Assembly: GCA_965644295.1 (NCBI GenBank)
Contig: CBFFRP010000429.1
Location: forward strand, 62,001-126,000
Reading direction: 5' to 3'
Length of the DNA stretch: 64,000 bases
Source of the DNA: Paraphysomonas bandaiensis
Lineage: Eukaryota; Protista; Chrysophyceae
Program-made: the position numbers and the translations under genes
Notes under the pieces: generated by a model
What the model was told of the DNA's origin: nothing
The model's database searches: none
Seen by the model: only the letters and a program-made list of their open reading frames with translations
In this document: one piece after another, positions 1 through 64,000 of the stretch
Layout of the letters: each line of letters starts with the position of its first letter
Position numbering within the stretch: position 1 is the first letter of the stretch

Positions 1-325
1 TCAGTGCCTTTAATGCAATCAGAGATGGCACAACTGAAGGATAGTCCGCTAAACGACTGTTGAAGAACACACAAAAATGATGAATGTGTGAAGCTGTCAG
101 TGGTTTCAGTTGACTTTGAAGCAGATGAGCTACAAGTAAACTAGCCCGATTCCTTTCTTTATCCTTCACTGCGGTGAGAGAGGACTCCAACTCAACAATT
201 AGAAGCATAAGCTTATCTGCTTCCTGATTCGTGTATTCGAGAACTTCCTGCAGTGCTGTTGAGTGTTTCTTGTCATCTCCAGAAGGGTCCACAAAACGAC
301 GAATGGCATCAGATATTTCCATCAT
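1..325 (-). CDS. MMS19: MMS19/MET18-like HEAT-repeat protein, N-terminal part (runs off window start)
   Basis: Open frame from ATG 325 to the window edge, not in the ORF track: MMEISDAIRRFVDPSG...LIVELESSLTAVKDKERNRASLLVAHLL...HFCVFFNSRLADYPSVVPSLIALKAL. Resembles the MMS19 N-terminal domain. Confidence 0.6.
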   Translation of the reverse strand, partial: MMEISDAIRRFVDPSGDDKKHSTALQEVLEYTNQEADKLMLLIVELESSLTAVKDKERNRASLLVAHLLQSQLKPLTASHIHHFCVFFNSRLADYPSVVPSLIALKAL

Positions 326-1017
326 TACTTCCTCTAGTATTGACTAACAGGCTAATGAAATGGACGTAATGAGTGCAGCTGTGTTACCATATATATATAT
401 ATACATACATAGGAGCGGAGAATACCAATACATGGTGCTGTATGGCACTGCCTGATTGGTGCTCTAGTTTTTTTCTTTCACTTCTTTGTACACTTCAGGG
501 TTGTGTATGTACAGAAGGTCTGGAGCCTACAGCGATACGGTATTTTTGTTGTGATGTACTCCTGCATGTCGTAGCAAGAGCAGTATATATAGTGGGGCAG
601 CGCTGCGTACTGTTCAACTGTGGTATACAGCAGTATAGCAAGGATTGGCGCAGAACATACACAACAAATACTGGATCTACAGAGTACATACCCTACGTAC
701 GTCTCCAATTCACAGTCTTACCTTTGACATCACCAGCAGCAAGTCGTCTATGCAGTGTGGATTGATTCAAAAAACAACCGCTTTTTTATGCATAAATTCA
801 AATTTCTTTCTTGTGTAGATTTCTGCACCCGCCCTGCACAGTGCTGTATGTATGTGATGTACAGTACTGTATGGCGACCTCCATATACACACCTCTGCAT
901 CCAGCTTTGGAATCACCATATATATCTCTCGCTTGTGACTATACCACACCGCAGAGATTTAAAGAAGTAGGTTAATAGGTAGTAGTCGGTAGATTGCAGC
1001 TGTCTCTGTTGTCTCTT

Positions 1018-3491
1018 ATGATGCAGAAGGAGAATAGAAAGGCGTATGTCTCGCCTGCTCATAAGACAGCCGAGTCACCCGCTCAGCGCCGTCCACTCAG
1101 CACTGTGACTGATGTCAATACACATCATCGTGGGAGTTTATACTCAGGGGCTGTGAGGTATCGTGTAGCTGTGCTTCGTATGGCATGTGGTGACTTGCTT
1201 TCAGGATACCCAAAAAAGATAAACACAAAGAGACTCAGAGTGACGTTACTCCCAAACAAAAAGCGCGTGTTAAGTCACGATATATGCAACCCACTGAAGC
1301 ATACAGGTAATATTCTATCTCAACAGAGGTCGTTATGTAGTAGCTCTGTGGATTTGCCGACTATCTGTTATATTTGTTATACAGAAACAGCGTGGTGTCA
1401 AGCTCTCCCTCTGCTCATACACCCAGTAGCGAGGGAGGCCGTCCGTCTCGTCCCTCCACAGGTTCTGCTGCTATGAATACGGCTCCCGCTCGAACTCCTA
1501 GCACCCCACGGTCGTCTGTCCGAACTACTCCCACAGGAAGCAAGAACAAGGCCACTCCGACAAGAACCAAATCCCCGGTACAGTGTGCTCTCTGTATAGT
1601 ATATTTACATGAGTATTTACGACTTATATTGTGTTCATCTCTGTTGCGTTTCTGTGTGTCTGTATGACCATAATTGTGTCTTCAATAGGCAATATGTGCC
1701 AATACACCTCCCAGCGCTAAGCGAGAAGGGCGGACCCCCTCAACTCACCAACACTCATCCACTCCTCTCAAGACTCCTCCCTCACGCCGCCAATCACAGA
1801 CAAAAGCATCTGCCACGGCTTCCAGTCCGAATGATGTTTTCACTAGATTGACCGCTGGGCTTCCCACTCGTCATACTGCTCCAGCTCAGCCACAGCATTC
1901 GAAAAGGCCTGGAAAATCCACACCTACTACTGTGTCAAAGACGTCTACAAAGGTGTCATCGGGGAAAAAATCCACTACACAGCCAGTGAAACGGCCTGGT
2001 GATCAAACTACACCTCGGTCTCGTTCACTATTACGGACGTCGTCCTCTTCATCTCTTCCCACTCCTCCTCAAACCAAAGAATATCACGGCCATAAGCATG
2101 CACACAACAGAGACGAAAAAGCAGAGTTAGTCGTGGACCAAAACTTAACAGCTGAGAGCGACCTAACGCTGAGTAGTATAGAGTGTGCCGTTCCTCCTCC
2201 TCCCCCCCTTTTGACTGTCAATAGACAACGCGCACCTAAGCAACCTCCGCATACACCTTCCGAGTTTTTCCCAGATGAGGTATCTGTCGTCGAGGGCGAG
2301 TCTCGCTCATCTTCACCCAGGAGTCTTTTGAGTGTCTCTGCATGCTTCACGCTGGCCTCTGAACATCTTTCTCGGCCTCCGACTGCAGATTCACAATCTT
2401 TTGAGGATCGATTCAATGAGAGACGCTTAAGTGGAAGAAGCCGCACACCCCTCTCTGTTGATATTGTAGGAAGCAGTGGTAGTAAGCGCACGTACATAGA
2501 TGTAGATCTGAAACGAGAGTTATCAGGCTCCACTGGTAGTTTGGGAACGGGTATGTTTAAGAATAATCGGGAACAAGATTCGGATAGTCCCCGGCCAGTG
2601 GACACCGCTATTCTTCGTGGCGACTCATTCTCCGTTACGTCCGTACACACTGCAGTCAGTGCTAAAACTGCATCATCCGGTCTTGCTTTAGGGGGGGCGA
2701 TATCCCCTTTTACTCATCCGTCTTCTGTTTTTTCACCTGCGCTAAAAGTTCCTAAGGCCCTATCAGTACCTGTCAGGAGTCGGAGCTCCTCCGTAGTACA
2801 GTTGGAAAACGACGATAGCACTGTGTTTACTCTTGGACAAGACATGTCAGCTGAAATTGTGGCCAATCATGACTCATCAGGAGATGGAGACGATGGTGAT
2901 GTCGTGGAAACTGGCTGCTTGTCAGGTTCTATTTCGGATGCTCTGATTGGTTCTGTGAGCAGCTGGGACATTGATGCCGCCGTCACCACTGCTCCTGGGG
3001 GTCAACTTGCGCTTAGATGTGACTCGGATGAGTACATCCCGATTTACCGTTCCGAAAGTGATGTGATTTCCATCGCTCCTACTCCAATGTCTTGTATTAG
3101 CCAAGCCAGTGCACTAAATAGAGGGTTCTGTGAAGAGCGCACTCCATCGACGTGTGGTGGTAGAGCTGGCGCATTCAGCCCTGTCATGGAGACAGCCAAC
3201 CACGTGATATCCTGCACTATACGTGATAATGAGTCAGCGACAGCTGCCGAGAGTAAGTTTTCGTTCTTTTTTCATCGCTATTAATGTCTAATTTGTACTA
3301 TGTATGTAGTGTCATCGGACAGTGCTCTTACTGCTGAGGCTGACCAGGTGGGTGTGGTATCTCGTAGCTCATTATTGAATATTTAACACGCTATCGCACA
3401 GGCGGGTGAGTGTTCCGATAGGCTCATGGAGCCATTGGCTCGATGTTTTTTGCAACAAGATGACAACCACGATACTGGCAATATCGAGTGA
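1018..3491 (+). CDS. Multi-exon Ser/Thr/Pro-rich, largely disordered hypothetical protein
   Basis: ATG 1018; short exons joined by GT-AG introns; long exon in ORF 1848-3284; two final exons (MSSDSALTAEADQ / AGECSDRL...GNIE*) ending at TGA 3491. Confidence 0.6.
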
Positions 3492-4569
3492 TTCGAATTG
3501 CTTTAGTACTTCTACTATCATAGTATATCGTGTATAGAGTCGTGTATGTCAGACGCAAGCAACCTTCGTTTGTTTCTTAATTGAATTGAAATGGAGGCAT
3601 ATATGAAGTGAAAAGGATTAATATGTGATATTGTGTCATGTAATTATGAAATATCAAGAACTAATATAAGTGAAAGAATTTTTTTATTTTCATGCGGTTC
3701 AAATTGGAGAAGAGTATATTATATCAACGTGCGCTATCTGGGAGCTATACGCAACCCTTAATTGTGGTATGTCCGTTTTGCATCTTATGTATAATGTACC
3801 TCAGACTGTTTATTAATACATGCACTACCTATTGCTGGAAACTTATTATAGCTATTAATAAAATACTTTCCCGCAATTAGATCGGCCCTACCGTCATTGT
3901 CGTTTAATGATAATTAATATATAAGATATATGCTGTAAAGAATTAAGTTCGTCAAAGAAATAATACCTCCTCTATTTCCGAAAAAAACTCTAGGCAATGT
4001 TCGTGCAGCACTATCCTCCATCAACCCTAAAATTCTGATATACTGTTTTTTTCGTCTTATTTTATGCATTTTTCCATGTGGAATGAAAATATCAATTATT
4101 CTATTACGTGTTCATAATGTTCACACTATTTTATTCTCGCGTGATAAAAGAATAATACTTGAAATGCCAACGCTCCAATGCTAAACTTTTGCAGTGGCAG
4201 CGGCAAAGGAAGCTGCTGACGAGGTCATTACATGGCAAACAATTGTATATGTTAGCCAGAGACCTTGTACGACGTGAACTTGCCACAACTACACAACTTC
4301 TCAGTCATTAAACTCGCAAGTGGGAATAAGAAAAACACTTCCCATCATCGAAGTGTTACTCGTGTTTCTTCTGCCTTGCCACCAGCGTACTTTTCCCCTT
4401 TTCCTCTCTCCTGTTTGCCTTGACCACTAGGTTGTGGCAGCGAGGAAGGCTTCAAGGAAGGGAGGGATTTCTTGTGTGGGATGTTCAGGGGATTTTCTTC
4501 TTGCCACTTGCATATTTCTGAAGAAGTTGTTTAATTGGGGCAAGTTCATGTCGTGCATGGTTGTGGGAT

Positions 4570-5008
4570 CCCGACACCAAAAATACTCCAGCTACTCCAG
4601 GCGACATCCACCCCAAGAACTACACTCTCTGCAAGAGTCCAGACCCGACAGAGGCAAGCGCAACCATTCTAGAAAAAACTCCTCCTTACTTGTGGCCGAA
4701 ACCCCACCTCAACAACCCTTACAATCTCCACCACCGACTTACACTCTCATATACATCTCGCCTCATCCACCCCTCACATAATCCATGGCACAGGCCCGCC
4801 AGACACATTTCCCAAAGGTAGACCCCCCGACTAACCTCAATACAAGGGACGGTTGCACCATGGTGCTCGCAGCGATGCACAAGCAGTCCCGAGACGGTTG
4901 CCCGCCACTAGTAGTAAATAGCAAATCTAGTTATTACTGTAGTTAGTCTATAGATATAAACTAGTTTCTGTACACAACCGTTCTCATGTAATAATCAGAC
5001 TTTCCTAT
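4570..5008 (+). mobile_element. 5'-truncated retroposon-like insertion (copy 1) with 13-bp target-site duplication
   Basis: ATGGTTGTGGGAT at 4557-4569 and 5009-5021. Segment 4696-5008 recurs inverted at 55210-55507 with the same end (...CTTTCCTATA) and a different start. Confidence 0.75.
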
Positions 5009-5767
5009 ATGGTTGTGGGATGCTACTAGCCCCTAAAAGAAGCCTAGCAAGATATTCCTGATGTGCCGGTTGAGAGCGAGAACAAAGATAATAATATGTA
5101 AAGTAAACATTATGCAAACGTGGGAATTTTACGATATTTTGGGAAATTTAGGAGTATTTACAGTATTTAAGTAGAAATTTTAAAGAAACTATTCAGACTT
5201 CATCGTAATCATATACGGAGCTATTCATATGACGTATACTTTTATAAAGAATACATTTCTTTGTCAATATCGAAAGCAGCAAATCATACGATCACGTACT
5301 CCGACCATTTGAATAATCCGAACCTTGATCTTATATAGATCACCAGGCCCGTTAGGCCGTAGTAACGCCTCCTTTAATGGTTTCAGATATAATTTAGTAA
5401 AGAGGTTAGCTACCACACTATAATGATGTGTGTGTATCCATCCCGTCGATATCTATAGCACTGCTACCTACTGGAGGCTCTAAAGGTCAACCTGCTGATT
5501 AGAACGCTGTCGCAGCAGTTAGATAAGAATTCTTCTACCACTTTACAACAGACAGATGTAGCATGCATGCATGCATCCAGCACAGTGCATGAAACCTTAA
5601 CCGCTGAGCGATGCATGTATACCTCACAATACCATGGAATACGCATGTATAGGGCTGGAGTGACAGTTGATATGAAGAGTCAGGCATACCATATACAGCA
5701 ATACATACACATTCACTGTATGAGTGTAGGCTGCTCCTGTAGGACTTCCTACTGCTGCATCCTACTG

Positions 5768-5890
5768 CTGTATGTAGTTGTATGGTATGTACTTGGTACT
5801 GTATACTACTGCTCGTGTGTATGAATATGTATGTATGCTGTGGACGTATGTATGTATGTCTATATGTATGTATGTATGTAGGTATGTGTT
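5768..5890. repeat. Degenerate (TATG)n-like tract upstream of VPS54
   Basis: Runs of tatg/tgta units visible directly. Confidence 0.5.
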
Positions 5891-6173
5891 GGCTATATCT
5901 CCAGTGTGTTGGTATGTAGACTATAAATATTGTCACATGCAGGTATTCATAATGCAATCCAAACATTCATTACATAATCAGCTTACGAAATAGTCGGACT
6001 GCTGTGATTGCGCTTGATTACGCTGGTTGCATCATCTAGTCGTGTGCAGTGTGGTCTATAGTGATATCCATCACACGTAGACACATAGATAGATATATAC
6101 AGAGATCCACTATCTACCATCCATCCCCATACATCTCTATATTGCAGAGTCAATCTGCTGTGTGGTGAGGTAG

Positions 6174-8938
6174 ATGTACGCCGGAGCATCCAAGTCGTCT
6201 GCTACTGGAAAGAATGTTCTGTTGGATGGGAAGAATGCTGATTTGGATCACGACATTGACGACTATGAGGACAGCCGCATTGAGCTCAGAGCTGTGGGTC
6301 ATAATTTGGTATGTAAACAGTTTTATGTTGAACTAATTGAATTGCTTATTGTGGTATGCAGACGTCTGTCTTAATGAATCCGCGAGAAACAATGCTGGAG
6401 GAATTTACGGATGAGTTTGAGATTGAACAGTCCGTTCCTCTCGAATTTCCCAACTATAATGCATCTGAGGACGACATGGATGAAACATGTGGAGCCTATT
6501 TTAAGGATCCAGGATGCTTATACAATAGATTTAAGCAGCGTTTACCGGATAATGCCTTGCAATTGTCGCGAATTTCCCGACTTCCTGCAAATGCTGAGGT
6601 AGCGTACTGTTTTAGTAATGTCCCTGAGCAGTACTTCCGGCCCGATTTTTCTATACGCAACACCGATATATTCCACTCCATTCTCAAGGTCGAAGAGAAG
6701 TACCAGACCCAACAGCAGCGTGACTCTCCTAATTCTACGCCTTCCGAAGAGGTATCTGTGACCCAGGGTGCAGGGGAACAGGAAACAAGTCTTACCAACT
6801 ACCTTGATCTGGTGGAAGTTGCTCTATTGCGACAGATCATGACTCGCTCCCCTGCATTTTTTAGGGCTCTGGACGACATATATGAGCTACAATCCATGGT
6901 CAGTCGTGCTGCAACGCGTATTATTCATCTGCGGAGATCCTTGCGAGGATTTGAATCTGGTCTCTCTGAGGGGCCGATGAGGATTCCTCGGTTAGAGCAG
7001 AGACGCATGAACGAAATCGCGCTTCACGAGAAGCTTTTGTATATGCAGAGAGTACTGGCAGGGCGGGCTGCCGTTAGAAACTTGTTGGAGATGGACGATT
7101 ACATTGGTGCCCTTGAAGTCATTTCATCTACCAAGCGTGTGTTTCAGGAGCATTTGTCTGGGGTCGTTTCGATGAGAAATATTGGCAGTCAACTAGAAGC
7201 GTACGATGGACACATAGGGGACGTGATGTGCGATCGTTTTGTAAATATGGCCGTCAATTGGAGTAGTGCTGCGGCAGACGAAGAAAGTGATGGCGATAAC
7301 GAGATGACTGCGTCGGAGGGCGCTGACCGTACAAGGGCCGAAGCACAGGCTGTTGGACAACTGCTTCAGGCACTGACGCATGTTGGTCGTCTCCAAGGTG
7401 CGCTAGATGGATACACTGTGCGAATTCAAGACAATGTTCGCCTCGTTGTTCGCACTTGTCTGCTGGAGTATTTATCCGGGGCAGAGGAGGACGGAGAGGG
7501 ATCCAATTCATTTGCCCAAAAGGTGCGGACGATGTCAACTGAAAACTTTTTGGCATGCCTATCGATGTGTTACGAGAGTCTTTTGCAAACGTTATCACGG
7601 GCCACGAGCTTGCATAATTTTCTTGTTTGTGACACGCTAGAGGAAGAACTTGTTAATGGTAGTAGTGCTGGTGAGATCACAATAGAGGACAAGAAGTGGA
7701 TTTGTAAGGCGGCTGGATCATGCTTAATTTCCACCTCTGAACTGGCTCAGAAATCTGTTTGTCAGCTTTTGATGATGAGAAAGGAAAGCAATGCCCGACT
7801 AACAACAGACCAAATGAAGTTTCTATGGGAGATTAGTGGCCACTTCGTCACAGGTGTAGAACAACTATCACCTGCAGGAGGAATAGAGCTGTCGTCACAG
7901 GCACTTCGCCAAGGCCTTATCAGCCAAACTCGTAAGTTTCTTGATCATCAGCACGAGACATTCAAAGGAAAGCTTGTAAATACTTTGGATGGAGAGAAGT
8001 GGGTACAGTGTGATGTTTCTTCGGAACGTCAGGCTGCATTAGATCGTCTGACATCAGGTCGTTCTTTTCTTCGATCCAAAGCGAAACCTACCCAAAATAA
8101 TGATGAAACGAGAAATGGAGGTACCCCCCCTCCAGCAGTAGCATCGTCATCTGGTTCGAAGAAGCGGAAGGAGTATGTTCCTGTCATAGTCGATGGCATG
8201 GAGTTTAAGGTCGTCTGGAGTGCCTTATTTGTTGTCGAAATTGTTCTCGTGTACCTAGATGTAGCCATTGAATTTCCTCCAATAACGAAGGACGTTATTA
8301 CAAAGGCAGTAGAGGTGTTAACACTTTTCGATACTCGATCTAAACAACTAGTGCTTGGTGCGCAAGCGATCCAATCCGCCGCCCGACTGAAATCAATTGC
8401 AGCAAAGCATTTAGGAATTACTGCACAATGCCTCACATTCTTACAAGCAGTCTTACCTCATCTGAGAGCTGCTCTTCTTGCACAACTTCCTCCAGAACAC
8501 CATTTAGTGCTGGTAGAGCTCGATAGGGTATCAAAAAGTCTTATGGACCATCACGCAAAGGTACTTTCCAAGTTCGTGAGTATAGTGGGGGATTTTGTAG
8601 ACAGCTCATCGGTGAAGCTGAGACAGATAGACTGGGATAGGTTCAATGGACAATGCGAGTATTTTGAGGACGTTTCACGTAATGTGACTGCACTACATAG
8701 AGTTCTACAAGGCTTTCTTCCTGGCGACCAGATGCAAGATGTTTTCACCAGGATATTTTCTCTATTGAATCGAAAAATTCCATCTCATTTTGATGAGGTA
8801 ATGCCGTCAACACAGACAGGAAAGCAGAGAATCATGGATGAAATAGATCATCTTGTGGCAAATTTATCAAAACTGAAACATGTTAATATTTCGGCACTGA
8901 CAGTTGAGGAAACTTTTAGAAAGAAGTTTGACCGGTGA
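6174..8938 (+). CDS. VPS54: GARP complex subunit Vps54
   Basis: Exon 6174-6308, intron 6309-6361, then the 860-aa ORF. Motifs LTNYLDLVEVAL..I..RS.AFF.AL, LDGEKWVQCDV and QLVLGAQAIQSAARLKSIAAKHL (Vps54 C-terminal domain). Confidence 0.9.
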
Positions 8939-9399
8939 TATGCTATCTAGCGAAATATTACGATAGTGACAGCTTGATGTTATGTGGATAACTATTTTAT
9001 TATAATATATATAGCATCTTTCGGTTTCATGTCTGCTGAATATAAGCTGTGGTACACAATATCATATATTCCGTGAAAAGCGATCAAACAATAAAAAGTA
9101 GCTAGTGACAACATTGTGTTGCATTGAAATGTTACGAGATTTTTAGACTACGTTTTTCATTTTGTCGCCTTGCATTATTCTTATTTACTTTGTTTTATTT
9201 TGTTTGGAGTCAAACAAATGATCTCAGGTTTCAGCACTACTCAGTTGCATACTCACTCTTATTTAATACATAGATGATCATCTACTTCCCCAAAAACAAG
9301 CAGACGTATGGACTATATGCACTAGTCCCAGCAAATAAGAATAACACAAAAATATTTAACTGCCTTCAGTAACTAACACTGGAACATACTTATCAAGAA

Positions 9400-9936
9400 T
9401 TAAGAGTCATGCGCTCCAGGAAGCTCAAAAGACTTGATTTTTTTTACAAATCTCATGTATGCGTAGAGACCACCGACAGCCAAAAATAATAGAGCGATTA
9501 GCCAGTGCACAGCACTGTGCCCATCGGGATTGGTGTACTGTGCCCTAAGCATGATCAACGCCTGTAGCGGGTAGCACAGAGAAAATGTTTCACAAATGAC
9601 CTTCTTAAGTCTACCATCAGTTAGACTTCTTGATCTCCTATGAAACAACATTAAACAGTTCCATAAACATAGAGAGTCTTACCACACAAACCATCCTATG
9701 CTAACTGTTAGTGCACCATACATACGTAGAAACTCATGAGCTATGTGGTCGTACATAACTTTACCCCTCCAATTCTGAACATCATAAAAGCTGTGCGGCA
9801 GAACTATAGCGCCTAATCCGAATATCATACACAGCACTGCATGTGCGATCATGATATGCCGTAAATCAATCTCAACTGCCATGATATCTGCCATTATCAG
9901 CTTCATACGCATTTCATTTGAGAGTTTAGCTGACAT
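9400..9936 (-). CDS. Small 4-TM membrane protein, possibly TP53I11-like
   Basis: Two exons join as ...FLRMYGALTVSIGWFVW|RSRSLTDGRLKKVICETFSLCYPLQALIML...; four hydrophobic segments. The family call is a weak by-eye resemblance. Confidence 0.65.
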
Positions 9937-10141
9937 TTGGTTGTTGTTTTGAATAGTGTGAGTTGGATATGGACTGCAATTCAAACACTCGTTAATATGA
10001 TCGCCTGCACTGTGTTTGTACTGATATACTGCTGCGCGCTGTATGTACATACTACGTATGGTCGACTGTACTGCTGTACTCTGTACTGCTCTTGTCCTAT
10101 TAGCTTTTTGAAATAGTACATACGTCGTACTGTTGGATCTA

Positions 10142-10306
10142 CTGGGGGTGGTTGTGCATATCGATTTCATCGATTTGTTCATCGAAAAATCATCGTTTTT
10201 TCATTAAAAAGTCATTTTTTTTCACTTTTCACTGAAAAAACGATGATTTTTCGATGAAATAAACGATGAACAAATCGATGAAATCGATATGCACAACCAC
10301 CCCCAG
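10142..10306. mobile_element. MITE with ~43-bp perfect TIRs and TA target duplication (Tc1/mariner type)
   Basis: TA|CTGGGGGTGGTTGTGCATATCGATTTCATCGATTTGTTCATCG ... CGATGAACAAATCGATGAAATCGATATGCACAACCACCCCCAG|TA, with further internal inverted segments. Confidence 0.85.
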
Positions 10307-10620
10307 TATATTCGAGTACGGTGACACCCAAGAAACACAACAGTACCAACTAATAGTCCATATATTCTTATATAAAACTCGAGATATTATAGAATATTCC
10401 GGAATAATCATAGTTAACTATCAAAAAAACGGCATCGTTTCACAAAAACGAGCGAATGATCTGTTCAATTATTAAAAGGGCTGTGCATAACTTAAGTCTC
10501 ATCCAGCAGATCACATAACAACACACGCCTGTCACATCGGGTTCACTGTATCATATTAGCAAGTTATATTCTAGTACACATTCAGTTTGAGTTTTTCTCT
10601 ATCACTTGATTGAATTAAAT

Positions 10621-12039
10621 ATGGATACAACAGACGCACCTCAGATCATTGAACACATTCATAAACAAATCCCCTTTACACCTTACGACAACAAGTGGGT
10701 CCCTTTCTCAAAGAGATTTGTTGCGATGGGGATTCACCCTAATGCCAAGGGTGCTCTACAGGTTTGAAATCATGTGCCATGTTGACCTCGTTACTTGTTT
10801 GTCCGATGTGTGCTTACAATTCTATACGTGAGTAATATCGTGTGATTAAGTCGTGTAAACATAGGTGTATGAGCTTAACAAAGGTGATTTGGAATTAGTA
10901 ACGGAAGCGACAAAACCTCATGGCATAAAGTGCGGAACATTTGGTGCATCTTCTATTGAAGAGCGACACTTGGCCACTGGAGACCATGCCGGAAAGCTTG
11001 CGATATATGACCTTGATAGGATCGACGCTCCTGTTTTTTCTCAACAGGTGTTGCATGTGTTCATCGTGAATTTATTTTTAAATTTTTGTTGTATATTTAA
11101 TGTAATGTACGTATGTCGCAGGCACATACATCCATAATTAACGCGATCGATGGATGTGGTGGCATGGATATTGGATACGGGGCTCCTGAAATCGTTACCG
11201 GAGGACGAGATGGGTGTGTCCGCCTTTGGGATCCTAGAGTAAGCGAGCCAGTGTTGGCACTCGAGCCTAGTGATGGGCAACCTGCAAGAGACTGCTGGAC
11301 AGTAGCTTTCGGTATGTGATACGTTCTATGGGATGCCATATTCACGTATTTACTGAAAAAGACGAATTAGATTATTACATATATATGGCTTAATTCAAGG
11401 TCAATAACATTTGTTGTACCAGGAAATTCCTACAATGACGAAGAGCGATGCATTGTATCGGGATACGATAATGGCGACATTAAGCTATTCGACCTTCGGG
11501 CCAACGCGATTCGATATGAGACGAATGTCGCCAATGGAGTCACATGTGTGGAATTCGATAGGAAGGATATCGAGATGAATAAAATGGTTGTTACAACTTT
11601 AGAATCGAAGTTCAGACTGTTTGATATGCGTACTCAACATCCTACTGGTAAGTCATGCACCATAGTTAGGCATCGTCATTGTTGCATTAATAGTGTGTGC
11701 ATTGCAGGGGGATTCACGTGCCTCACAGAGAAGGCCCATAAGGCCACTGTTTGGTGCGTTCGCCACCTTCCTCAGAATCGTGATCTCTTCATGACAGGAG
11801 GAGGAAATGGTGGGTTCAATCTATACAAATACCACTACCCTGCTAGTCGCACAATGAATGCAAAAGATGATATTCCCATGGGTGTGGTGGGAACTACTGA
11901 ATTACTTAACTCGAGAGTTATCAGTTCGCAACCCATAGTGAACCTCGACTGGAGCCCAGATAAAGAAGGGCTCTGTGTACTCAGCTGCTTGGATCAGACC
12001 GTGCGTGTGTTCATTGTCACAAAGCTCAACAAGTATTAG
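10621..12039 (+). CDS. WDR92: WD repeat protein 92 / dynein axonemal assembly factor 10
   Basis: Five exons. Motifs [111 protein letters not shown]. Confidence 0.95.
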
Positions 12040-12956
12040 AGTAGTTCAAAAGTAAATAGGATAGTGGGTGTTCTAGCCGAGACGTTGGGGTATTTGAAAC
12101 GCAAGTAATAACCTTCTCTTCGGTGTCAAACTGTTAAGACTATTTTCACAATACGTAACTGTACTTACTACAAGTAATAAACTACTATAAACTCGATCAC
12201 AGAAAAGTACAGAAATGAAGCTAACCCCATAGCAATGATCAATTATATTCGTCTTTGATGATCTAAATGAACTATTTAAAGAAAATTGTTACTTAACGGG
12301 TTTGCATTGTTCTTAGGGTAGACTCGCAGATACAGAGAATAAAATTGCATAGACAGATTCTACGCTTGTGCCTTACACCCATATCGGGTTTCAGGTTCCC
12401 ATAAAAGAGATGTGCAGATTTTGTGAAAGCTAGTCTATCACCCCGCTTGTATTAGTCTTCGCAAAGTTCCCACGGTTGTTAAAGTAAAATATCGCAGAGG
12501 TTGATATTGCGATATCAAGTTTATCTCACGTGCTTGTATTCTTCTAAGAGCAACTACTACTAATTCAACTTTTCTGACAGTAATTAAATCTATCCATTGA
12601 ATCTTTATCACTTCAAACAACATCATTTTAAATCTTTATCGTCGTTAAGAACGGAAAGCTATGCACCACTTCAAACTACCGATAATCTATATGAAGGATA
12701 TTCCTCTATACCACAGAGTAGAGTACTTTGGAATTTGATTCCAATTCCACAAAACCTACCCAACTTTTTCAACTTCTTTTTTAAAGTGTGGAACTACATA
12801 ATTATCCAGATGATCTAAATAAATACTATGTACATACTGTGCAGTTTCAAGTGCCATTTAAATGTCAATGTTCTACGCTCAGAGATAGTTTTGCAACTAC
12901 AAACTGCTCCTTTTATTTTCTTTTTGTTTGCCTGTAATTTCTATATTGGTAAATTG

Positions 12957-13243
12957 GTAAACAGGTCATTGCAACCACTGAGGCGAAACAGTGGTCGAAA
13001 GCCCACAACTTATCTGTAGTCACTGAGGGGGGCAGCAGGCGGGTGGTGCAGTATTTGCGTGGCGATATCGGGACATGAAGTTTTATCCCTCTTCTAGCTT
13101 CTTGGTAAAAAGGGGCTGTTTCCCAATATCGCCACGCTAAACTGTAACACCTGCTTCTTGGCCTTCTGCCCCCCTCAGTGACCACAGATAAGTTGTGGGC
13201 ATTCAACCACTGTTTAGCCCAGTGGTAGCAATGACCTGTTTAC
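12957..13243. repeat. Long imperfect inverted repeat (~120-bp arms), foldback element or hairpin RNA
   Basis: GTAAACAGGTCATTGCAACCACTG...GCGTGGCGATATCGGGA pairs with TCCCAATATCGCCACGC...CAGTGGTAGCAATGACCTGTTTAC. Confidence 0.85.
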
Positions 13244-14257
13244 AGATATAGATTTTTTTGTTGAAGCGGGCGAAGTTGCAGTTATAAAACTCCATGATTT
13301 TATCATGGCTGAATAGTACGGTAAATGCGCTTCATATTGTATTGAAGTAATAAAGCAGCAAGATGAATGAGGCTGGGGTAACAGAGACATAGCATGCATC
13401 CGGGGTAATGGAGAAGAACGACCTCTGGTAGATCAAAGTCTCCTTTGCGTGCTGGGTACCACGACCACTTCGTAGAGAGCACTCAACTGCCTACAGGTCT
13501 TGTATATAAGAGCAGATCTTGTAGGCGGGGTTCATGAGGTAGTTAGTGATCCAATAGGCTTCATCACACTACTTGACACCGACAGTAGAGGGAGTTGGAG
13601 TTGGTACATGCGTTGAAGTGACCTAACACGCACTTCGTAGCTAAGTTAGTAGGGACATAGTTTTTTTTGTGGAACTGGTTGTTTTTTATGGGCTATGTCT
13701 CGAGATTTCCCGAGTTTCCGTCCAGGAAATCCTCATTACAAACCAAAAAAAGAAATATGATGGAAAAATTATTTAGCCCGCACCGCAGGTGCGGGATCCC
13801 GCACCCTTGTTTTTACACAAAGGCCGCACAGCAAGTGCGCCCATCGAGTGATCCAATCAGCAGAGTGCATCATAGCATAGTGCATCATATCACATGCATC
13901 GAGTATATGTATATAGTAATATGACGAGGCAGCCATATGCAGCAGATACACGTTAATGAGTGCTTGAATGATAGGTGATAACATGTTGCTACCATCTTAT
14001 TTCATGAAACTGTGAGATGAGATATGCAGTTACTGGACGAGGTTTATAAGGCTGTATGGAGAGGAACTGTGAAGGGCTGTATATTATGGTATGAAGTGAT
14101 ATGATATGGATATCAATGATTGAATTCCAGGTGGGAGCATCATGCTCCCATCATCCTATTTAAAGTGTCAGGTATGCAGAGAGATGAGAAGTGGTACATT
14201 TGAAGGAATAGAAGGCTGTATATCATGCATGCACTATGTTGTGTGATGGTATATGAG

Positions 14258-15190
14258 ATGCTGAATGTTGTCATGGTTTATTATGCTGTTGTAGGCGCAA
14301 TGACGTTTATACTTACCGGTGCAAGAGGGATGCCTAAGCGACACAAGCGCCCGGCTGCCCCTGTACCATCTTGCAGTGAATATGTGTCATGTTGTGTAAG
14401 GGTATGCAGTATGGCTGTATGTGATAAGAATTCTGAACGGTGTGGAATAATAAAATGCTGAAGGCTGTGATGGTTTATTATGCTGTTGTAGGCGCAATGA
14501 CGTTTATACTTACCGGTGCAAGAGGGATGCCTAAGCGACACAAGCGCCCGGCTGCCCCTGTTCCATCTTGCAGTGAATATGTGTCATGTTGTGTAAGGGT
14601 ATGCAGTATGGCTGTATGTGATAAGAATTCTGAACGGTGTGGAATAATAAAATGCTGAACGCTGTGATGGTTGATTATACTGTTGTATGCTCTGTAAATA
14701 ATGATACGATGTATTCCAATTACTAATGAATCATTAATTATAAGGGTACAGTATAAAAAGTTGATGGAGTGGTTATAAATGAATACATATAGGCATTCTA
14801 CAGATTACTAACATCAGACTGTGTCGAATAATAAAATGCTGCACGCTGTAATGGTTGATTATACTGTTGTATGCTCTGTAAATAATGATACGATGTATTC
14901 CAATTACTAATGAATCATTAATTATAAGGGTACATTATAAAAAGTTGATGGAGTGGTTATAAATGAATACATATAGGCATTCTACAGATTACTAACATCA
15001 GACTGTGTCGAATAATAAAATGCTGAACGCTGTAATGGTTGATTATACTGTTGTATGCTCTGTAAATAATGATACGATGTATTCCAATTACTAATGAATC
15101 ATTAATTATAAGGGTACATTATAAAAAGTTGATGGAGTGGTTATAAATGAATACATATATTGGCATTCTACAGATTACTAACATCAGACT
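14258..15190. repeat. Compound tandem array: 2 x 197 bp followed by ~3 x 184 bp
   Basis: Units start at 14258, 14455, 14652, 14836 and 15020. All begin with a shared ~40-bp motif ATGCTGAA.GCTGT.ATGGTT.ATTAT.CTGTTGTA (degenerate in the first unit). Confidence 0.9.
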
Positions 15191-15268
15191 GAAGTTTCCT
15201 TTTCTTTGTCCTTGGAATAATGTTACCATCACTGTCCCTTCGTGCACTCATTGCATCATATATACTGT

Positions 15269-17411
15269 TTATGTATTTCTTAGAGGCTTTTTTTTGGGGT
15301 GAAACTTGTCGTAATTTTCCTGACCAAATAAATCAACAATAACACGCAATTCAACCTTTTCAGCTATGCATTTTAAATTACTCTTCCATTCTCTGTACGA
15401 AGTAGACTGACTTGCCATACAGGGTTTCGGCTCATCAAGAAAACGTTTCTCGTCATCGTACAATAGGCCGAGTCCTTTAGTCAATACTCGATTTAGTTTT
15501 TTCTGTTTGTTGACGTTGTCTACCATAGGGTATCTCTTTCCTACAATTTCATGTAATTCATAATCAAAATAGTCAATAATAACTGTTGATAAGCATAATT
15601 TTTCGAGAGTTTTATATTGAATGAAGGATATATGGGGCATGCGCTGCATGTTAACTCTCATGTATTGAAAAACATTTGTCGTAGTAGTGGATGGACCTTT
15701 GGAAGGTCCTTCAGTAATCGGAGGCAAGACTGTAGGCGATGTAGGTATCCGTGATACAGTCTCTGAAGTTGGTATAGTGGTATCCGTTGGAATATTTTTC
15801 AAGCCTTCTAGAATATCAGCCACAGCAGTGTCTAATTTCTTGTGCAGATCAGCTATTGCAATAGTTTGGGTGTCACACTTTCTATGAAGCTGTTGTATTT
15901 GGTCTCGAAGAATGCGATTCTCCTGGTAAATTTCGTCTACATTTCTTGTGTCTACAAAATTAAGGCGAAGCCATTCCTCCTCAATCGCAGCACTCCATTG
16001 CATTATGTCATTCCAAGTGAAATGGTGGCGCATCATGTTGTGCTTGAATTTACAAACCACTGCATGTTGTGCCGTGTATTTAGAAACAAATGATGGTAAC
16101 CTCATAAGGAATGTAGCAAACACAGAGAGTTTAAATTGAAATAGACAGCCATCAACCCCAAATTCTGGGTAAGTGAGTGGATAACATGTTTCGATTAACG
16201 CCATCACTTGTTCTCGGTTTCCATTGTTGATAAATACACACTCGGGTGGATATATCTTATTCCTGGGATTAGAGTAGCCACTTAAAATTTTTCCACCCAC
16301 AGCAATAGTGACATCTAGTCCCATGATATACTCAAAAATGCTGCACTCTCCGGAGAAGTCCCATCCTCCACGCATAATCGCATGGAAGATGCCGCCTGAC
16401 TGACTACTGGCTATGTCAGTTGCAGCCCCGACTCTAAGACCCTTGCCTGTTGTTTCCTTTGTAACTCCAGGTACCTTCCCGATCATTTGTTTTAGTAGCT
16501 TAGAAACAAATTGACTAGCGCTTGATGTAGTCAATGCTAGATCTGGAAAGACGAAGTCACCGTTGAGATCTGCTGCAGTACAGGACATCCAGTACATTGA
16601 ATAAGCGAAGAAAACACAAGTCTCTAGACAAGAGTAGTCGGGAAAAAAGTTCATTGTTTTGATAGAAGCCACCTTCAATTCTGTCCAATCAAACGTTAAG
16701 TATCCATCGCAGTGCCACATTGCATTATTATACGAAGCAAACATTGCTTCAGACACCCGACCAACAGCAGCAAACGTGAAAACCAAATAGAGATTGTACA
16801 ATGAATACTTCTTCACTTCTAAATAAAGTTTATTAGCATACAGTAAATCATAGATATGTGAAGTATGTCCACTTACCGGAGAAATCAGATGCCCGATGTA
16901 TAATGTATTCACCTATGCGCTTCATTAGTTCTTTCCCCACTGGACTTGTTTTCTCTGATATACGCACTCCTTGTGCGATACACCGCTTGATAATATGCTT
17001 TGATACTGCCGCTCTCACATCTTTGTACCACAGCTCATTGGAGCTGCTTAATAACTCATTTCTTTTAAATCGCTTCGTCAGCGCAGTCTTCGTGTCTGAC
17101 AAATACTGCCAAGCAGTACCTAGGGTCAAAGGCTTCTTCGTTGTTCCATGGACGGCGTGATCGATCAAAAAGCCACCGAAACATTGAAATAGTTCTACAT
17201 TTATATCACTGTCTATGAGTTCCTTATACCTCTTCTTCCCGTCGAACCGCATCTCCAAGTACTTCGCAAACTGAGCTAACGCAGAGGAGTTACGATTTTT
17301 GGTTTCCCCATCACCGACTTTTCTAATGCCCCCTGTGGTAGTTGATTCCGTGGTAGTTGATTCCGTGGTAGTTGATTCCGTGGTAGTTGATTCCGTGGTA
17401 GTTGATTCCAT
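15269..17411 (-). CDS. Tyrosine recombinase (Crypton-type)
   Basis: ORFs 16848-17492 and 15269-16912 join in frame across intron 16876-16819 (GTAAGT...GCTAAT...TTTAG) giving ...ASDFSEVKKYSL.... Catalytic motifs GRVSE (R), ELK (K), KGLRVGAAT (H/KxxR), RGGW and FEY; N-terminal core-binding region and C-terminal coiled coil. Confidence 0.85.
17335..17409 (-). repeat. 5 x 15-bp coding repeat (ESTTT)5 at the recombinase N-terminus
   Basis: GTGGTAGTTGATTCC repeated five times on the + strand. Confidence 0.95.
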
Positions 17412-18039
17412 GCTACTATGATATGTTCTCGCTGTTATTATGTTCTGTATGTATGATACCATGCTGTGATGAGAGAGCTCCTCCTTCAACACCCACCTCC
17501 CTGGATCTATTACTCACCAGCAACACCATACATACCACTGGTCACTCATCATCACCACTTATATAGTTCCACACCATTATGGTGCGGGCTTGAGTACGGT
17601 ACCTTCCACATTTTACAGAAAAGTGACAAGTGTCGAATCTAAAAGTCCGTTTCGAGAAAAGTGTTTTTCTTCTAGATATGACACAGTAAACTACACTGTA
17701 TTCCAGTGTCATCTCATTATACAGTCCACATATGCGGCATTCTCATACTTTATTCTGACCCATATCACACTGTATTCCTGTATTCCATTCAAGCAGTTGG
17801 CCCGTAACTGTATAGGTGCACCAGTGTGCACTGCCTGGTCCTGTGACTGTGATGGTCATTGCTATTGTTGCTTGTTATTGCTGCTGTTATTCCAAGAACT
17901 GGGCACTGTTCATTGTACGAGATATTCTTCTAGTGCTATCTCGCTATTGGATTATATAAGCAAAGTTCTTGTATATACGCTCTGAAGTATTAGTGCGGTG
18001 CATGCTCTCTCTATTATATATTTGATAAATAGAACACTT

Positions 18040-21000
18040 ATGGCAGCACAGATGCTAAAAAGCAGACTGTATCTGCTCGTCTGTATTTTATGCCATGTTT
18101 ATGTGCAGTCATCCCGTCAGAAAGCATCTGCATGTCAGAAACAATTGCCGTTATCGTTCACTGCCCAGCAACGATCTCATTTTTGTGCTGGTGTTGTTCA
18201 TGAGAGTGGTGCAGTTCACTGCGCAAATGATGCAAAATCTTCCCTAAAGATGAAGTACGACGAAATATATGAGTTGTGCCAGCATTCATCATCAGCTGCG
18301 CCTGTTGAATGTTACAAAAGTTTATCCCTTAAAGACAGGAAAAACCATGGTATATTACTATGTGGAAATGCAACGTCGTCTCTTCCATCAGCATGTTGGA
18401 GTGAATTGACTTCCCTTAAAGGAACCAACAAGTTGAGTGCGGATCTTATATTGCCATTTTGTAAGTCTATTCAAGATTCTGGCCCACTGCATTGTTTACA
18501 TCACTCGACATCCCTTTCACTATTGTCATCCTCACTTGCACTGGATGCGTGTCTTTATGCAACTCTTCCAGATGAAGGCGATGACAAGAACTACCCCGAA
18601 CAGTGCATGATTGATATGAAGAAGAGCATTCAACCTTCACGTGGTATTACCGCATCTGATGTTGTTCAGTTCTGCTACGCAGTGACATCTTCAAGTACCT
18701 CGCCACAAGATTGTTTTCACGCCTTATCCGAATCTCCAGCCGCAGCTAAGGTCTCTCAATCAACCAGGTTAGCGCTGTGTTGGGACTCAGAATCACCAAC
18801 TGGGCCTGGGGAGTGTCTGGAGGCAGTGGAGAAAGCTCGAAAAGAGGCAGCTACTGGAGTGATGGGTCTCACTGACGAAGGAGTGGTTGAGCTATGTTCT
18901 CATGCTCTGTCTGATGGACCCGCGCGGTGCTTCATTGCAAGTCGCCATGTATCCTTCCCAAAAGCTTCATCTGGCGGAAAACAAATGGATGATATGTCCA
19001 ATCGGCTGCAGCTCTGCCATGGAGCTCCTAATGACGGCCCTGCCAGATGCATGCGCCGCGCACTAGGAGCTTTCCGTGGAGGCGGGCAAGTGATTGGTGG
19101 TGGGCAATCCTCAATGTCCCCCGACGACATCACGTATTATTCAACGGCTCTTTGTGTAGGTGCCGAATCTGAAGGTCCTGCTGATTGTGCGTTAAAGGCC
19201 CCCGCATGGCTATCTCCAGACGAGCGGGTGCATTTATGTGGCGGAATTATTCACGCCAACAGGGCACAAGAACCTTTAAAGTGTCTGGAAACTATATCAA
19301 ATTCTGTCATTGCGAAAAGACTTTCCAATAGTCCAAAGAAGTGTATGGGATACTTTCTCGGCAATATAGTCTCGGAATCAGAGAAGTACTCTCGATACCT
19401 ACTCCTGCACATGTGTTCTTTTCTGGGTTCAGACTATCCCCTCGCTGCTGCGGAGTGTTTCCGAACCGCTCCTACAATTCTGGATCACGATACAGCTGTT
19501 ACAGGTGTGTGTACTAATCACACGTACTCCCCGGATTCACCTGAGGAGAATGATGAGAAAAGTGGTAGTGGGGGACTAAAGTATGATCCACAAGCCCTAT
19601 CATCATGTGTGAAACTCCTTCCTGCAGACTGGAATGGTGAAGACCGGGCAGTGCTATGTGCGCGAGTAAACTCAACGCAAAAGGCAGAATCGGTTGTGAA
19701 GTGTGCCATCGACCTACATAAAACTACTAGACTGCTGAGTAAGCCTGAAGCTGCAGCTGTTTGTGCCGCTGCTGTGGATGAGAGCCCTGATGGTGAGGCT
19801 CTTCCTACACGTGTAGGCGGGCCAGGGACTGGGCGGAGGATATTGGGCGGTGTTGCAGCGTGTGTGAGACGTGCTATGAGCGATGTGACCTCATCTTCTG
19901 CTAGGCTTCCACCTGACATTGATCTGATCACTGAAGTATGTTCCAAGGCGCATATTGGGGAAGCTGGAACTTGTGTGGCATCATTTAGTACGAAAAGTAA
20001 ACAAAATGTGCTGACAAGAGACGGACTACGAGAGTTTTGCTCTCATAAGGGCTCCCTAAGCAAAATGGGGTGTATCAAGCATTATCAAAAAGGAAAGTCT
20101 GGACCACTCTCTCTTGAGGAGGTACAAACTTGTCTACACACTGACCCTGTCGTCAACGACTTAAGGGTTGTTAAATTCTTAGCAGCTGATAATGGTATTG
20201 AAGCTGTTGCTGGAAAGTGGTTCTCTATGGAAATTCAGGTTACATATTACAATATTTGCTCATTTCTTCTGATACACTTACGTCTTTTCAATGTAGATGA
20301 TTGACCAGTGGGGACAGAACATGGACGGGGTTAATGGGGTGCGCATTGTAGCATCCATAAATGAAAACAATGACCAGGGTGCGGTGTTGTGGGGTCTGCG
20401 ATCCAACAGCAGTGTGGACGGAAGGTTTTTTATTTCCTTGCTTATGCATACTGTTGGGTGTAACGGATATTTTACTGATGCAGAGTCACTCTAAGCCATT
20501 TGGTTGTGTCCCAGGCTGGACCTGTTGAGCTCAAGTTATCTTCAACTTCTTCTGGTGATATGACCGCCTCCAAAAGTATTCAGAGAGGGAGGACTCTGAT
20601 GATAAGCAAGATGTATGTATACCCCAACCCCGTGATGAAGAAATCAGACAGGTGTTTGTTCGTGTTCACTGAACTAAACTGTCCAGTCACAACATCACCT
20701 GTGGATACTACTCAGTGGGAGACCACGTTTCCGAATGAAATCGGTAATACTCGTGGTAGTTGTAAAATTTGTAGGTGACTTCAGTTTACAGGAATTTTAC
20801 CCGCACGAGTATATGGTGATCTCTTGATGTGTTTGGATGTGCTGGATATGTGGGCGGTTTCAGCTGAAGTATTACCATCAGGAGAAGGTCATATTAAGTA
20901 CAGATATGGTGTAGACGCTGTGTGGACAGGCCGTGGTCTTCCTCGAGAAGAGATGTCTTACTTTGAGCGACTGGATCTGGAGGAGGGTAATTTGAATTTG

Positions 21001-21310
21001 AAGGACATTAGACGCGCCTATCATAAAAAGAGTCTTCAATGGCACCCGGTAGTTATATGCTATATATATTTATTTTCAGTTATATGAAGCCCGTATTGTT
21101 TCTACTTATCAATGTTTTAATGTTGCACAGGATCGATGGGCGGGCTTGACCAACAACGCAACAAGTATCAGTGGCGAGGTGTACGCTCTTGCCGTACAAG
21201 GCGCTTTCGAACTAATTGCCGAGGCATACAAGGGACTGAATGATGCCGCTGCTGTAATCGTAGAAGAAAAGAAGAATAGTGTTCCAAAAGATGAGAAAGT
21301 GTTTTATTAG
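18040..21310 (+). CDS. Signal-peptide-bearing Cys-repeat protein with C-terminal DnaJ domain
   Basis: Hydrophobic N-terminus (RLYLLVCILCHVYVQS); many LC-x5/6-(G)PxxC units; last exons splice to ERLDL..LKDIRRAYHKKSLQWHP|DRW...AFELIAEAYKGL; stop 21310. Confidence 0.8.
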
Positions 21311-22916
21311 GTAGCTAGGTGGACGGGCTAGATGTAGCTAACAACTTTATGCATACTTGTAAATCAATCGTGACAATCTCTGTTATTTAATTTTGCACTC
21401 TATTGTACTGCTCTCGATTTGAAGTTCAAACTATAATAAAGGAATATATCATCGGTATAGAGAACAAAGAACAACATATTGCAATAGTACGACTCAATCT
21501 TGGTTTGGATCATTCCTATTCGATTGAAGTCGTCAGAGTACACAAAAATATATATACAATTTGATATTATTATGCGGAGAGTTACTGTTACACGAAATCA
21601 GCAAGTCTGCAAAAGTATCTACGTATCTACCATGTGTACCATCGCTTCATAACCAGGACCAGGTAAACATATTTATTGCAACATATTTATTAATTATTAT
21701 TGGTCTTTAAAATTGAATTATAATTATTTATTGCTGGCACTATATTGTTATCGCCCCTGGCTCTGTTCATATTCATCGATATCAATTTATCTCCATGAAC
21801 CCTTTAGAAGAATGATATCGGATGCATGTTCAGGCGATATGTAATACTCTGCTTCTCGGTTCCTGCGACCTCCGCTTGTTCAGTACTGGTGGCAACACTT
21901 CGACCTCATTTCTTAATAGATGAAGTATTACCACCATTACTGAATACTCGTTCCGTATCTATATTTAAATTTAATATGGAAGCTGTATCCATATTTACTT
22001 GATACTTTTCTTTTGACTCCTGAAGTAGATAGCACTTTGCCGTTGACCAAATCACACCGTGTAAATGGGTGCGTTGTTTCTACAGCTTGAACATCCCTTA
22101 CAGATACACGAGTGATATCATCTGAGCATACGACTGTAATTTTAGCGAACTATGTCTACAATGCAACTATCTGAGATACATGCAGACCAGAGACCCTGTG
22201 GCACAACCCATAGAAGGACAGGACCACCTTCAATGATAGTGAATACGATCATCATTTCATGTTAACCGTAGACTGGATGCACAGACACTGGCAGATCATC
22301 GCCATGAAGTGGCAGCTCACTGCTGCAATTAGATATAACTACACATCTCTGAGTCACTGTGATGCACTGCGCTATCTTCAGATGATGGTGAATTCATTGA
22401 CGAACAAACGGGCTGATTATAGTGAAGTCCTATCTATGCTGTTGCTATAACAGTGAATGATATCAGCCACCGGCACCATGGAGGAGGCAGTGGAGTTGTT
22501 TGGTGGGAGTTGAGATGAGAGGATCAGATCAGGCTCAGGCAGCCAGATCTGCTCTGCTGGTCGGATTTCCAACCGGCTTTGGCTGATCGAGCCGGTAGCC
22601 GTTAGACCGGCCGGCTACGACTCCACCTCCACCAGCAGTATACGGTACTGTATACAGCAGGCGTCGAGTACAGCAGTGTATTATAGAGGAACGTTACAGC
22701 CAGCTCTACCTCCTCATATACATAGACATACACACACCACCCACTGACATGTGAACACTGGCAGATATATATATCAGACGAGTTCTTTGCATTGTTGGAA
22801 CAGAATTCATCCTTCGTTGTATCTGGAGTCTCATTGAGCTCTGAGAGTTGCTTTGACAGCACAACCAGCAGACATACATACACACATCATCATACTGTTG
22901 CATACTGTAGTATAGG

Positions 22917-23423
22917 ATGCCGAAGGATAAAGATGAAATGCCGATACTGCAGAGAATAGATGTACATGAAGCACAGAGCATAAAAGAAATGTTTGATCTA
23001 CTCGCTGTTGATAGGTCTGGACGGATATCGCAGCATCATGCACATAAACTTCTCATGGCTTTAGGCCTCGAGATGCACATTGAAAACCTTCCTATGCAGC
23101 TTACCCTCAAAGATTTATTGCTGCATGCTGACTCTGTAGCACCCGAGGAAGGACCTGAAGGTGGTGCCAAAACTCTAAATTGTCTCATATCCCAAGACGG
23201 GGATGGTAGTCCGAGTGGGATCACGCCGGCAAAGGTTGTAGCATTTGCTAAGAAACTAAATCGCCCTCCTCCTTCTATGAGTGAGGCAACTGTATATGTT
23301 TCGACTTTAGTTGATTATGATGATTGTGAAAGTGAACCTGAGGCGTCGCCTGCAGTGTTTCAAAAGGAAATTGTGAAGTTTTGTAAACTCCATGGCATTG
23401 ATGCTGATGATGGGGATCTCTGA
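22917..23423 (+). CDS. Divergent EF-hand (calmodulin/centrin-like) protein
   Basis: IKEMFDLLAVDRSGRISQHHAHKLLMALG, SQDGDGSPSGIT, LVDYDD; 168 aa, intronless. Confidence 0.55.
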   Translation: MPKDKDEMPILQRIDVHEAQSIKEMFDLLAVDRSGRISQHHAHKLLMALGLEMHIENLPMQLTLKDLLLHADSVAPEEGPEGGAKTLNCLISQDGDGSPSGITPAKVVAFAKKLNRPPPSMSEATVYVSTLVDYDDCESEPEASPAVFQKEIVKFCKLHGIDADDGDL

Positions 23424-24011
23424 TACAAATTGTAAATAATTCCAATATTTATTATATATAGTCAATTGGTAAAATATACCATGTTTATATTTATCGATAG
23501 TACCATTATACAGCACGTATAATGTTTGCTTGTGGAAATCGATCTGGTGTGGGTCATTCTTACGAATACAATGAAATTGTTTATTCTTTCGAATACTTCT
23601 GAGTACAACACATTAAAATAATTTACTTATAGTAAATTAACTATTAGCTGCCCACAAGAGTATATATGTAGTATCCTAGTATATATTTAGTGTAAATTTC
23701 TCGACTAAAATGTAGTAGTCAACACTTAATCCTTAATCTATCCAAAATAGTTTTGGTGCAACACCACCAGACCACATAACCACTCGTTAAGGAGATGAAT
23801 AGCATGAATTACGATTTTTGAAGTCAACAATAGCAGTAAGTGTGAAAGCTCTGTATGATATTTCTACATAATGTTCAATGACAATAATGCCTCTATTACT
23901 ATGAGTATTACTGTATTCAGTAGTCATCGCTGGAACAACGTTAGTTTCCTACTCTGTGCTCTACATTACTCGAATCAACGAACTACATCAAAACAGGAAC
24001 ACATGATCCGG

Positions 24012-26411
24012 TTAAATCCCTAAATCAGCAATTTCTTTTCTGATGTCTTCTTCTGTCGCGATTTTCCTGATCTGTTGTTAATGTTAGCCGTTGTCTAATT
24101 GATACACATCGCTTGCGCGACGAGTGGCATAGCTGAAACGCACATCACACAGAACAGAGCCTGTTTTACCTGCTCTGGTTTTAACTCCACGCCTGCATCT
24201 CTTTTGGCTTTCAACTCCTCCACCTGCTTCAGCTTCTTTTGAAGGTTCTTTTTCTTCTTGCTAGGATCAATTTCAACAGTCTCACTTTCCGCTGGCGGAG
24301 GGGGTGGTGGCACAGCAGCAGGTGCAGCCTGGGGTTTGGCCTTCTTTTTACTTCCCCCCTTACCTAATATATAGCATTATTTACATAACATTTGAAGTCA
24401 TTCAGGAATGCACAATCACGCACCAGCTGCCTTTGGTTGAGGTGGAGGGGCCCCGGGAATCGTCCGAACAGACGGTTTATAGGCCGGTGCTTTCTGTGTA
24501 GGCGCTGTCCCGTTGGCACCAACCTTTCCTTTCGGACCTTGATGTTGCTCTCGCTTCAGCATATTCGATAAGCTTCCGGTAGAGCCAGGAGGTCTACAAC
24601 ATCACGACTTACTTCAACTATACCATGCGGAAAGACACACCAGGAAATTTAGTTTCCACATACCTGTATGGAGCAGCGGCAACTGGTTTGGGCGCGGGAG
24701 TAGCCTGTGTTGAAGAAGCCCCAGCTCTAGAGGGAGAACGGCCTCTATCTGGGTAACGCTCGGTAGGGCAGGGCACCCACTGGGCGTCATAGAGACATCC
24801 TACCCTATATTATTCATTTAATATCTTCACAACTGCAGAATGATTGAATACATACTTATAATCTACAACAGGGCCAACGCCGTTGTACTTGAACAACTTA
24901 AATCCGTTGTCAACGTTCATACGAGGTGTCAATGTACAGGTCATGAAGTATCTAGAGTCTGGGCTCCATCCCCAACCAATGGCACCGTGTGACGAAGCCG
25001 TGCCAATTTGACGTCGTTTACTACTCGTAATCTCATAGAAGTTCATATCCCCTACGATAGTAATAATGATACGGCAATTAGGATACGTTGGTCTCATTAT
25101 AACATATACTACACCTCCAAGATTTCCAAATCCAGCAAGACACAGAAACCGACCATGTGGGGAGAAACTGATAACGTCCCTGTATAGTGCGCCGAATTCG
25201 TACACCGGTTCACCAGCAGGATTGAACATCGTCACGTGACAAGGCATTTTTCCTGCAGCCATTATAAAGCACGAACCGTCAGGCGACCACTGAACGGAGT
25301 AAACGTGTCCGTCCTTAGACTGAGGCACTGGACGGCTGACAGACCCATCTACGGAGACTATGAATAGGCCTGTAGCACCGTAGTAGGATCCACCGGAGGA
25401 ATCTACATCACTGCAGGACATATTAATTAAGCCCCGATACGTGTTCAAACAACAATACAAGGCCATCAGACACACCTCTGGGTTTGTATGAGCACTCTAT
25501 CGCCTTCATTGGGTCTCCACAACATCTTGCACTCAGACGCGCTGAACAGCGTGCGACATATTCCAGTGTCTTCAAAAGACCAATTGGACCCGTCCTGTTG
25601 ACTGTACCTGATATGTTGCATTAGTTTATGCGCTGGAAACGCATTCCGCAAGATATCAGCGCCTACCGGTATAATGAAACCTTTGCAGGTCCTCCTGATC
25701 CTTCTGGTGTAAATGCGGCTACAAATGGATGACTAGAATTTGGCGCAAGGCTGAACTGGGAAATGTTTTTGTGGTACACTTTACTAGCTCGCTCAAACGA
25801 TCCATTGGCCCCACTGGGCAACAAAAGGTGGATTTCATTGGTGACTACCCGCATACAGCATGATTCATCAGCATTCCATTGAATTACACTTTTCTTAAGT
25901 ACACGTTGATTGAAGCTGGCAACCATGGTGCACTGTCCGACATGCCACACTTGAAGATTGCCCACTGCGGGAGTTTCCTGCTGCTGCTGAGGCTGTTTCT
26001 TAGGACGACTCCAGGTGACCACATAGGTTCCCAATGGGCTGAATTCAACATATTCTGCATCAACAACAGGAATACTAGCCCGTAGTTCCCCGGTAGCACT
26101 GCTCATTACACGTATTGGCGAACCAACAGCAGAGAGGATGCAGACCATACTCCCATCAGCTGAAAACATAGGCGACTGACGCATATCACTTCCCTCCAGT
26201 GACAGGACCTCATCATTCTCAACTCCAACAGTGACAGGTGTCTCAGAAGGGAAGATAATAGAGGGCGGGCCGTATAGGCTCTTAGTTCCCTAACAGACGT
26301 CAGTGTGAGACAGTTAGCTGTAATCACATCACACATCACCTCCTTAGTCCGAAGCAGTAATTTGGTTCGAGGAAAATCAATCCCTTCGAATCTTTTGTAG
26401 TGATCCTCCAT
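24012..26411 (-). CDS. EIF2A: Eukaryotic translation initiation factor 2A
   Basis: Spliced exons with EFSPLGTYVVTW, DVDSSGGSYYG, DGHVYSVQWSP, FSPHGRFLCLAGFGNLGGDM, WSPDSRYF, TPRMNVDNGFK, PYRPP and C-terminal KNLQKKLKQVEELK...LKPEQ. Confidence 0.95.
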
Positions 26412-26507
26412 GCTGCAGCTAGAGCGTTAATTATACTCCTCGTTGAAATGTCATGATCTGTCCACCCATAAACAACACCACAACCCCATACAATATACGC
26501 ATGCATG

Positions 26508-26679
26508 GATGTATGTATGTATGTATGTATGTATGTATGTATGTATGTATGTATGTATGTATGTATGTATGTATGTATGTATGTATGTATGTATGTATGT
26601 ATGTATGTATGTATGTATGTGTGTATGTATGTATGTATGTATGTATGTATGTCTGTATGTATGTATGTATGTATGTATG

Positions 26680-26710
<31 letters not shown>

Positions 26711-26856
26711 TGTAGGTATGTATGTATGTATGTATGTATGTATGTATGTATGTATGTATGTATGTATGTATGTATGTATGTATGTATGTATGTATGTATG
26801 TCTGTATGTATGTCTGTATGTATGTATGTATGTATGTATGTATGTATGTATGTATG

Positions 26857-26887
<31 letters not shown>

Positions 26888-26934
26888 CGTATGTATGTAT
26901 GTATGTATGTATGTATGTATGTATGATATGTATG
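26508..26934. repeat. (TATG)n microsatellite, ~430 bp
   Basis: Direct reading; source of the spurious MYVC/HTYI ORFs. Confidence 0.98.
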
Positions 26935-29900
26935 CAGGTACAGCGTGTTGGTTATATGGGTGTGGAGTGGGTCTGGTCATCGTTGTTATTATCTTCCACA
27001 TCTCATAGCATCTGAGGATGTATTGGCCTTCCTTAGAAGCACCTGTGGACATCTCTCACAGGCGCCTAAGCACTCCCAATTATGTGGATATCGTAGTTAT
27101 AGTCGGCTTATCGGGTCTGTTGTTCTATCTGCTGTATGTGCTACTGAAGCAGAGTCATGTGTGGAGACTGTGAGTGGATATCGTGATATAGTATACCTGT
27201 ATAATGCATATGAGGATAGTCAGAACAAGCAGCGTGTGAAAGAAGTGTTGGATCAGCGCAGGCACGTGAGAGACGAGTTCCGCACAGAGAATGGCTACTC
27301 GTGGGACTTCTGTATGGTGTTTAAGGTGTACAACAATCGCGACAACGCCACTGAACTGCAGAATAAATGGAACTTGAAGTATATACTACGAGAACTCACA
27401 AGAGGTGGATTTCAGACCAAATCGTTTTATAGTGCACAGGTTGGAACTGACCTGTTAATATGATGCTTAGTTTGACATGCCTTGGTGTAGGCTGATGAGG
27501 TGTATGTAAAAATACGGGCTCCACTGGATCGACTTCTTAGGGAGGCGGATCGTATTGATCTCAAACTTCCGTTGAACCCAGAAAATCTCAAGAAGTTATT
27601 AAAAGAAGGCAGACGAGAGGGAAATAAGGTGCAAAGTAGATTATTTTTGCTTTAATTATGCACACCAAACAATGTAGTATTTGTAATATTCTTGTCTAAT
27701 CTAGGAGCTTTGGGGTCCAGTTAATATTCCCGATACTAGTGTGGAAACACCACTGTCTCCGTACGACTACATATATGCCAGATACGAGTACGATAGACCG
27801 GAGGTCGCAAATTTGTACCACGTATGGGACAACCATACTGTGTTTCGTGGTGTGGATAGACTGAAGCTGATGTACAGTATAATGACAGCCCGCAAAGTCG
27901 ATGGAGGGTGCAATTTAGACGTTTACCGTATCATTAAAGACGGCGCCATGCTCGGCTTTTTTCCACTGCATGATAAGTTGGAGCTGTTGCAGCTGCAAGA
28001 GAAATGGCTTGTGTACTGTCAATATCCCTGGGACCAACCTATAGACGATGTGAAGAATTATTTCGGGGAAAAAATAGGACTGTATTTTCTGTGGCTAGCA
28101 CATTATACGTCGTGGCTGATGTTTGCTGGTGTTATCGGCTTTTTTTGTTGGATCAATGTCGCTGTGGAAGGAAACGATCCGAATGCAGTTATTATGCCAT
28201 ATTTTGCAACATTTATGGCACTGTGGGCAACCCTTTTTTTGGAGTTTTGGAAACGGAAAGAGAGTAGGTATGTTTCTTTTGTACAAAATAGTTGCATCAC
28301 TGCTTTCGTAACGTGCGTTCGACAACGTGGCTTTCTACATAGTATACGTCATAAAATTATATCACATTCCATGATACTGCAGGTATGCTATGATGTGGGG
28401 CATGTCTGGATTCGAATCTGAAGAGCAAGATCGTCCTCAATTTGAAGGTGTCACAATGGCTTCGCCGGTAACAGGCCAAGACTATTTATATTTTCCACGG
28501 CGAGAGAGTTCGAAACGGCGGGCCTACTCGCTGTCTATAATCAGCGCTTTCATTGCATTAGTTGTGGCGGTTGTGGGGTCAATATTTATTTTAAAACTCG
28601 TGTTATCTCGTATCAAAGCGCTGACGTATGAGGGTACCCAATTAGGTGGCATAATTGCAGCTATTGCGAACGCAATTCAGATTCAAGTGATGAATATTAT
28701 ATATGGTGGAGTTGCCATCAAACTAACGAATTATGAAAATCATCGTACTGACACGGCATATGAAGATTCTCTCATTGGCAAAACTTTCGTGTTTCAATTT
28801 GTTAACTCGTTTGCAGCTCTGTTTTATATTGCCTTTGTCAAACCATTTCTTCTCATCGACCCCTGTCTTGGACCGTAAGTGATATGAATTATACAGTGGT
28901 TATTGTGATCAACATGTGATGTGTATGTTAGATATATGTCAATAAATGTTCTAACTACTGCGCTCTGATGATGTTTTAGGTGTCTCAGTGAACTCCAGAC
29001 GAATCTAGGAACAATATTTCTCACTCGCCTAGCATTAGGAAGCACCTTAAAGGTTATTATACCAAGCGTGATGTCTCATCTGGCGGATAAAGCGAACTCC
29101 AAGGGAAATGTAATTCATGAGTTGACGGAGGCTGAAAAGGAATTCAATTTGGTGCGTAGGTGGAAGTTTTGTTATTACTGTAAATTTGAACCTGTATTTT
29201 TTACACTCGGACTCATATATTATGTGCTTATAAAGATGGAATATCATGTCATGCTTGGGCCGTTTCAAGATTATGCGGAGGCTGCTATACAGGTGTGTGA
29301 GGAATATGCTGTAGAAAGCGTACGCTTATTTCATTGGTCGTCATGCTGCCGCCGATTAAACTTTTGCCTCACATATCTTAGATATGTTGGATATCAATGA
29401 CTTTTTTGTGTTTGTAGTATGGGTACGCGACAATGTTTGTTGCAGCCTATCCTTTGGCTGCGATAATGTCTTTTGTGAACAACTATATAGGTGAGCTATT
29501 CGCTGCGTATTTTGTATTGAAGTGAAGTAGAAAGTAATTGTGGAGTGAATTATTTTATTGTGTTTTCAACGCTTACTGTTATAAAATTGTTACGGGTGTG
29601 CAGAGCTGAGGGTTGATGCATGGAAGTTGCTACAACAAAGTCGGAGACCAGAACCTAGATCAGCTGAAGATATTGGTACATGGTAGGGAGTGATCACGTT
29701 ATTCTTAATTTACCATATATTTACGTGTGCGATTCTCTGTGTTTGTAGTATAAATAGCTTCTGTTTTTAATATTTGTTGTATTATCCCAGGCAAAGTATA
29801 CTGGAGATTGTGTCGATATTCGCTATGATCATCAACGCGGCATTGATATCATTTACTGGCACTTTTGTCGTAAACTATACCTGGAATGTCCGAGCCTGGA

Positions 29901-30473
29901 TATTTATGACAACAGCGTGTGGAATATACCTGTACGTTGACGTACCCATTATGTTTTGTCGAACCTTTATGTTTTAGTATTCGTGGCTTGTCGATGTATA
30001 TATCAGTTACGGGCCTCTGACTCAACGAATTGTTTCAGTATGAAAGTAACGGTTGCCGCGTTTATCCCTGATGTACCCCCAGAGGTCACGATACAGGTCG
30101 CTTTGTATTTTGTTTAGCATGTGTTCATATAACTCTTTTAACTGTAGCTGGAACGTCAAGACTACATCATTGGGAAAGTACTGGATAATATCCAGGTGTG
30201 TTACGTTACGTCTGCATTAAACGACCTAAGCAGTCCTAACACGTTTACAGGATGAAGATGATGATGGCTTAATTGACACCAGTGCTGTTCATGTTGCGGA
30301 TTTTTCAGTCAAGTAAGTGTGACATTTTGTGATGTCGAAATGGTCTCGTTAGCTCAATATTCAGTGCTTTGTGTAATCATTATTTTACGTGTAGTGTAGT
30401 AAGTCCTCCATGTGTTTGCACTGATGTAACTTGTTTAAACGTGTACAGATTTGTTGACGACGATCAGCTTTGA
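26928..30473 (+). CDS. Anoctamin/TMEM16 Ca2+-activated channel/scramblase (start tentative)
   Basis: FFPLHD, QPIDDVKNYFGEKIGLYFLWL, FLEFWKRKE, YENHRTDTAYEDSLIGKTFVFQFVNSF, DYAEAAIQ|YGYATMFVAAYPLA, NNYI|ELRVDAWKL, RRPEPRSAEDIGTW; stop 30473. Confidence 0.9.
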
Positions 30474-30994
30474 GTCTATTTGCATATCAGCCACGTACCG
30501 TAAAAGGAATAAGGTGGCGGCACAGACTGATACTGAAGTGTTTATCCATTTGTGTAGTATAATTCCACCCTAGTATATGTTTAATATTAGCTTAGGACCA
30601 TATCATATCGATCTTTACAGCGAGGTCAAAGTTTTCGTAGACTTGATAGGTTACTCATTATTCAGTTTTAACAACTTGTTGTGACTACAATAACTTTGCA
30701 TTATTGTTGAACGTGCACTGCTGCTGCAAAGGCACAATATACATTTCATTTTTAGTCCGCAATACAATATAACATATATTGGACAGTGACAGTAACACGC
30801 AATTCGCACTGCTCTAGATGTAGATACTTAACAAAAGGGGTCACTTAGTACAAATTAATTCTATTATCAATTCTTCAAAATAACTGATTATTATACAAAA
30901 CATCACAAACATATACAAGTCAGATATAATACTCAACGACAAGACATCAGTATATACTTTGTGAGAATACAAAAAGAAACACAATAAACTTGAA

Positions 30995-33900
30995 CTAAAT
31001 CGCGTCATGCGTAATTTGTGTGTGCTGTGCAAATTGTAAATTCACATTTTTCATAAGCTTTTTGATGTCTGATGTCTTCTTGAAATGCTTGTCGATTGTC
31101 TTCGCCCCTAAAAATTTACTCATGTCATACACGAAAACATCTGTCTTTGGGCCTGCTCCCGAAGTCTGTGCAGCCTTGATCAACTCTTTCATGTACTGTG
31201 TATTTATGTGATCTTTCCAGTGTTGCATTGTATCTGATAGTATATTCTCCAGCAGAGGGTTTAGTACCCTCACGAGTATACTTGCGCCACTCTCGCATAA
31301 CTTCAATGGGCTTTTCTTCATACTTAAAACTCGAATCAACTCTTCAAAAGGGTGATCAGATTCAATAACAGATTGGTTGACAGGACCTTCGATTAGTGGC
31401 AATTGATACACCCCAGACACAACATGTGTGTAGCCAACTTTTTTTATGATCTCGGTACCAAAAGGAAATATAGTCCAGAAAGATTTCCTCTTCACAGTAG
31501 GCTGCACTTGAATGTCGTAATCACTCTGTATACAAACATTAAATTTAAAAGGAATTAACAAAAAAGTACAAAAGATTCGCACCTTCGTCTTGGAATACTC
31601 CAGATTTATAGAGCGTACGTCAAATATAAAGCACAACTTTTTCTCGATAGAGGTGGGGTGAAAAGTACAAAAGCCGTCATTATATGCGGGGTGCTTGAGG
31701 CAGCTCTCCACATTGACGTCACGGGTGAAGTGAACACCCTCTGCAAGCGGAGGTTCCTTATAAAAGAGCCCTGGGGGAGAAGTCGAATAGATGACCTACA
31801 CAGTCATATAAGCAAGGAAAATACCACATAATGGCATATAACGACAATGAAAATACAAAGTTGCATATGTATATACTAACCTTGTAGAGCACATCATTAG
31901 TCCCAAACATGCCAGATTCCGGTAGATTATGAAGTTCGTTGATGGATACGGAGACACCACTATCAAAACTATAAGGCGTAGTGAGCGCATAATTAAGAAC
32001 CATTCGCACGTTAGTACTGGGACACAATATGCGGGAGTACCACTCTTGTAGTTCATCGGGAGAAGGATTTACAGGCTTTGGAGGAATGTGAGTAGGCAAT
32101 TTCGCCTGAGACACAGCACCGATTGCTTGCGTACACATAGTTTCCACAGTTCGATTCATTTGAGCAGCCTTGGCTTCAAAAGCTTGTACAATAGTGGGCG
32201 TCGGTTCACAAAGGCGACCGTCATAACAACCTGTCAAATAAGCTCCAGGCGGAGGTATATCCAGCTTTAGGCGCGCCCAGTCAGCTGCAGGATAATCAGC
32301 CTTCGACAATACATCGACACCATCAGATGACTTAGGCGCAGAATATATCCGCACGAGTAGAGTTGCACATGGAATTTTCGGCATCTTAGCATTTACTAAA
32401 CACTTTTCGTCCATTAGCTTTGCTTTCTTCAATCGCCCTCCGTATATTGGAAGTTGGAACAACCCAGTATTTATATATACATCGTTGGCATTAGCTGATG
32501 TAGGCTGCTCTCTGTCTCGAGTGGAAAAAAGCTTGATGGCAGCATAACCGACGCCTACGGACTCCAAGGTGTTGGAACACATAGTGTCTATGCGGAGAAG
32601 CACAGTGCTCGCAGTATTCATTACTTGTTGCCGACACTCAACCTTAATTTTATAAATAGGAGAAACCGCAGTGCCCTCCGACAGAGCAGAAAGGCCTTCG
32701 TGTGGTTCTCCCACTGCTTCATAGTCGGGCGTCATGATCTTTACCACACATCGGCTGATTGTACAGTTATCCGGAAGATACATTGCACCGTCAACATAAA
32801 TGTCTATACCATCCCCTTTTTGATACTTTTCGGTGCACGGTCCACATGGACTCCCAAGAGTCCAAAATTTTGACACTGGGTCATTTGTTTCTTCATCAGG
32901 TATGGAGTGCTGCGAAGAGTGAGTGGAACCAGCGTCACTGTCAGATTTTTCGTCTTCCTCTTTCAAAGCAGTTCTGGCATCATCATCAGTGCTAAGAGTT
33001 GTTTTCGACTGCGACGGTGCCATTGATTTCTGCGACTCAAGACTCTTCATACTTGCCAGTCGATTGAATGATGCCCGACTATTGGCAGTCTTAATAGTCC
33101 TCGCGGTACCAGATTTAGACGGAGCTGGGCTGGAGGACACATGGGACTTCATTTTCATAAGTGAAGGGAGCTTTGAGAGTGTCTTCTGAGGAAGAACAGA
33201 AACCTCCGCACCTCCCCCTTCCAGAGGCTCATATTTGTCAAACACAGCTGCTACATCATTAAGGTTTTGGGTTTTCCCGGAAATCGATAAGGGGTCAGAT
33301 ATGTCAATATTATCGGGTAGAACACGAAATAAGAACCAACCGTCACTAGCATCGGTCGTCGAGCTGCGTTGCCTCCCAGATGTACTCGCAATCCCTTTGC
33401 GAACTTTAATCCTCCAGGCCCCAGGACTAATTCTTAATTCATCTTCCGATGCACCAGGTATAGGTCCATTTGGCGTCACGAGTGGCATAGAACACAGTGC
33501 CCATCCAACAGGTTTCGACACACTATTTTCATCTTCCATGCTCTGGACCTCCATCAATACTTTAACGAAATTCGTTGGATCTTGTCCTAAATCTTCTTCT
33601 GATCTGTTCGCACATGTTTTTGCATTATGCTTCGAAGACTTAGGGGGCTTACGAGTGACGCTACTACTAGCATACTGCACAGTTCCAGTCCGATTCGCTG
33701 ATCCTACCGGTTTCGACCATGGAACCCAGTTCGAAGACTGCATTCTGCCCAACGGCTTGTTTTTGTAACTATAGAGACTACACGTTACTCTGAAGGACCC
33801 ATCAGTGATGACATCCGATGAAACAACGACACCATCCAATACAAACGACAAGCCATCGATGTAATTGGTTGAAACAGAATCAAGAGATTCTTTTGCAGGA

Positions 33901-36723
33901 GTCTGAGCTGTAGTCTTTTCTTTCCTTGCGCTTGTAGGTGAGGGAAGCTTTTTGTTGTTCCCACACGACTCTTGTAGCCGACTTTCCTCCATGGCAAGGG
34001 CTTGTTTAATCTTCAGAGCCTGCAACTGACGCTTTTGATCTTCCAGCCACCGCTAACAAGTAACAAAGATGAAACAACAGATATAATTCGTACTGACATA
34101 CAAAATAGTGTACATATGGATCATTACATAAATCAACGTAAAAGCATATACACTGTAAATCGAAAGCACCTGATGCTCCTCTTCAGAGTTTTTCGCAGAG
34201 CGTCGCATCTCCAACTCTCTTTTCACATCTTCTAGTGCCTCCAATTGTTTTAGTTTTTCGATCTCAAACTGCATTCGTCTCATCTCCTCACGATGCTTAA
34301 TCTCCGCACGAGAGAGACGCTTGGGGCTATTCTGCTGTGGAGCAACATGCTTTAGATAGTTTGGGGTAGAGTCTAAATAACTCTCTGCTGCTGTCGAACC
34401 GTCCCCACTTCGACTGATAGGTTTGTTTCCCAGTGACGACAGTTTCGAATTTTCCTGTTCCAGCTGTTCTGCCAACTGCTGCATCTCTTTAATAAACGAC
34501 TGTTGTTGAGGTGGATGATCATGATGATTCGGCGGTTGAATCTGCTGATTTGATGGCGGATACTGTGGGAACGGCTGCGCTGGTTGGTAAGGAGGTTGCC
34601 CGTACTGCTGTTGGTAAGGGGGATTATAGCCTGGTTGCATATAAGGCTGTTGCATGAACGGGTTCTGACCATAAGGTGCATTGTACGGCACACCAAAAGG
34701 GCTTGCTGACGGATACATAGGTGCCTGTGGATTGGGCTTGTGCATATAGGGATTAGACGGGTAATTCCCTGGGTGATACATATTTCCGCCGTGGTCATTC
34801 GGAATCCCCCTATTCCCTCTCTGTCTCCTCCGTTGGCGTATATCACGATCAAAACCAGATGCATATACGTACTCCCTGCCATGAATTCCATCATTCGACT
34901 CACTACCATTACTGTGGGGTCTTTGGTTGTTCCTTGGTTCATTTCGGAAGTCGCGTTGTCGCTCCTCAGGGCCCTTCAGAGATTTATGACTGCTGCGAGA
35001 CCTAAGAGCATTATGACTATTCTCGTGAAAATCCCTCCAGTGCATTTGGGGTTCACCATTGTGTTGACTACTATTATTATTATTACTACTACTCTCTTGG
35101 ACTTCTTTCATGGCTTCATCTAGAGTGTCGCGTCCAGTATCCATCACAGCATTTTTCATTGAAATGCTTTTGAGACTAATATCTGAAGGAGACTGAGACA
35201 CTTCTGATACAACACCACCGCTCATCTCGGCCCGATTTTCTGACGTTTTATCTGAGCGTTTACTAGGCGAGAGCATTGCATCAGTACTGATATCTCCCAT
35301 GAGCCATTTCTCTAAAAACTCCTGGCTACTGAGCACTCTCCCTGACTCATCCACCTGAATCATTTTCTTTCTCCGCTCTTCCTCCTTCATACGGGCAACC
35401 CGGGAGGGAGGTTGAGTGTCAATTGGCGAACTGCTGACGCCATTTTGCATCCTTGTCTTTAGAGCTTGCAATCGCTCCTCCTGCACCTTGAGACCAGCTT
35501 CCGTCGCAAGTGAATCCACCAGTCCTCGACTATTTTCCAGATTTGGTAGGGGGGATCCACTGGGTCTGGAACTGGCAGAATTCTCCGCAGCTTGCAATGA
35601 ATCAGTTCTACTGACAGAAGTCCCACGAGATTGAACTCTACTTACATTTTCTTCTCCCGATTGAACTTTACCGACATCTTCATCTCTAGTTTCTACAACG
35701 TCAGGCTGATATGAGGATTTTTTAATTTCCGGTTTGTTAGCGTATGCCTTGCTTTGGAAGTACCCGCCACGTTGTAGTTGTTGCTGGTCATCTAGGGCAG
35801 ACTGCTTGAGCGCTCTCGAGGCAGCAAGTCGTTGTGCATGCTCCGCAGCAAGCTTCGTCATCTCTTCGCGGTGCTTTACGCTTGTGTGGCCATCCTTGCG
35901 GCGTTCTACCGGGGCATGGTGATTCTAAGTTATTGACGGCATGTTCCAGCAACATATACATGCTACAACCAATGCCCATATAGTGGTAGCATCACTTATA
36001 TGACAATATCTACTTGCTTTACTAGGTAATACACTCACCTTCATATGCACGTTCCCGTTCTCTATCTACTGCATACAATCCCTCTTTCGCCTGTTTAACC
36101 TCCCGCCTAAGATTTTCCATCTCTTCTTTCCTTCTAGCCATATCAGCTTCCATCTCTCGCTGGGCCTGATCGAGTTGAGCAAGCTCACGAAGTGTATCTG
36201 CCTCAATATCCTCCAGATCAGCACGCTTTGCTTCTTTTACTTCTTGCGCAAGTTTCTGTTTGGCCAATTCAATTTCAAGATGTTCTGCTCGTAGCTTTGC
36301 ATCTAGTTCCTGCAAAATCCCATGTTATCATAAATATAATGATAACGAACGATGTGCTTCCACTACACAAAATTCAATTCTATCAAATACTGTCACAGGA
36401 CTTACTGCAAGTCTAGCAAGTTCTTCTTCTTCTTTCTTTGCGTTCTCCTGACTCATATTCTCTTCTAATAACAGTTTATTCAGTAGTTCATCCCTCTCTC
36501 TCTCTTTCTCCCATATGAGCTGCTCGTACATGCTTCGTGGATTAGAATAGATACTGGCATTGGGTGCAGTGGGTTTAGCGACAGATGGTTTCGTTGGGGA
36601 TTCATTTGATCCACCGAGAAGGACTCTCTCTGCCTCTGCATCAGCACCTGTGTCTAGAAGATATCTACGGACATCATCAAGAGACAACTCGTATTCATTT
36701 GTTGCAGGAGATGTAGAAGACAT
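30995..36723 (-). CDS. Large coiled-coil / low-complexity protein with C-terminal C2-like domains (CCDC17-like?)
   Basis: Collinear ORFs 36723-36328, 36315-36022, 35861-34053, 34025-31758 and 31711-30995 with splice signals. Motifs GIDIYVDGAMYLPDNCTISR, LLRIDT, NTGLFQLPIY, IPCATLLVRI. Family call tentative. Confidence 0.65.
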
Positions 36724-37152
36724 TATATCAGTGTGCTAGATGGATCTCATATATCCCACTAACATCACACAGGTAGCTATATATATAACACTATCTCGAT
36801 CTGCTTATAACTACCATCAGATAGTATCTACATACACACACATGCTCTATACAGGCCCTGCCCTCATATTCATATAAGACTCTTTACACACTATGCTGTT
36901 GTATGTATTCACATACACGAAGTTACTTCGAACTTTATTAAACTCTTCGACTTCATTTTATTGTACCTCATAATTGTGTTCAGTTGCGGGTATATTCATA
37001 ACGTTACTCCTATGCAGTATGCAGTCTTTTGTACTGATGTAATCATACACCGGTACACACATACAGGACTCTGGTATGGATTTATGTACATCTACTGCCG
37101 TAATGTACTGCTATAATTGTACTGTTGGATATATATCAAAGTACCAGTGTAA

Positions 37153-38431
37153 ATGGTACAGTCGCGCATCAGCACATACGCAGCAGCAGGATGTGCATCT
37201 ATGTGTGGCGTGAATTCATTAAACTACACAACAACACCCTCTTTTACCGCCATGTTTATTCAGGACCTTATCAGCGACATTATCAGTAAAGACTGCTGGG
37301 ATACCATCATTGTGAATGGTCAGCTCGATGAGGAGTGTATCAAAGCAGTGATCTCTAAGCTATTGGGGTACATACAGAGATAACCACATTGTTTCCCTCC
37401 TAATAGTATAACAGATATGCCATATTGGGCGGGTCAGTATTACTGAAGTTACCTCAGGTTCGTGTATAGTTGGATGCTAGCCGTGTAGTGCTCATAATAC
37501 GATTGGTTACGTATCAGATCATATCTATTCTATTGGCGAAGAGAGTGGACGGTCTCAGTCCAATTTCATTCTACTGCGAGGTTGAAATAACCGGAATTCT
37601 ATACATGTCTGAACTAACATTTTCTATGTAGCTACCCATGTCTATGAGTCTGATCGTGTACAACTACCTTCAACAAAATCCTTTTTCTTCTTACGGCGAA
37701 AACATTTTTGTTTTCGTTCAGAATTTGATATTAGTGTTGTTATTGTGGACTTACATGAAGGTTCGTTTTGTATTACCGTTAGCCGAACTTTGTATTTAGT
37801 GTATATGCGTTGAACATCACACTCGACTCATATTGATACATATGCAGCCTGCACCAACATTGTCAACGATGGTGGTCATGACCATCGGATTTTTACTGGT
37901 GACAGCGGGATGCATTTACACGCCGTCTGAGTACCAGGTCTGTATAACCTCTTCCTTCATCTCCTTGTAGCTGTCTAATTGTTTCGCATGGTGAATTTAG
38001 TACATTCTGCCGTTGTCTAGTGTTCCCCTGATCTTGAGCTCCCGGTGCTCTCAAGTGTACACCAACTATAAGAATAAGTCTACAGGTACCCTGTCACCGA
38101 TCACTGCCGTTCTTTCGTTGGCAGGCGCATTAGCTCGTATCTTTACTACCATCCAGCAAGTTGGCTGGGACTACTCATTGTTATCTGGGTTTGTTTCAAC
38201 CGCACTAGTCACTGGAGCTATGTGTGTGCAGGTGTGTCTTATATTGTGTGATACAGTGTATGTTAAATGATTTTGGGTGGTGGGGCATATATATTTCTCG
38301 TATATCTGTGCAGTATATAATGATACAGTTTGTGGTTTAACATTACCTTCCCTATGTAGTTCATTCTGTACGCCGGAAATGATGTGTCTGGTAAAAAGAA
38401 GTCTAAGGGTACGAAGAAGAAGTCAGATTAA
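37153..38431 (+). CDS. MPDU1: Mannose-P-dolichol utilization defect 1 (PQ-loop) protein
   Basis: Spliced CIKAVISKLLG|YAILGGSVLLKLPQ|I..., PFSSYGEN, NYKNKSTGTLS, GALARIFTTIQ; C-terminal KKKSD. Confidence 0.9.
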
Positions 38432-39397
38432 GGTTTTGTTTAGTCTATAGACTCCGTAATTATTAGTGACTGATATCCTCAATATGGTATTTATTTGTCT
38501 TAGCACTCGAAATGCCAGCACAAGAAAGTTAGAATACATATTTATACATTGGTCGGCTCCTTGATAAACTCGCTACAACGAATGAAATATAAAAAGTGAA
38601 AAGGCCGTGAACGTATTTATACTGAGCGATCTCCTCATTTTATATCATTCGAGATAGAGATAGAGACAGCTTCAATATTTAGTTGAAGTGTGCAAGATAT
38701 GCATTAACATTTTAATATTTACTAATTCACGTATACCTATATTCCTATCTTATTAGGAATCATTGATTCACGTATATCTCTTAACGCGTGAATACAACAC
38801 ACGTATACAATGAAATACCAAATAGACTGAATAATTACCAAACTATACATGATACGCGACTGTACAAGATACGCACACGTGTGGTGCTAACGCTCTGCTC
38901 AAACATGTCTTGCTATTATACTATTAGGCCTTATCTTTCAATCTTTATCTCTAATAATATCAAGTATATTCTTACTAAATATCAAGACTAACCTTAAATC
39001 TTGTTTTATCTCAATCATACAGCCTCGTGAAAACAACAAGAAACAAGATATACTGAAATAACAGTTGCCTGAATTATTATTAGACTATATAAGATTAGCG
39101 ACTGTCCAAGATATGCTATTATAAGATTGATCAGTAGTTAGGGTTGCGTAACAATTAATTGCAATGGCCGTCGATAATCTACGTCAATATATTGTTGATA
39201 AACAGGCAGGAAACAGAGATGCCTTTAACTCTTCTGTATACTGCATACATAATTATTAATATATCTACTCAACCTCAAGACTATATATTAATAGTCAGAG
39301 CATGTTGTAGTAGTCGTAGCACATTCTCGCAGTATATTAAATACTTTGATATCCTATTCGACATCTCTACATCTGCACTCGCACACATGAGCTCTAT

Positions 39398-40477
39398 TTA
39401 CAAATTGTAGGCTACAAACGCCTCCTCCCACTGAGAAGGGATCTCGCTTGCCCATATCGACATACCATAACAACCGTGGTCTTTAATCCACTCAGCAATC
39501 TGTTGCATATCATCTCCATCGACAGACCCAACAACATGGGTCTGGTGCGTAAAACCTACATTACTGCTGCCAGAGGTCACATAAGCTCCAAGCTGTTGGA
39601 CTAATGTATCATTCAAAATATCAGACTTTACCGCTCCACGAATAGATGGAAATTTCTTCAATAAAAAGTGGCCGACTTCCCGGCGAAATGAAATAACCGT
39701 GTCTCTATTTGACTCAGAGTCTGGTGCTTTACCCAGAAGATAGTCCGGAAGAAGGGTTACACTTGCTGTAGAAGTCAGAAGACCAAATCCAGCTTTACTT
39801 GGTGACACTTCTGAGAGTAATGTCTCGGCTGTCCATACAAAACTATCATATGATTTACCATACGTATCCATGGATACTATGGATTCGATATAGGGAGAGG
39901 CATTGAGATCAGCAAGATCATAATCAGCAGAACCTCCTATCCACACAGATAGAGACAAGTTATGCGAAGACAGTGCTTCTCCCCATTCTAAAACAAATGG
40001 AGTAGTTTCAGTAAAATTAATATGATTGAAACTCTCAAAGTCGACACTATAGCCATCCCATCCCCAGGTAATGGCCTCTTCTATGGTGGCCCTTATGAAT
40101 TGTTGCTTGCTCGCTTCATCATTAGCGAGAAGAGATAGTATTTCTGGTAATGGTTCGCAGTTACCAATAGTTTCATCACAAAACAAGCACGGATATGCCT
40201 TGAGACCAAGATTAGTCTTTAGATCGCGCTGAAACTGTTTACTTGACCAAGTATCATCTCCAGTTTCCCAAAACCCCAGCGAACCATCCGCATTAAGGGA
40301 ATAAATCAGCATAGAAGATACCGTCACTTCATTACGAATTTTATATTGCTGAAATAAGTCATATTGACGTTGTAGTTGTGAGTGGTTAAACCCGCCCATG
40401 CCCGCAGATAGCCATACATCGCTACTAACAGCTGAGGAGATATGCAGCAGAGTTAATATGAAAGATAATGCACGCAT
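39398..40477 (-). CDS. Secreted glycoside hydrolase family 18 (chitinase/chitobiase-like) protein
   Basis: Signal peptide; FIRATIEEAITWGWDGYSVDFE (DxxDxDxE-like), MDTY and terminal SIW; intronless 359 aa. Confidence 0.75.
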   Translation of the reverse strand: MRALSFILTLLHISSAVSSDVWLSAGMGGFNHSQLQRQYDLFQQYKIRNEVTVSSMLIYSLNADGSLGFWETGDDTWSSKQFQRDLKTNLGLKAYPCLFCDETIGNCEPLPEILSLLANDEASKQQFIRATIEEAITWGWDGYSVDFESFNHINFTETTPFVLEWGEALSSHNLSLSVWIGGSADYDLADLNASPYIESIVSMDTYGKSYDSFVWTAETLLSEVSPSKAGFGLLTSTASVTLLPDYLLGKAPDSESNRDTVISFRREVGHFLLKKFPSIRGAVKSDILNDTLVQQLGAYVTSGSSNVGFTHQTHVVGSVDGDDMQQIAEWIKDHGCYGMSIWASEIPSQWEEAFVAYNL

Positions 40478-40826
40478 GCGTATAGAGGGGATTCAGAGCA
40501 GGTAATACGATGTGACTGATTATGGTTCAATGGTACTGATTAGCACTCAGTGTGGTTATGTTTAACTCCAATCTGCAACACATCAGACACACACACACAT
40601 ATATATCTATATATATATACAGACAGAGCGGTAGAGGACCACCGCTCTTATACACTGTATTCCACGGTATACTACATTTGTGTATACGAAGTACGAAGTA
40701 TGTAGCAACTTATCTTTCTTGTATATACCGCCGTATACAGCACTGCACAGTATATTCATATGCATGCAGAGGTGGCAGGCACATGCATATGCCCATATCC
40801 ATAAACACACTCTCTATCGCCTGCCC

Positions 40827-41957
40827 ATGACTATACTTCACCCTCAACCAGTCTATTTGCTTCTATTCAGTCTATCAGTATCCCTCTACAGGGCTCAGAC
40901 TGTATTATCCCGATCCAGCTATGGGTCTAGTAACATGTCCTGGTCTGTCCCGTGTATGGCCCCATACAACACACTGTGTGCATCATTTACTCAAGAATGC
41001 TCTCGAGTTGTACTCGATGGAGCATTCAGTGAAAGGGACATAACGGATTTGAGGGACATTGCAGCTAAAGGGATGTCTGCTCGTGAGAGTATGGGCGGGC
41101 CCACCATTCTGGATATCAACACTGGCTTCCTCAGAGACACTAATGGTGTACAGAATCTATTTACAGAATCAAATGAGGTCTTTTCATCTTCTGATTTTGA
41201 GAAGTATGGGAATATTATCCGACATTTGAAGAACTTGGTATCCTCCACGTAAGAAATCACCTGATGTTATTGTACTGACATCTATACACAATCTTTGATA
41301 ATATCCGTATTTCACTCTTTGATACACAGATTTGGAGCAGAAGTGTATTTTACAGCTCCCACTTTTATCACACGACTTGATGGAAGGTCGTCTTGGAATC
41401 CTCAAGGTCAGACAACGAATTAGATTTTGTATGTTATGATGAACATCTTGTATTATATTTACGTTGTATTAATGATGGTTACTAATGTGAACAGAGATTC
41501 ACGATGAGTACTGGCATATCCATGCAGATATGAATAATACGGCACACTACCATTTCTCTGGTCTGTTGTACCTATCCAACTACGAGGAGGACTTCACTGG
41601 AGGTACTTCAGTTACATGTTGTGCATTTCGCAGTGGTAGATCTTAATGCTGTTATCAGGACGTCTCCTATTTTATCCTCCGGCCACCCCTCTATCACTAT
41701 CACCGGGAGTAGAACCTGAACAGATTATAGAACCTGTGGCTGGTCGTACTGTGATATTTAGTTCTGGTCCCGAAAATCCTCATAGAGTGGAGAGATTGCT
41801 CTCTGGACAGAGATTAGTACTGGCCTTCTGGTTTACATGTGACCAAAGCAGAGAATTTCAGATATTTTTAGACGGGAAAGCGCACACGGTTTTTTCCAAG
41901 AAGATAAAACAACAATTAGAAAGACAGAATCGAAAACAACAGAGTGCTGAATTGTAG
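40827..41957 (+). CDS. OGFOD3: 2-oxoglutarate/Fe(II) oxygenase, OGFOD3-like
   Basis: [71 protein letters not shown]. Signal peptide and C-terminal SAEL. Confidence 0.85.
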
Positions 41958-42794
41958 TTAAGATTATATATGTGGTAACGTTTTATACATATGCATAAAG
42001 CTATACCCTCACAATAGTGGTAGTCGCATTTGATGATCTCGGTGATGGACTAAGACTTTTGATTAGGCATTTTATTTCATCCCCTGCTTCAGTGTATGGA
42101 GATTTGATTATGTTAATCTTCTGTAGCTAGACTAGCTAATAAAAATTGAAGTCAATCGAAGGTAGTTATGTGCTTATTGCCAGAGATAGAATTAAGACTA
42201 AGATTAAAAAGCTTATAAAAAGAATAAAACCTTTTATTGAAGAGCAGTGCACAATTGCTTAAAGTACCAAAACTTTTCATATACATAATACAAGTTTATC
42301 ATGTACAGTGTACAGCAGGACTAAGGAATATATTGTAATTGTAATACCATTGTTAAAAGCGTGTCAACAAAAAAATTGATAAGAGTTTTTAGTAAACCAA
42401 TGAAACAATACTATTTCAACAGTAATCTCAGCTTCTAGACTTGATATTTCAGCTTCTATGGTTACCATTACCATTTATTTCGAATATATTTACCACTGGT
42501 TATTTTCGTATATAATAGTATATAGTATCTTTCTAGAAGTTTCGTGTTCATTTTTAGCACACTACATGACTACTTGTGGAAAGAGTGTATATATTAATAA
42601 TTAACATATCTTAGTGACTTACAAGTGATACCCTTTCCAGCAATAAAAACACCCATTTCGTGTGGATTATACATGCAACTGAACACACGACTGTATGTTA
42701 CAGCTCAAAAATACCACGAACAGCCTGAGACGGGTATATATTAATTTGTATCATTATATATATATGATGTAAACCGGAAACATCAGATAACCCA

Positions 42795-44775
42795 TCATAT
42801 ATTCGCAGCTTTGACAATTAGCTCTACGTTAGTGGATCCCCTGACGAAAATGATTAAATCAGCATTAAGAAAACAAAGCTTTCAACATACTTCATCGTCG
42901 CTTCAAGACTAGCAACTTCTTCAAGATATTCATAGGCCCTGCATGTAATAAATGAATTCACGTACTAAGAAATCGAGAACACAAAGAAAAAAATAGCATA
43001 CACAAAACCCAGGAAGAAGAAACCCAAGCTTACCTTATTACTCTAGAAAATGTTTTGGTCCATAATTTATACTCCTCCTCATCATTGGCCATAAATTCCG
43101 CTGCCTCCAGAGGGGCCAATTCCGAATATATCTGTACACAATGTCACAACAACCTATAAATAATTGAACCTCACCTTCGGTAAAAGGGCAAATTTAAATT
43201 TATTCACTGCCAAACGTAAGTCGTACTCTGATGCCAGCAATACCGGCCATGCAAATTCTCCCTGATTCATCGTAATCTTTCTCAATTTCTTGGTAAGTGA
43301 TGTAACTCCTTTCGGAAATTTTCTACGGACATAACAAAATTAGACTGTCACATAGAGGTCAGTATAATCTATTGTACACATCAATTTCATATAAAGGTAT
43401 ATCCTGTATATTGCAATTGAGTGGTGTGTATCTTACGAGTAGTCTGTCTCCAATTTGTATTGCCACAACTTGAAGGGCTTCTTGTTTATGGGATCATTAT
43501 TTTCAACAAAATCCTGCACACAACGCAATGACGTGAACGAAGGCAAGACTCACTATATCAGTCCATATAGTTCAGTATACTGATCACTGTATAAGCGTAT
43601 ATATAGCACACACATAGCACGATACAGTTTCGACACCATGCTTATATCATGTGGTCCGCAGGAGTACCTTTTCGCTTTTGTAAAGATCAAGCATTCCCCG
43701 TTCAAGTACCGCGTATCGACAGAGAAGTTTGCCACCATCAGACAGTGGTTGTCTCCACCAGAGCATTCCCCGAGCCCTAGTGCGACTAGCCTGAATATAA
43801 TAGATCAGTTGTTTGTACTGCAGCAAAGAGTTGAAACTACTATATATGACAACATTACAGACAGAATAATAGCAAGAAAAATGCGCATTATAACAAATTA
43901 TATTTATACTTCATAGGAAACACTGTGTACACATACTTCTTGTTGGGAAACTGTTTCCGCTGAGAGCACAGTCTCACAATAGTCTTCTTCTCTTTTAACC
44001 TCTGATTCACCATTGGATCCTTTGGAGTGATCGATCTCACCCTGATTAGGGGCTGAGTTCACTCTTTGATAGGAGCGATTACTAACGGAGGTGTCAAGGT
44101 TACGACCGCTGAGTGTGACTGATAAAAGAGTTAGATATAACATTTTTCATCTCTCATTTATTTTATACCTGTAACCTTCTCCATGGCGGTTTTGCTTCCA
44201 GGATGAAAGGCATCATAGCACCTTAGCCCCTCCCTCACAGTGAATGCGTAACCAACGACATACACAATAGTGGTAGATAAGGCCACCGCTGGGGGAATCT
44301 TCGCCCAGAAATTAAATATAGTTGCCAGAAATATACAAGTTAGTGAGGCAGCACCAATAAAGAGAACTAAGCGACGCTGGTCTCTGATCTTGTTAGCCAC
44401 AAAAAGTACGGTATCGAACTCAGCACCCTTCAAAGCAACAGCGGGTCCATGCATCGTAACAAGCGTACTCTGCGCAGTGGCAAATATCGACAAACACAGT
44501 GTAGCATGTATAAAACAATCATACAGGAACTCTAGACCGATCCACGTGTATCCTGTAGTGGGCATCGTGATCTCTCCAATCCCTATACACACATAAGGAA
44601 CACTCCTGAGCCAATCACATACATACACACCTGCAAATGAAAAAGCTCCAATGAGAGCTGCTTGTGTTCCTATGGACTGAAGGTTCCCCACATACAGGTT
44701 GATTAGACGGGTCTGCAGCTCAAGCATGCCCTTAGTAAGGGTTGCCTTGAGGTAGTTCTTATCTCCATGAATCAT
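42795..44775 (-). CDS. Orai-like 4-TM protein with C-terminal PH domain
   Basis: After removing intron 44630-44583, TM1 reads NLQSIGTQAALIGAFSFAGIGEITM, followed by three more TMs. Later exons give RARGMLWWRQ...CRYAVLERGMLDLYKSEK|DF...KFALLPK|...EFMANDEEEYKLWTKTFSRVI. Confidence 0.75.
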
Positions 44776-45301
44776 TGTGTAGTACAGTTAATTAAGTAGC
44801 ATATAGATATACTTCATACTGTGCTGCAGGTGTTATGTGTCTCGTCATGTGTTATATATGTATGTATATGTGTGCCTTAAGTGAGTGGGGTACATGTATA
44901 TATGTATGTATATACAGTACAGAGAATACGATATGGATAACATACACACAGAGGCAGCAGTTCTATGACACTAAAGTGTACATAGAGACATATATACAGG
45001 AGATTTTTGTAGATAGTGTAGCAGATTTTCGTACATAAATATATGGTATATGGGCATGAAAACTCCGAAATATAGAATCAGTTTTCAAGAAAACTGTGCT
45101 TAGAGAGCCTCACGACAGCAGCTCTTAACTAGCTCAGAGTATGGGCGGGCATTCAAGTTTGCTTAACCAGCAGAATGAGCCCATCTATTCTCGCACAAGC
45201 ATACTGCTATTCCATGTAGTAATCTGTGTCATTGTGACGGTACTTAGAAACCAATGTATGTATAAATATATATGCGGCTATAGTTATTTACAGTGAGCGC
45301 A

Positions 45302-46012
45302 ATGAATGTTGACAAAGAAGCTACTGATAATAATACCGAGACAAAGTCAAAGCGCTCTGAGCTTCCTTGGTGGATGCCTCCCCACTACAGAGCTCTTATG
45401 AAGCCCAACAAACAATATAGTCAGCCTAATGGACCCACTACGACAGCTTCCAGTGATGACCGAGTAACAGAAAAACGGAACAGATATAACAACCCGTCTA
45501 TTATATTTTACGCATTTACTGCATTTTTTCTTGTGGATGTTGCTATCTGGTTAGGCATAAAGAGGTTTTATAAGCGTCCATCAAAGGCATGGCAAGACAT
45601 GGGTCAGCAAGGAAATCGACATCAAGGTGACAGCAGTCAGCATCGACAGAATGCTGAATCATTTCACAAAAACTGGCAATCCGCCTACGCAAATTATGAA
45701 AGTTCACAGTCCTATCAACGTAGCTCGAGTTATCAACGTAATGAATCGACTTATCGTAGTTCGTACAGTGGTATACCATCTCATATAGAACGTCATATGA
45801 GGGCTTTGGATATACAGGGAAGTAGTTTACCCACCATAAATGAGGTCAAAAAAGCGTTTCGTCAGATATCTATGCATAATCACCCAGATAGATTAGACTC
45901 CAGTATATCTCCTTCAGAACGACAGAGGCGTATCCGAAAATTTATTAATGCCAACACATCCTACAAAGCACTTTTAACGAATTTGCGTATAGCAAACAAC
46001 GATATCAGCTAA
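45302..46012 (+). CDS. Single-TM protein with C-terminal DnaJ domain
   Basis: TM IIFYAFTAFFLVDVAIWLGI; J-domain EVKKAFRQISMHNHPDR...FINANTSYKAL. Confidence 0.85.
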   Translation: MNVDKEATDNNTETKSKRSELPWWMPPHYRALMKPNKQYSQPNGPTTTASSDDRVTEKRNRYNNPSIIFYAFTAFFLVDVAIWLGIKRFYKRPSKAWQDMGQQGNRHQGDSSQHRQNAESFHKNWQSAYANYESSQSYQRSSSYQRNESTYRSSYSGIPSHIERHMRALDIQGSSLPTINEVKKAFRQISMHNHPDRLDSSISPSERQRRIRKFINANTSYKALLTNLRIANNDIS

Positions 46013-46569
46013 TTAATGTAAATTTACCCTATGGCTTAAGTTAACTAAAAACTAACGTTTTGACATGGCTCTATGTTGTCAATTTCTATCATTACAGCAC
46101 TATCCATTAGAATTCACTAGTCAAGCATCAAGCAGAGTCAACATTCTCACACTCTTATTACAATGAATAATCTTTAATACTAAGTACCAGTAAGTTGCTA
46201 TCGTCATAGTGATATGAATTACTTCCAAGTATAGTATATATACATCACACTGACACCTAAATAAATACAATGTGTGTGTATTAATCTTGTCAGATTTTGA
46301 CGCTTCCTGTGTTCGAGCATACACTTGTACTTCCAAAGGTTTCAGCAGTAATATTAGTACACTGTACACTGCTAAAGGACAGCTGTTCTGCATGTTATTA
46401 TTACTAGTTACAAAATATTCTATGAAGCACTCCTGAGCTCCTGAGACAATGATATTTCAATTTCTCTGTAGAGGAAAGCTTCTCGATTTCGCAACTTTGA
46501 ATAAATTATGCCAATAGAATCTAGAATGCGTGAACAGTTTTTATCAAGAGTACAGGATAGCAAAACATG

Positions 46570-47378
46570 TTATTCGAACGGTTTGCGTACCACTACAGTT
46601 GCGAACTCCCATGTACGCCAACCATGCTTGCTACTAAACTCAACCCAGGTACGCGATATATCTAAAATTTTATTTTTCTCATCGGCATCCGTACTGCAGT
46701 CATTAGGTTCCGGCAATGCCCAATTCCTCACATTGTTGTATAAGTGCATTTCGTATGCTTCTAGCGACTGCATTTTTTCGTAACATATATCACATTTATG
46801 GTTTGTAAACCACGATTTCAACTCACTGATATTGCCATAAGATGTTGGAGTTACCTGTAAATAATCTAAAAATTCCTGACACGGAGGGGATACAAATACC
46901 AATTCCCCAACAACAACATACCCCCCTGGCTTTGTTATTTGTAATATCTTTTCTATCGTTTGCGGCTGCTGATTTTCAGGTAACGCTCCAATGCACAAAA
47001 CTGCGTCGTATTGATGTGACGATAAAGCAGCATTTTCAACCCACGTTAATAAATCTGATTCACACGTTTCAATATTGTTGTGTGCGGTCTCAGGCCAATT
47101 AGAGAGAACTGTCGCCTCCCTATCAACTCCAATACCAGAGCCTCTTGGACCAGTGCATGTCTGTACAATGTGACGTAGCAGTGCCCCCCTAAATATAACC
47201 CTGCATGTTACGTATTTAACTTGCATATATCAGCTAGTGACCTTCCACATCCAAGATCCACTACCACTGCATCTTCAGGCAACACCAATGCATTAACTAT
47301 ATCTTGGACAATTTCCTCGGTATGTGGACAGGTGTAAGGGAGGTCAGAGTGACCTATTTCTGATCTCTTCTTCATCAT
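46570..47378 (-). CDS. Class I SAM-dependent methyltransferase (bacterial YjhP-like)
   Basis: VVDLGCGR|GALL across intron 47241-47189, GIGVD, YDAVLCIGA, KPGGYVVVGE. An alternative upstream ATG exists at 47444. Confidence 0.8.
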
Positions 47379-47752
47379 TACTGAAATCACTCGAGAGGGG
47401 GGGCTATATATATACCGATAGATAGATATACCATACTCTCTCATTTGTGTGTTACATCAGTCTGCAGGAGTGATGCATACACAGCACTGCTGTACGCTGT
47501 ACACCATATCCAGATATACACACACACCAGCAGCAGGAACTACAGTAGTATCTATGGTAGAATACCACAGTATATACCTACTCCTACTGCTGTCTTCTTG
47601 TGATGTGTGATGTACGGTTACGTTGTTAACTTGTGGACACATAATGTACAAGGCACTATCAATAGAGTATCTCTTATTTATCGTGAAATTGCTATCTCGT
47701 CACTTCCATAGATAACTAGTACCTATGCTAATTTACAACACGTCTATATTAA

Positions 47753-48053
47753 GATGTGTGACCCTATTAGCCACATTAAGTAGCCACGCCTAATATGTCA
47801 AGTGTAAATATCATTGATTTGTTGTATGCATATTATGGCATTATTATTCCCTATCAAGATGGTATATGATAAAGTGGGGTTACCGTTTCAAATTTGTTCT
47901 ACATCAGAATAACTTAAAGAGATGATAAAAATCTGATCAAAGCATCTAACAAATCGATTTGTTGACATATTATGCGATGCTTGAGTTGACAATTGTGCTG
48001 TTTAGGAGTGGCTGATTGCAGGTTTCTCAATGTGGCTAACATGGTAACTCATC
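47753..48053. mobile_element. Possible degenerate MITE
   Basis: Imperfect ~28-bp inverted ends GATGTGTGACCCTATTAGCCACATTAAG / CTCAATGTGGCTAACATGGTAACTCATC; no clear TSD. Confidence 0.35.
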
Positions 48054-48404
48054 CCCAGATAGCAAATAGTACTACTGTATTAACATTCTAACCCTGTCTC
48101 GAAGAGAAATAATAACGTCTATGTGCAAAATATCAATACTCAGACCCTAAATTCAAGTAGTGTCCCTACGTAGCGACTTCAGACTTAAAAATGAAGTACG
48201 TACATCTACAGTGAAATAACAGATAAAGACATAAAATGACAAAAATAACCAAAAGAAACCACGTGCAATTATAACATGCTTTACAATCGGTATGACATTC
48301 CTAGGTAGCATTTCGTTGCAAAACAGCACTCAGTATATTATGTATTTTAGCATTCTTAATTTAAAGGACATTACTATGTCAAGATCAGAAAAAAATCTGG
48401 AAAG

Positions 48405-49742
48405 TTACTTCTGAAAATCATGATTATCATTGAATGTTTCTTGAAGGTCAATTTCAGTTTCGCTCGTTGACACGAAGAATAATATACGGTCGTAATCTTC
48501 TTTGTTGGCAATACCTCTATGGATACATCCCGGGAACAGCTTTAGTATAGAGTACGGTTCCGTGACTACTTGACAGACCTCCAAATGATCGGTTTTCTCA
48601 GCGGAGAAGAGTGTGTGTGGCTCTCCAAAGTAAAGATCCTCGGTGGGAGACTTAATGGGGCCATCTGGATGGCGAACAAACTGCGTGGCATTCTGCTGAG
48701 TCATCATTGTCATCGGAATCATGAGATTGCTCACAGTAGTGCCATAATCTTGATGCCATCTCTGGTTAAGAGTACCATTCTTTGGAGACACAATGAAGCC
48801 ATAGGAGAGAATAACACGCGGCGTACTGTAAAATTCCTTTAGGAGAGAAGCCGTAAAACTTTCGACCTTGGAATGCAGTTTTGATGCAAGCCATTCAGGA
48901 TGAGTTTTCCCGTTATGGAAGAGGTTAGCCCAGTAAATTTCCTTCTGGGCACTAGTTTTGAAGTTAAATATCTTCGACGCATTGTCGAGGGCACTCTTAA
49001 GGAGGTCGACTTCGTTATCATTGCAGGAGCGCATATGGGCCACTCCACCTGAGTACGAAGCAGTGGTCTCTCTCCAGTTTTCGACTATAAATATTAGTTG
49101 ACAAGTCTCATGCCATGCGTACAACATAGCAAAAGGAGCAAGTGCATAGCACACCCAGAGCGGCATATTGAGACAATAGGAAATCGGGTAGAGTGTATTA
49201 ATCAGCCAACATGCAGTCCCAAGATTATTGTAAGATTGTGCCGGAGTTAGCCATTCTTCGACAACGAAATACCATGGGAGTTTTGACGTGTCTTGGGAAG
49301 GATAAATAGACTGTGCGCTCACAGCAAAGTCAAACAAGCCAGTCGATATTTCTACGACAGTAAATAGTACAACAAATGTAACAATAGGAGATCCGAGATG
49401 AACACACCAAATTGCCAGGCAATATTGAGCTAACAGGTCAGCTAGCCAGTCCCAACCACAACCAATAACGGTTGACTGATTGTAGTGTCTTGCAATAGGC
49501 CCATCAATCCAATCCAAAAGCACGCTTCCAAATATGAGTGTGGCGATGCAAAACTTCCATTCAGGAGCATGAAGAATAAGCACCAAGGCAACAACAGCCA
49601 TTAGTATGCGAAAGTAATCAATAAGATTGGCATAATACCACCACACATCCTTAATTGTTTTCCGTATTCGGTGTGTGATCACATCTCCAGTGCTAGCTAC
49701 AGGGCCTGAGACCCACTTCCCTTTCTGATTGATGTACAACAT
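48405..49742 (-). CDS. CDP-alcohol phosphatidyltransferase fused to a PhyH-like Fe(II)/2OG dioxygenase
   Basis: One uninterrupted ORF. DWIDGPIARHYNQSTVIGCGWDWLAD matches D-x2-DG-x2-AR-x8-G-x3-D-x3-D; C-terminal QRWHQD...IPM...ATQF...HRGIAN...DRILFF. Confidence 0.85.
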   Translation of the reverse strand: MLYINQKGKWVSGPVASTGDVITHRIRKTIKDVWWYYANLIDYFRILMAVVALVLILHAPEWKFCIATLIFGSVLLDWIDGPIARHYNQSTVIGCGWDWLADLLAQYCLAIWCVHLGSPIVTFVVLFTVVEISTGLFDFAVSAQSIYPSQDTSKLPWYFVVEEWLTPAQSYNNLGTACWLINTLYPISYCLNMPLWVCYALAPFAMLYAWHETCQLIFIVENWRETTASYSGGVAHMRSCNDNEVDLLKSALDNASKIFNFKTSAQKEIYWANLFHNGKTHPEWLASKLHSKVESFTASLLKEFYSTPRVILSYGFIVSPKNGTLNQRWHQDYGTTVSNLMIPMTMMTQQNATQFVRHPDGPIKSPTEDLYFGEPHTLFSAEKTDHLEVCQVVTEPYSILKLFPGCIHRGIANKEDYDRILFFVSTSETEIDLQETFNDNHDFQK

Positions 49743-49962
49743 CTCTCCCACTATGTATGAATATACGCCACACCTTCTCAGAATGACTGCTGATAAAACT
49801 TCGAATAGTGAACATCTTTCTCTGGATTACAAATCCACTCACTCACTCCACTCTAGCCCGTTAGTACATATGTGAGCAGAAAACATGTGATTTCCACCAT
49901 CACTCGGAAATGAGAAACATCTGGACGATCCATGCCTGATATACAGACACGTATACCTGAAG

Positions 49963-50445
49963 TGTATGTATGTATGTCTGTATGTCTGTATGTCTGTATG
50001 TATGTATGTATGTATGTATGTATGTATGTATGTATGTATGTATGTATGTATGTATGTATGTATGTATGTATGTATGTATGTATGTATGTATGTATGTATG
50101 TATGTATGTAGGTATGTATGTATGTATGTATGTATGTATGTATGTATGTATGTAGGTATGTATGTAGGTATGTATGTATGTATGTATGTATGTATGTATG
50201 TATGTATGTATGTATGTATGTATGTATGTATGTATGTATGTATGTATGTATGTATGTATGTATGTATGTAGGTATGTATGTATGTATGTATGTATGTACG
50301 TATGTATGTACAGTGTATGTATGTATGTATGTATGTATGTATGTATGTATGTATGTAGGTATGTATGTAGGTATGTATGTATGTATGTATGTATGTATGT
50401 ATGTATGTATGTATGTATGTATGTATGTATGTATGTATGTATGTA
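49963..50445. repeat. (TATG)n microsatellite, ~480 bp
   Basis: Direct reading. Confidence 0.98.
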
Positions 50446-50595
50446 TATACAGTGTGTATTATTTGTACAGCTTGTCTGCCAATGAGATGTCTGGATGTCT
50501 TTATTGTCAGTGGTTAGCTATGGCTTCGTGCGTGTTCTATTAAACGCTCCAGTGCTGCAGAGTAAACTGTGCTGCTAAGTGTACATCAAAGAGCA

Positions 50596-52095
50596 ATGAA
50601 GTCAGCTCGTTTAGTTAAGATAACTTCAAGGCGATTCTCATGTGCATGCAGCAGTAGCAGTAGCAGTAGTAATAATCTGTATGCGTTCAGTGAGGAGTCT
50701 CTTAAGCAGAAGTTATCACAGTTAGGCATCCCCTCCTTTAGAGCCACTCAAGTGCTCAACTGGGTATATGATAATGGAGTGACTGATTTTTCAGAAATGA
50801 GTACTCTTCCTCTGTCTGTGCGAGATATTATGAGAACTCAGTTTAGTTTTGGTTCGTCTGTTGTGTTGCACGAGCAGATATCTAAAGACGGGACACGAAA
50901 GAGAGCACATCAACTCCATGATGGGCAACTCATTGAAGCTGTTTTGATGCCTTATAATGATGGGCGCCGTACGGCCTGTATATCTTCACAAGCTGGCTGT
51001 GCGATGGGATGTACCTTTTGTGCCACTGGTCAAATGGGATTTTCTCGTCAATTGACCAGTGCAGAGATATTTGAACAAGCGGCAATGATAGCGTGTGAGC
51101 TAAAGCGACAAGATCAGCGTTTATCAAATGTGGTTTTCATGGGAATGGTGTGTAGCGTAGATTGTGTACACTTATGTATGTGTTTATGTTCATGATAGGG
51201 GGAACCGCTGAACAACTATGATAATGTCATGACTGCTATAGAGCAAATGCACAGTCTCTTGGGCATAGGCGCGAGACACATTACGGTGAGCACAGTAGGA
51301 ATTGCTCCGAAAATTAGAAGAATGGCTGATGATAAATTACAAGTAAGTTGTTGTGTTCGTTTGGCCAAAGGGTTTGTGACAATTGCACTGCTATATGCAG
51401 GTTGGATTGGCGGTTAGTTTACATCAAGCAAACGATGAGAACAGAAGCCGACTCATGCCAATTAACTGCCGCTTCCCGATTGCTGAGTTAATGGACTCTT
51501 GCAGGTGCCTAACTTAGCAATACTTGGCCAACTGTGATGTAAGTTACTGCTCGTAGATATTATATAGGAAAAACGAATAGGCGTATTTCGTTCGAGTGGG
51601 CATTAATTGAGGGACAAACCGACAGCCCAGAGACTGCACATGAGTTAGGAAGGCTTATTAAGGGTACTGTGTGACATTGTGACTCAATATTTTCGCCGTT
51701 TGATTTTGTGTCAGGAATGCTTTGTCATGTGAATTTGATTCCTTTGAATCCTACTGATAATTTCTCTGGAAAACCCACAAGCAAAGCATCTGTGGATACA
51801 TTTGTTACTATACTGGTAAGTAAGGTAAGCAACTGGTTATACATAATGTCATTCTTGTTGTAGAAATCATATAGCATAACTGCAACCCCCAGAGTTCGAC
51901 GAGGTAAGGCCAGCCGCATCTTGTATATGTAGTATACGATTGTCGAGCATTGGTAGCTGTCATTCTGATACCTAACTGTATGTAGGGATTGATATTGATG
52001 CTGGTTGTGGCCAACTAACTGCGGCTGTTATGAAGAAAAAAGAGAGATTAGCTTTTTTATCGAAACAACGAGAAGATATATCGAGATTTGTTTGA
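50596..52095 (+). CDS. rlmN: Radical-SAM RNA methyltransferase RlmN, probably organelle-targeted
   Basis: [25 protein letters not shown] (CxxxCxxC), VVFMGM|[27 protein letters not shown]; basic Ser-rich N-terminal extension. Confidence 0.93.
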
Positions 52096-52610
52096 GAAAA
52101 ATGTATATAATAATCTATTACCGATGTGTAGATTTCACTTATGTGTTCCATTGTTATTCACAACATACTATTTCCGTCGAATCAACGCATCGGGATGTTG
52201 TTCAGAAGATAGAATAGAGGTTTAATCTTCAATATTCATTCGAAAGTTTTCTTGATAATGTTGCAATGAAGTAATTACGTGTTGTGATTTATTACTTCGT
52301 ATCTCGCTCATGTTAAAGCCACTCTACATGATATACGTATATCATACTCACTCGCAATATCAAGATTATAGTTCCATGTGCTTTTATTATACCAAATAAT
52401 CTCTTTTTATTGTTCAATATGTTTAACATAATCCATATTACCGTAAATCATACAACTTTTTAAAAACAAGTCTCAACGGATAAGAATCAGAACAGTACTC
52501 ATATGAAGAGATGATATTTTATATTCCGAAATCTTCAGACACTACTTATTAAATATAGTGAAATATACGGCAAAAAAACATGTGTAAAGAGGCGGCAAGT
52601 GTGATTTTAG

Positions 52611-53368
52611 CAGGGATAAGGAACAATATATTGCAATGTATTGTAAAATATATTGATTGGTGGACTGGTCAAATATTCAATCAATATTGTTTCTGTTAAA
52701 AGAGCTCACAATACTAATGCAATATATTGCAATCAATATTATGATAGGCATAGAAGTGAAGATTCAACTGTATGGTGCAAATATACGCCTATGTATACAA
52801 ATATCCGGAAAATACAGAGGATGATGAAGCTGAAGTTGGCTATGCGGAAAAAATTCTTCAATCAGCTCAAAATCTTAAGAAACGGAAAGTTGAAATATCT
52901 AAGTACAGGTGCACGAGCCATGTAGTATGTACTTCCCATACATGTGAACGCCTTTTCAGCCCAGCAAAACTGATTATATCAGTGTTGCGCAAACGTATGC
53001 ATCCTATACACTTAATAAGCTGTTGTTTCTGAAAGCTAACCGACAGTTGTGGCCGGATGCAAGCATATTTCAATCAATGTTAAATGAATATGGTAATGAT
53101 GGTGTCACCGATGATGGCTCAGAGGATGAGTATGAGGAAACTTTTAATTAATTAAGAGTAGTGGGTTTGATTATCCAGTGACCTTAGACCTTATAATGGC
53201 AAGTAGTAAAAATGGATACTACGGATGTGTTTACTTTCTGATTACTCATATACTAAAATATTGCAATATATTGAAATAGTATTGTAGGGCCGGTTTAAAA
53301 AATCCATCAATACTATTGATGGAACGCTATCTAACAATAGTATTGCAATATATTGTTTCCTATCCCTG
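52611..53368 (+). mobile_element. Non-autonomous hAT transposon (copy 1)
   Basis: TIRs CAGGGATA(AG/GG)AACAATATATTGCAAT; 8-bp TSD GATTTTAG (52603-52610, 53369-53376); internal remnant of the hATC dimerization domain (TSHTCERLFSPAKLIISVLRKRM). Confidence 0.92.
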
Positions 53369-53685
53369 GATTTTAGAGACAACGTCACTAGGAATTAGGA
53401 ACACATTCAAATAATGTAAACTATCAATCAAAACATACATTTCATGAAACATGTTAACAAGCTCTGTGAAAGGTATCGCTCGTTGTTTCATTAACTGCGT
53501 TACCCACAGTAACTATTAATTGTAAAGAGTATGCCTTATATCTATCAAGATCATCATAAATAGGGAAGTTTTTACTGAAAATCTCGTTGCAAATATTATC
53601 CTGTGTTTTTCATTGCATGACACTCTATGATTGTATGGAACGGTATGGCACCTCATATCTAGAGATTTTATGATATGGTGATAGA

Positions 53686-54083
53686 TACTCACACCGTTAC
53701 ATACCACTGTACATGCACTTTTCAGTTGAATCATGTATACATGGACAGCAGTTGTGATGTAGATGCAATAGCGGTAGACCCACTGCGAAAACAAGAGTAC
53801 AGTGGACATCAATTCAAAATCCTTCATTGTCGAATGATTCTGGTCTGCCTCTTACCTTCTTGAACAATTCTCTCTTCAGTTGCTTGTCTTTCCATGTCTG
53901 ATCATATAACAAGCAATACTTTTCTTTTCCTCAGCAGAAAAGTGATGTCCATTGTACTCTCGTTTCTGTCGCAGTAGTTCTACTGCTATTGCATCTACTT
54001 CACAACTGCTGTCCATGCAGATGATAGAGAGGAGGATATAAAGCTGGACATGCACGCTGGATTTTACGGACGGTGTGGTATAC
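53686..54083. repeat. Diverged inverted duplication (~130-bp arms), probable transposase 5' remnant
   Basis: Arms encode MDSSCDVDAIAVDPLRKQEYSGHQF (+) and MDSSCEVDAIAVELLRQKREYNGHHF (-). Confidence 0.75.
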
Positions 54084-54382
54084 ACTGTACTCTCTACAGT
54101 GTCATGGACTACAGAGAAATATCTCGGAAATTTAGCAGGATGACATCACTCCAGTTTCCTCTCAATATCGTATTCTAAAATTGCCATATTTTTGACTCTA
54201 AGTCATTGTTCGAATATTCTGTTTTTCTATTCATAATGCCAGCTGATCGAAGAAAATACCGATTTTCAGGTGGTTTGAATGTATTTCAGAATCATAATTT
54301 AAGAGTTGTGAAAAGCGACGAGTGTAAAAAAACAAACAAGATCTAACAGCCACACTACAGTGTACCAATCCAATCACTAACA

Positions 54383-54790
54383 ATGTCAATGTCATTGATG
54401 CGAACTGATCCTTTCTACCTGGATGCATTTAGCCCTATGGAAACATCTATTGGGGGTCTTGCTCCCACCTCTAAAATGCAGCCTCTTCTGGATTGTAATT
54501 TGATTGAGACAGATGAAGATTATCATATTCGAGCAGAGCTGCCTGGAGTAGAAGAGAAAGATCTCGACATCTCCATTGAGAATAACCGCTTAATCCTCAG
54601 AGGGGATAAGGAAAAGAAAAAGGAGATTGATGGAGACCACGAGCATATCGTTGAGAAGAGCTCTGGTCATGTTCAGAAAGCCTTGCATCTTCCTCAAGCA
54701 GCTGACGTGGACAATTGCAATGCTACATTCAAAGATGGAGTGCTCACTGTATCATTTCCTAAACTTTCGGATTCTAAACTGAAGAATTAA
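54383..54790 (+). CDS. Small heat-shock protein (Hsp20/alpha-crystallin)
   Basis: ETDEDYHIRAELPGV..KDLDISIENNRLILRG, LP..ADVD...ATFKDGVLTVSFPK. Confidence 0.93.
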   Translation: MSMSLMRTDPFYLDAFSPMETSIGGLAPTSKMQPLLDCNLIETDEDYHIRAELPGVEEKDLDISIENNRLILRGDKEKKKEIDGDHEHIVEKSSGHVQKALHLPQAADVDNCNATFKDGVLTVSFPKLSDSKLKN

Positions 54791-55209
54791 GCATTCAGAC
54801 ATCTTCTGAGCGTTATTAAATGTAGGGTTCATTATGACCGTACAGTGTTGAGTTTAAGGCGTGGTAATCACCGATAGCCAATCATTTTTATGCATATATT
54901 ATTCAATGTAGCTAGCTATTTAATGATGAGTAGTGGGACTAGGAAGTTTTCTTAGGACCTTGTAAAAATGAAGGGAATTTTAAGTATGCATTGTTTGTCA
55001 AGCAACGACCACCCTTGAGGAAATAGTCGAATACAAATATGTCTTGACCAAGGAAACGGAGTAGTGGTGTGTCAGCTTTGTAGCACTCCAGTTTAGAGTA
55101 GGGAAGCATTACAGTTATGGCTACGTCGGAAAAAAATACAGCCTATAATCTATCATCTCTTGAGCAAAGGGGAATTCGAATGTAGCATGACCAGGGCTAG
55201 GAAACAGGA

Positions 55210-55507
55210 TATAGGAAAGTCTGATTATTACATGAGAACGGTTGTGTACAGAAACTAGTTTATAACTATAGACTAGATTTGCTAAATACTACTAGTGGCG
55301 GGCAACCGTCTCGGGACTGCTTGTGCATCGCTGCGAGCACCATGGTGAAACCGTCCCTTGTATTGAGGTTAGTCGGGGGGTCTACCTTTGGGCAATGTGT
55401 CTGGCGGGCCTGTGCCATGGATTATGTCAGGGGTGGATGAGGCGAGATGTATATGAGAGTGTAAGTCGGTGGTGGAGATGGTGCTGGTTGTTGAGGTGGG
55501 GTTTCGG
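55210..55507 (-). mobile_element. Retroposon-like insertion (copy 2) flanked by a 59-bp direct duplication
   Basis: Reverse complement of 4696-5008; flanks 55151-55209 and 55508-55566 are identical except for one base. Confidence 0.8.
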
Positions 55508-55548
55508 TATCATATCTTGAGCAAAGGGGAATTCGAATGTAGCATGAC

Positions 55549-56288
55549 CAGGGCTAGGAAACAGGAAACAATATATTGAATTGCAATAAAATATATTGAT
55601 TGGTCGACCGGCCAAAAATCCCATCAATATTGTTTCTGTTAAAGTACCTCACAATATATTGCAATATATTGCAATCAATATTATTATAGCCATATAAGAG
55701 AAGATTCTCAACTGTAGGGTGCAAAATGAATATAAATAACCGAGAAATTGATTACAACATTACAGAGGATGATGAAGCTGATGTTGACTATGCGAATAAA
55801 ATCGTCCTACAGCTCAAAAAATTAAGAAACGTTCAGATCCACGAGTCATTAACGGTTGCCAAGTCCTGGTATGTACTTCCAATACATGGGAACGTCTGTT
55901 CAGCACATCTAAACATCTTATATCAGTGTTGCGCAAAAGTATCCATCCAACTTAATATGCTGTTGTTTCTGAAAGCTATTCGACAGTTGTGGCCGGATAC
56001 TAGCATATTGCACTTCATCCTGTGGATGAATATGGTGATGTTGACGTCACCGATGATGGCTCAGAGGATGAGGACGAGGTGGATTTTTATTAGCTATTTG
56101 GTTGTCATGTGATCTTAATGATTAATACTAAAAATAGAATCTACGGATGTGTTTACTTACTGATTAGTCATACTAATATATTGCAATATATTGTAATTGT
56201 ATTGTTGGGCCTGTTTAAAGTCTCCATCAATAGTATTGATTGAACGCTCTATAACAATAGTATTGCAATATATTGTTTCCTAGCCCTG
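55549..56288 (+). mobile_element. Non-autonomous hAT transposon (copy 2, same family as 52611-53368)
   Basis: TIRs CAGGGCTAGGAAAC...; 8-bp TSD AGCATGAC (55541-55548, 56289-56296); internal sequence similar to copy 1. Confidence 0.9.
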
Positions 56289-56398
56289 AGCATGACAGCC
56301 ACATCATATTCATGTTCAAGTAAGCGATTCCATTCATTATTGTAGAATAATAGATACACAGAAATCCAGAAAATGCGTTAAAAATTATGACTAACTGG

Positions 56399-57850
56399 CT
56401 ATATAGAAAATACATCTACTTCTTCTTCATCATCGTAGTCATTTTCGCTATCTTTTCCATTGTTACTACCACCATAGAGTAAACCGGATAAAGAATGTGT
56501 CGAAGACGACAATTTCTGAGCATCTCTAACATGAGAACTTGCTCTAGTGGAGGGTTCAGATGGGGGAACAAAATACACGTATGTCATATACATGGCAAGG
56601 CCAAATACAGATCCCACAAATGCCCACAAAACCAGAGTGCCAGAAGTAATGCCAGTAGAATCCCCTGATCCAACTACAGAACGGCCATCATATCCCATAA
56701 ACTTAAATGAATTGTCAGTAGAAACAGTGCTAAATGCAGAGATTGAGGCATCCAAGACAGTCACACCAAGCAGCGATGCCGTAGAGTGCATACATATATG
56801 CATCTTGCTGTCGATGGTCAACACCTCGCTACGCTCATCTTCAGCAGGGCCACGCTCACCAGACCAATCATAATCTGGGGCCTCTGGTCCACCGTCTTCT
56901 GGGCCGCCGTCTTCTGGTCCACCGTCTTCTGGCCCACCATCCTCAGGCCCGCCATCTTCTGGTCCACCGTCCTCTGGCCCACCATCCTCAGGCCCACCAT
57001 CTTCTGGTCCACCAGCTTCAGGTCCGCCATCCTCAGGCCCACCTTGAAGTTTTCTAACTGGGTGTCCTATCTCTCCTCCGTCATTCGGTGGTCCAATATG
57101 TTCGACATCTCGCCTGCACTGTGCGTTGTTGAAAAATTGTCCAGATATTATATTCCTGTTATTCAGATGTGATGTTGATAGGTCAAAGGACAGAAAACTA
57201 TACACTTACGCTGACTGAGAAGAGGTTTCAGACACCTCTCGTGAGAAACGAGCAAAGAGCTCTGTGCTCGTTGAGGATTCAATGGCAGGGTAGTACAAGC
57301 ATGTGTCTGGAGCAAACTGTATCTCATCAGTTAAAACAATACAATCAAGGAACAAACCACTAACCAATTCCACCACAGATGGCGATTTCAAACATTCATT
57401 CTCCGAGTTAGAATAATGCGTGAAAGCTATTTTCTCTGATTGAAAAGCATTGTAATATGACCTTGGATGCTTGTTTGCCGCTATTCCCCCGCAAAACAAC
57501 TGAACAGATTGAAAATTCGTTTGAGATTTCATGGCATAGACAAGTTTCTGGCACGATCCATCCCCTCCATAGTTCTGTAATATAGTAGACTTATTTCCTG
57601 TCATCTGTCTACATGTATTGTCTGTGTACTGAGCATACAGCACACTACCAGTGGAAGAATCGCATGTAAACTTGAAGTAATCAATAGCGGCGTCATCGTC
57701 AGCATAGAATGCGGTGCACTGACCACTGTACGCCCTGAAGAGCTCTTGCCCCTTGCAGTAAGCATCTTTAGAAAATGCAATGACTGCAGCCTCGCCTTTG
57801 CCATGAACAGTGTGTAGACCAAACACTAACAGCGCGATAGTTATGATCAT
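56399..57850 (-). CDS. Type I membrane protein: signal peptide, Cys-rich ectodomain, acidic (GGPED)n stalk, TM, acidic tail
   Basis: ORFs 57850-57206 and 57205-56399 join across a GTAAGT...AACAG intron (SQSA|NIISG); TM GTLVLWAFVGSVFGLAMYMTYVYFV. Confidence 0.8.
56882..57044 (-). repeat. ~11 x 15-bp coding repeat (GGPED)
   Basis: Variants of TCTTCTGGTCCACCG on the + strand. Confidence 0.9.
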
Positions 57851-58548
57851 AGTTTATATCTGTATCAGAGGGATATCAGAGTACGGTTATCGTTGACAAG
57901 ACCTATATATACAGAGATAGCAAGAAAAGCATACGCTGGTGGCAGAATAACCCTCGACCACTCACTCTTATCTCTTGTAGGTATAGTGCTGGGCTATTTA
58001 TCTAATATGAGGGCAGGTTACTGTGCTATGCTCTGTACTCTGCTGTACATAACCCCTCTAATGTATACCCCGTACAGCAGGCTGTATTCCACGCAACAGA
58101 AATATACGGTATACAGCAGTGTGAAATTTTCAATATCAACAAAAATAGAGGAAAACCCTTGGTTTTATTTATTCCATCAACAGAAATAGTGGAAAACCTT
58201 TGGTTTTATTTCAGAGTCACTGTGTATGTGTATATATATACAGTATGTACAGTGGCTGGCCCCTACGAGGACCTGAAATGGGCGCACCTTGTAGGGGCCA
58301 CCTTGTAGGAGCCAGCCTCTGTACGTATATGTCTATGTACGTATGCACTGAGGGTAGTGCGGTATCTATATGTATATTCTGCTGTATATTTTCATATCTA
58401 TGTACCTGTGTATGTGTCCAGATCTCTCCTGGCTATCTATGCATATCTAGATATATATGACATACCTGCGCTGCTGTTATATTCAGCAGGTGGAGACGGA
58501 CAGCACCCCTAACACTTTCAACCCCACAATCTCATTCTATATCCCCTA

Positions 58549-61500
58549 ATGGCAGATGAATACCGGGTACTGCTCATATGTATGATACACATGCGCTCAC
58601 AGCACGCTGTTACACTATCCAGGTGGGGGTATATGAGGCTATAGCAGAGTACACATCTATCGACCCAAAGAGTGCTCTCTATATCACTATATGTATAGTC
58701 ATATTGTGTGATATCGGATGTGCTGTGGGCTTATGTGCGGAGCTCAACAGATGGCCCACACTCAGCTCTGCGTCCCTCTCAGTGTATTTTTATAATGAAT
58801 CAATAGACTGCTTACTGTTAGCTCTAATTCGATCTATTTTTTTACCACTCATTGCATGGGCGGCAGTTCAAAGTGGGAGAGTTGACTCAACTAATGAAAT
58901 AGTTTCATGCAAATGCTTTAAATGTTTTTATCGTGGTCACTACTCTCGAGCCAGCTATAAATCTGATGATAAAAATGAATACAGTGGACGATATACCTGG
59001 GATAGTCATGGGGCTGATACCGGACAACCACTTTTACAACATCCCAGTGATGGAAACTGTGATTCTTCTGATAGTGTGAGTGTAGTAGAGTATCTATGGA
59101 AGCGCTGTTACGACTGTACGATTTAGCCTTCAGCAGAAGGGTACGAAGCCGAAGATGCTGCTAAGAGGATAGAGTTGGAAATTATTGAAAGTAATAAACT
59201 CTCTATCTCAAAGTAATGATATCTCCTCTTGTAAAGCGTTATTTTCATTAACGAGTATATGTAATGCAGATCCAGCGCGGCTTTTAGACAGAATATTTTG
59301 CTGGCGGTACTGTTCTCGCTGTCAGTTGGGACTCAGGTAGCTCACTTGTGTAGTGTTCCATGAAAACGTGTAAATTCGAGCCTGTTGTAAAGGTGTATGT
59401 GGGTCTCAAATGTATATCATTCCATTACCCATCTGAACGCAATCGAATGAATCGTGTCGGCGCATTGATGGGTCTCGCCGTTCTTTGGGCTAACGTTCTC
59501 TCTTGGAGTTTGCGCGAGCTGGTCAGCAAGGGTTACAGGGAAGATGGTATGCTTGTTCCATCTCTTCATCCTCATAGGTAAAGTTTTGCTGTCTATTCTA
59601 TTTTAATATGTACTGACATATTCATGAATAGACTCCACCTGCATGCGACTATGGCGGGACATTGGTGTGATGTATGTTCCACTCAAATTAAGGATGGGCG
59701 TGCTTTTCGCTGTAAACTTTGTGATTTTGATCTTTGCGTACGATGCTATTCCCGCAAGGACAAACTTACCATGGAAGGTATAATTAGGGGGGACAAAGGT
59801 GCTAGACAGGTAGGTGTATTTCGAGACCTAGATGTACAACAATCATTTTTGCTCTTCCAGGACGCGGAATTGTCCAGTATTGAATACTTTGAAAGGGCCA
59901 TCCGCCTTGTTAGGACTGAGTGGATTCTTTTTGCAGTGGCAATGCTATCCTTGTGTGCCTTTAATTTATTTAGTCTTACTCTTCCGAAGCTTCAAGGCTC
60001 TATTCTCGACGCTGTTGTGAGAGACAAGGAAGTTAAATTTAATCGATATGTGCAATATTATTTGTACGTGTCTCTTGCTACCGGAATGTTTGGGGGTCTA
60101 CAAAGTTTGTTTTTTAGTATCGTTGGGAGAAAATTGGCGAAGACTATTCGATGCCAGCTGTTTAAGGGCATTATTCTACAAGTGTGATTTTATTGTAAAC
60201 TCTTCATATTATGTTGTTATTCTATGTAAAATGCATTTATGTAATACTTTTGTCATTAGGATGTTGCTTTTTTTGATGGAAATTCATCTGGTAATCTTTC
60301 CTCTCGTCTGACGAACGACGTCAGTTTTATGGTATGACTAGATTTATATAGTTTTAACACTGATTACATGTTGGTTCAGGTGCAACCAATACAAAGCATG
60401 TTGGGGTCATTAGTGAGCAATTCTATTCTTTTAGTTGGAGGAGTAGTTCTATGCTTTTATACCTCATGGAGACTATCGATGTTGGCCTTCACAACTGTCG
60501 GTCCTATAGTTCACATTACCCAGGTAATAGCGCAGTTATCTTATCAAGTAGTATTGTGTGAAATTCAATACACGCAGGTATATGCTCGCTGGAGTAGTCA
60601 TCTTAATAGGCAGATATTCTCAGCCTTAGCATCTGCCAATGGGTTTGCAGTTGAGGCTTTATCAAACATTCGTACAGTTAAAGCGTTTAGCACAGAAGAA
60701 TTAGAAACTAAGAAATACTCAAATGGAATACTCACTGCATTGGAAAGAGGGTACGATGATTTTAAGAATAGTCTTAGTTGTGTGGTTTCATATTGCTAGA
60801 AGTGTTCTTACACTAAGTGTATTCTAAGTAAAATGTTTTGTAGCATAAAGGATGCCGTGGGAGGTGCAGGAATGTATACTATGAACTCATATCTTGATCT
60901 TGGTGCGGGAGTTCTCATTCTTTGGTACGGAGGAAGACTAGCAATGGACCATGAAGGGGGGTTGACGCCAGGACAACTTATTACATTTCAATTATACTGG
61001 AATATGATAAACAGTGCTTATAAGGTATATTATATTTAGTTTGATTTCATATCCATTATAGTTTGAGCATACGTCTGATCTGGAGTATGAGATACTAATT
61101 TTAATATATTAGGGGCTAATTGATATACTCACAAACTTCACTCGTGCCGCTGGGGCTGCCTCACGAGTTTTTGCTCTTATGGATTCTCTTCCCGATATTG
61201 ACGTCGATGCAGGGGAGCATGTCCAGAGGGATGATATTCAAGGCCATATCGAATTCCGTGATGTGTGCTTTTCATATCAAATGCGGCCTCACCACAAAGT
61301 TAGTTTTGTTTAGTACAACAAACGTGTAATACATGATGCAGGTGCTGGAGGGCGTCAGCATATCCATTCCACCAGGATCTACATGTACTATTATGCTATA
61401 TCATCGTATGAGTGTAAGGTTCTTAAGATTTACATGTCAGGCGCCTTGGTAGGAAAATCGGGCGGCGGAAAGACGACTATGGTCAATCTTATTCTGAGGC

Positions 61501-62468
61501 ATGGTTAATTTTCATGGAGTATTGAGTGTATATCATATTTTGAATGTGATATAGGTTTTATGATCCACAAATGGGTTCAGTGTTGTTGGACGGGAAAGAT
61601 TTGAGGAAATTTTGCCTCAAAGATGTCAGAAAACAAATTGGTCAGTGAACTTTTAACGTTAATTTAGCATTAAAATGCACACACAGGTGAGGTATCTCAG
61701 AACACTGAACTCTTTGCTTGTTCCATTGAAGAAAACATTGCTTACGGAATGGAGCCTGGGTCTTGGTCACGGTAGTATAGCTTTTGAATCGTATTTCGGA
61801 ATAATTATGAATGTTAATGCAGTCAGGATGTTATAGCTGCTGCGAAGAAAGCATGTGCCCATGAATTTATTTGTGAGATGTCTGAAGGCTACGCCACTCG
61901 CGTAGGTGAAAGAGGGACAAGAATAAGCGGGGGACAGAAGCAGGTACAGCTTTATGGATATACAGATATTGCTGCGCGATAACATAGCTTCAGTATACTA
62001 ACTCTATTTTGCAGCGCATAGGTACACTTTTCTCCTGTGGCAATGAGAGACGCTAATAAGTACATAAATGCAGCCATAGCTCGAGTATTTCTTCGTAAAC
62101 CACGCATTCTACTTCTTGATGAAGCAACTTCCTCTCTCGATGCGGAAAGCGAAAGCAAGGTTCTAGCGATCATGCGTTGTGTGGTACACGTTATAGTAAG
62201 TGGAATATACTTGCAGGTACAAGAAGCATTGGACCGTCTCATAAGTGAAGGAGGTGCAACAGTTGTCCTCGTAGCTCATCGACTGTCGACTGTTGTGAAC
62301 GCAGATCAAATTGCTGTTGTCGGAGAAGGAAGAGTTGTTGAGATGGGAACACATGATTCCCTGATAGAAGCAGATGGAGCGTATGCAGCATTAGTGAAGA
62401 AACAACTGGCCAAACGTAACTCAGTTGTAGATGCTGATTCTGTAGTTGGTGAATATGACTGTAGCTAA
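58549..62468 (+). CDS. ABCB half-transporter (TAP/ABCB9-like) with N-terminal TM extension and internal zinc finger
   Basis: Many exons. QDVAFFD...[18 protein letters not shown], Walker [10 protein letters not shown], signature ISGGQKQRIAIAR, Walker [20 protein letters not shown]. Confidence 0.92.
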
Positions 62469-63586
62469 TGAGCTGGTTTGTTATGATTCATATGTATTCA
62501 ACTATGTACGCTTGACGTACCAACTATCGTAGTCACACATTTGTATACTAAATAAATAATGCTGGAATAACCTCGTGGTGTTGATACAGCAGAGTAAACG
62601 TTAGTCTAACGACAATATGCCAGAGATTTTCTTTTAGCTAATTCACTGAAGCATGTGTAAAAATACTATTGGCGAAGAATATGTTGCCTCAATATGAAGT
62701 CACTAACTTGTCTAGTACATGTTAGAAACCTTATTAATATCTAATATATCTTAAGAATTGGAATTAATTATTTAAGTGAACATTTCTCACTCTATACCTA
62801 AGCTGTATTACATAACTTAATGTTAGAGAGACTTCTTAGATAGTCCCAAGTATACAATATAGTGATATCTACTTAGTTGCATATCTCCAGGTAGTGTACT
62901 AATCTCTGATGGTATATGTGTATATGTAGAGCTCAAAATTCATTCAATGAAATTTTAACTTCAGTGAGCTGAAGTTAAACTATTCGACATATATACTAAC
63001 AAACCGCTCTTAGCTTCCCACTTTCTATCCCTCCCTCCTTCTATCTCTCCCTCTGTCTGTATATACATAGAGAGAGCTATCGCTAAAGGTGCATGTATGT
63101 ATAGTATAAGCTCATAACGTGTGATCCACCTCAAGAGGTACTTTGGAAGGTACATCACATGAAGAATAAACGCAATGATGAAATAAGCAGGGAGTAATAT
63201 GCATAGTAGATCGCATGAGTTGGATCATCAGCTCAGTCTCATGTCATCATATCCATGATATCACAGTTACATGCCGCTGCTATATACAGTCATACAGCAT
63301 CTCCATAATGGGGTAAACCGGCCACTATCTAGAAACAGGTATTTTTACCATTTTTAACCCATGAAACACGAAAATTCCAATTTATATTTCTATATGGCTA
63401 GAAAGGTTTGCTTTTAAGGCTGGAGTGTGCATGTACTGGTGTATATGGTGTATATGTATATGTATAGAGAGGAGTGCTGGCAGTAGCTACATATGAGCGA
63501 GATATAACAACATCCATATCACAGTAAACACACAGACACACACCATCCACTACACCACACCTCCTGCAATACCCTACACAATCACA

Positions 63587-64000
63587 ATGGGGTCTTTTAA
63601 CCCTCTGACTTATGTCGAGAATGCACTGGGGTTTCGTTTTCTTGAGGATGCGTTTGTAGATCGCATTAAACAGAAGTACCCTCAATATAATCTCAGTGAC
63701 TCAGAGAGGGCTCATGCTAATAAGATGTGTACAGATAGAGCCACTCTAACTTCACTAGGATTAGGATGTGGTGCATGCATTGGATTTATGCTCACTGCGA
63801 CAGTACTGAAGAAGCGAACCACTGTTGCTAAGATAGCCACTAATATAGCACTGCAGAATGTGGGGTTTATATTTGGATCATATTATGGAGTAGTTGAGTC
63901 ATTCGATTCTTGGATAACTTTTGATAACAGCGCGAAGTTTAACTCATGGACACAAGAATGTATAGTTGAGACGGAGTCAGACCCGAAGGAAGTTAGTTTC
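63587..64000 (+). CDS. Hypothetical 2-TM protein, runs off window end
   Basis: Open frame of 138 codons from ATG 63587 (MGSFNPLTYVENALGFRF...LGLGCGACIGFMLTATVL...). Confidence 0.6.
   Translation, partial: MGSFNPLTYVENALGFRFLEDAFVDRIKQKYPQYNLSDSERAHANKMCTDRATLTSLGLGCGACIGFMLTATVLKKRTTVAKIATNIALQNVGFIFGSYYGVVESFDSWITFDNSAKFNSWTQECIVETESDPKEVSF

Follow-up and report, generated by a model that had tools for sequence, protein, structure and literature searches.

A gene of nine exons lies on the minus strand of the window, the whole stretch of 64,000 nucleotides of Paraphysomonas bandaiensis DNA analyzed here. Its 426-residue product comprises a four-helix membrane domain homologous to Orai, the pore subunit of CRAC channels, a linker of about 60 residues and a C-terminal PH fold with a helical insert (Table 1). 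The mRNA extends from at least position 44868 to beyond 42700.

Table 1 Exons and landmark features of the Orai-PH gene, in positions of the window
Feature	Position	Strand	Content	Evidence
Whole coding region	42795..44775	-	9 exons, 1281 coding nt, 426 aa	Sequence, RNA contigs; product identical to P0166
Exon 1	44631..44775	-	N-terminal cytosolic helix into TM1; residues 1-48 and base 1 of codon 49	
Intron 1	44583..44630	-	48 nt, in frame, GT..AG, three codons ahead of the filter Glu	
Exon 2	44169..44582	-	TM1 end, outer loop, TM2, TM3, TM4, post-TM4 EG.R.Y..F motif; residues 49-187	
Glu52 codon	44572..44574	-	Aligned with Drosophila Orai E178 (human Orai1 E106)	
Exon 3	43937..44118	-	Polar linker, ~60 aa, joining the membrane part to the PH domain	
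Exon 4	43668..43790	-	PH strands beta1-beta3, GMLWWRQ...RYAVLERGMLDLYKSEK	
Exon 5	43437..43513	-	PH strands beta4-beta5	
Exon 6	43175..43322	-	PH helical insert, then strand beta6	
Exon 7	43034..43131	-	PH strand beta7 and C-terminal helix with conserved Trp (YKLWTKTF)	
Exon 8	42891..42938	-	C-terminal helix continues	RNA contigs, P0166
Exon 9	42795..42840	-	14 final residues and TGA stop (42797-42795)	

One expressed gene encodes the fusion

When left unspliced, the ATG at 44775 opens a frame of 205 codons. The 48 nucleotides that make up intron 1 carry GT..AG ends and are free of stop codons, so that the intron can be read as part of the open reading frame and the TM1 motif stays hidden. Its removal, as proposed in the initial annotation, gives a TM1 that reads ...AALIGAFSFAGIGEIT. 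To follow splicing, contigs of four RNA or probable-RNA runs were mapped to positions 42700-44900. All eight predicted introns were found spliced at the exact predicted sites in the RNA-derived contigs, and the skipped stretches show CT..AC ends on the plus strand, corresponding to GT..AG on the strand of the gene. The 48-nt skip of intron 1 at its exact junctions was seen in RNA contigs of three runs (X1, X2 and X3) as well as in the JGI transcript contig L012, which bears out the proposed in-frame intron.

Two RNA contigs, of 1530 and 1470 nt, each include the complete set of nine exons, and a third of 1306 nt, assembled from a poly(A) marine metatranscriptome, extends over exons 2 to 9. Membrane and PH exons thus belong to one mRNA, and the locus is one expressed gene. 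In contig L012, which is 1055 nt long and 99.5% identical, the first three junctions linking exons 1-4 lie at the exact sites, and the contig continues unspliced past exon 4 into intron 4. The spliced product is also present in the public databases: P0166, a 426-residue protein from transcriptome MMETSP1103 (taxon id 36769, the chrysophyte genus Paraphysomonas), which shares a cluster with the spliced product P0001, contains the in-frame translation of each exon as an exact, collinear substring. Searches with window sequence used the exons one at a time, and analyses of the entire protein used the public proteins P0001, P0166 and P0008. Exons 4 to 7, downstream exons mostly missed by the ORF track for which the initial annotation had proposed the reading GMLWW...RYAVLERGMLDLYKSEK...EEEYKLWTKTF, encode precisely this segment.

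A gene model of this kind could be an artefact, either because the TM and PH exons are two neighboring genes or because the 48-nt stretch is coding. The intron being in frame and stop-free, the existence of a 205-residue unspliced ORF and the retention of intron 4 in one JGI contig would all fit such a reading. Against it, the contigs of 1530, 1470 and 1306 nt come from different studies and join the exons with all eight introns removed, and the orthologs P0008 (416 aa) and P0172 (422 aa) encode the same fusion on intron-free contigs. Separate genes are ruled out by the single RNA contigs that join the TM and PH exons, the very linkage on which the fusion proposed from the DNA depended, and we consider an artefact of either sort extremely improbable.

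Kinship and fold of the membrane domain and the tail

The Pfam Orai-1 family (PF07856, gathering cut-off 25 bits) was not matched at E≤10 by the ORF of the window, its exons or P0001, nor at E≤1 by P0166. Pfam scans of the unspliced ORF and of single exons returned noise only (Rv2743c, E 0.2), and the linker encoded by exon 3 matched no Pfam family. Close homologs match PF07856 weakly but consistently over TM1-TM2, at 13-19 bits and hence below the cut-off, with E values of 0.0016 for P0007, 0.0021 for P0009 and 0.004 for P0008.

Homology of the membrane part with Orai is established by a chain of significant matches that runs through two further proteins, P0041 and P0116. Both exceed the PF07856 cut-off (29.2 and 29.9 bits) and align to nearly the whole Orai-1 profile. 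They match a family profile, for which the gene, its orthologs and six paralogs from the same genome were the sole input, at E values of 2.6e-41 and 4.3e-26, respectively, and are found with the window protein itself by BLASTP at 8e-13 and 2e-14 with the Glu aligned. When the family profile was run against 1.84 billion cluster representatives, 1939 matched at E≤0.001, of which 910 stayed within E≤1e-10; among the best 150 of the 1939, 57 matched PF07856 at E≤0.01, the best of them at 1.3e-9. Against the PDB, the six best matches of the profile were all Drosophila Orai chains (E 0.07-0.45), and the alignment places the family Glu on the Orai filter Glu and includes TM3-TM4 as well. This confirms the TM1 register assigned in the initial annotation.

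Other comparisons gave weaker signals. A phmmer search of the PDB with the spliced TM part yielded only a chance match to TOM22. Alignment of the family by hhalign to the TM1-TM2 exon of the canonical Orai of the same genome was weak (probability 49%, E 1.7e-4, 38 columns), with the Glu in register.

Residues 1-193 were modelled by AlphaFold at a pLDDT of 92.9, with long helices at 2-52, 63-100, 104-143 and 146-174. In a Foldseek search of the PDB with this model, the top nine matches were all Drosophila Orai (probability 0.99-1.00, TM 0.46-0.64 by target). An exhaustive VIA-align search ranked the Drosophila structure 4hkr_A fourth among generic helical bundles, over 137 residues (18-179) and with a Z of 10.6 that lies within the chance range for helical bundles; it was the sole top match to cover all four helices. 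By shape, the model resembles clusters of the ESM Atlas from haptophytes (TM 0.86, rmsd 1.9 over 178 residues, with PF07856 in 34% of the members) and from diatoms (Bacillariophyta, TM 0.85), while by language-model features 22 of the 30 named Atlas neighbors are Orai-1 clusters. Proteins with the PGG domain have a similar arrangement of four membrane helices, but their shape match is weaker (TM 0.63 against 0.86 for the Orai cluster) and the Pfam scans contained no PGG signal. We therefore rejected a PGG-family assignment, which the initial annotation had named among the outcomes that would overturn its reading.

The BLASTP matches to proteins that pass PF07856, the PDB profile matches and the Foldseek result all bear out an Orai-like four-TM part, and support its classification in the Orai superfamily, as a divergent member whose selectivity-filter position is occupied by Glu. 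By sequence profile and by fold, animal Orai (human Orai1; Drosophila structures 4HKR, 6BBF and 7KR5) is the best PDB match of the window protein. The two share a four-helix subunit with a long TM1, a Glu at the outer end of TM1, gate Phe and Leu residues at i-7 and i-11 and a conserved Trp in TM3. Identity to animal Orai is nevertheless only about 15%, the window protein does not reach the Pfam cut-off, and the STIM-binding C-terminal extension of the animal protein is replaced here by the linker and the PH domain.

The tail was compared with the Pfam PH family (PF00169, gathering cut-off 25.1 bits). Residues 245-426 of P0166 match profile positions 17-105 of 105 with an E value of 0.0027, below the cut-off at 18.7 bits, and all ten family members tested scored 14-19 bits. 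When 11 full-length representatives of the family are aligned, exons 4-7 fall collinearly on their C-terminal domain. For the ortholog P0008, a model of the tail (residues 225-416, pLDDT 78) shows seven strands and a capping helix, with a helical insert of about 45 residues, modelled at low confidence, between strands 5 and 6. This model has 84 PDB matches at E≤0.001, of which the best 50 are all PH domains or PH-containing proteins, and it aligns to isolated PH-domain chains with TM values of 0.7-0.8 by target. Slm1, the split PH domain of PLCgamma2, PLEKHA7, TAPP1 and Akt are among the best structural matches. The Trp of the C-terminal helix is present in 12 of 12 aligned sequences, in the window protein within YKLWTKTF.

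These results support a PH fold with a helical insert for the tail, the window sequence being aligned to the modelled ortholog P0008, and the PH assignment made from the DNA is upheld by both the Pfam match and the PDB matches of the ortholog. Split or insert-bearing PH domains such as those of PLCgamma2 (2W2W) and Slm1 (4A5K) have the same seven-strand sandwich interrupted by an insert, with a C-terminal helix and a conserved Trp. In contrast to these two, the insert here is a low-confidence helical segment of some 45 residues, and the PH domain forms part of a channel subunit.

Predicted pore residues and possible lipid binding

Pore positions were counted back from Glu52 along TM1, using the Drosophila register of the profile alignment. 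Glu52 is nearly invariant among near kin and paralogs; in the alignment of the wider family, 67 of 116 rows have a Glu at this position. At i-4, Ala48 takes the place of V174 of Drosophila Orai. The gate positions are kept: Phe45 at i-7 corresponds to F171 and is Phe in 88 of 118 rows family-wide, and Leu41 at i-11 corresponds to L167, with Leu or Val in 100 of 118. Further inward the basic residues of Drosophila Orai are replaced, K163 at i-15 by Thr37 (Thr in 96 of 118 rows), K159 at i-19 by Gln33 (Asn, Ser, Thr or Gln family-wide) and R155 at i-23 by Val29 (Thr, Val or His family-wide). The basic inner-pore ring formed by R91, K87 and R83 in human Orai1 is thus absent from the equivalent positions of the window protein. 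From this comparison of TM1 positions, the outer Glu and the hydrophobic gate are retained and the inner ring has become uncharged, and with the basic pore residues of Orai replaced, gating and permeation may differ.

Modelling of the membrane domain in four copies, fewer than the six of Orai, gave a score of 0.56 against 0.00 for the best control, although the model may remember Orai. Of 30 proteins solved as one-chain pairs, 21 attain the mark that we use for self-association, and of 23 solved as single chains none does. Three runs agreed in at least 93% of contacts, with a partner pLDDT of at least 71, and the contacts of least predicted error pair TM1 with TM1 at 37-37, 41-41 and 44-44, as a TM1-lined axis predicts.

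Loss of the basic ring raises the question of whether the membrane domain is an Orai descendant that is no longer Ca2+-selective and instead conducts other ions or anchors a PH-based signaling scaffold. About 40% of the wider-family rows have Gln, Thr, Gly, Ser, Asp or Asn in place of the Glu itself, and the C-terminal tails of the family vary, from DEP plus PH to zinc ribbons, B-box and RING, a variability that suggests a modular signaling role. Within the clade of the window gene, however, the Glu, Phe45, Leu41 and the TM1 core GTQAAL.AGF are strongly conserved, as expected of a pore under selection, and the TM1-TM1 contacts of the oligomer model fall at exactly the conserved TM1 positions. 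We therefore regard a channel without Ca2+ selectivity, or a mere scaffold, as quite unlikely, and favor a pore of the Orai type.

As to the tail, it could be a canonical, high-affinity phosphoinositide sensor, the lipid either gating the pore directly or tethering the channel at a contact site. Besides the clear PH fold and the presence of the lipid-binding PH domains of Slm1, TAPP1, PLEKHA7 and Akt among the best structural matches, the window protein is basic at the end of beta1 (WWR), and its beta2 begins with an Arg (CRY). We compared the motif K-Xn-(K/R)-X-R in beta1-beta2, also with Akt1. The Arg that ends beta1 is shared by 11 of the 12 aligned sequences. The basic position of beta2, present in the window protein, is on the other hand Gln, Glu or Val in five of the 12, including the nearest ortholog P0008, and the window protein itself has just part of the (K/R)-x-R pair. 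The split PH domain of PLCgamma2, likewise a top match, binds a protein, Rac2, and tight binding of phosphoinositides is a property of only a minority of PH domains. Judged by these partly present basic residues, phosphoinositide binding is possible but not indicated, and a canonical high-affinity sensor seems unlikely to us. The lipid-gated Ca2+ channel put forward in the initial annotation is kept as a candidate reading, for whose lipid component the evidence is mixed.

Spread of the fusion and its proposed working

The fusion is present in 11 full-length cluster representatives. In the genome itself, five contigs carry PH-like exons immediately downstream of Orai-like ones: that of the window (C429) and C457, C559, C296 and C249. 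In a quick tree, 19 of the 22 PH-bearing rows fall into one clade of 56 rows with an SH-like support of 100; the short rows of this clade are mostly truncated predictions. The Atlas neighbors of a full-length ortholog are haptophyte clusters of 341-426 residues, with a Pfam PH domain in 59-74% of the members. Canonical PF07856 genes are found on other contigs of the same genome (C66, C374 and C348), so both types of Orai coexist in it. A six-frame, exon-by-exon search of limited sensitivity gave no match in the genome to the STIM activating region SOAR (PF16533), the best E value being 0.62, in line with the STIM independence that the initial annotation had proposed.

Murphy, Kleiner, Helliwell and Wheeler (2024, Plants 13:1207, PMC11085791) described a divergent, monophyletic class of Orai in diatoms that is distinct from the plant and green-algal type and in which the Glu equivalent to Drosophila E178 is retained. 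They found that both Orai types can coexist in one genome, did not detect STIM and proposed that another protein fills its role. In the literature, STIM has been reported only from animals and choanoflagellates, and the activation of Orai in STIM-less algae and early-diverging plants is stated to be an open question. The gene described here resembles the diatom class in being a stramenopile Orai with a retained Glu, in the lack of a STIM match and in the coexistence of both types. The gene may belong to that class; the evidence for this is indirect, a Bacillariophyta cluster whose shape matches our model at TM 0.85. The study differs in dealing with diatoms rather than chrysophytes, and it mentions neither a PH domain nor domain architecture. 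Since that work describes it, divergent algal Orai was already known; the literature searched contained no account of a PH domain fused to Orai in algae, stramenopiles or chrysophytes, and as far as this search reaches, the fusion is new.

Considering all results, we think it fairly probable that the Orai-PH product of the gene forms an Orai-like pore ring whose opening or placement depends on the attached PH module. By analogy to the Orai structures, the subunits would assemble into a ring around a central pore that is lined by the long TM1 helix; Glu52 would form the outer, cation-selecting ring and Phe45 together with Leu41 the hydrophobic gate. Both termini are predicted from the Orai topology to be cytosolic, which would place the PH domain under the membrane, where animal Orai has its STIM-binding M4 extension. 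With less certainty, the channel may be opened or positioned when its PH module binds a membrane lipid or a protein partner; a genome in which STIM was not found and a pore that has lost the basic inner ring point toward such control.

A broader and more tentative proposal, which we would call doubtful at present, is that Orai-type channels of chrysophytes, haptophytes and diatoms are self-contained, with a covalent PH domain that replaces STIM and couples opening or placement to a membrane lipid signal or a small GTPase at the cytosolic face. If true, this would represent a hitherto unknown mode of gating for CRAC-type channels, and the activator of non-animal Orai, long sought, would have been identified. 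In any case, a clade of Orai-type subunits with a built-in cytosolic PH domain provides the concrete hypothesis of a regulator in cis, of interest for the evolution of Ca2+ signaling, and the lost inner-pore ring offers a natural comparison for the role of this ring in the gating of animal Orai.

Because both halves of the protein score under the Pfam cut-offs, routine annotation labels neither. Most database homologs of the window protein are unnamed. The occurrence of the spliced gene in poly(A) marine metatranscriptomes indicates that it is used in the sea by abundant bacterivorous flagellates.

Intron position and transcript structure

In two paralogs of the Orai-like gene from the same genome, L006 and L009, just 2 and 6 residues separate the start of the open reading frame from the filter Glu (CTGIGE and CGVFAGE, respectively). 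Because these frames start immediately before the Glu, an intron directly ahead of its codon is suggested for both paralogs, at the same site as the 48-nt intron of the window gene. At the transcript level, positions 835-1055 of the JGI transcript contig L012 match window positions 43790-43570. The contig runs unspliced into intron 4 of the window gene and ends there, and its predicted protein (P0001) therefore stops after 294 aa. The intron 4 sequence reflects either intron retention or pre-mRNA in the JGI assembly.

Coordinates of the paralogs, canonical Orai-1 exons and further window features
Feature	Location	Strand	Remark
Paralog L006, ORF	C559, 1333-1905	minus	frame opens just before Glu
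Paralog L009, ORF	C296, 1459-1854	plus	frame opens just before Glu
Paralog L007	C457:162965-166339
Canonical Orai-1 (PF07856) exons	C66:45760-46673		among L001-L004
Canonical Orai-1 (PF07856) exons	C374:19092-19298		among L001-L004
Canonical Orai-1 (PF07856) exons	C348:136901-137104		among L001-L004
239-aa ORF	window 45293-46012	plus	divergently oriented
4-nt periodic array	window about 26500-26930
4-nt periodic array	window about 49980-50450

Family members and canonical Orai-1 copies

The database protein P0128 (828 aa), a family member with the Orai-like membrane domain at its N-terminus, also has a pleckstrin-like set of domains: DEP, matched at E 2.8e-7, and PH, a strong match at E 1.7e-15. 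Zinc-ribbon, B-box or RING/IBR tails are found in other family members, and the cytosolic tail looks modular in the Orai branch of the window gene. Another homolog, P0009 (NCBI CAE7552949.1), is filed as an unnamed product of the dinoflagellate Symbiodinium microadriaticum. It is near-identical to the chrysophyte paralog L007 and may stem from a chrysophyte contaminant within the Symbiodinium assembly.

In the canonical Orai-1 exons elsewhere in the genome, a Glu likewise stands where TM1 ends (SSLCEIQ). The copies on C66 and C374 encode almost identical protein sequences, and one TGA falls within the stretch matched on C374.

Other features of the window

The 239-aa ORF encodes one hydrophobic segment and an HPD motif within a J-domain-like C-terminal stretch (...ISMHNHPDRL...); its product may be a membrane DnaJ-type protein. 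The long arrays with 4-nt periodicity came to light in BLAST, where the 5'-UTR segment formed by the first 22 nt of L012 gave ladders of short matches.

Follow-up and report, generated by a model that had tools for sequence, protein, structure and literature searches.

Kennedy-type phospholipid synthesis in bacteria is exemplified by the CPT of Treponema denticola, which is found together with LicCA. Other CDP-alcohol phosphotransferases, such as the PgsA, PSS and PIP synthases, lack an oxygenase domain and take CDP-diacylglycerol as the substrate. A precedent for the fusion of a CDP-alcohol phosphotransferase to an enzyme of the same pathway is IPCT-DIPPS (4mnd). Among the PhyH-type oxygenases, PhnY and TmpA act on aminoethylphosphonates. 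We know of no 2-oxoglutarate oxygenase acting on the head group of a glycerophospholipid and, to our knowledge, no CDP-alcohol phosphotransferase with a fused oxygenase has been described.

Here we consider a gene located in a 64,000-nucleotide stretch of DNA from the marine protist Paraphysomonas bandaiensis (the whole stretch analysed, further referred to as the window). Its product carries a membrane transferase domain followed by a domain with the fold and the catalytic residues of an Fe(II)/2-oxoglutarate oxygenase.

The gene, its transcript and the transferase domain

The coding sequence occupies positions 48405..49742 on the reverse strand as a single exon and encodes 445 aa followed by the stop codon (48405-48407). 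The listed ORF spans 48405-49751 on the same strand; the start was placed at the ATG at 49742 by homologues, and both the start and the end of the coding sequence line up with those of 30 full-length homologues in the alignment. Protein P0001 from a public collection is identical to the 445-aa window protein. The gene is transcribed as one unit (48342..49846, reverse strand), yielding an unspliced mRNA with a 5' UTR of about 104 nt and a 3' UTR of 63 nt. This unit was delineated using a 1505-nt contig from run X1 that is collinear with 48342-49846, with one substitution and no gaps. The coverage of run X1 is limited to genes: the intergenic region 47478-48340 is left uncovered by both X1 and X3, and the depth differs for the neighbouring gene (311 vs 103). 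In the polyA marine metatranscriptome X9, pieces matching the window gene at 99% or higher were found. The DNA contig of a second strain is collinear through the domain junction. Hence the single intronless ORF proposed in the initial annotation stands, given that neither the expressed contig nor the second-strain DNA contains a stop, a frameshift or an intron between the domains.

The CDP-alcohol phosphotransferase domain (aa 36-221; 49080..49637, reverse strand) matches Pfam PF01066 (CDP-OH_P_transf) over residues 36-155 with 63.8 bits against the cut-off of 22 (E 3.1e-17). In the predicted model it is formed by six transmembrane helices (37-58, 63-86, 92-116, 121-143, 173-190 and 195-221; pLDDT about 90-98). 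The catalytic motif D77-x2-D80-G81-x2-A84-R85-x8-G94-x3-D98-x3-D102 (49437..49514, reverse strand), in which the two x2 spacers read W-I and P-I, sits on TM2-TM3. Its completeness, claimed earlier, is borne out by the translation and by conservation in the family: all 31 sequences have D77, A84, G94 and D102, whereas D80, G81, R85 and D98 are conserved in at least 90% of them. Structural comparison of the model with PgsA (7drj) gave Z 12.6 and rmsd 3.6 with 169 of 190 residues aligned over 35-225, and comparison with PSS (7b1k) gave Z 11.9. Thus the N-terminal half is confirmed as a CDP-alcohol phosphotransferase by sequence and predicted fold.

Assignment to a specific synthase family is another matter, as the window protein scored far under the respective cut-off for every model tested. 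These include TIGR00560 pgsA (E 9e-9, 36.1 bits vs the equivalog cut-off of 109.1), NF045883 PIPSynth (17.4 vs 170 bits) and the archaetidylinositol-phosphate synthase model (23.8 vs 180 bits). PIP synthase 6h53 matched the family profile at E 0.32, and sequence-only searches of PDB were almost blank for both halves. PgsA identity, the automatic JGI name for the homologues, was rejected on the TIGR00560 score; homologues are mislabelled as phosphatidylglycerophosphate synthases because only the transferase half passes Pfam. The initial annotation also pointed to a PI-synthase-like start. The stretch VWWYYANLIDYFR is present at residues 33-45, but a relation to PI/PIP synthases beyond the superfamily motif found no support in a comparison that covered PIP synthase and archaetidylinositol-phosphate synthase models, all of which were below the cut-off. 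The stretch is the TM1 segment, with Y37, N39 and R45 invariant within the fusion family. The nearest transferase models and structures (PgsA, PSS, PIPS) are CDP-diacylglycerol users related through the shared motif and fold only, which counts against the mechanism favoured below.

The oxygenase domain and its attachment to the membrane domain

The second domain (aa 222-440; 48423..49079, reverse strand) is joined to TM6 by a conserved NWRETT linker. Modelled alone, residues 222-440 yield a double-stranded beta-helix (DSBH) with pLDDT 90.4 and pTM 0.88. A Foldseek search of PDB retrieved EvdMO1, AviO1, GriE, MysH and AndA at E about 1e-8; there were at least 500 matches at E ≤ 0.001, and among the top matches listed nearly all are 2-oxoglutarate or non-haem-iron oxygenases. 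The VIA comparison gave Z 16.0 for AviO1, 15.6 for proline hydroxylase H11, 13.4 for PHYHD1 and 12.2 for PhyH (2a1x).

The proposed iron ligands are H330 and D332 of the HQD at 330-332 (48747..48755, reverse strand), where the profile alignment puts the window WHxD on the WHRD of EasH (4nao), and the distal H408 of the HRGIxN motif (48519..48521, reverse strand), with HRG at 408-410. The candidate binder of the 2-oxoglutarate C5-carboxylate is R419 (48486..48488, reverse strand), 11 residues past H408. It opens strand 419-427 in the predicted model and belongs to the DRILFF stretch quoted previously (residues 418-423). H264 and R275 of human PhyH have the same spacing, and we assume the role of R419 by analogy with PhyH R275. 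All four residues are invariant in 31 sequences spanning two deeply separated clades, in agreement with the HxD...H triad named in the initial annotation.

The Pfam PhyH match is weak. The E-value is 0.13 for the whole protein and 0.031 for the domain alone; PF05721 yields 13-15 bits for the window protein against the gathering threshold of 22, and only three of the 31 family members match it at E ≤ 1 (2.5e-4 at best). The description as a PhyH-type dioxygenase is therefore retained for the DSBH fold of the PhyH clade, as which the C-terminal half models confidently, and for the invariant HxD...H...R residues, but not for PF05721 sensu stricto; fold and conservation settle the oxygenase assignment despite the weak Pfam match. 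By sequence and model comparison, the domain is a separate family inside the PhyH-like clade, comprising no fewer than 286 clusters when grouped at 50% identity. Stand-alone relatives of the domain also occur in unrelated contexts, e.g. beside a CoA-transferase and an enoyl-CoA hydratase at locus L039; this too counts against the favoured mechanism.

The N-terminal segment (aa 1-35; 49638..49742, reverse strand), predicted to be cytosolic, contains a conserved GKW hairpin, whose strands are modelled at residues 2-4 and 10-12. W10 is nearly invariant across the family alignment. In the full-length model (pLDDT 90.4, pTM 0.75) this hairpin seems to lie against the oxygenase domain, and many DSBH structure matches to that model begin at residue ~24. 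Prediction of a complex between the CDP-alcohol phosphotransferase and the oxygenase of the split pair from locus L031 returned the score of 0.00, which is evidence neither way.

Distribution of the fusion and gene neighbourhoods

Although rare, the fusion forms a conserved family. The word search yielded 46 matches to the full-length fusion. Eukaryotic carriers comprise Naegleria gruberi (49% identity at 98% coverage), Rotaria sordida and further protists, with one EukProt transcript. Bacterial carriers are sporadic (Acidobacteria, Actinomycetes, Verrucomicrobiota, Turneriella and one Mycobacterium MAG) and provide 14 genome loci; within one bacterial class, the fusion is carried by one of 201 sampled genomes. 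Among the scanned proteins from the domain search, all nine with the length of 461-595 aa are CDP-alcohol phosphotransferase fusions, whereas the three shorter ones (393-421 aa) have no Pfam match. A split form is present at L031, where genes for a methyltransferase, the transferase (239 aa), the oxygenase (232 aa) and a SET protein follow each other head to tail. Literature searches found no published description of the fusion, nor did we find an existing name or family model, so it does not appear to have been characterised already. Horizontal transfer of a trait involved in membrane remodelling is suggested by this patchy occurrence in heterotrophic protists, bdelloid rotifers and rare soil bacteria.

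In bacteria, the recurrent neighbours of the fusion are a cytidylyltransferase, a class I methyltransferase, a SET-domain protein and an MsbA-like ABC exporter. At L001, L003/L027, L004 and L012 a LicC-like NTP transferase is fused to a CobD-like decarboxylase. PDB matches to this neighbour include 3fkd (3e-20), 6oux (4e-18) and 1jyk (1e-13). Its PLP domain is that of a CobD/HisC-like phospho-amino-acid decarboxylase (3fkd, 6oux), while its N-terminal domain is matched by 6pd1 (Tde1415) at E 6e-10 and by IPCT-DIPPS models. In actinomycete MAGs a CTP_transf_like (TagD/ECT-like) gene begins directly after the stop of the fusion, and a PotD/PhnT-like importer comes next after it. Thus, for the bacterial members, a dedicated cytidylyltransferase is encoded with the transferase. 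The class I methyltransferase is found near the fusion in eight loci, and the SET gene in six loci as well as in L031 and L037, with 52% identity between loci. These neighbourhoods independently support the uncharacterised lipid pathway suggested at the outset, for which the substrate and product given below are putative.

The window's genome also encodes the transferase domain as a separate, stand-alone paralogue, which is arranged head-to-head with a CTP_transf_like exon. No cytidylyltransferase was found adjoining the window gene itself. The single-protein queries used (the bacterial NTP-transferase/CobD fusion, the class I methyltransferase and SET) had no match in this genome; this does not imply absence, and it counts against the favoured mechanism. 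Searching the same genome with TIGR01140 returned only generic aminotransferases below the cut-off. A class I methyltransferase encoded downstream from the window gene, at a distance of roughly 1 kb, was considered as a partner and discounted because it has no specific similarity to the methyltransferases of the bacterial clusters.

Proposed chemistry and comparison with described systems

We give an even chance to the reading that the protein is a bifunctional membrane enzyme that would use a CDP-alcohol as the source of a phospho-amino-alcohol, attach this to a membrane lipid and hydroxylate it at the membrane surface. The donor, acceptor, hydroxylation site, order of steps and topology we infer as follows. 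The six-helix domain is predicted to be an active CDP-alcohol phosphotransferase, and the C-terminal domain, an active PhyH-like Fe(II)/2-oxoglutarate oxygenase. A dedicated cytidylyltransferase would supply a CDP-activated phospho-amino-alcohol as the donor, and the acceptor would be an alcohol among the membrane lipids, for instance diacylglycerol, as in Kennedy-type, CPT/EPT-like chemistry. Judging by the model, the short conserved linker and the N-terminal hairpin may keep the oxygenase on the cytosolic membrane surface beside the transferase site, where it would hydroxylate the head group just added, or else a neighbouring portion of the lipid. In bacteria, a phospho-serine/threonine decarboxylase-cytidylyltransferase would work with the transferase-oxygenase, the class I and SET methyltransferases would N-methylate the amino-alcohol head group, and the MsbA-like exporter would move the product lipid to the outer leaflet. 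The decarboxylase-cytidylyltransferase, the two methyltransferases and the exporter together imply an N-methylated, hydroxylated amino-alcohol phospholipid. Hydroxylated ethanolamine or choline phosphate would be unstable at either carbon; therefore, the actual head group or the target carbon presumably differs.

A PIS/PGS-type scheme, in which the oxygenase would first make a soluble alcohol from a small amine or acid and the transferase would join it to CDP-diacylglycerol, seems rather unlikely. The best family and structure matches are indeed CDP-diacylglycerol enzymes (TIGR00560, E 9e-9; 7drj, Z 12.6), and fusion to the enzyme of the preceding step is common, but the scores reflect the shared motif and are far under the family cut-offs. 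Moreover, a CDP-diacylglycerol donor would make the three independent cytidylyltransferase associations needless; therefore a CDP-alcohol donor is favoured over CDP-diacylglycerol plus inositol.

Hydroxylation might instead affect the 2-position of a fatty acyl chain of the transferase's lipid, by analogy with PhyH acting on phytanoyl-CoA and with lipid A and ornithine-lipid hydroxylases. The PhyH-clade fold and the one stand-alone relative adjoining a CoA-transferase and an enoyl-CoA hydratase agree with this. Yet the partners conserved around the fusion (decarboxylase-cytidylyltransferase, N-methyltransferase-like, SET) belong to head-group rather than acyl-chain metabolism, and in the model the domain is tethered at the level of the membrane head groups, making this explanation improbable.

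A phosphonolipid route would employ a CMP-2-aminoethylphosphonate donor and a PhnY/TmpA-like oxygenase to form 1-hydroxy-aminoethylphosphonate lipids. PhnY and TmpA are themselves PhyH-type, and the actinomycete importer is PotD/PhnT-like. The layout of an NTP transferase with a PLP enzyme also resembles Tde1415 PntC-AEPT (PMC6697681). However, PEP mutase (TIGR02320) was not above the cut-off in ten fusion-carrying bacterial genomes or in the window's genome, and the two best sub-threshold matches lack the EDKxxxxxNS motif; therefore we demoted this route to a minor and highly improbable rival. The PLP domain of the neighbour, CobD/HisC-like and not class V AEPT as in Tde1415, also speaks against it. 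Least credible of all is a soluble or polymer-bound phosphodiester, of the kind made by DIPP synthase, that the oxygenase would tailor. Some CDP-alcohol phosphotransferases do use soluble acceptors, and IPCT-DIPPS models match the neighbour's NTP-transferase domain, but an MsbA-like lipid exporter recurs among the neighbours of the fusion and the oxygenase is modelled as rigidly tethered to the membrane surface.

Returning to the bifunctional head-group enzyme, a new lipid could be fully accounted for, as a hypothesis, by the bacterial cassette, which consists of the decarboxylase-cytidylyltransferase, the transferase-oxygenase, the class I methyltransferase, a small SET protein as the second methyltransferase, and a flippase-like exporter. 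The window gene is expressed in marine polyA metatranscriptomes. Tentatively, and as something possible rather than probable, we suggest that the family represents an unrecognised class of glycerophospholipid chemistry, in which a 2-oxoglutarate oxygenase docks on the head-group transferase it is paired with and oxidises phospholipid head groups in place. This would yield an amino-alcohol phospholipid not described so far, hydroxylated and, in bacteria, also N-methylated; the cassette responsible would be Kennedy-like, self-contained, horizontally mobile and common to protists and soil bacteria.

The bacterial neighbour gene has the same layout as Tde1415 PntC-AEPT (6pd1), which combines an N-terminal LicC-like cytidylyltransferase with a C-terminal PLP enzyme, a class V AEPT (PMC6697681); it differs in its CobD/HisC-like PLP domain and in occurring in genomes with no PEP mutase above the cut-off. 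With the PhyH-like oxygenases AviO1 (4xaa), EvdMO1 (6ec3), H11, EasH (4nao), EctD, PHYHD1 (3obz) and PhyH (2a1x) the window domain shares the DSBH (Z 12-16, rmsd about 3-4 A over 180-196 residues), the HxD...H triad and the arginine 11 residues past the distal histidine, whereas identity is only 8-17% and the window domain is fused to, or encoded beside, a membrane transferase. The PgsA, PSS and PIP synthases (7drj, 7b1k, 6h53) have in common with it the fold over residues 35-225 and the catalytic motif, but it scores far below every NCBIfam cut-off. CPT1, CEPT1 and EPT1 of the Kennedy pathway belong to the same superfamily and would share the CDP-amino-alcohol donor, proposed here to come from a LicC-like or CCT/ECT-like cytidylyltransferase; no specific sequence relation to them is detectable, and the window domain is a minimal six-helix form with a C-terminal oxygenase. 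Finally, the partner in IPCT-DIPPS is an N-terminal cytidylyltransferase catalysing the preceding step, whereas the partner in the window fusion is a C-terminal oxygenase and the cytidylyltransferase is, in bacteria, a separate neighbouring gene.

Reading frame, transcript and flanking genes

The fusion gene lies in eukaryotic-looking DNA (G+C of the window about 41%) and appears in the ORF listing as a single open frame at 48405–49751 on the minus strand. The coding sequence of 445 residues begins with the ATG at 49742, a start backed by homologues, and ends with the stop codon at 48405–48407. All stretches cited in the initial annotation were found in the translation, each where it had been claimed.

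Four public sequencing runs were compared over 47300–49950; all of them are kept as contigs, and hence the transcript ends are approximate. Run X1 contains a 1505-nt contig collinear with 48342–49846, with one substitution and no gaps. The 860-bp intergenic stretch 47478–48340 is uncovered in both X1 and X3, and the sequencing depth of the neighbouring gene differs from that of the fusion gene, as expected of a transcriptome. The polyA marine metatranscriptome X9 yielded two pieces with at least 99% identity. The DNA-like run X15, from another strain, spans the whole region 47300–49950, all five indels and 14 of the 15 substitutions falling outside the ORF. Therefore, one unspliced mRNA carries both domains. 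The single intronless ORF proposed initially thus stands: the contigs of X1 and X15 cross the domain junction without a stop, frameshift or intron.

About 220 bp upstream of the ATG lies a (TGTA)n microsatellite (49963–50446; about 120 copies, 94% matches), which explains the “MYVC” pseudo-ORFs of the ORF listing. The next gene past it (50569–51417, plus strand) looks, by its CxxxCxxC motif, like an intron-split radical-SAM gene. Approximately 1 kb downstream of the fusion gene, on the same strand, a two-exon class I SAM methyltransferase gene (46573–47444) is separately transcribed. It was considered as a counterpart of the methyltransferases of the bacterial clusters and rejected, having no specific similarity to them.

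Transferase and oxygenase domains

The N-terminal half matches Pfam CDP-OH_P_transf at residues 36–155 (E 3.1e-17), and the translation contains the complete CDP-alcohol phosphotransferase motif, D77-x2-D80-G81-x2-A84-R85-x8-G94-x3-D98-x3-D102, as had been annotated. Six long helices are predicted across residues 37–221; PgsA (7drj; Z 12.6, 169 of 190 residues) and PSS (7b1k; Z 11.9) superpose on this model. In sequence searches the match to solved structures is confined to the motif region. The “PI-synthase-like start” of the initial annotation proved to be the TM1 segment, in which Y37, N39 and R45 are invariant within the fusion family (alignment of 31 full-length homologues); a specific link to PI synthases was not found, as the specific NCBIfam synthase models all score far under their cut-offs.

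The C-terminal domain was modelled by AlphaFold2 both alone (pLDDT 90.4, pTM 0.88) and within the whole protein (pLDDT 90.4, pTM 0.75). Foldseek with the domain model returned at least 500 PDB matches. Among the top matches listed, nearly all are Fe(II)/2OG or other non-haem-iron oxygenases (EvdMO1, AviO1, GriE, MysH, AndA, AsqJ, FtmOx1, SnoN; E about 1e-8 to 1e-7), one exception being a chain of a trypanosomal RNA-editing complex. A second structure aligner, independent of Foldseek, gave Z-scores of 16.0 for AviO1 (rmsd 2.9, 181 aligned), 15.6 for proline hydroxylase H11, 13.6 for EctD, 13.5 for EasH, 13.4 for PHYHD1 and 12.2 for human PhyH. In the C-terminal parts, cut from the alignment of the 31 homologues, none of the 31 sequences deviates at H330, D332 (WHxDY), H408 (HRGIxN) or R419 (DR). 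In the family profile, the WHxD falls on WHRD of EasH, and the His-to-Arg spacing of 11 residues is the same as between H264 and R275 of human PhyH. The fold model, the structure matches and these four residues together identify the domain as a predicted PhyH-like oxygenase of DSBH fold in which every catalytic residue is present. The PhyH-type dioxygenase proposed initially thus agrees with the modelled fold and the conserved HxD...H residues, and the arginine is a likely 2OG binder. PF05721 scores 13–15 bits against a cut-off of 22 (E 0.13 on the whole protein), the domain being too divergent for this model.

The approximately 35 residues ahead of TM1 appear to pack against the oxygenase domain, since many DSBH matches of the full-model structure search start at about model residue 24 and the modelled N-terminal hairpin carries the nearly invariant W10. 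Such packing would fix the oxygenase on the cytosolic side of the membrane, where the active sites of CDP-alcohol phosphotransferases lie.

Distribution and bacterial gene context

A word search yielded 46 relatives, mostly full-length, including a Naegleria gruberi protein (49% identity, 98% coverage; a single exon in that genome too), several Rotaria sordida proteins and one EukProt transcript. Their only names are “predicted protein”, “uncharacterized protein” or, automatically by JGI, “phosphatidylglycerophosphate synthase”. When one genome of each bacterial species was scanned, the fusion occurred at 14 loci, in MAGs of Terriglobia/Bryobacteraceae, Actinomycetes, Verrucomicrobiota, Turneriella and one Mycobacterium. 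The oxygenase-domain profile matched 286 clusters at E ≤ 1e-3 among 1.84 billion representatives. The CDP-AP fusion was present in all nine scanned proteins of 461–595 aa; none of three shorter ones (393–421 aa) had a Pfam match, and many others are stand-alone proteins of 200–300 aa. The ESM Atlas cluster nearest to the oxygenase domain, both by features and by shape, a 239-aa hypothetical family recorded only from Nucleocytoviricota, suggests stand-alone relatives there. Stand-alone relatives of the oxygenase also form a tandem pair (locus L038, 91–846 and 853–1602) and, at L039 (128–2843), adjoin CoA-transferase and enoyl-CoA hydratase genes without a CDP-alcohol phosphotransferase.

A quick maximum-likelihood tree has two clades separated by a long, fully supported branch. 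Clade A contains the window protein, Naegleria, unnamed sequences and a small nested bacterial subclade (P0018, P0019 and P0022, the latter from the Mycobacterium MAG). Clade B contains the remaining bacteria, the rotifers and a long-branched paralogue from the window's own genome. The bacterial members inside clade A, which is mainly eukaryotic, have transposase genes (ISL3; Tn3-type) next to them, at 1027–2081 of the Mycobacterium locus L003/L027 and on the contig of P0019; this fits recent mobility of the cassette. Among 201 sampled genomes of one bacterial carrier's class, the carrier alone has the oxygenase domain. This patchy spread is consistent with horizontal transfer.

On bacterial contigs a recurrent cassette surrounds the fusion gene. 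Its first member, a decarboxylase-cytidylyltransferase of about 600 aa, is encoded no more than 4 kb from the fusion gene at L001, L003/L027, L004 and L012. It combines an N-terminal LicC-like cytidylyltransferase (PDB 1jyk, 1e-13; 6pd1, 6e-10) with a C-terminal half whose closest matches are the threonine-phosphate decarboxylase CobD and one threonine-phosphate-decarboxylase-like enzyme (TIGR01140, 1e-43 to 2e-45; PDB 3fkd, 3e-20; 6oux, 4e-18). A class I methyltransferase adjoins the fusion in eight loci; phospholipid and phosphoethanolamine N-methyltransferases are among its weak matches. Six loci have a SET-domain protein of about 190 aa (52% identity between loci) with BurB, a small-molecule SET methyltransferase, among its PDB matches. 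The fourth member is an MsbA-like ABC exporter. In the actinomycete MAGs a small CTP_transf_like cytidylyltransferase gene instead starts directly after the stop of the fusion; next come a PotD/PotA- or PhnT-like importer and the MsbA-like exporter. L031 is a split form of the fusion, with separate abutting genes for methyltransferase, CDP-AP (239 aa), oxygenase (232 aa) and SET protein; L037 retains the oxygenase-SET pair.

The genome from which the window comes has one copy of the oxygenase domain. A stand-alone transferase paralogue (229 aa, full motif, no oxygenase; the long branch of clade B) is encoded on another contig at G000:C298:446622–447311, plus strand (L018, 1441–2130), head-to-head with an intron-containing CTP_transf_like cytidylyltransferase gene (exon at 445468–445887, minus strand; L018, 287–706).

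Candidate pathway and relation to known enzymes

We infer each step of the pathway, that is, donor source, N-methylation, hydroxylation and export. Three independent cytidylyltransferase pairings favour a small CDP-activated alcohol as donor; CDP-diacylglycerol chemistry is the rival. The CobD-like partner suggests an amino-alcohol phosphate from decarboxylation of O-phospho-serine or O-phospho-threonine, and the methyltransferases of the cassette suggest N-methylation of the head group. The oxygenase most plausibly hydroxylates the head group, rather than an acyl chain, because it would be clamped at head-group level and has the hydroxylase-type HxD triad. By simple chemistry, plain phospho-ethanolamine or phospho-choline would destroy itself once hydroxylated on either of its carbons. 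Hydroxylation thus probably falls on a different carbon, e.g. the methyl of a head group derived from threonine, or elsewhere in the lipid. The presence of an exporter points to a lipid product that is carried across the membrane, a non-lipid product being the rival. Another alternative, a phosphonolipid route, is specifically disfavoured: PEP mutase was not found in ten carrier genomes nor in the window's genome.

Within the library searched, no paper joins the CDP-alcohol phosphotransferase and PhyH-like oxygenase families, which agrees with the initial view of an uncharacterised pathway, and none treats the NCBIfam DVU_1551 and DVU_1556 families, labels of two neighbour genes. The architecture, the conserved cassette and the likely product are undescribed; both halves come from well-known superfamilies.
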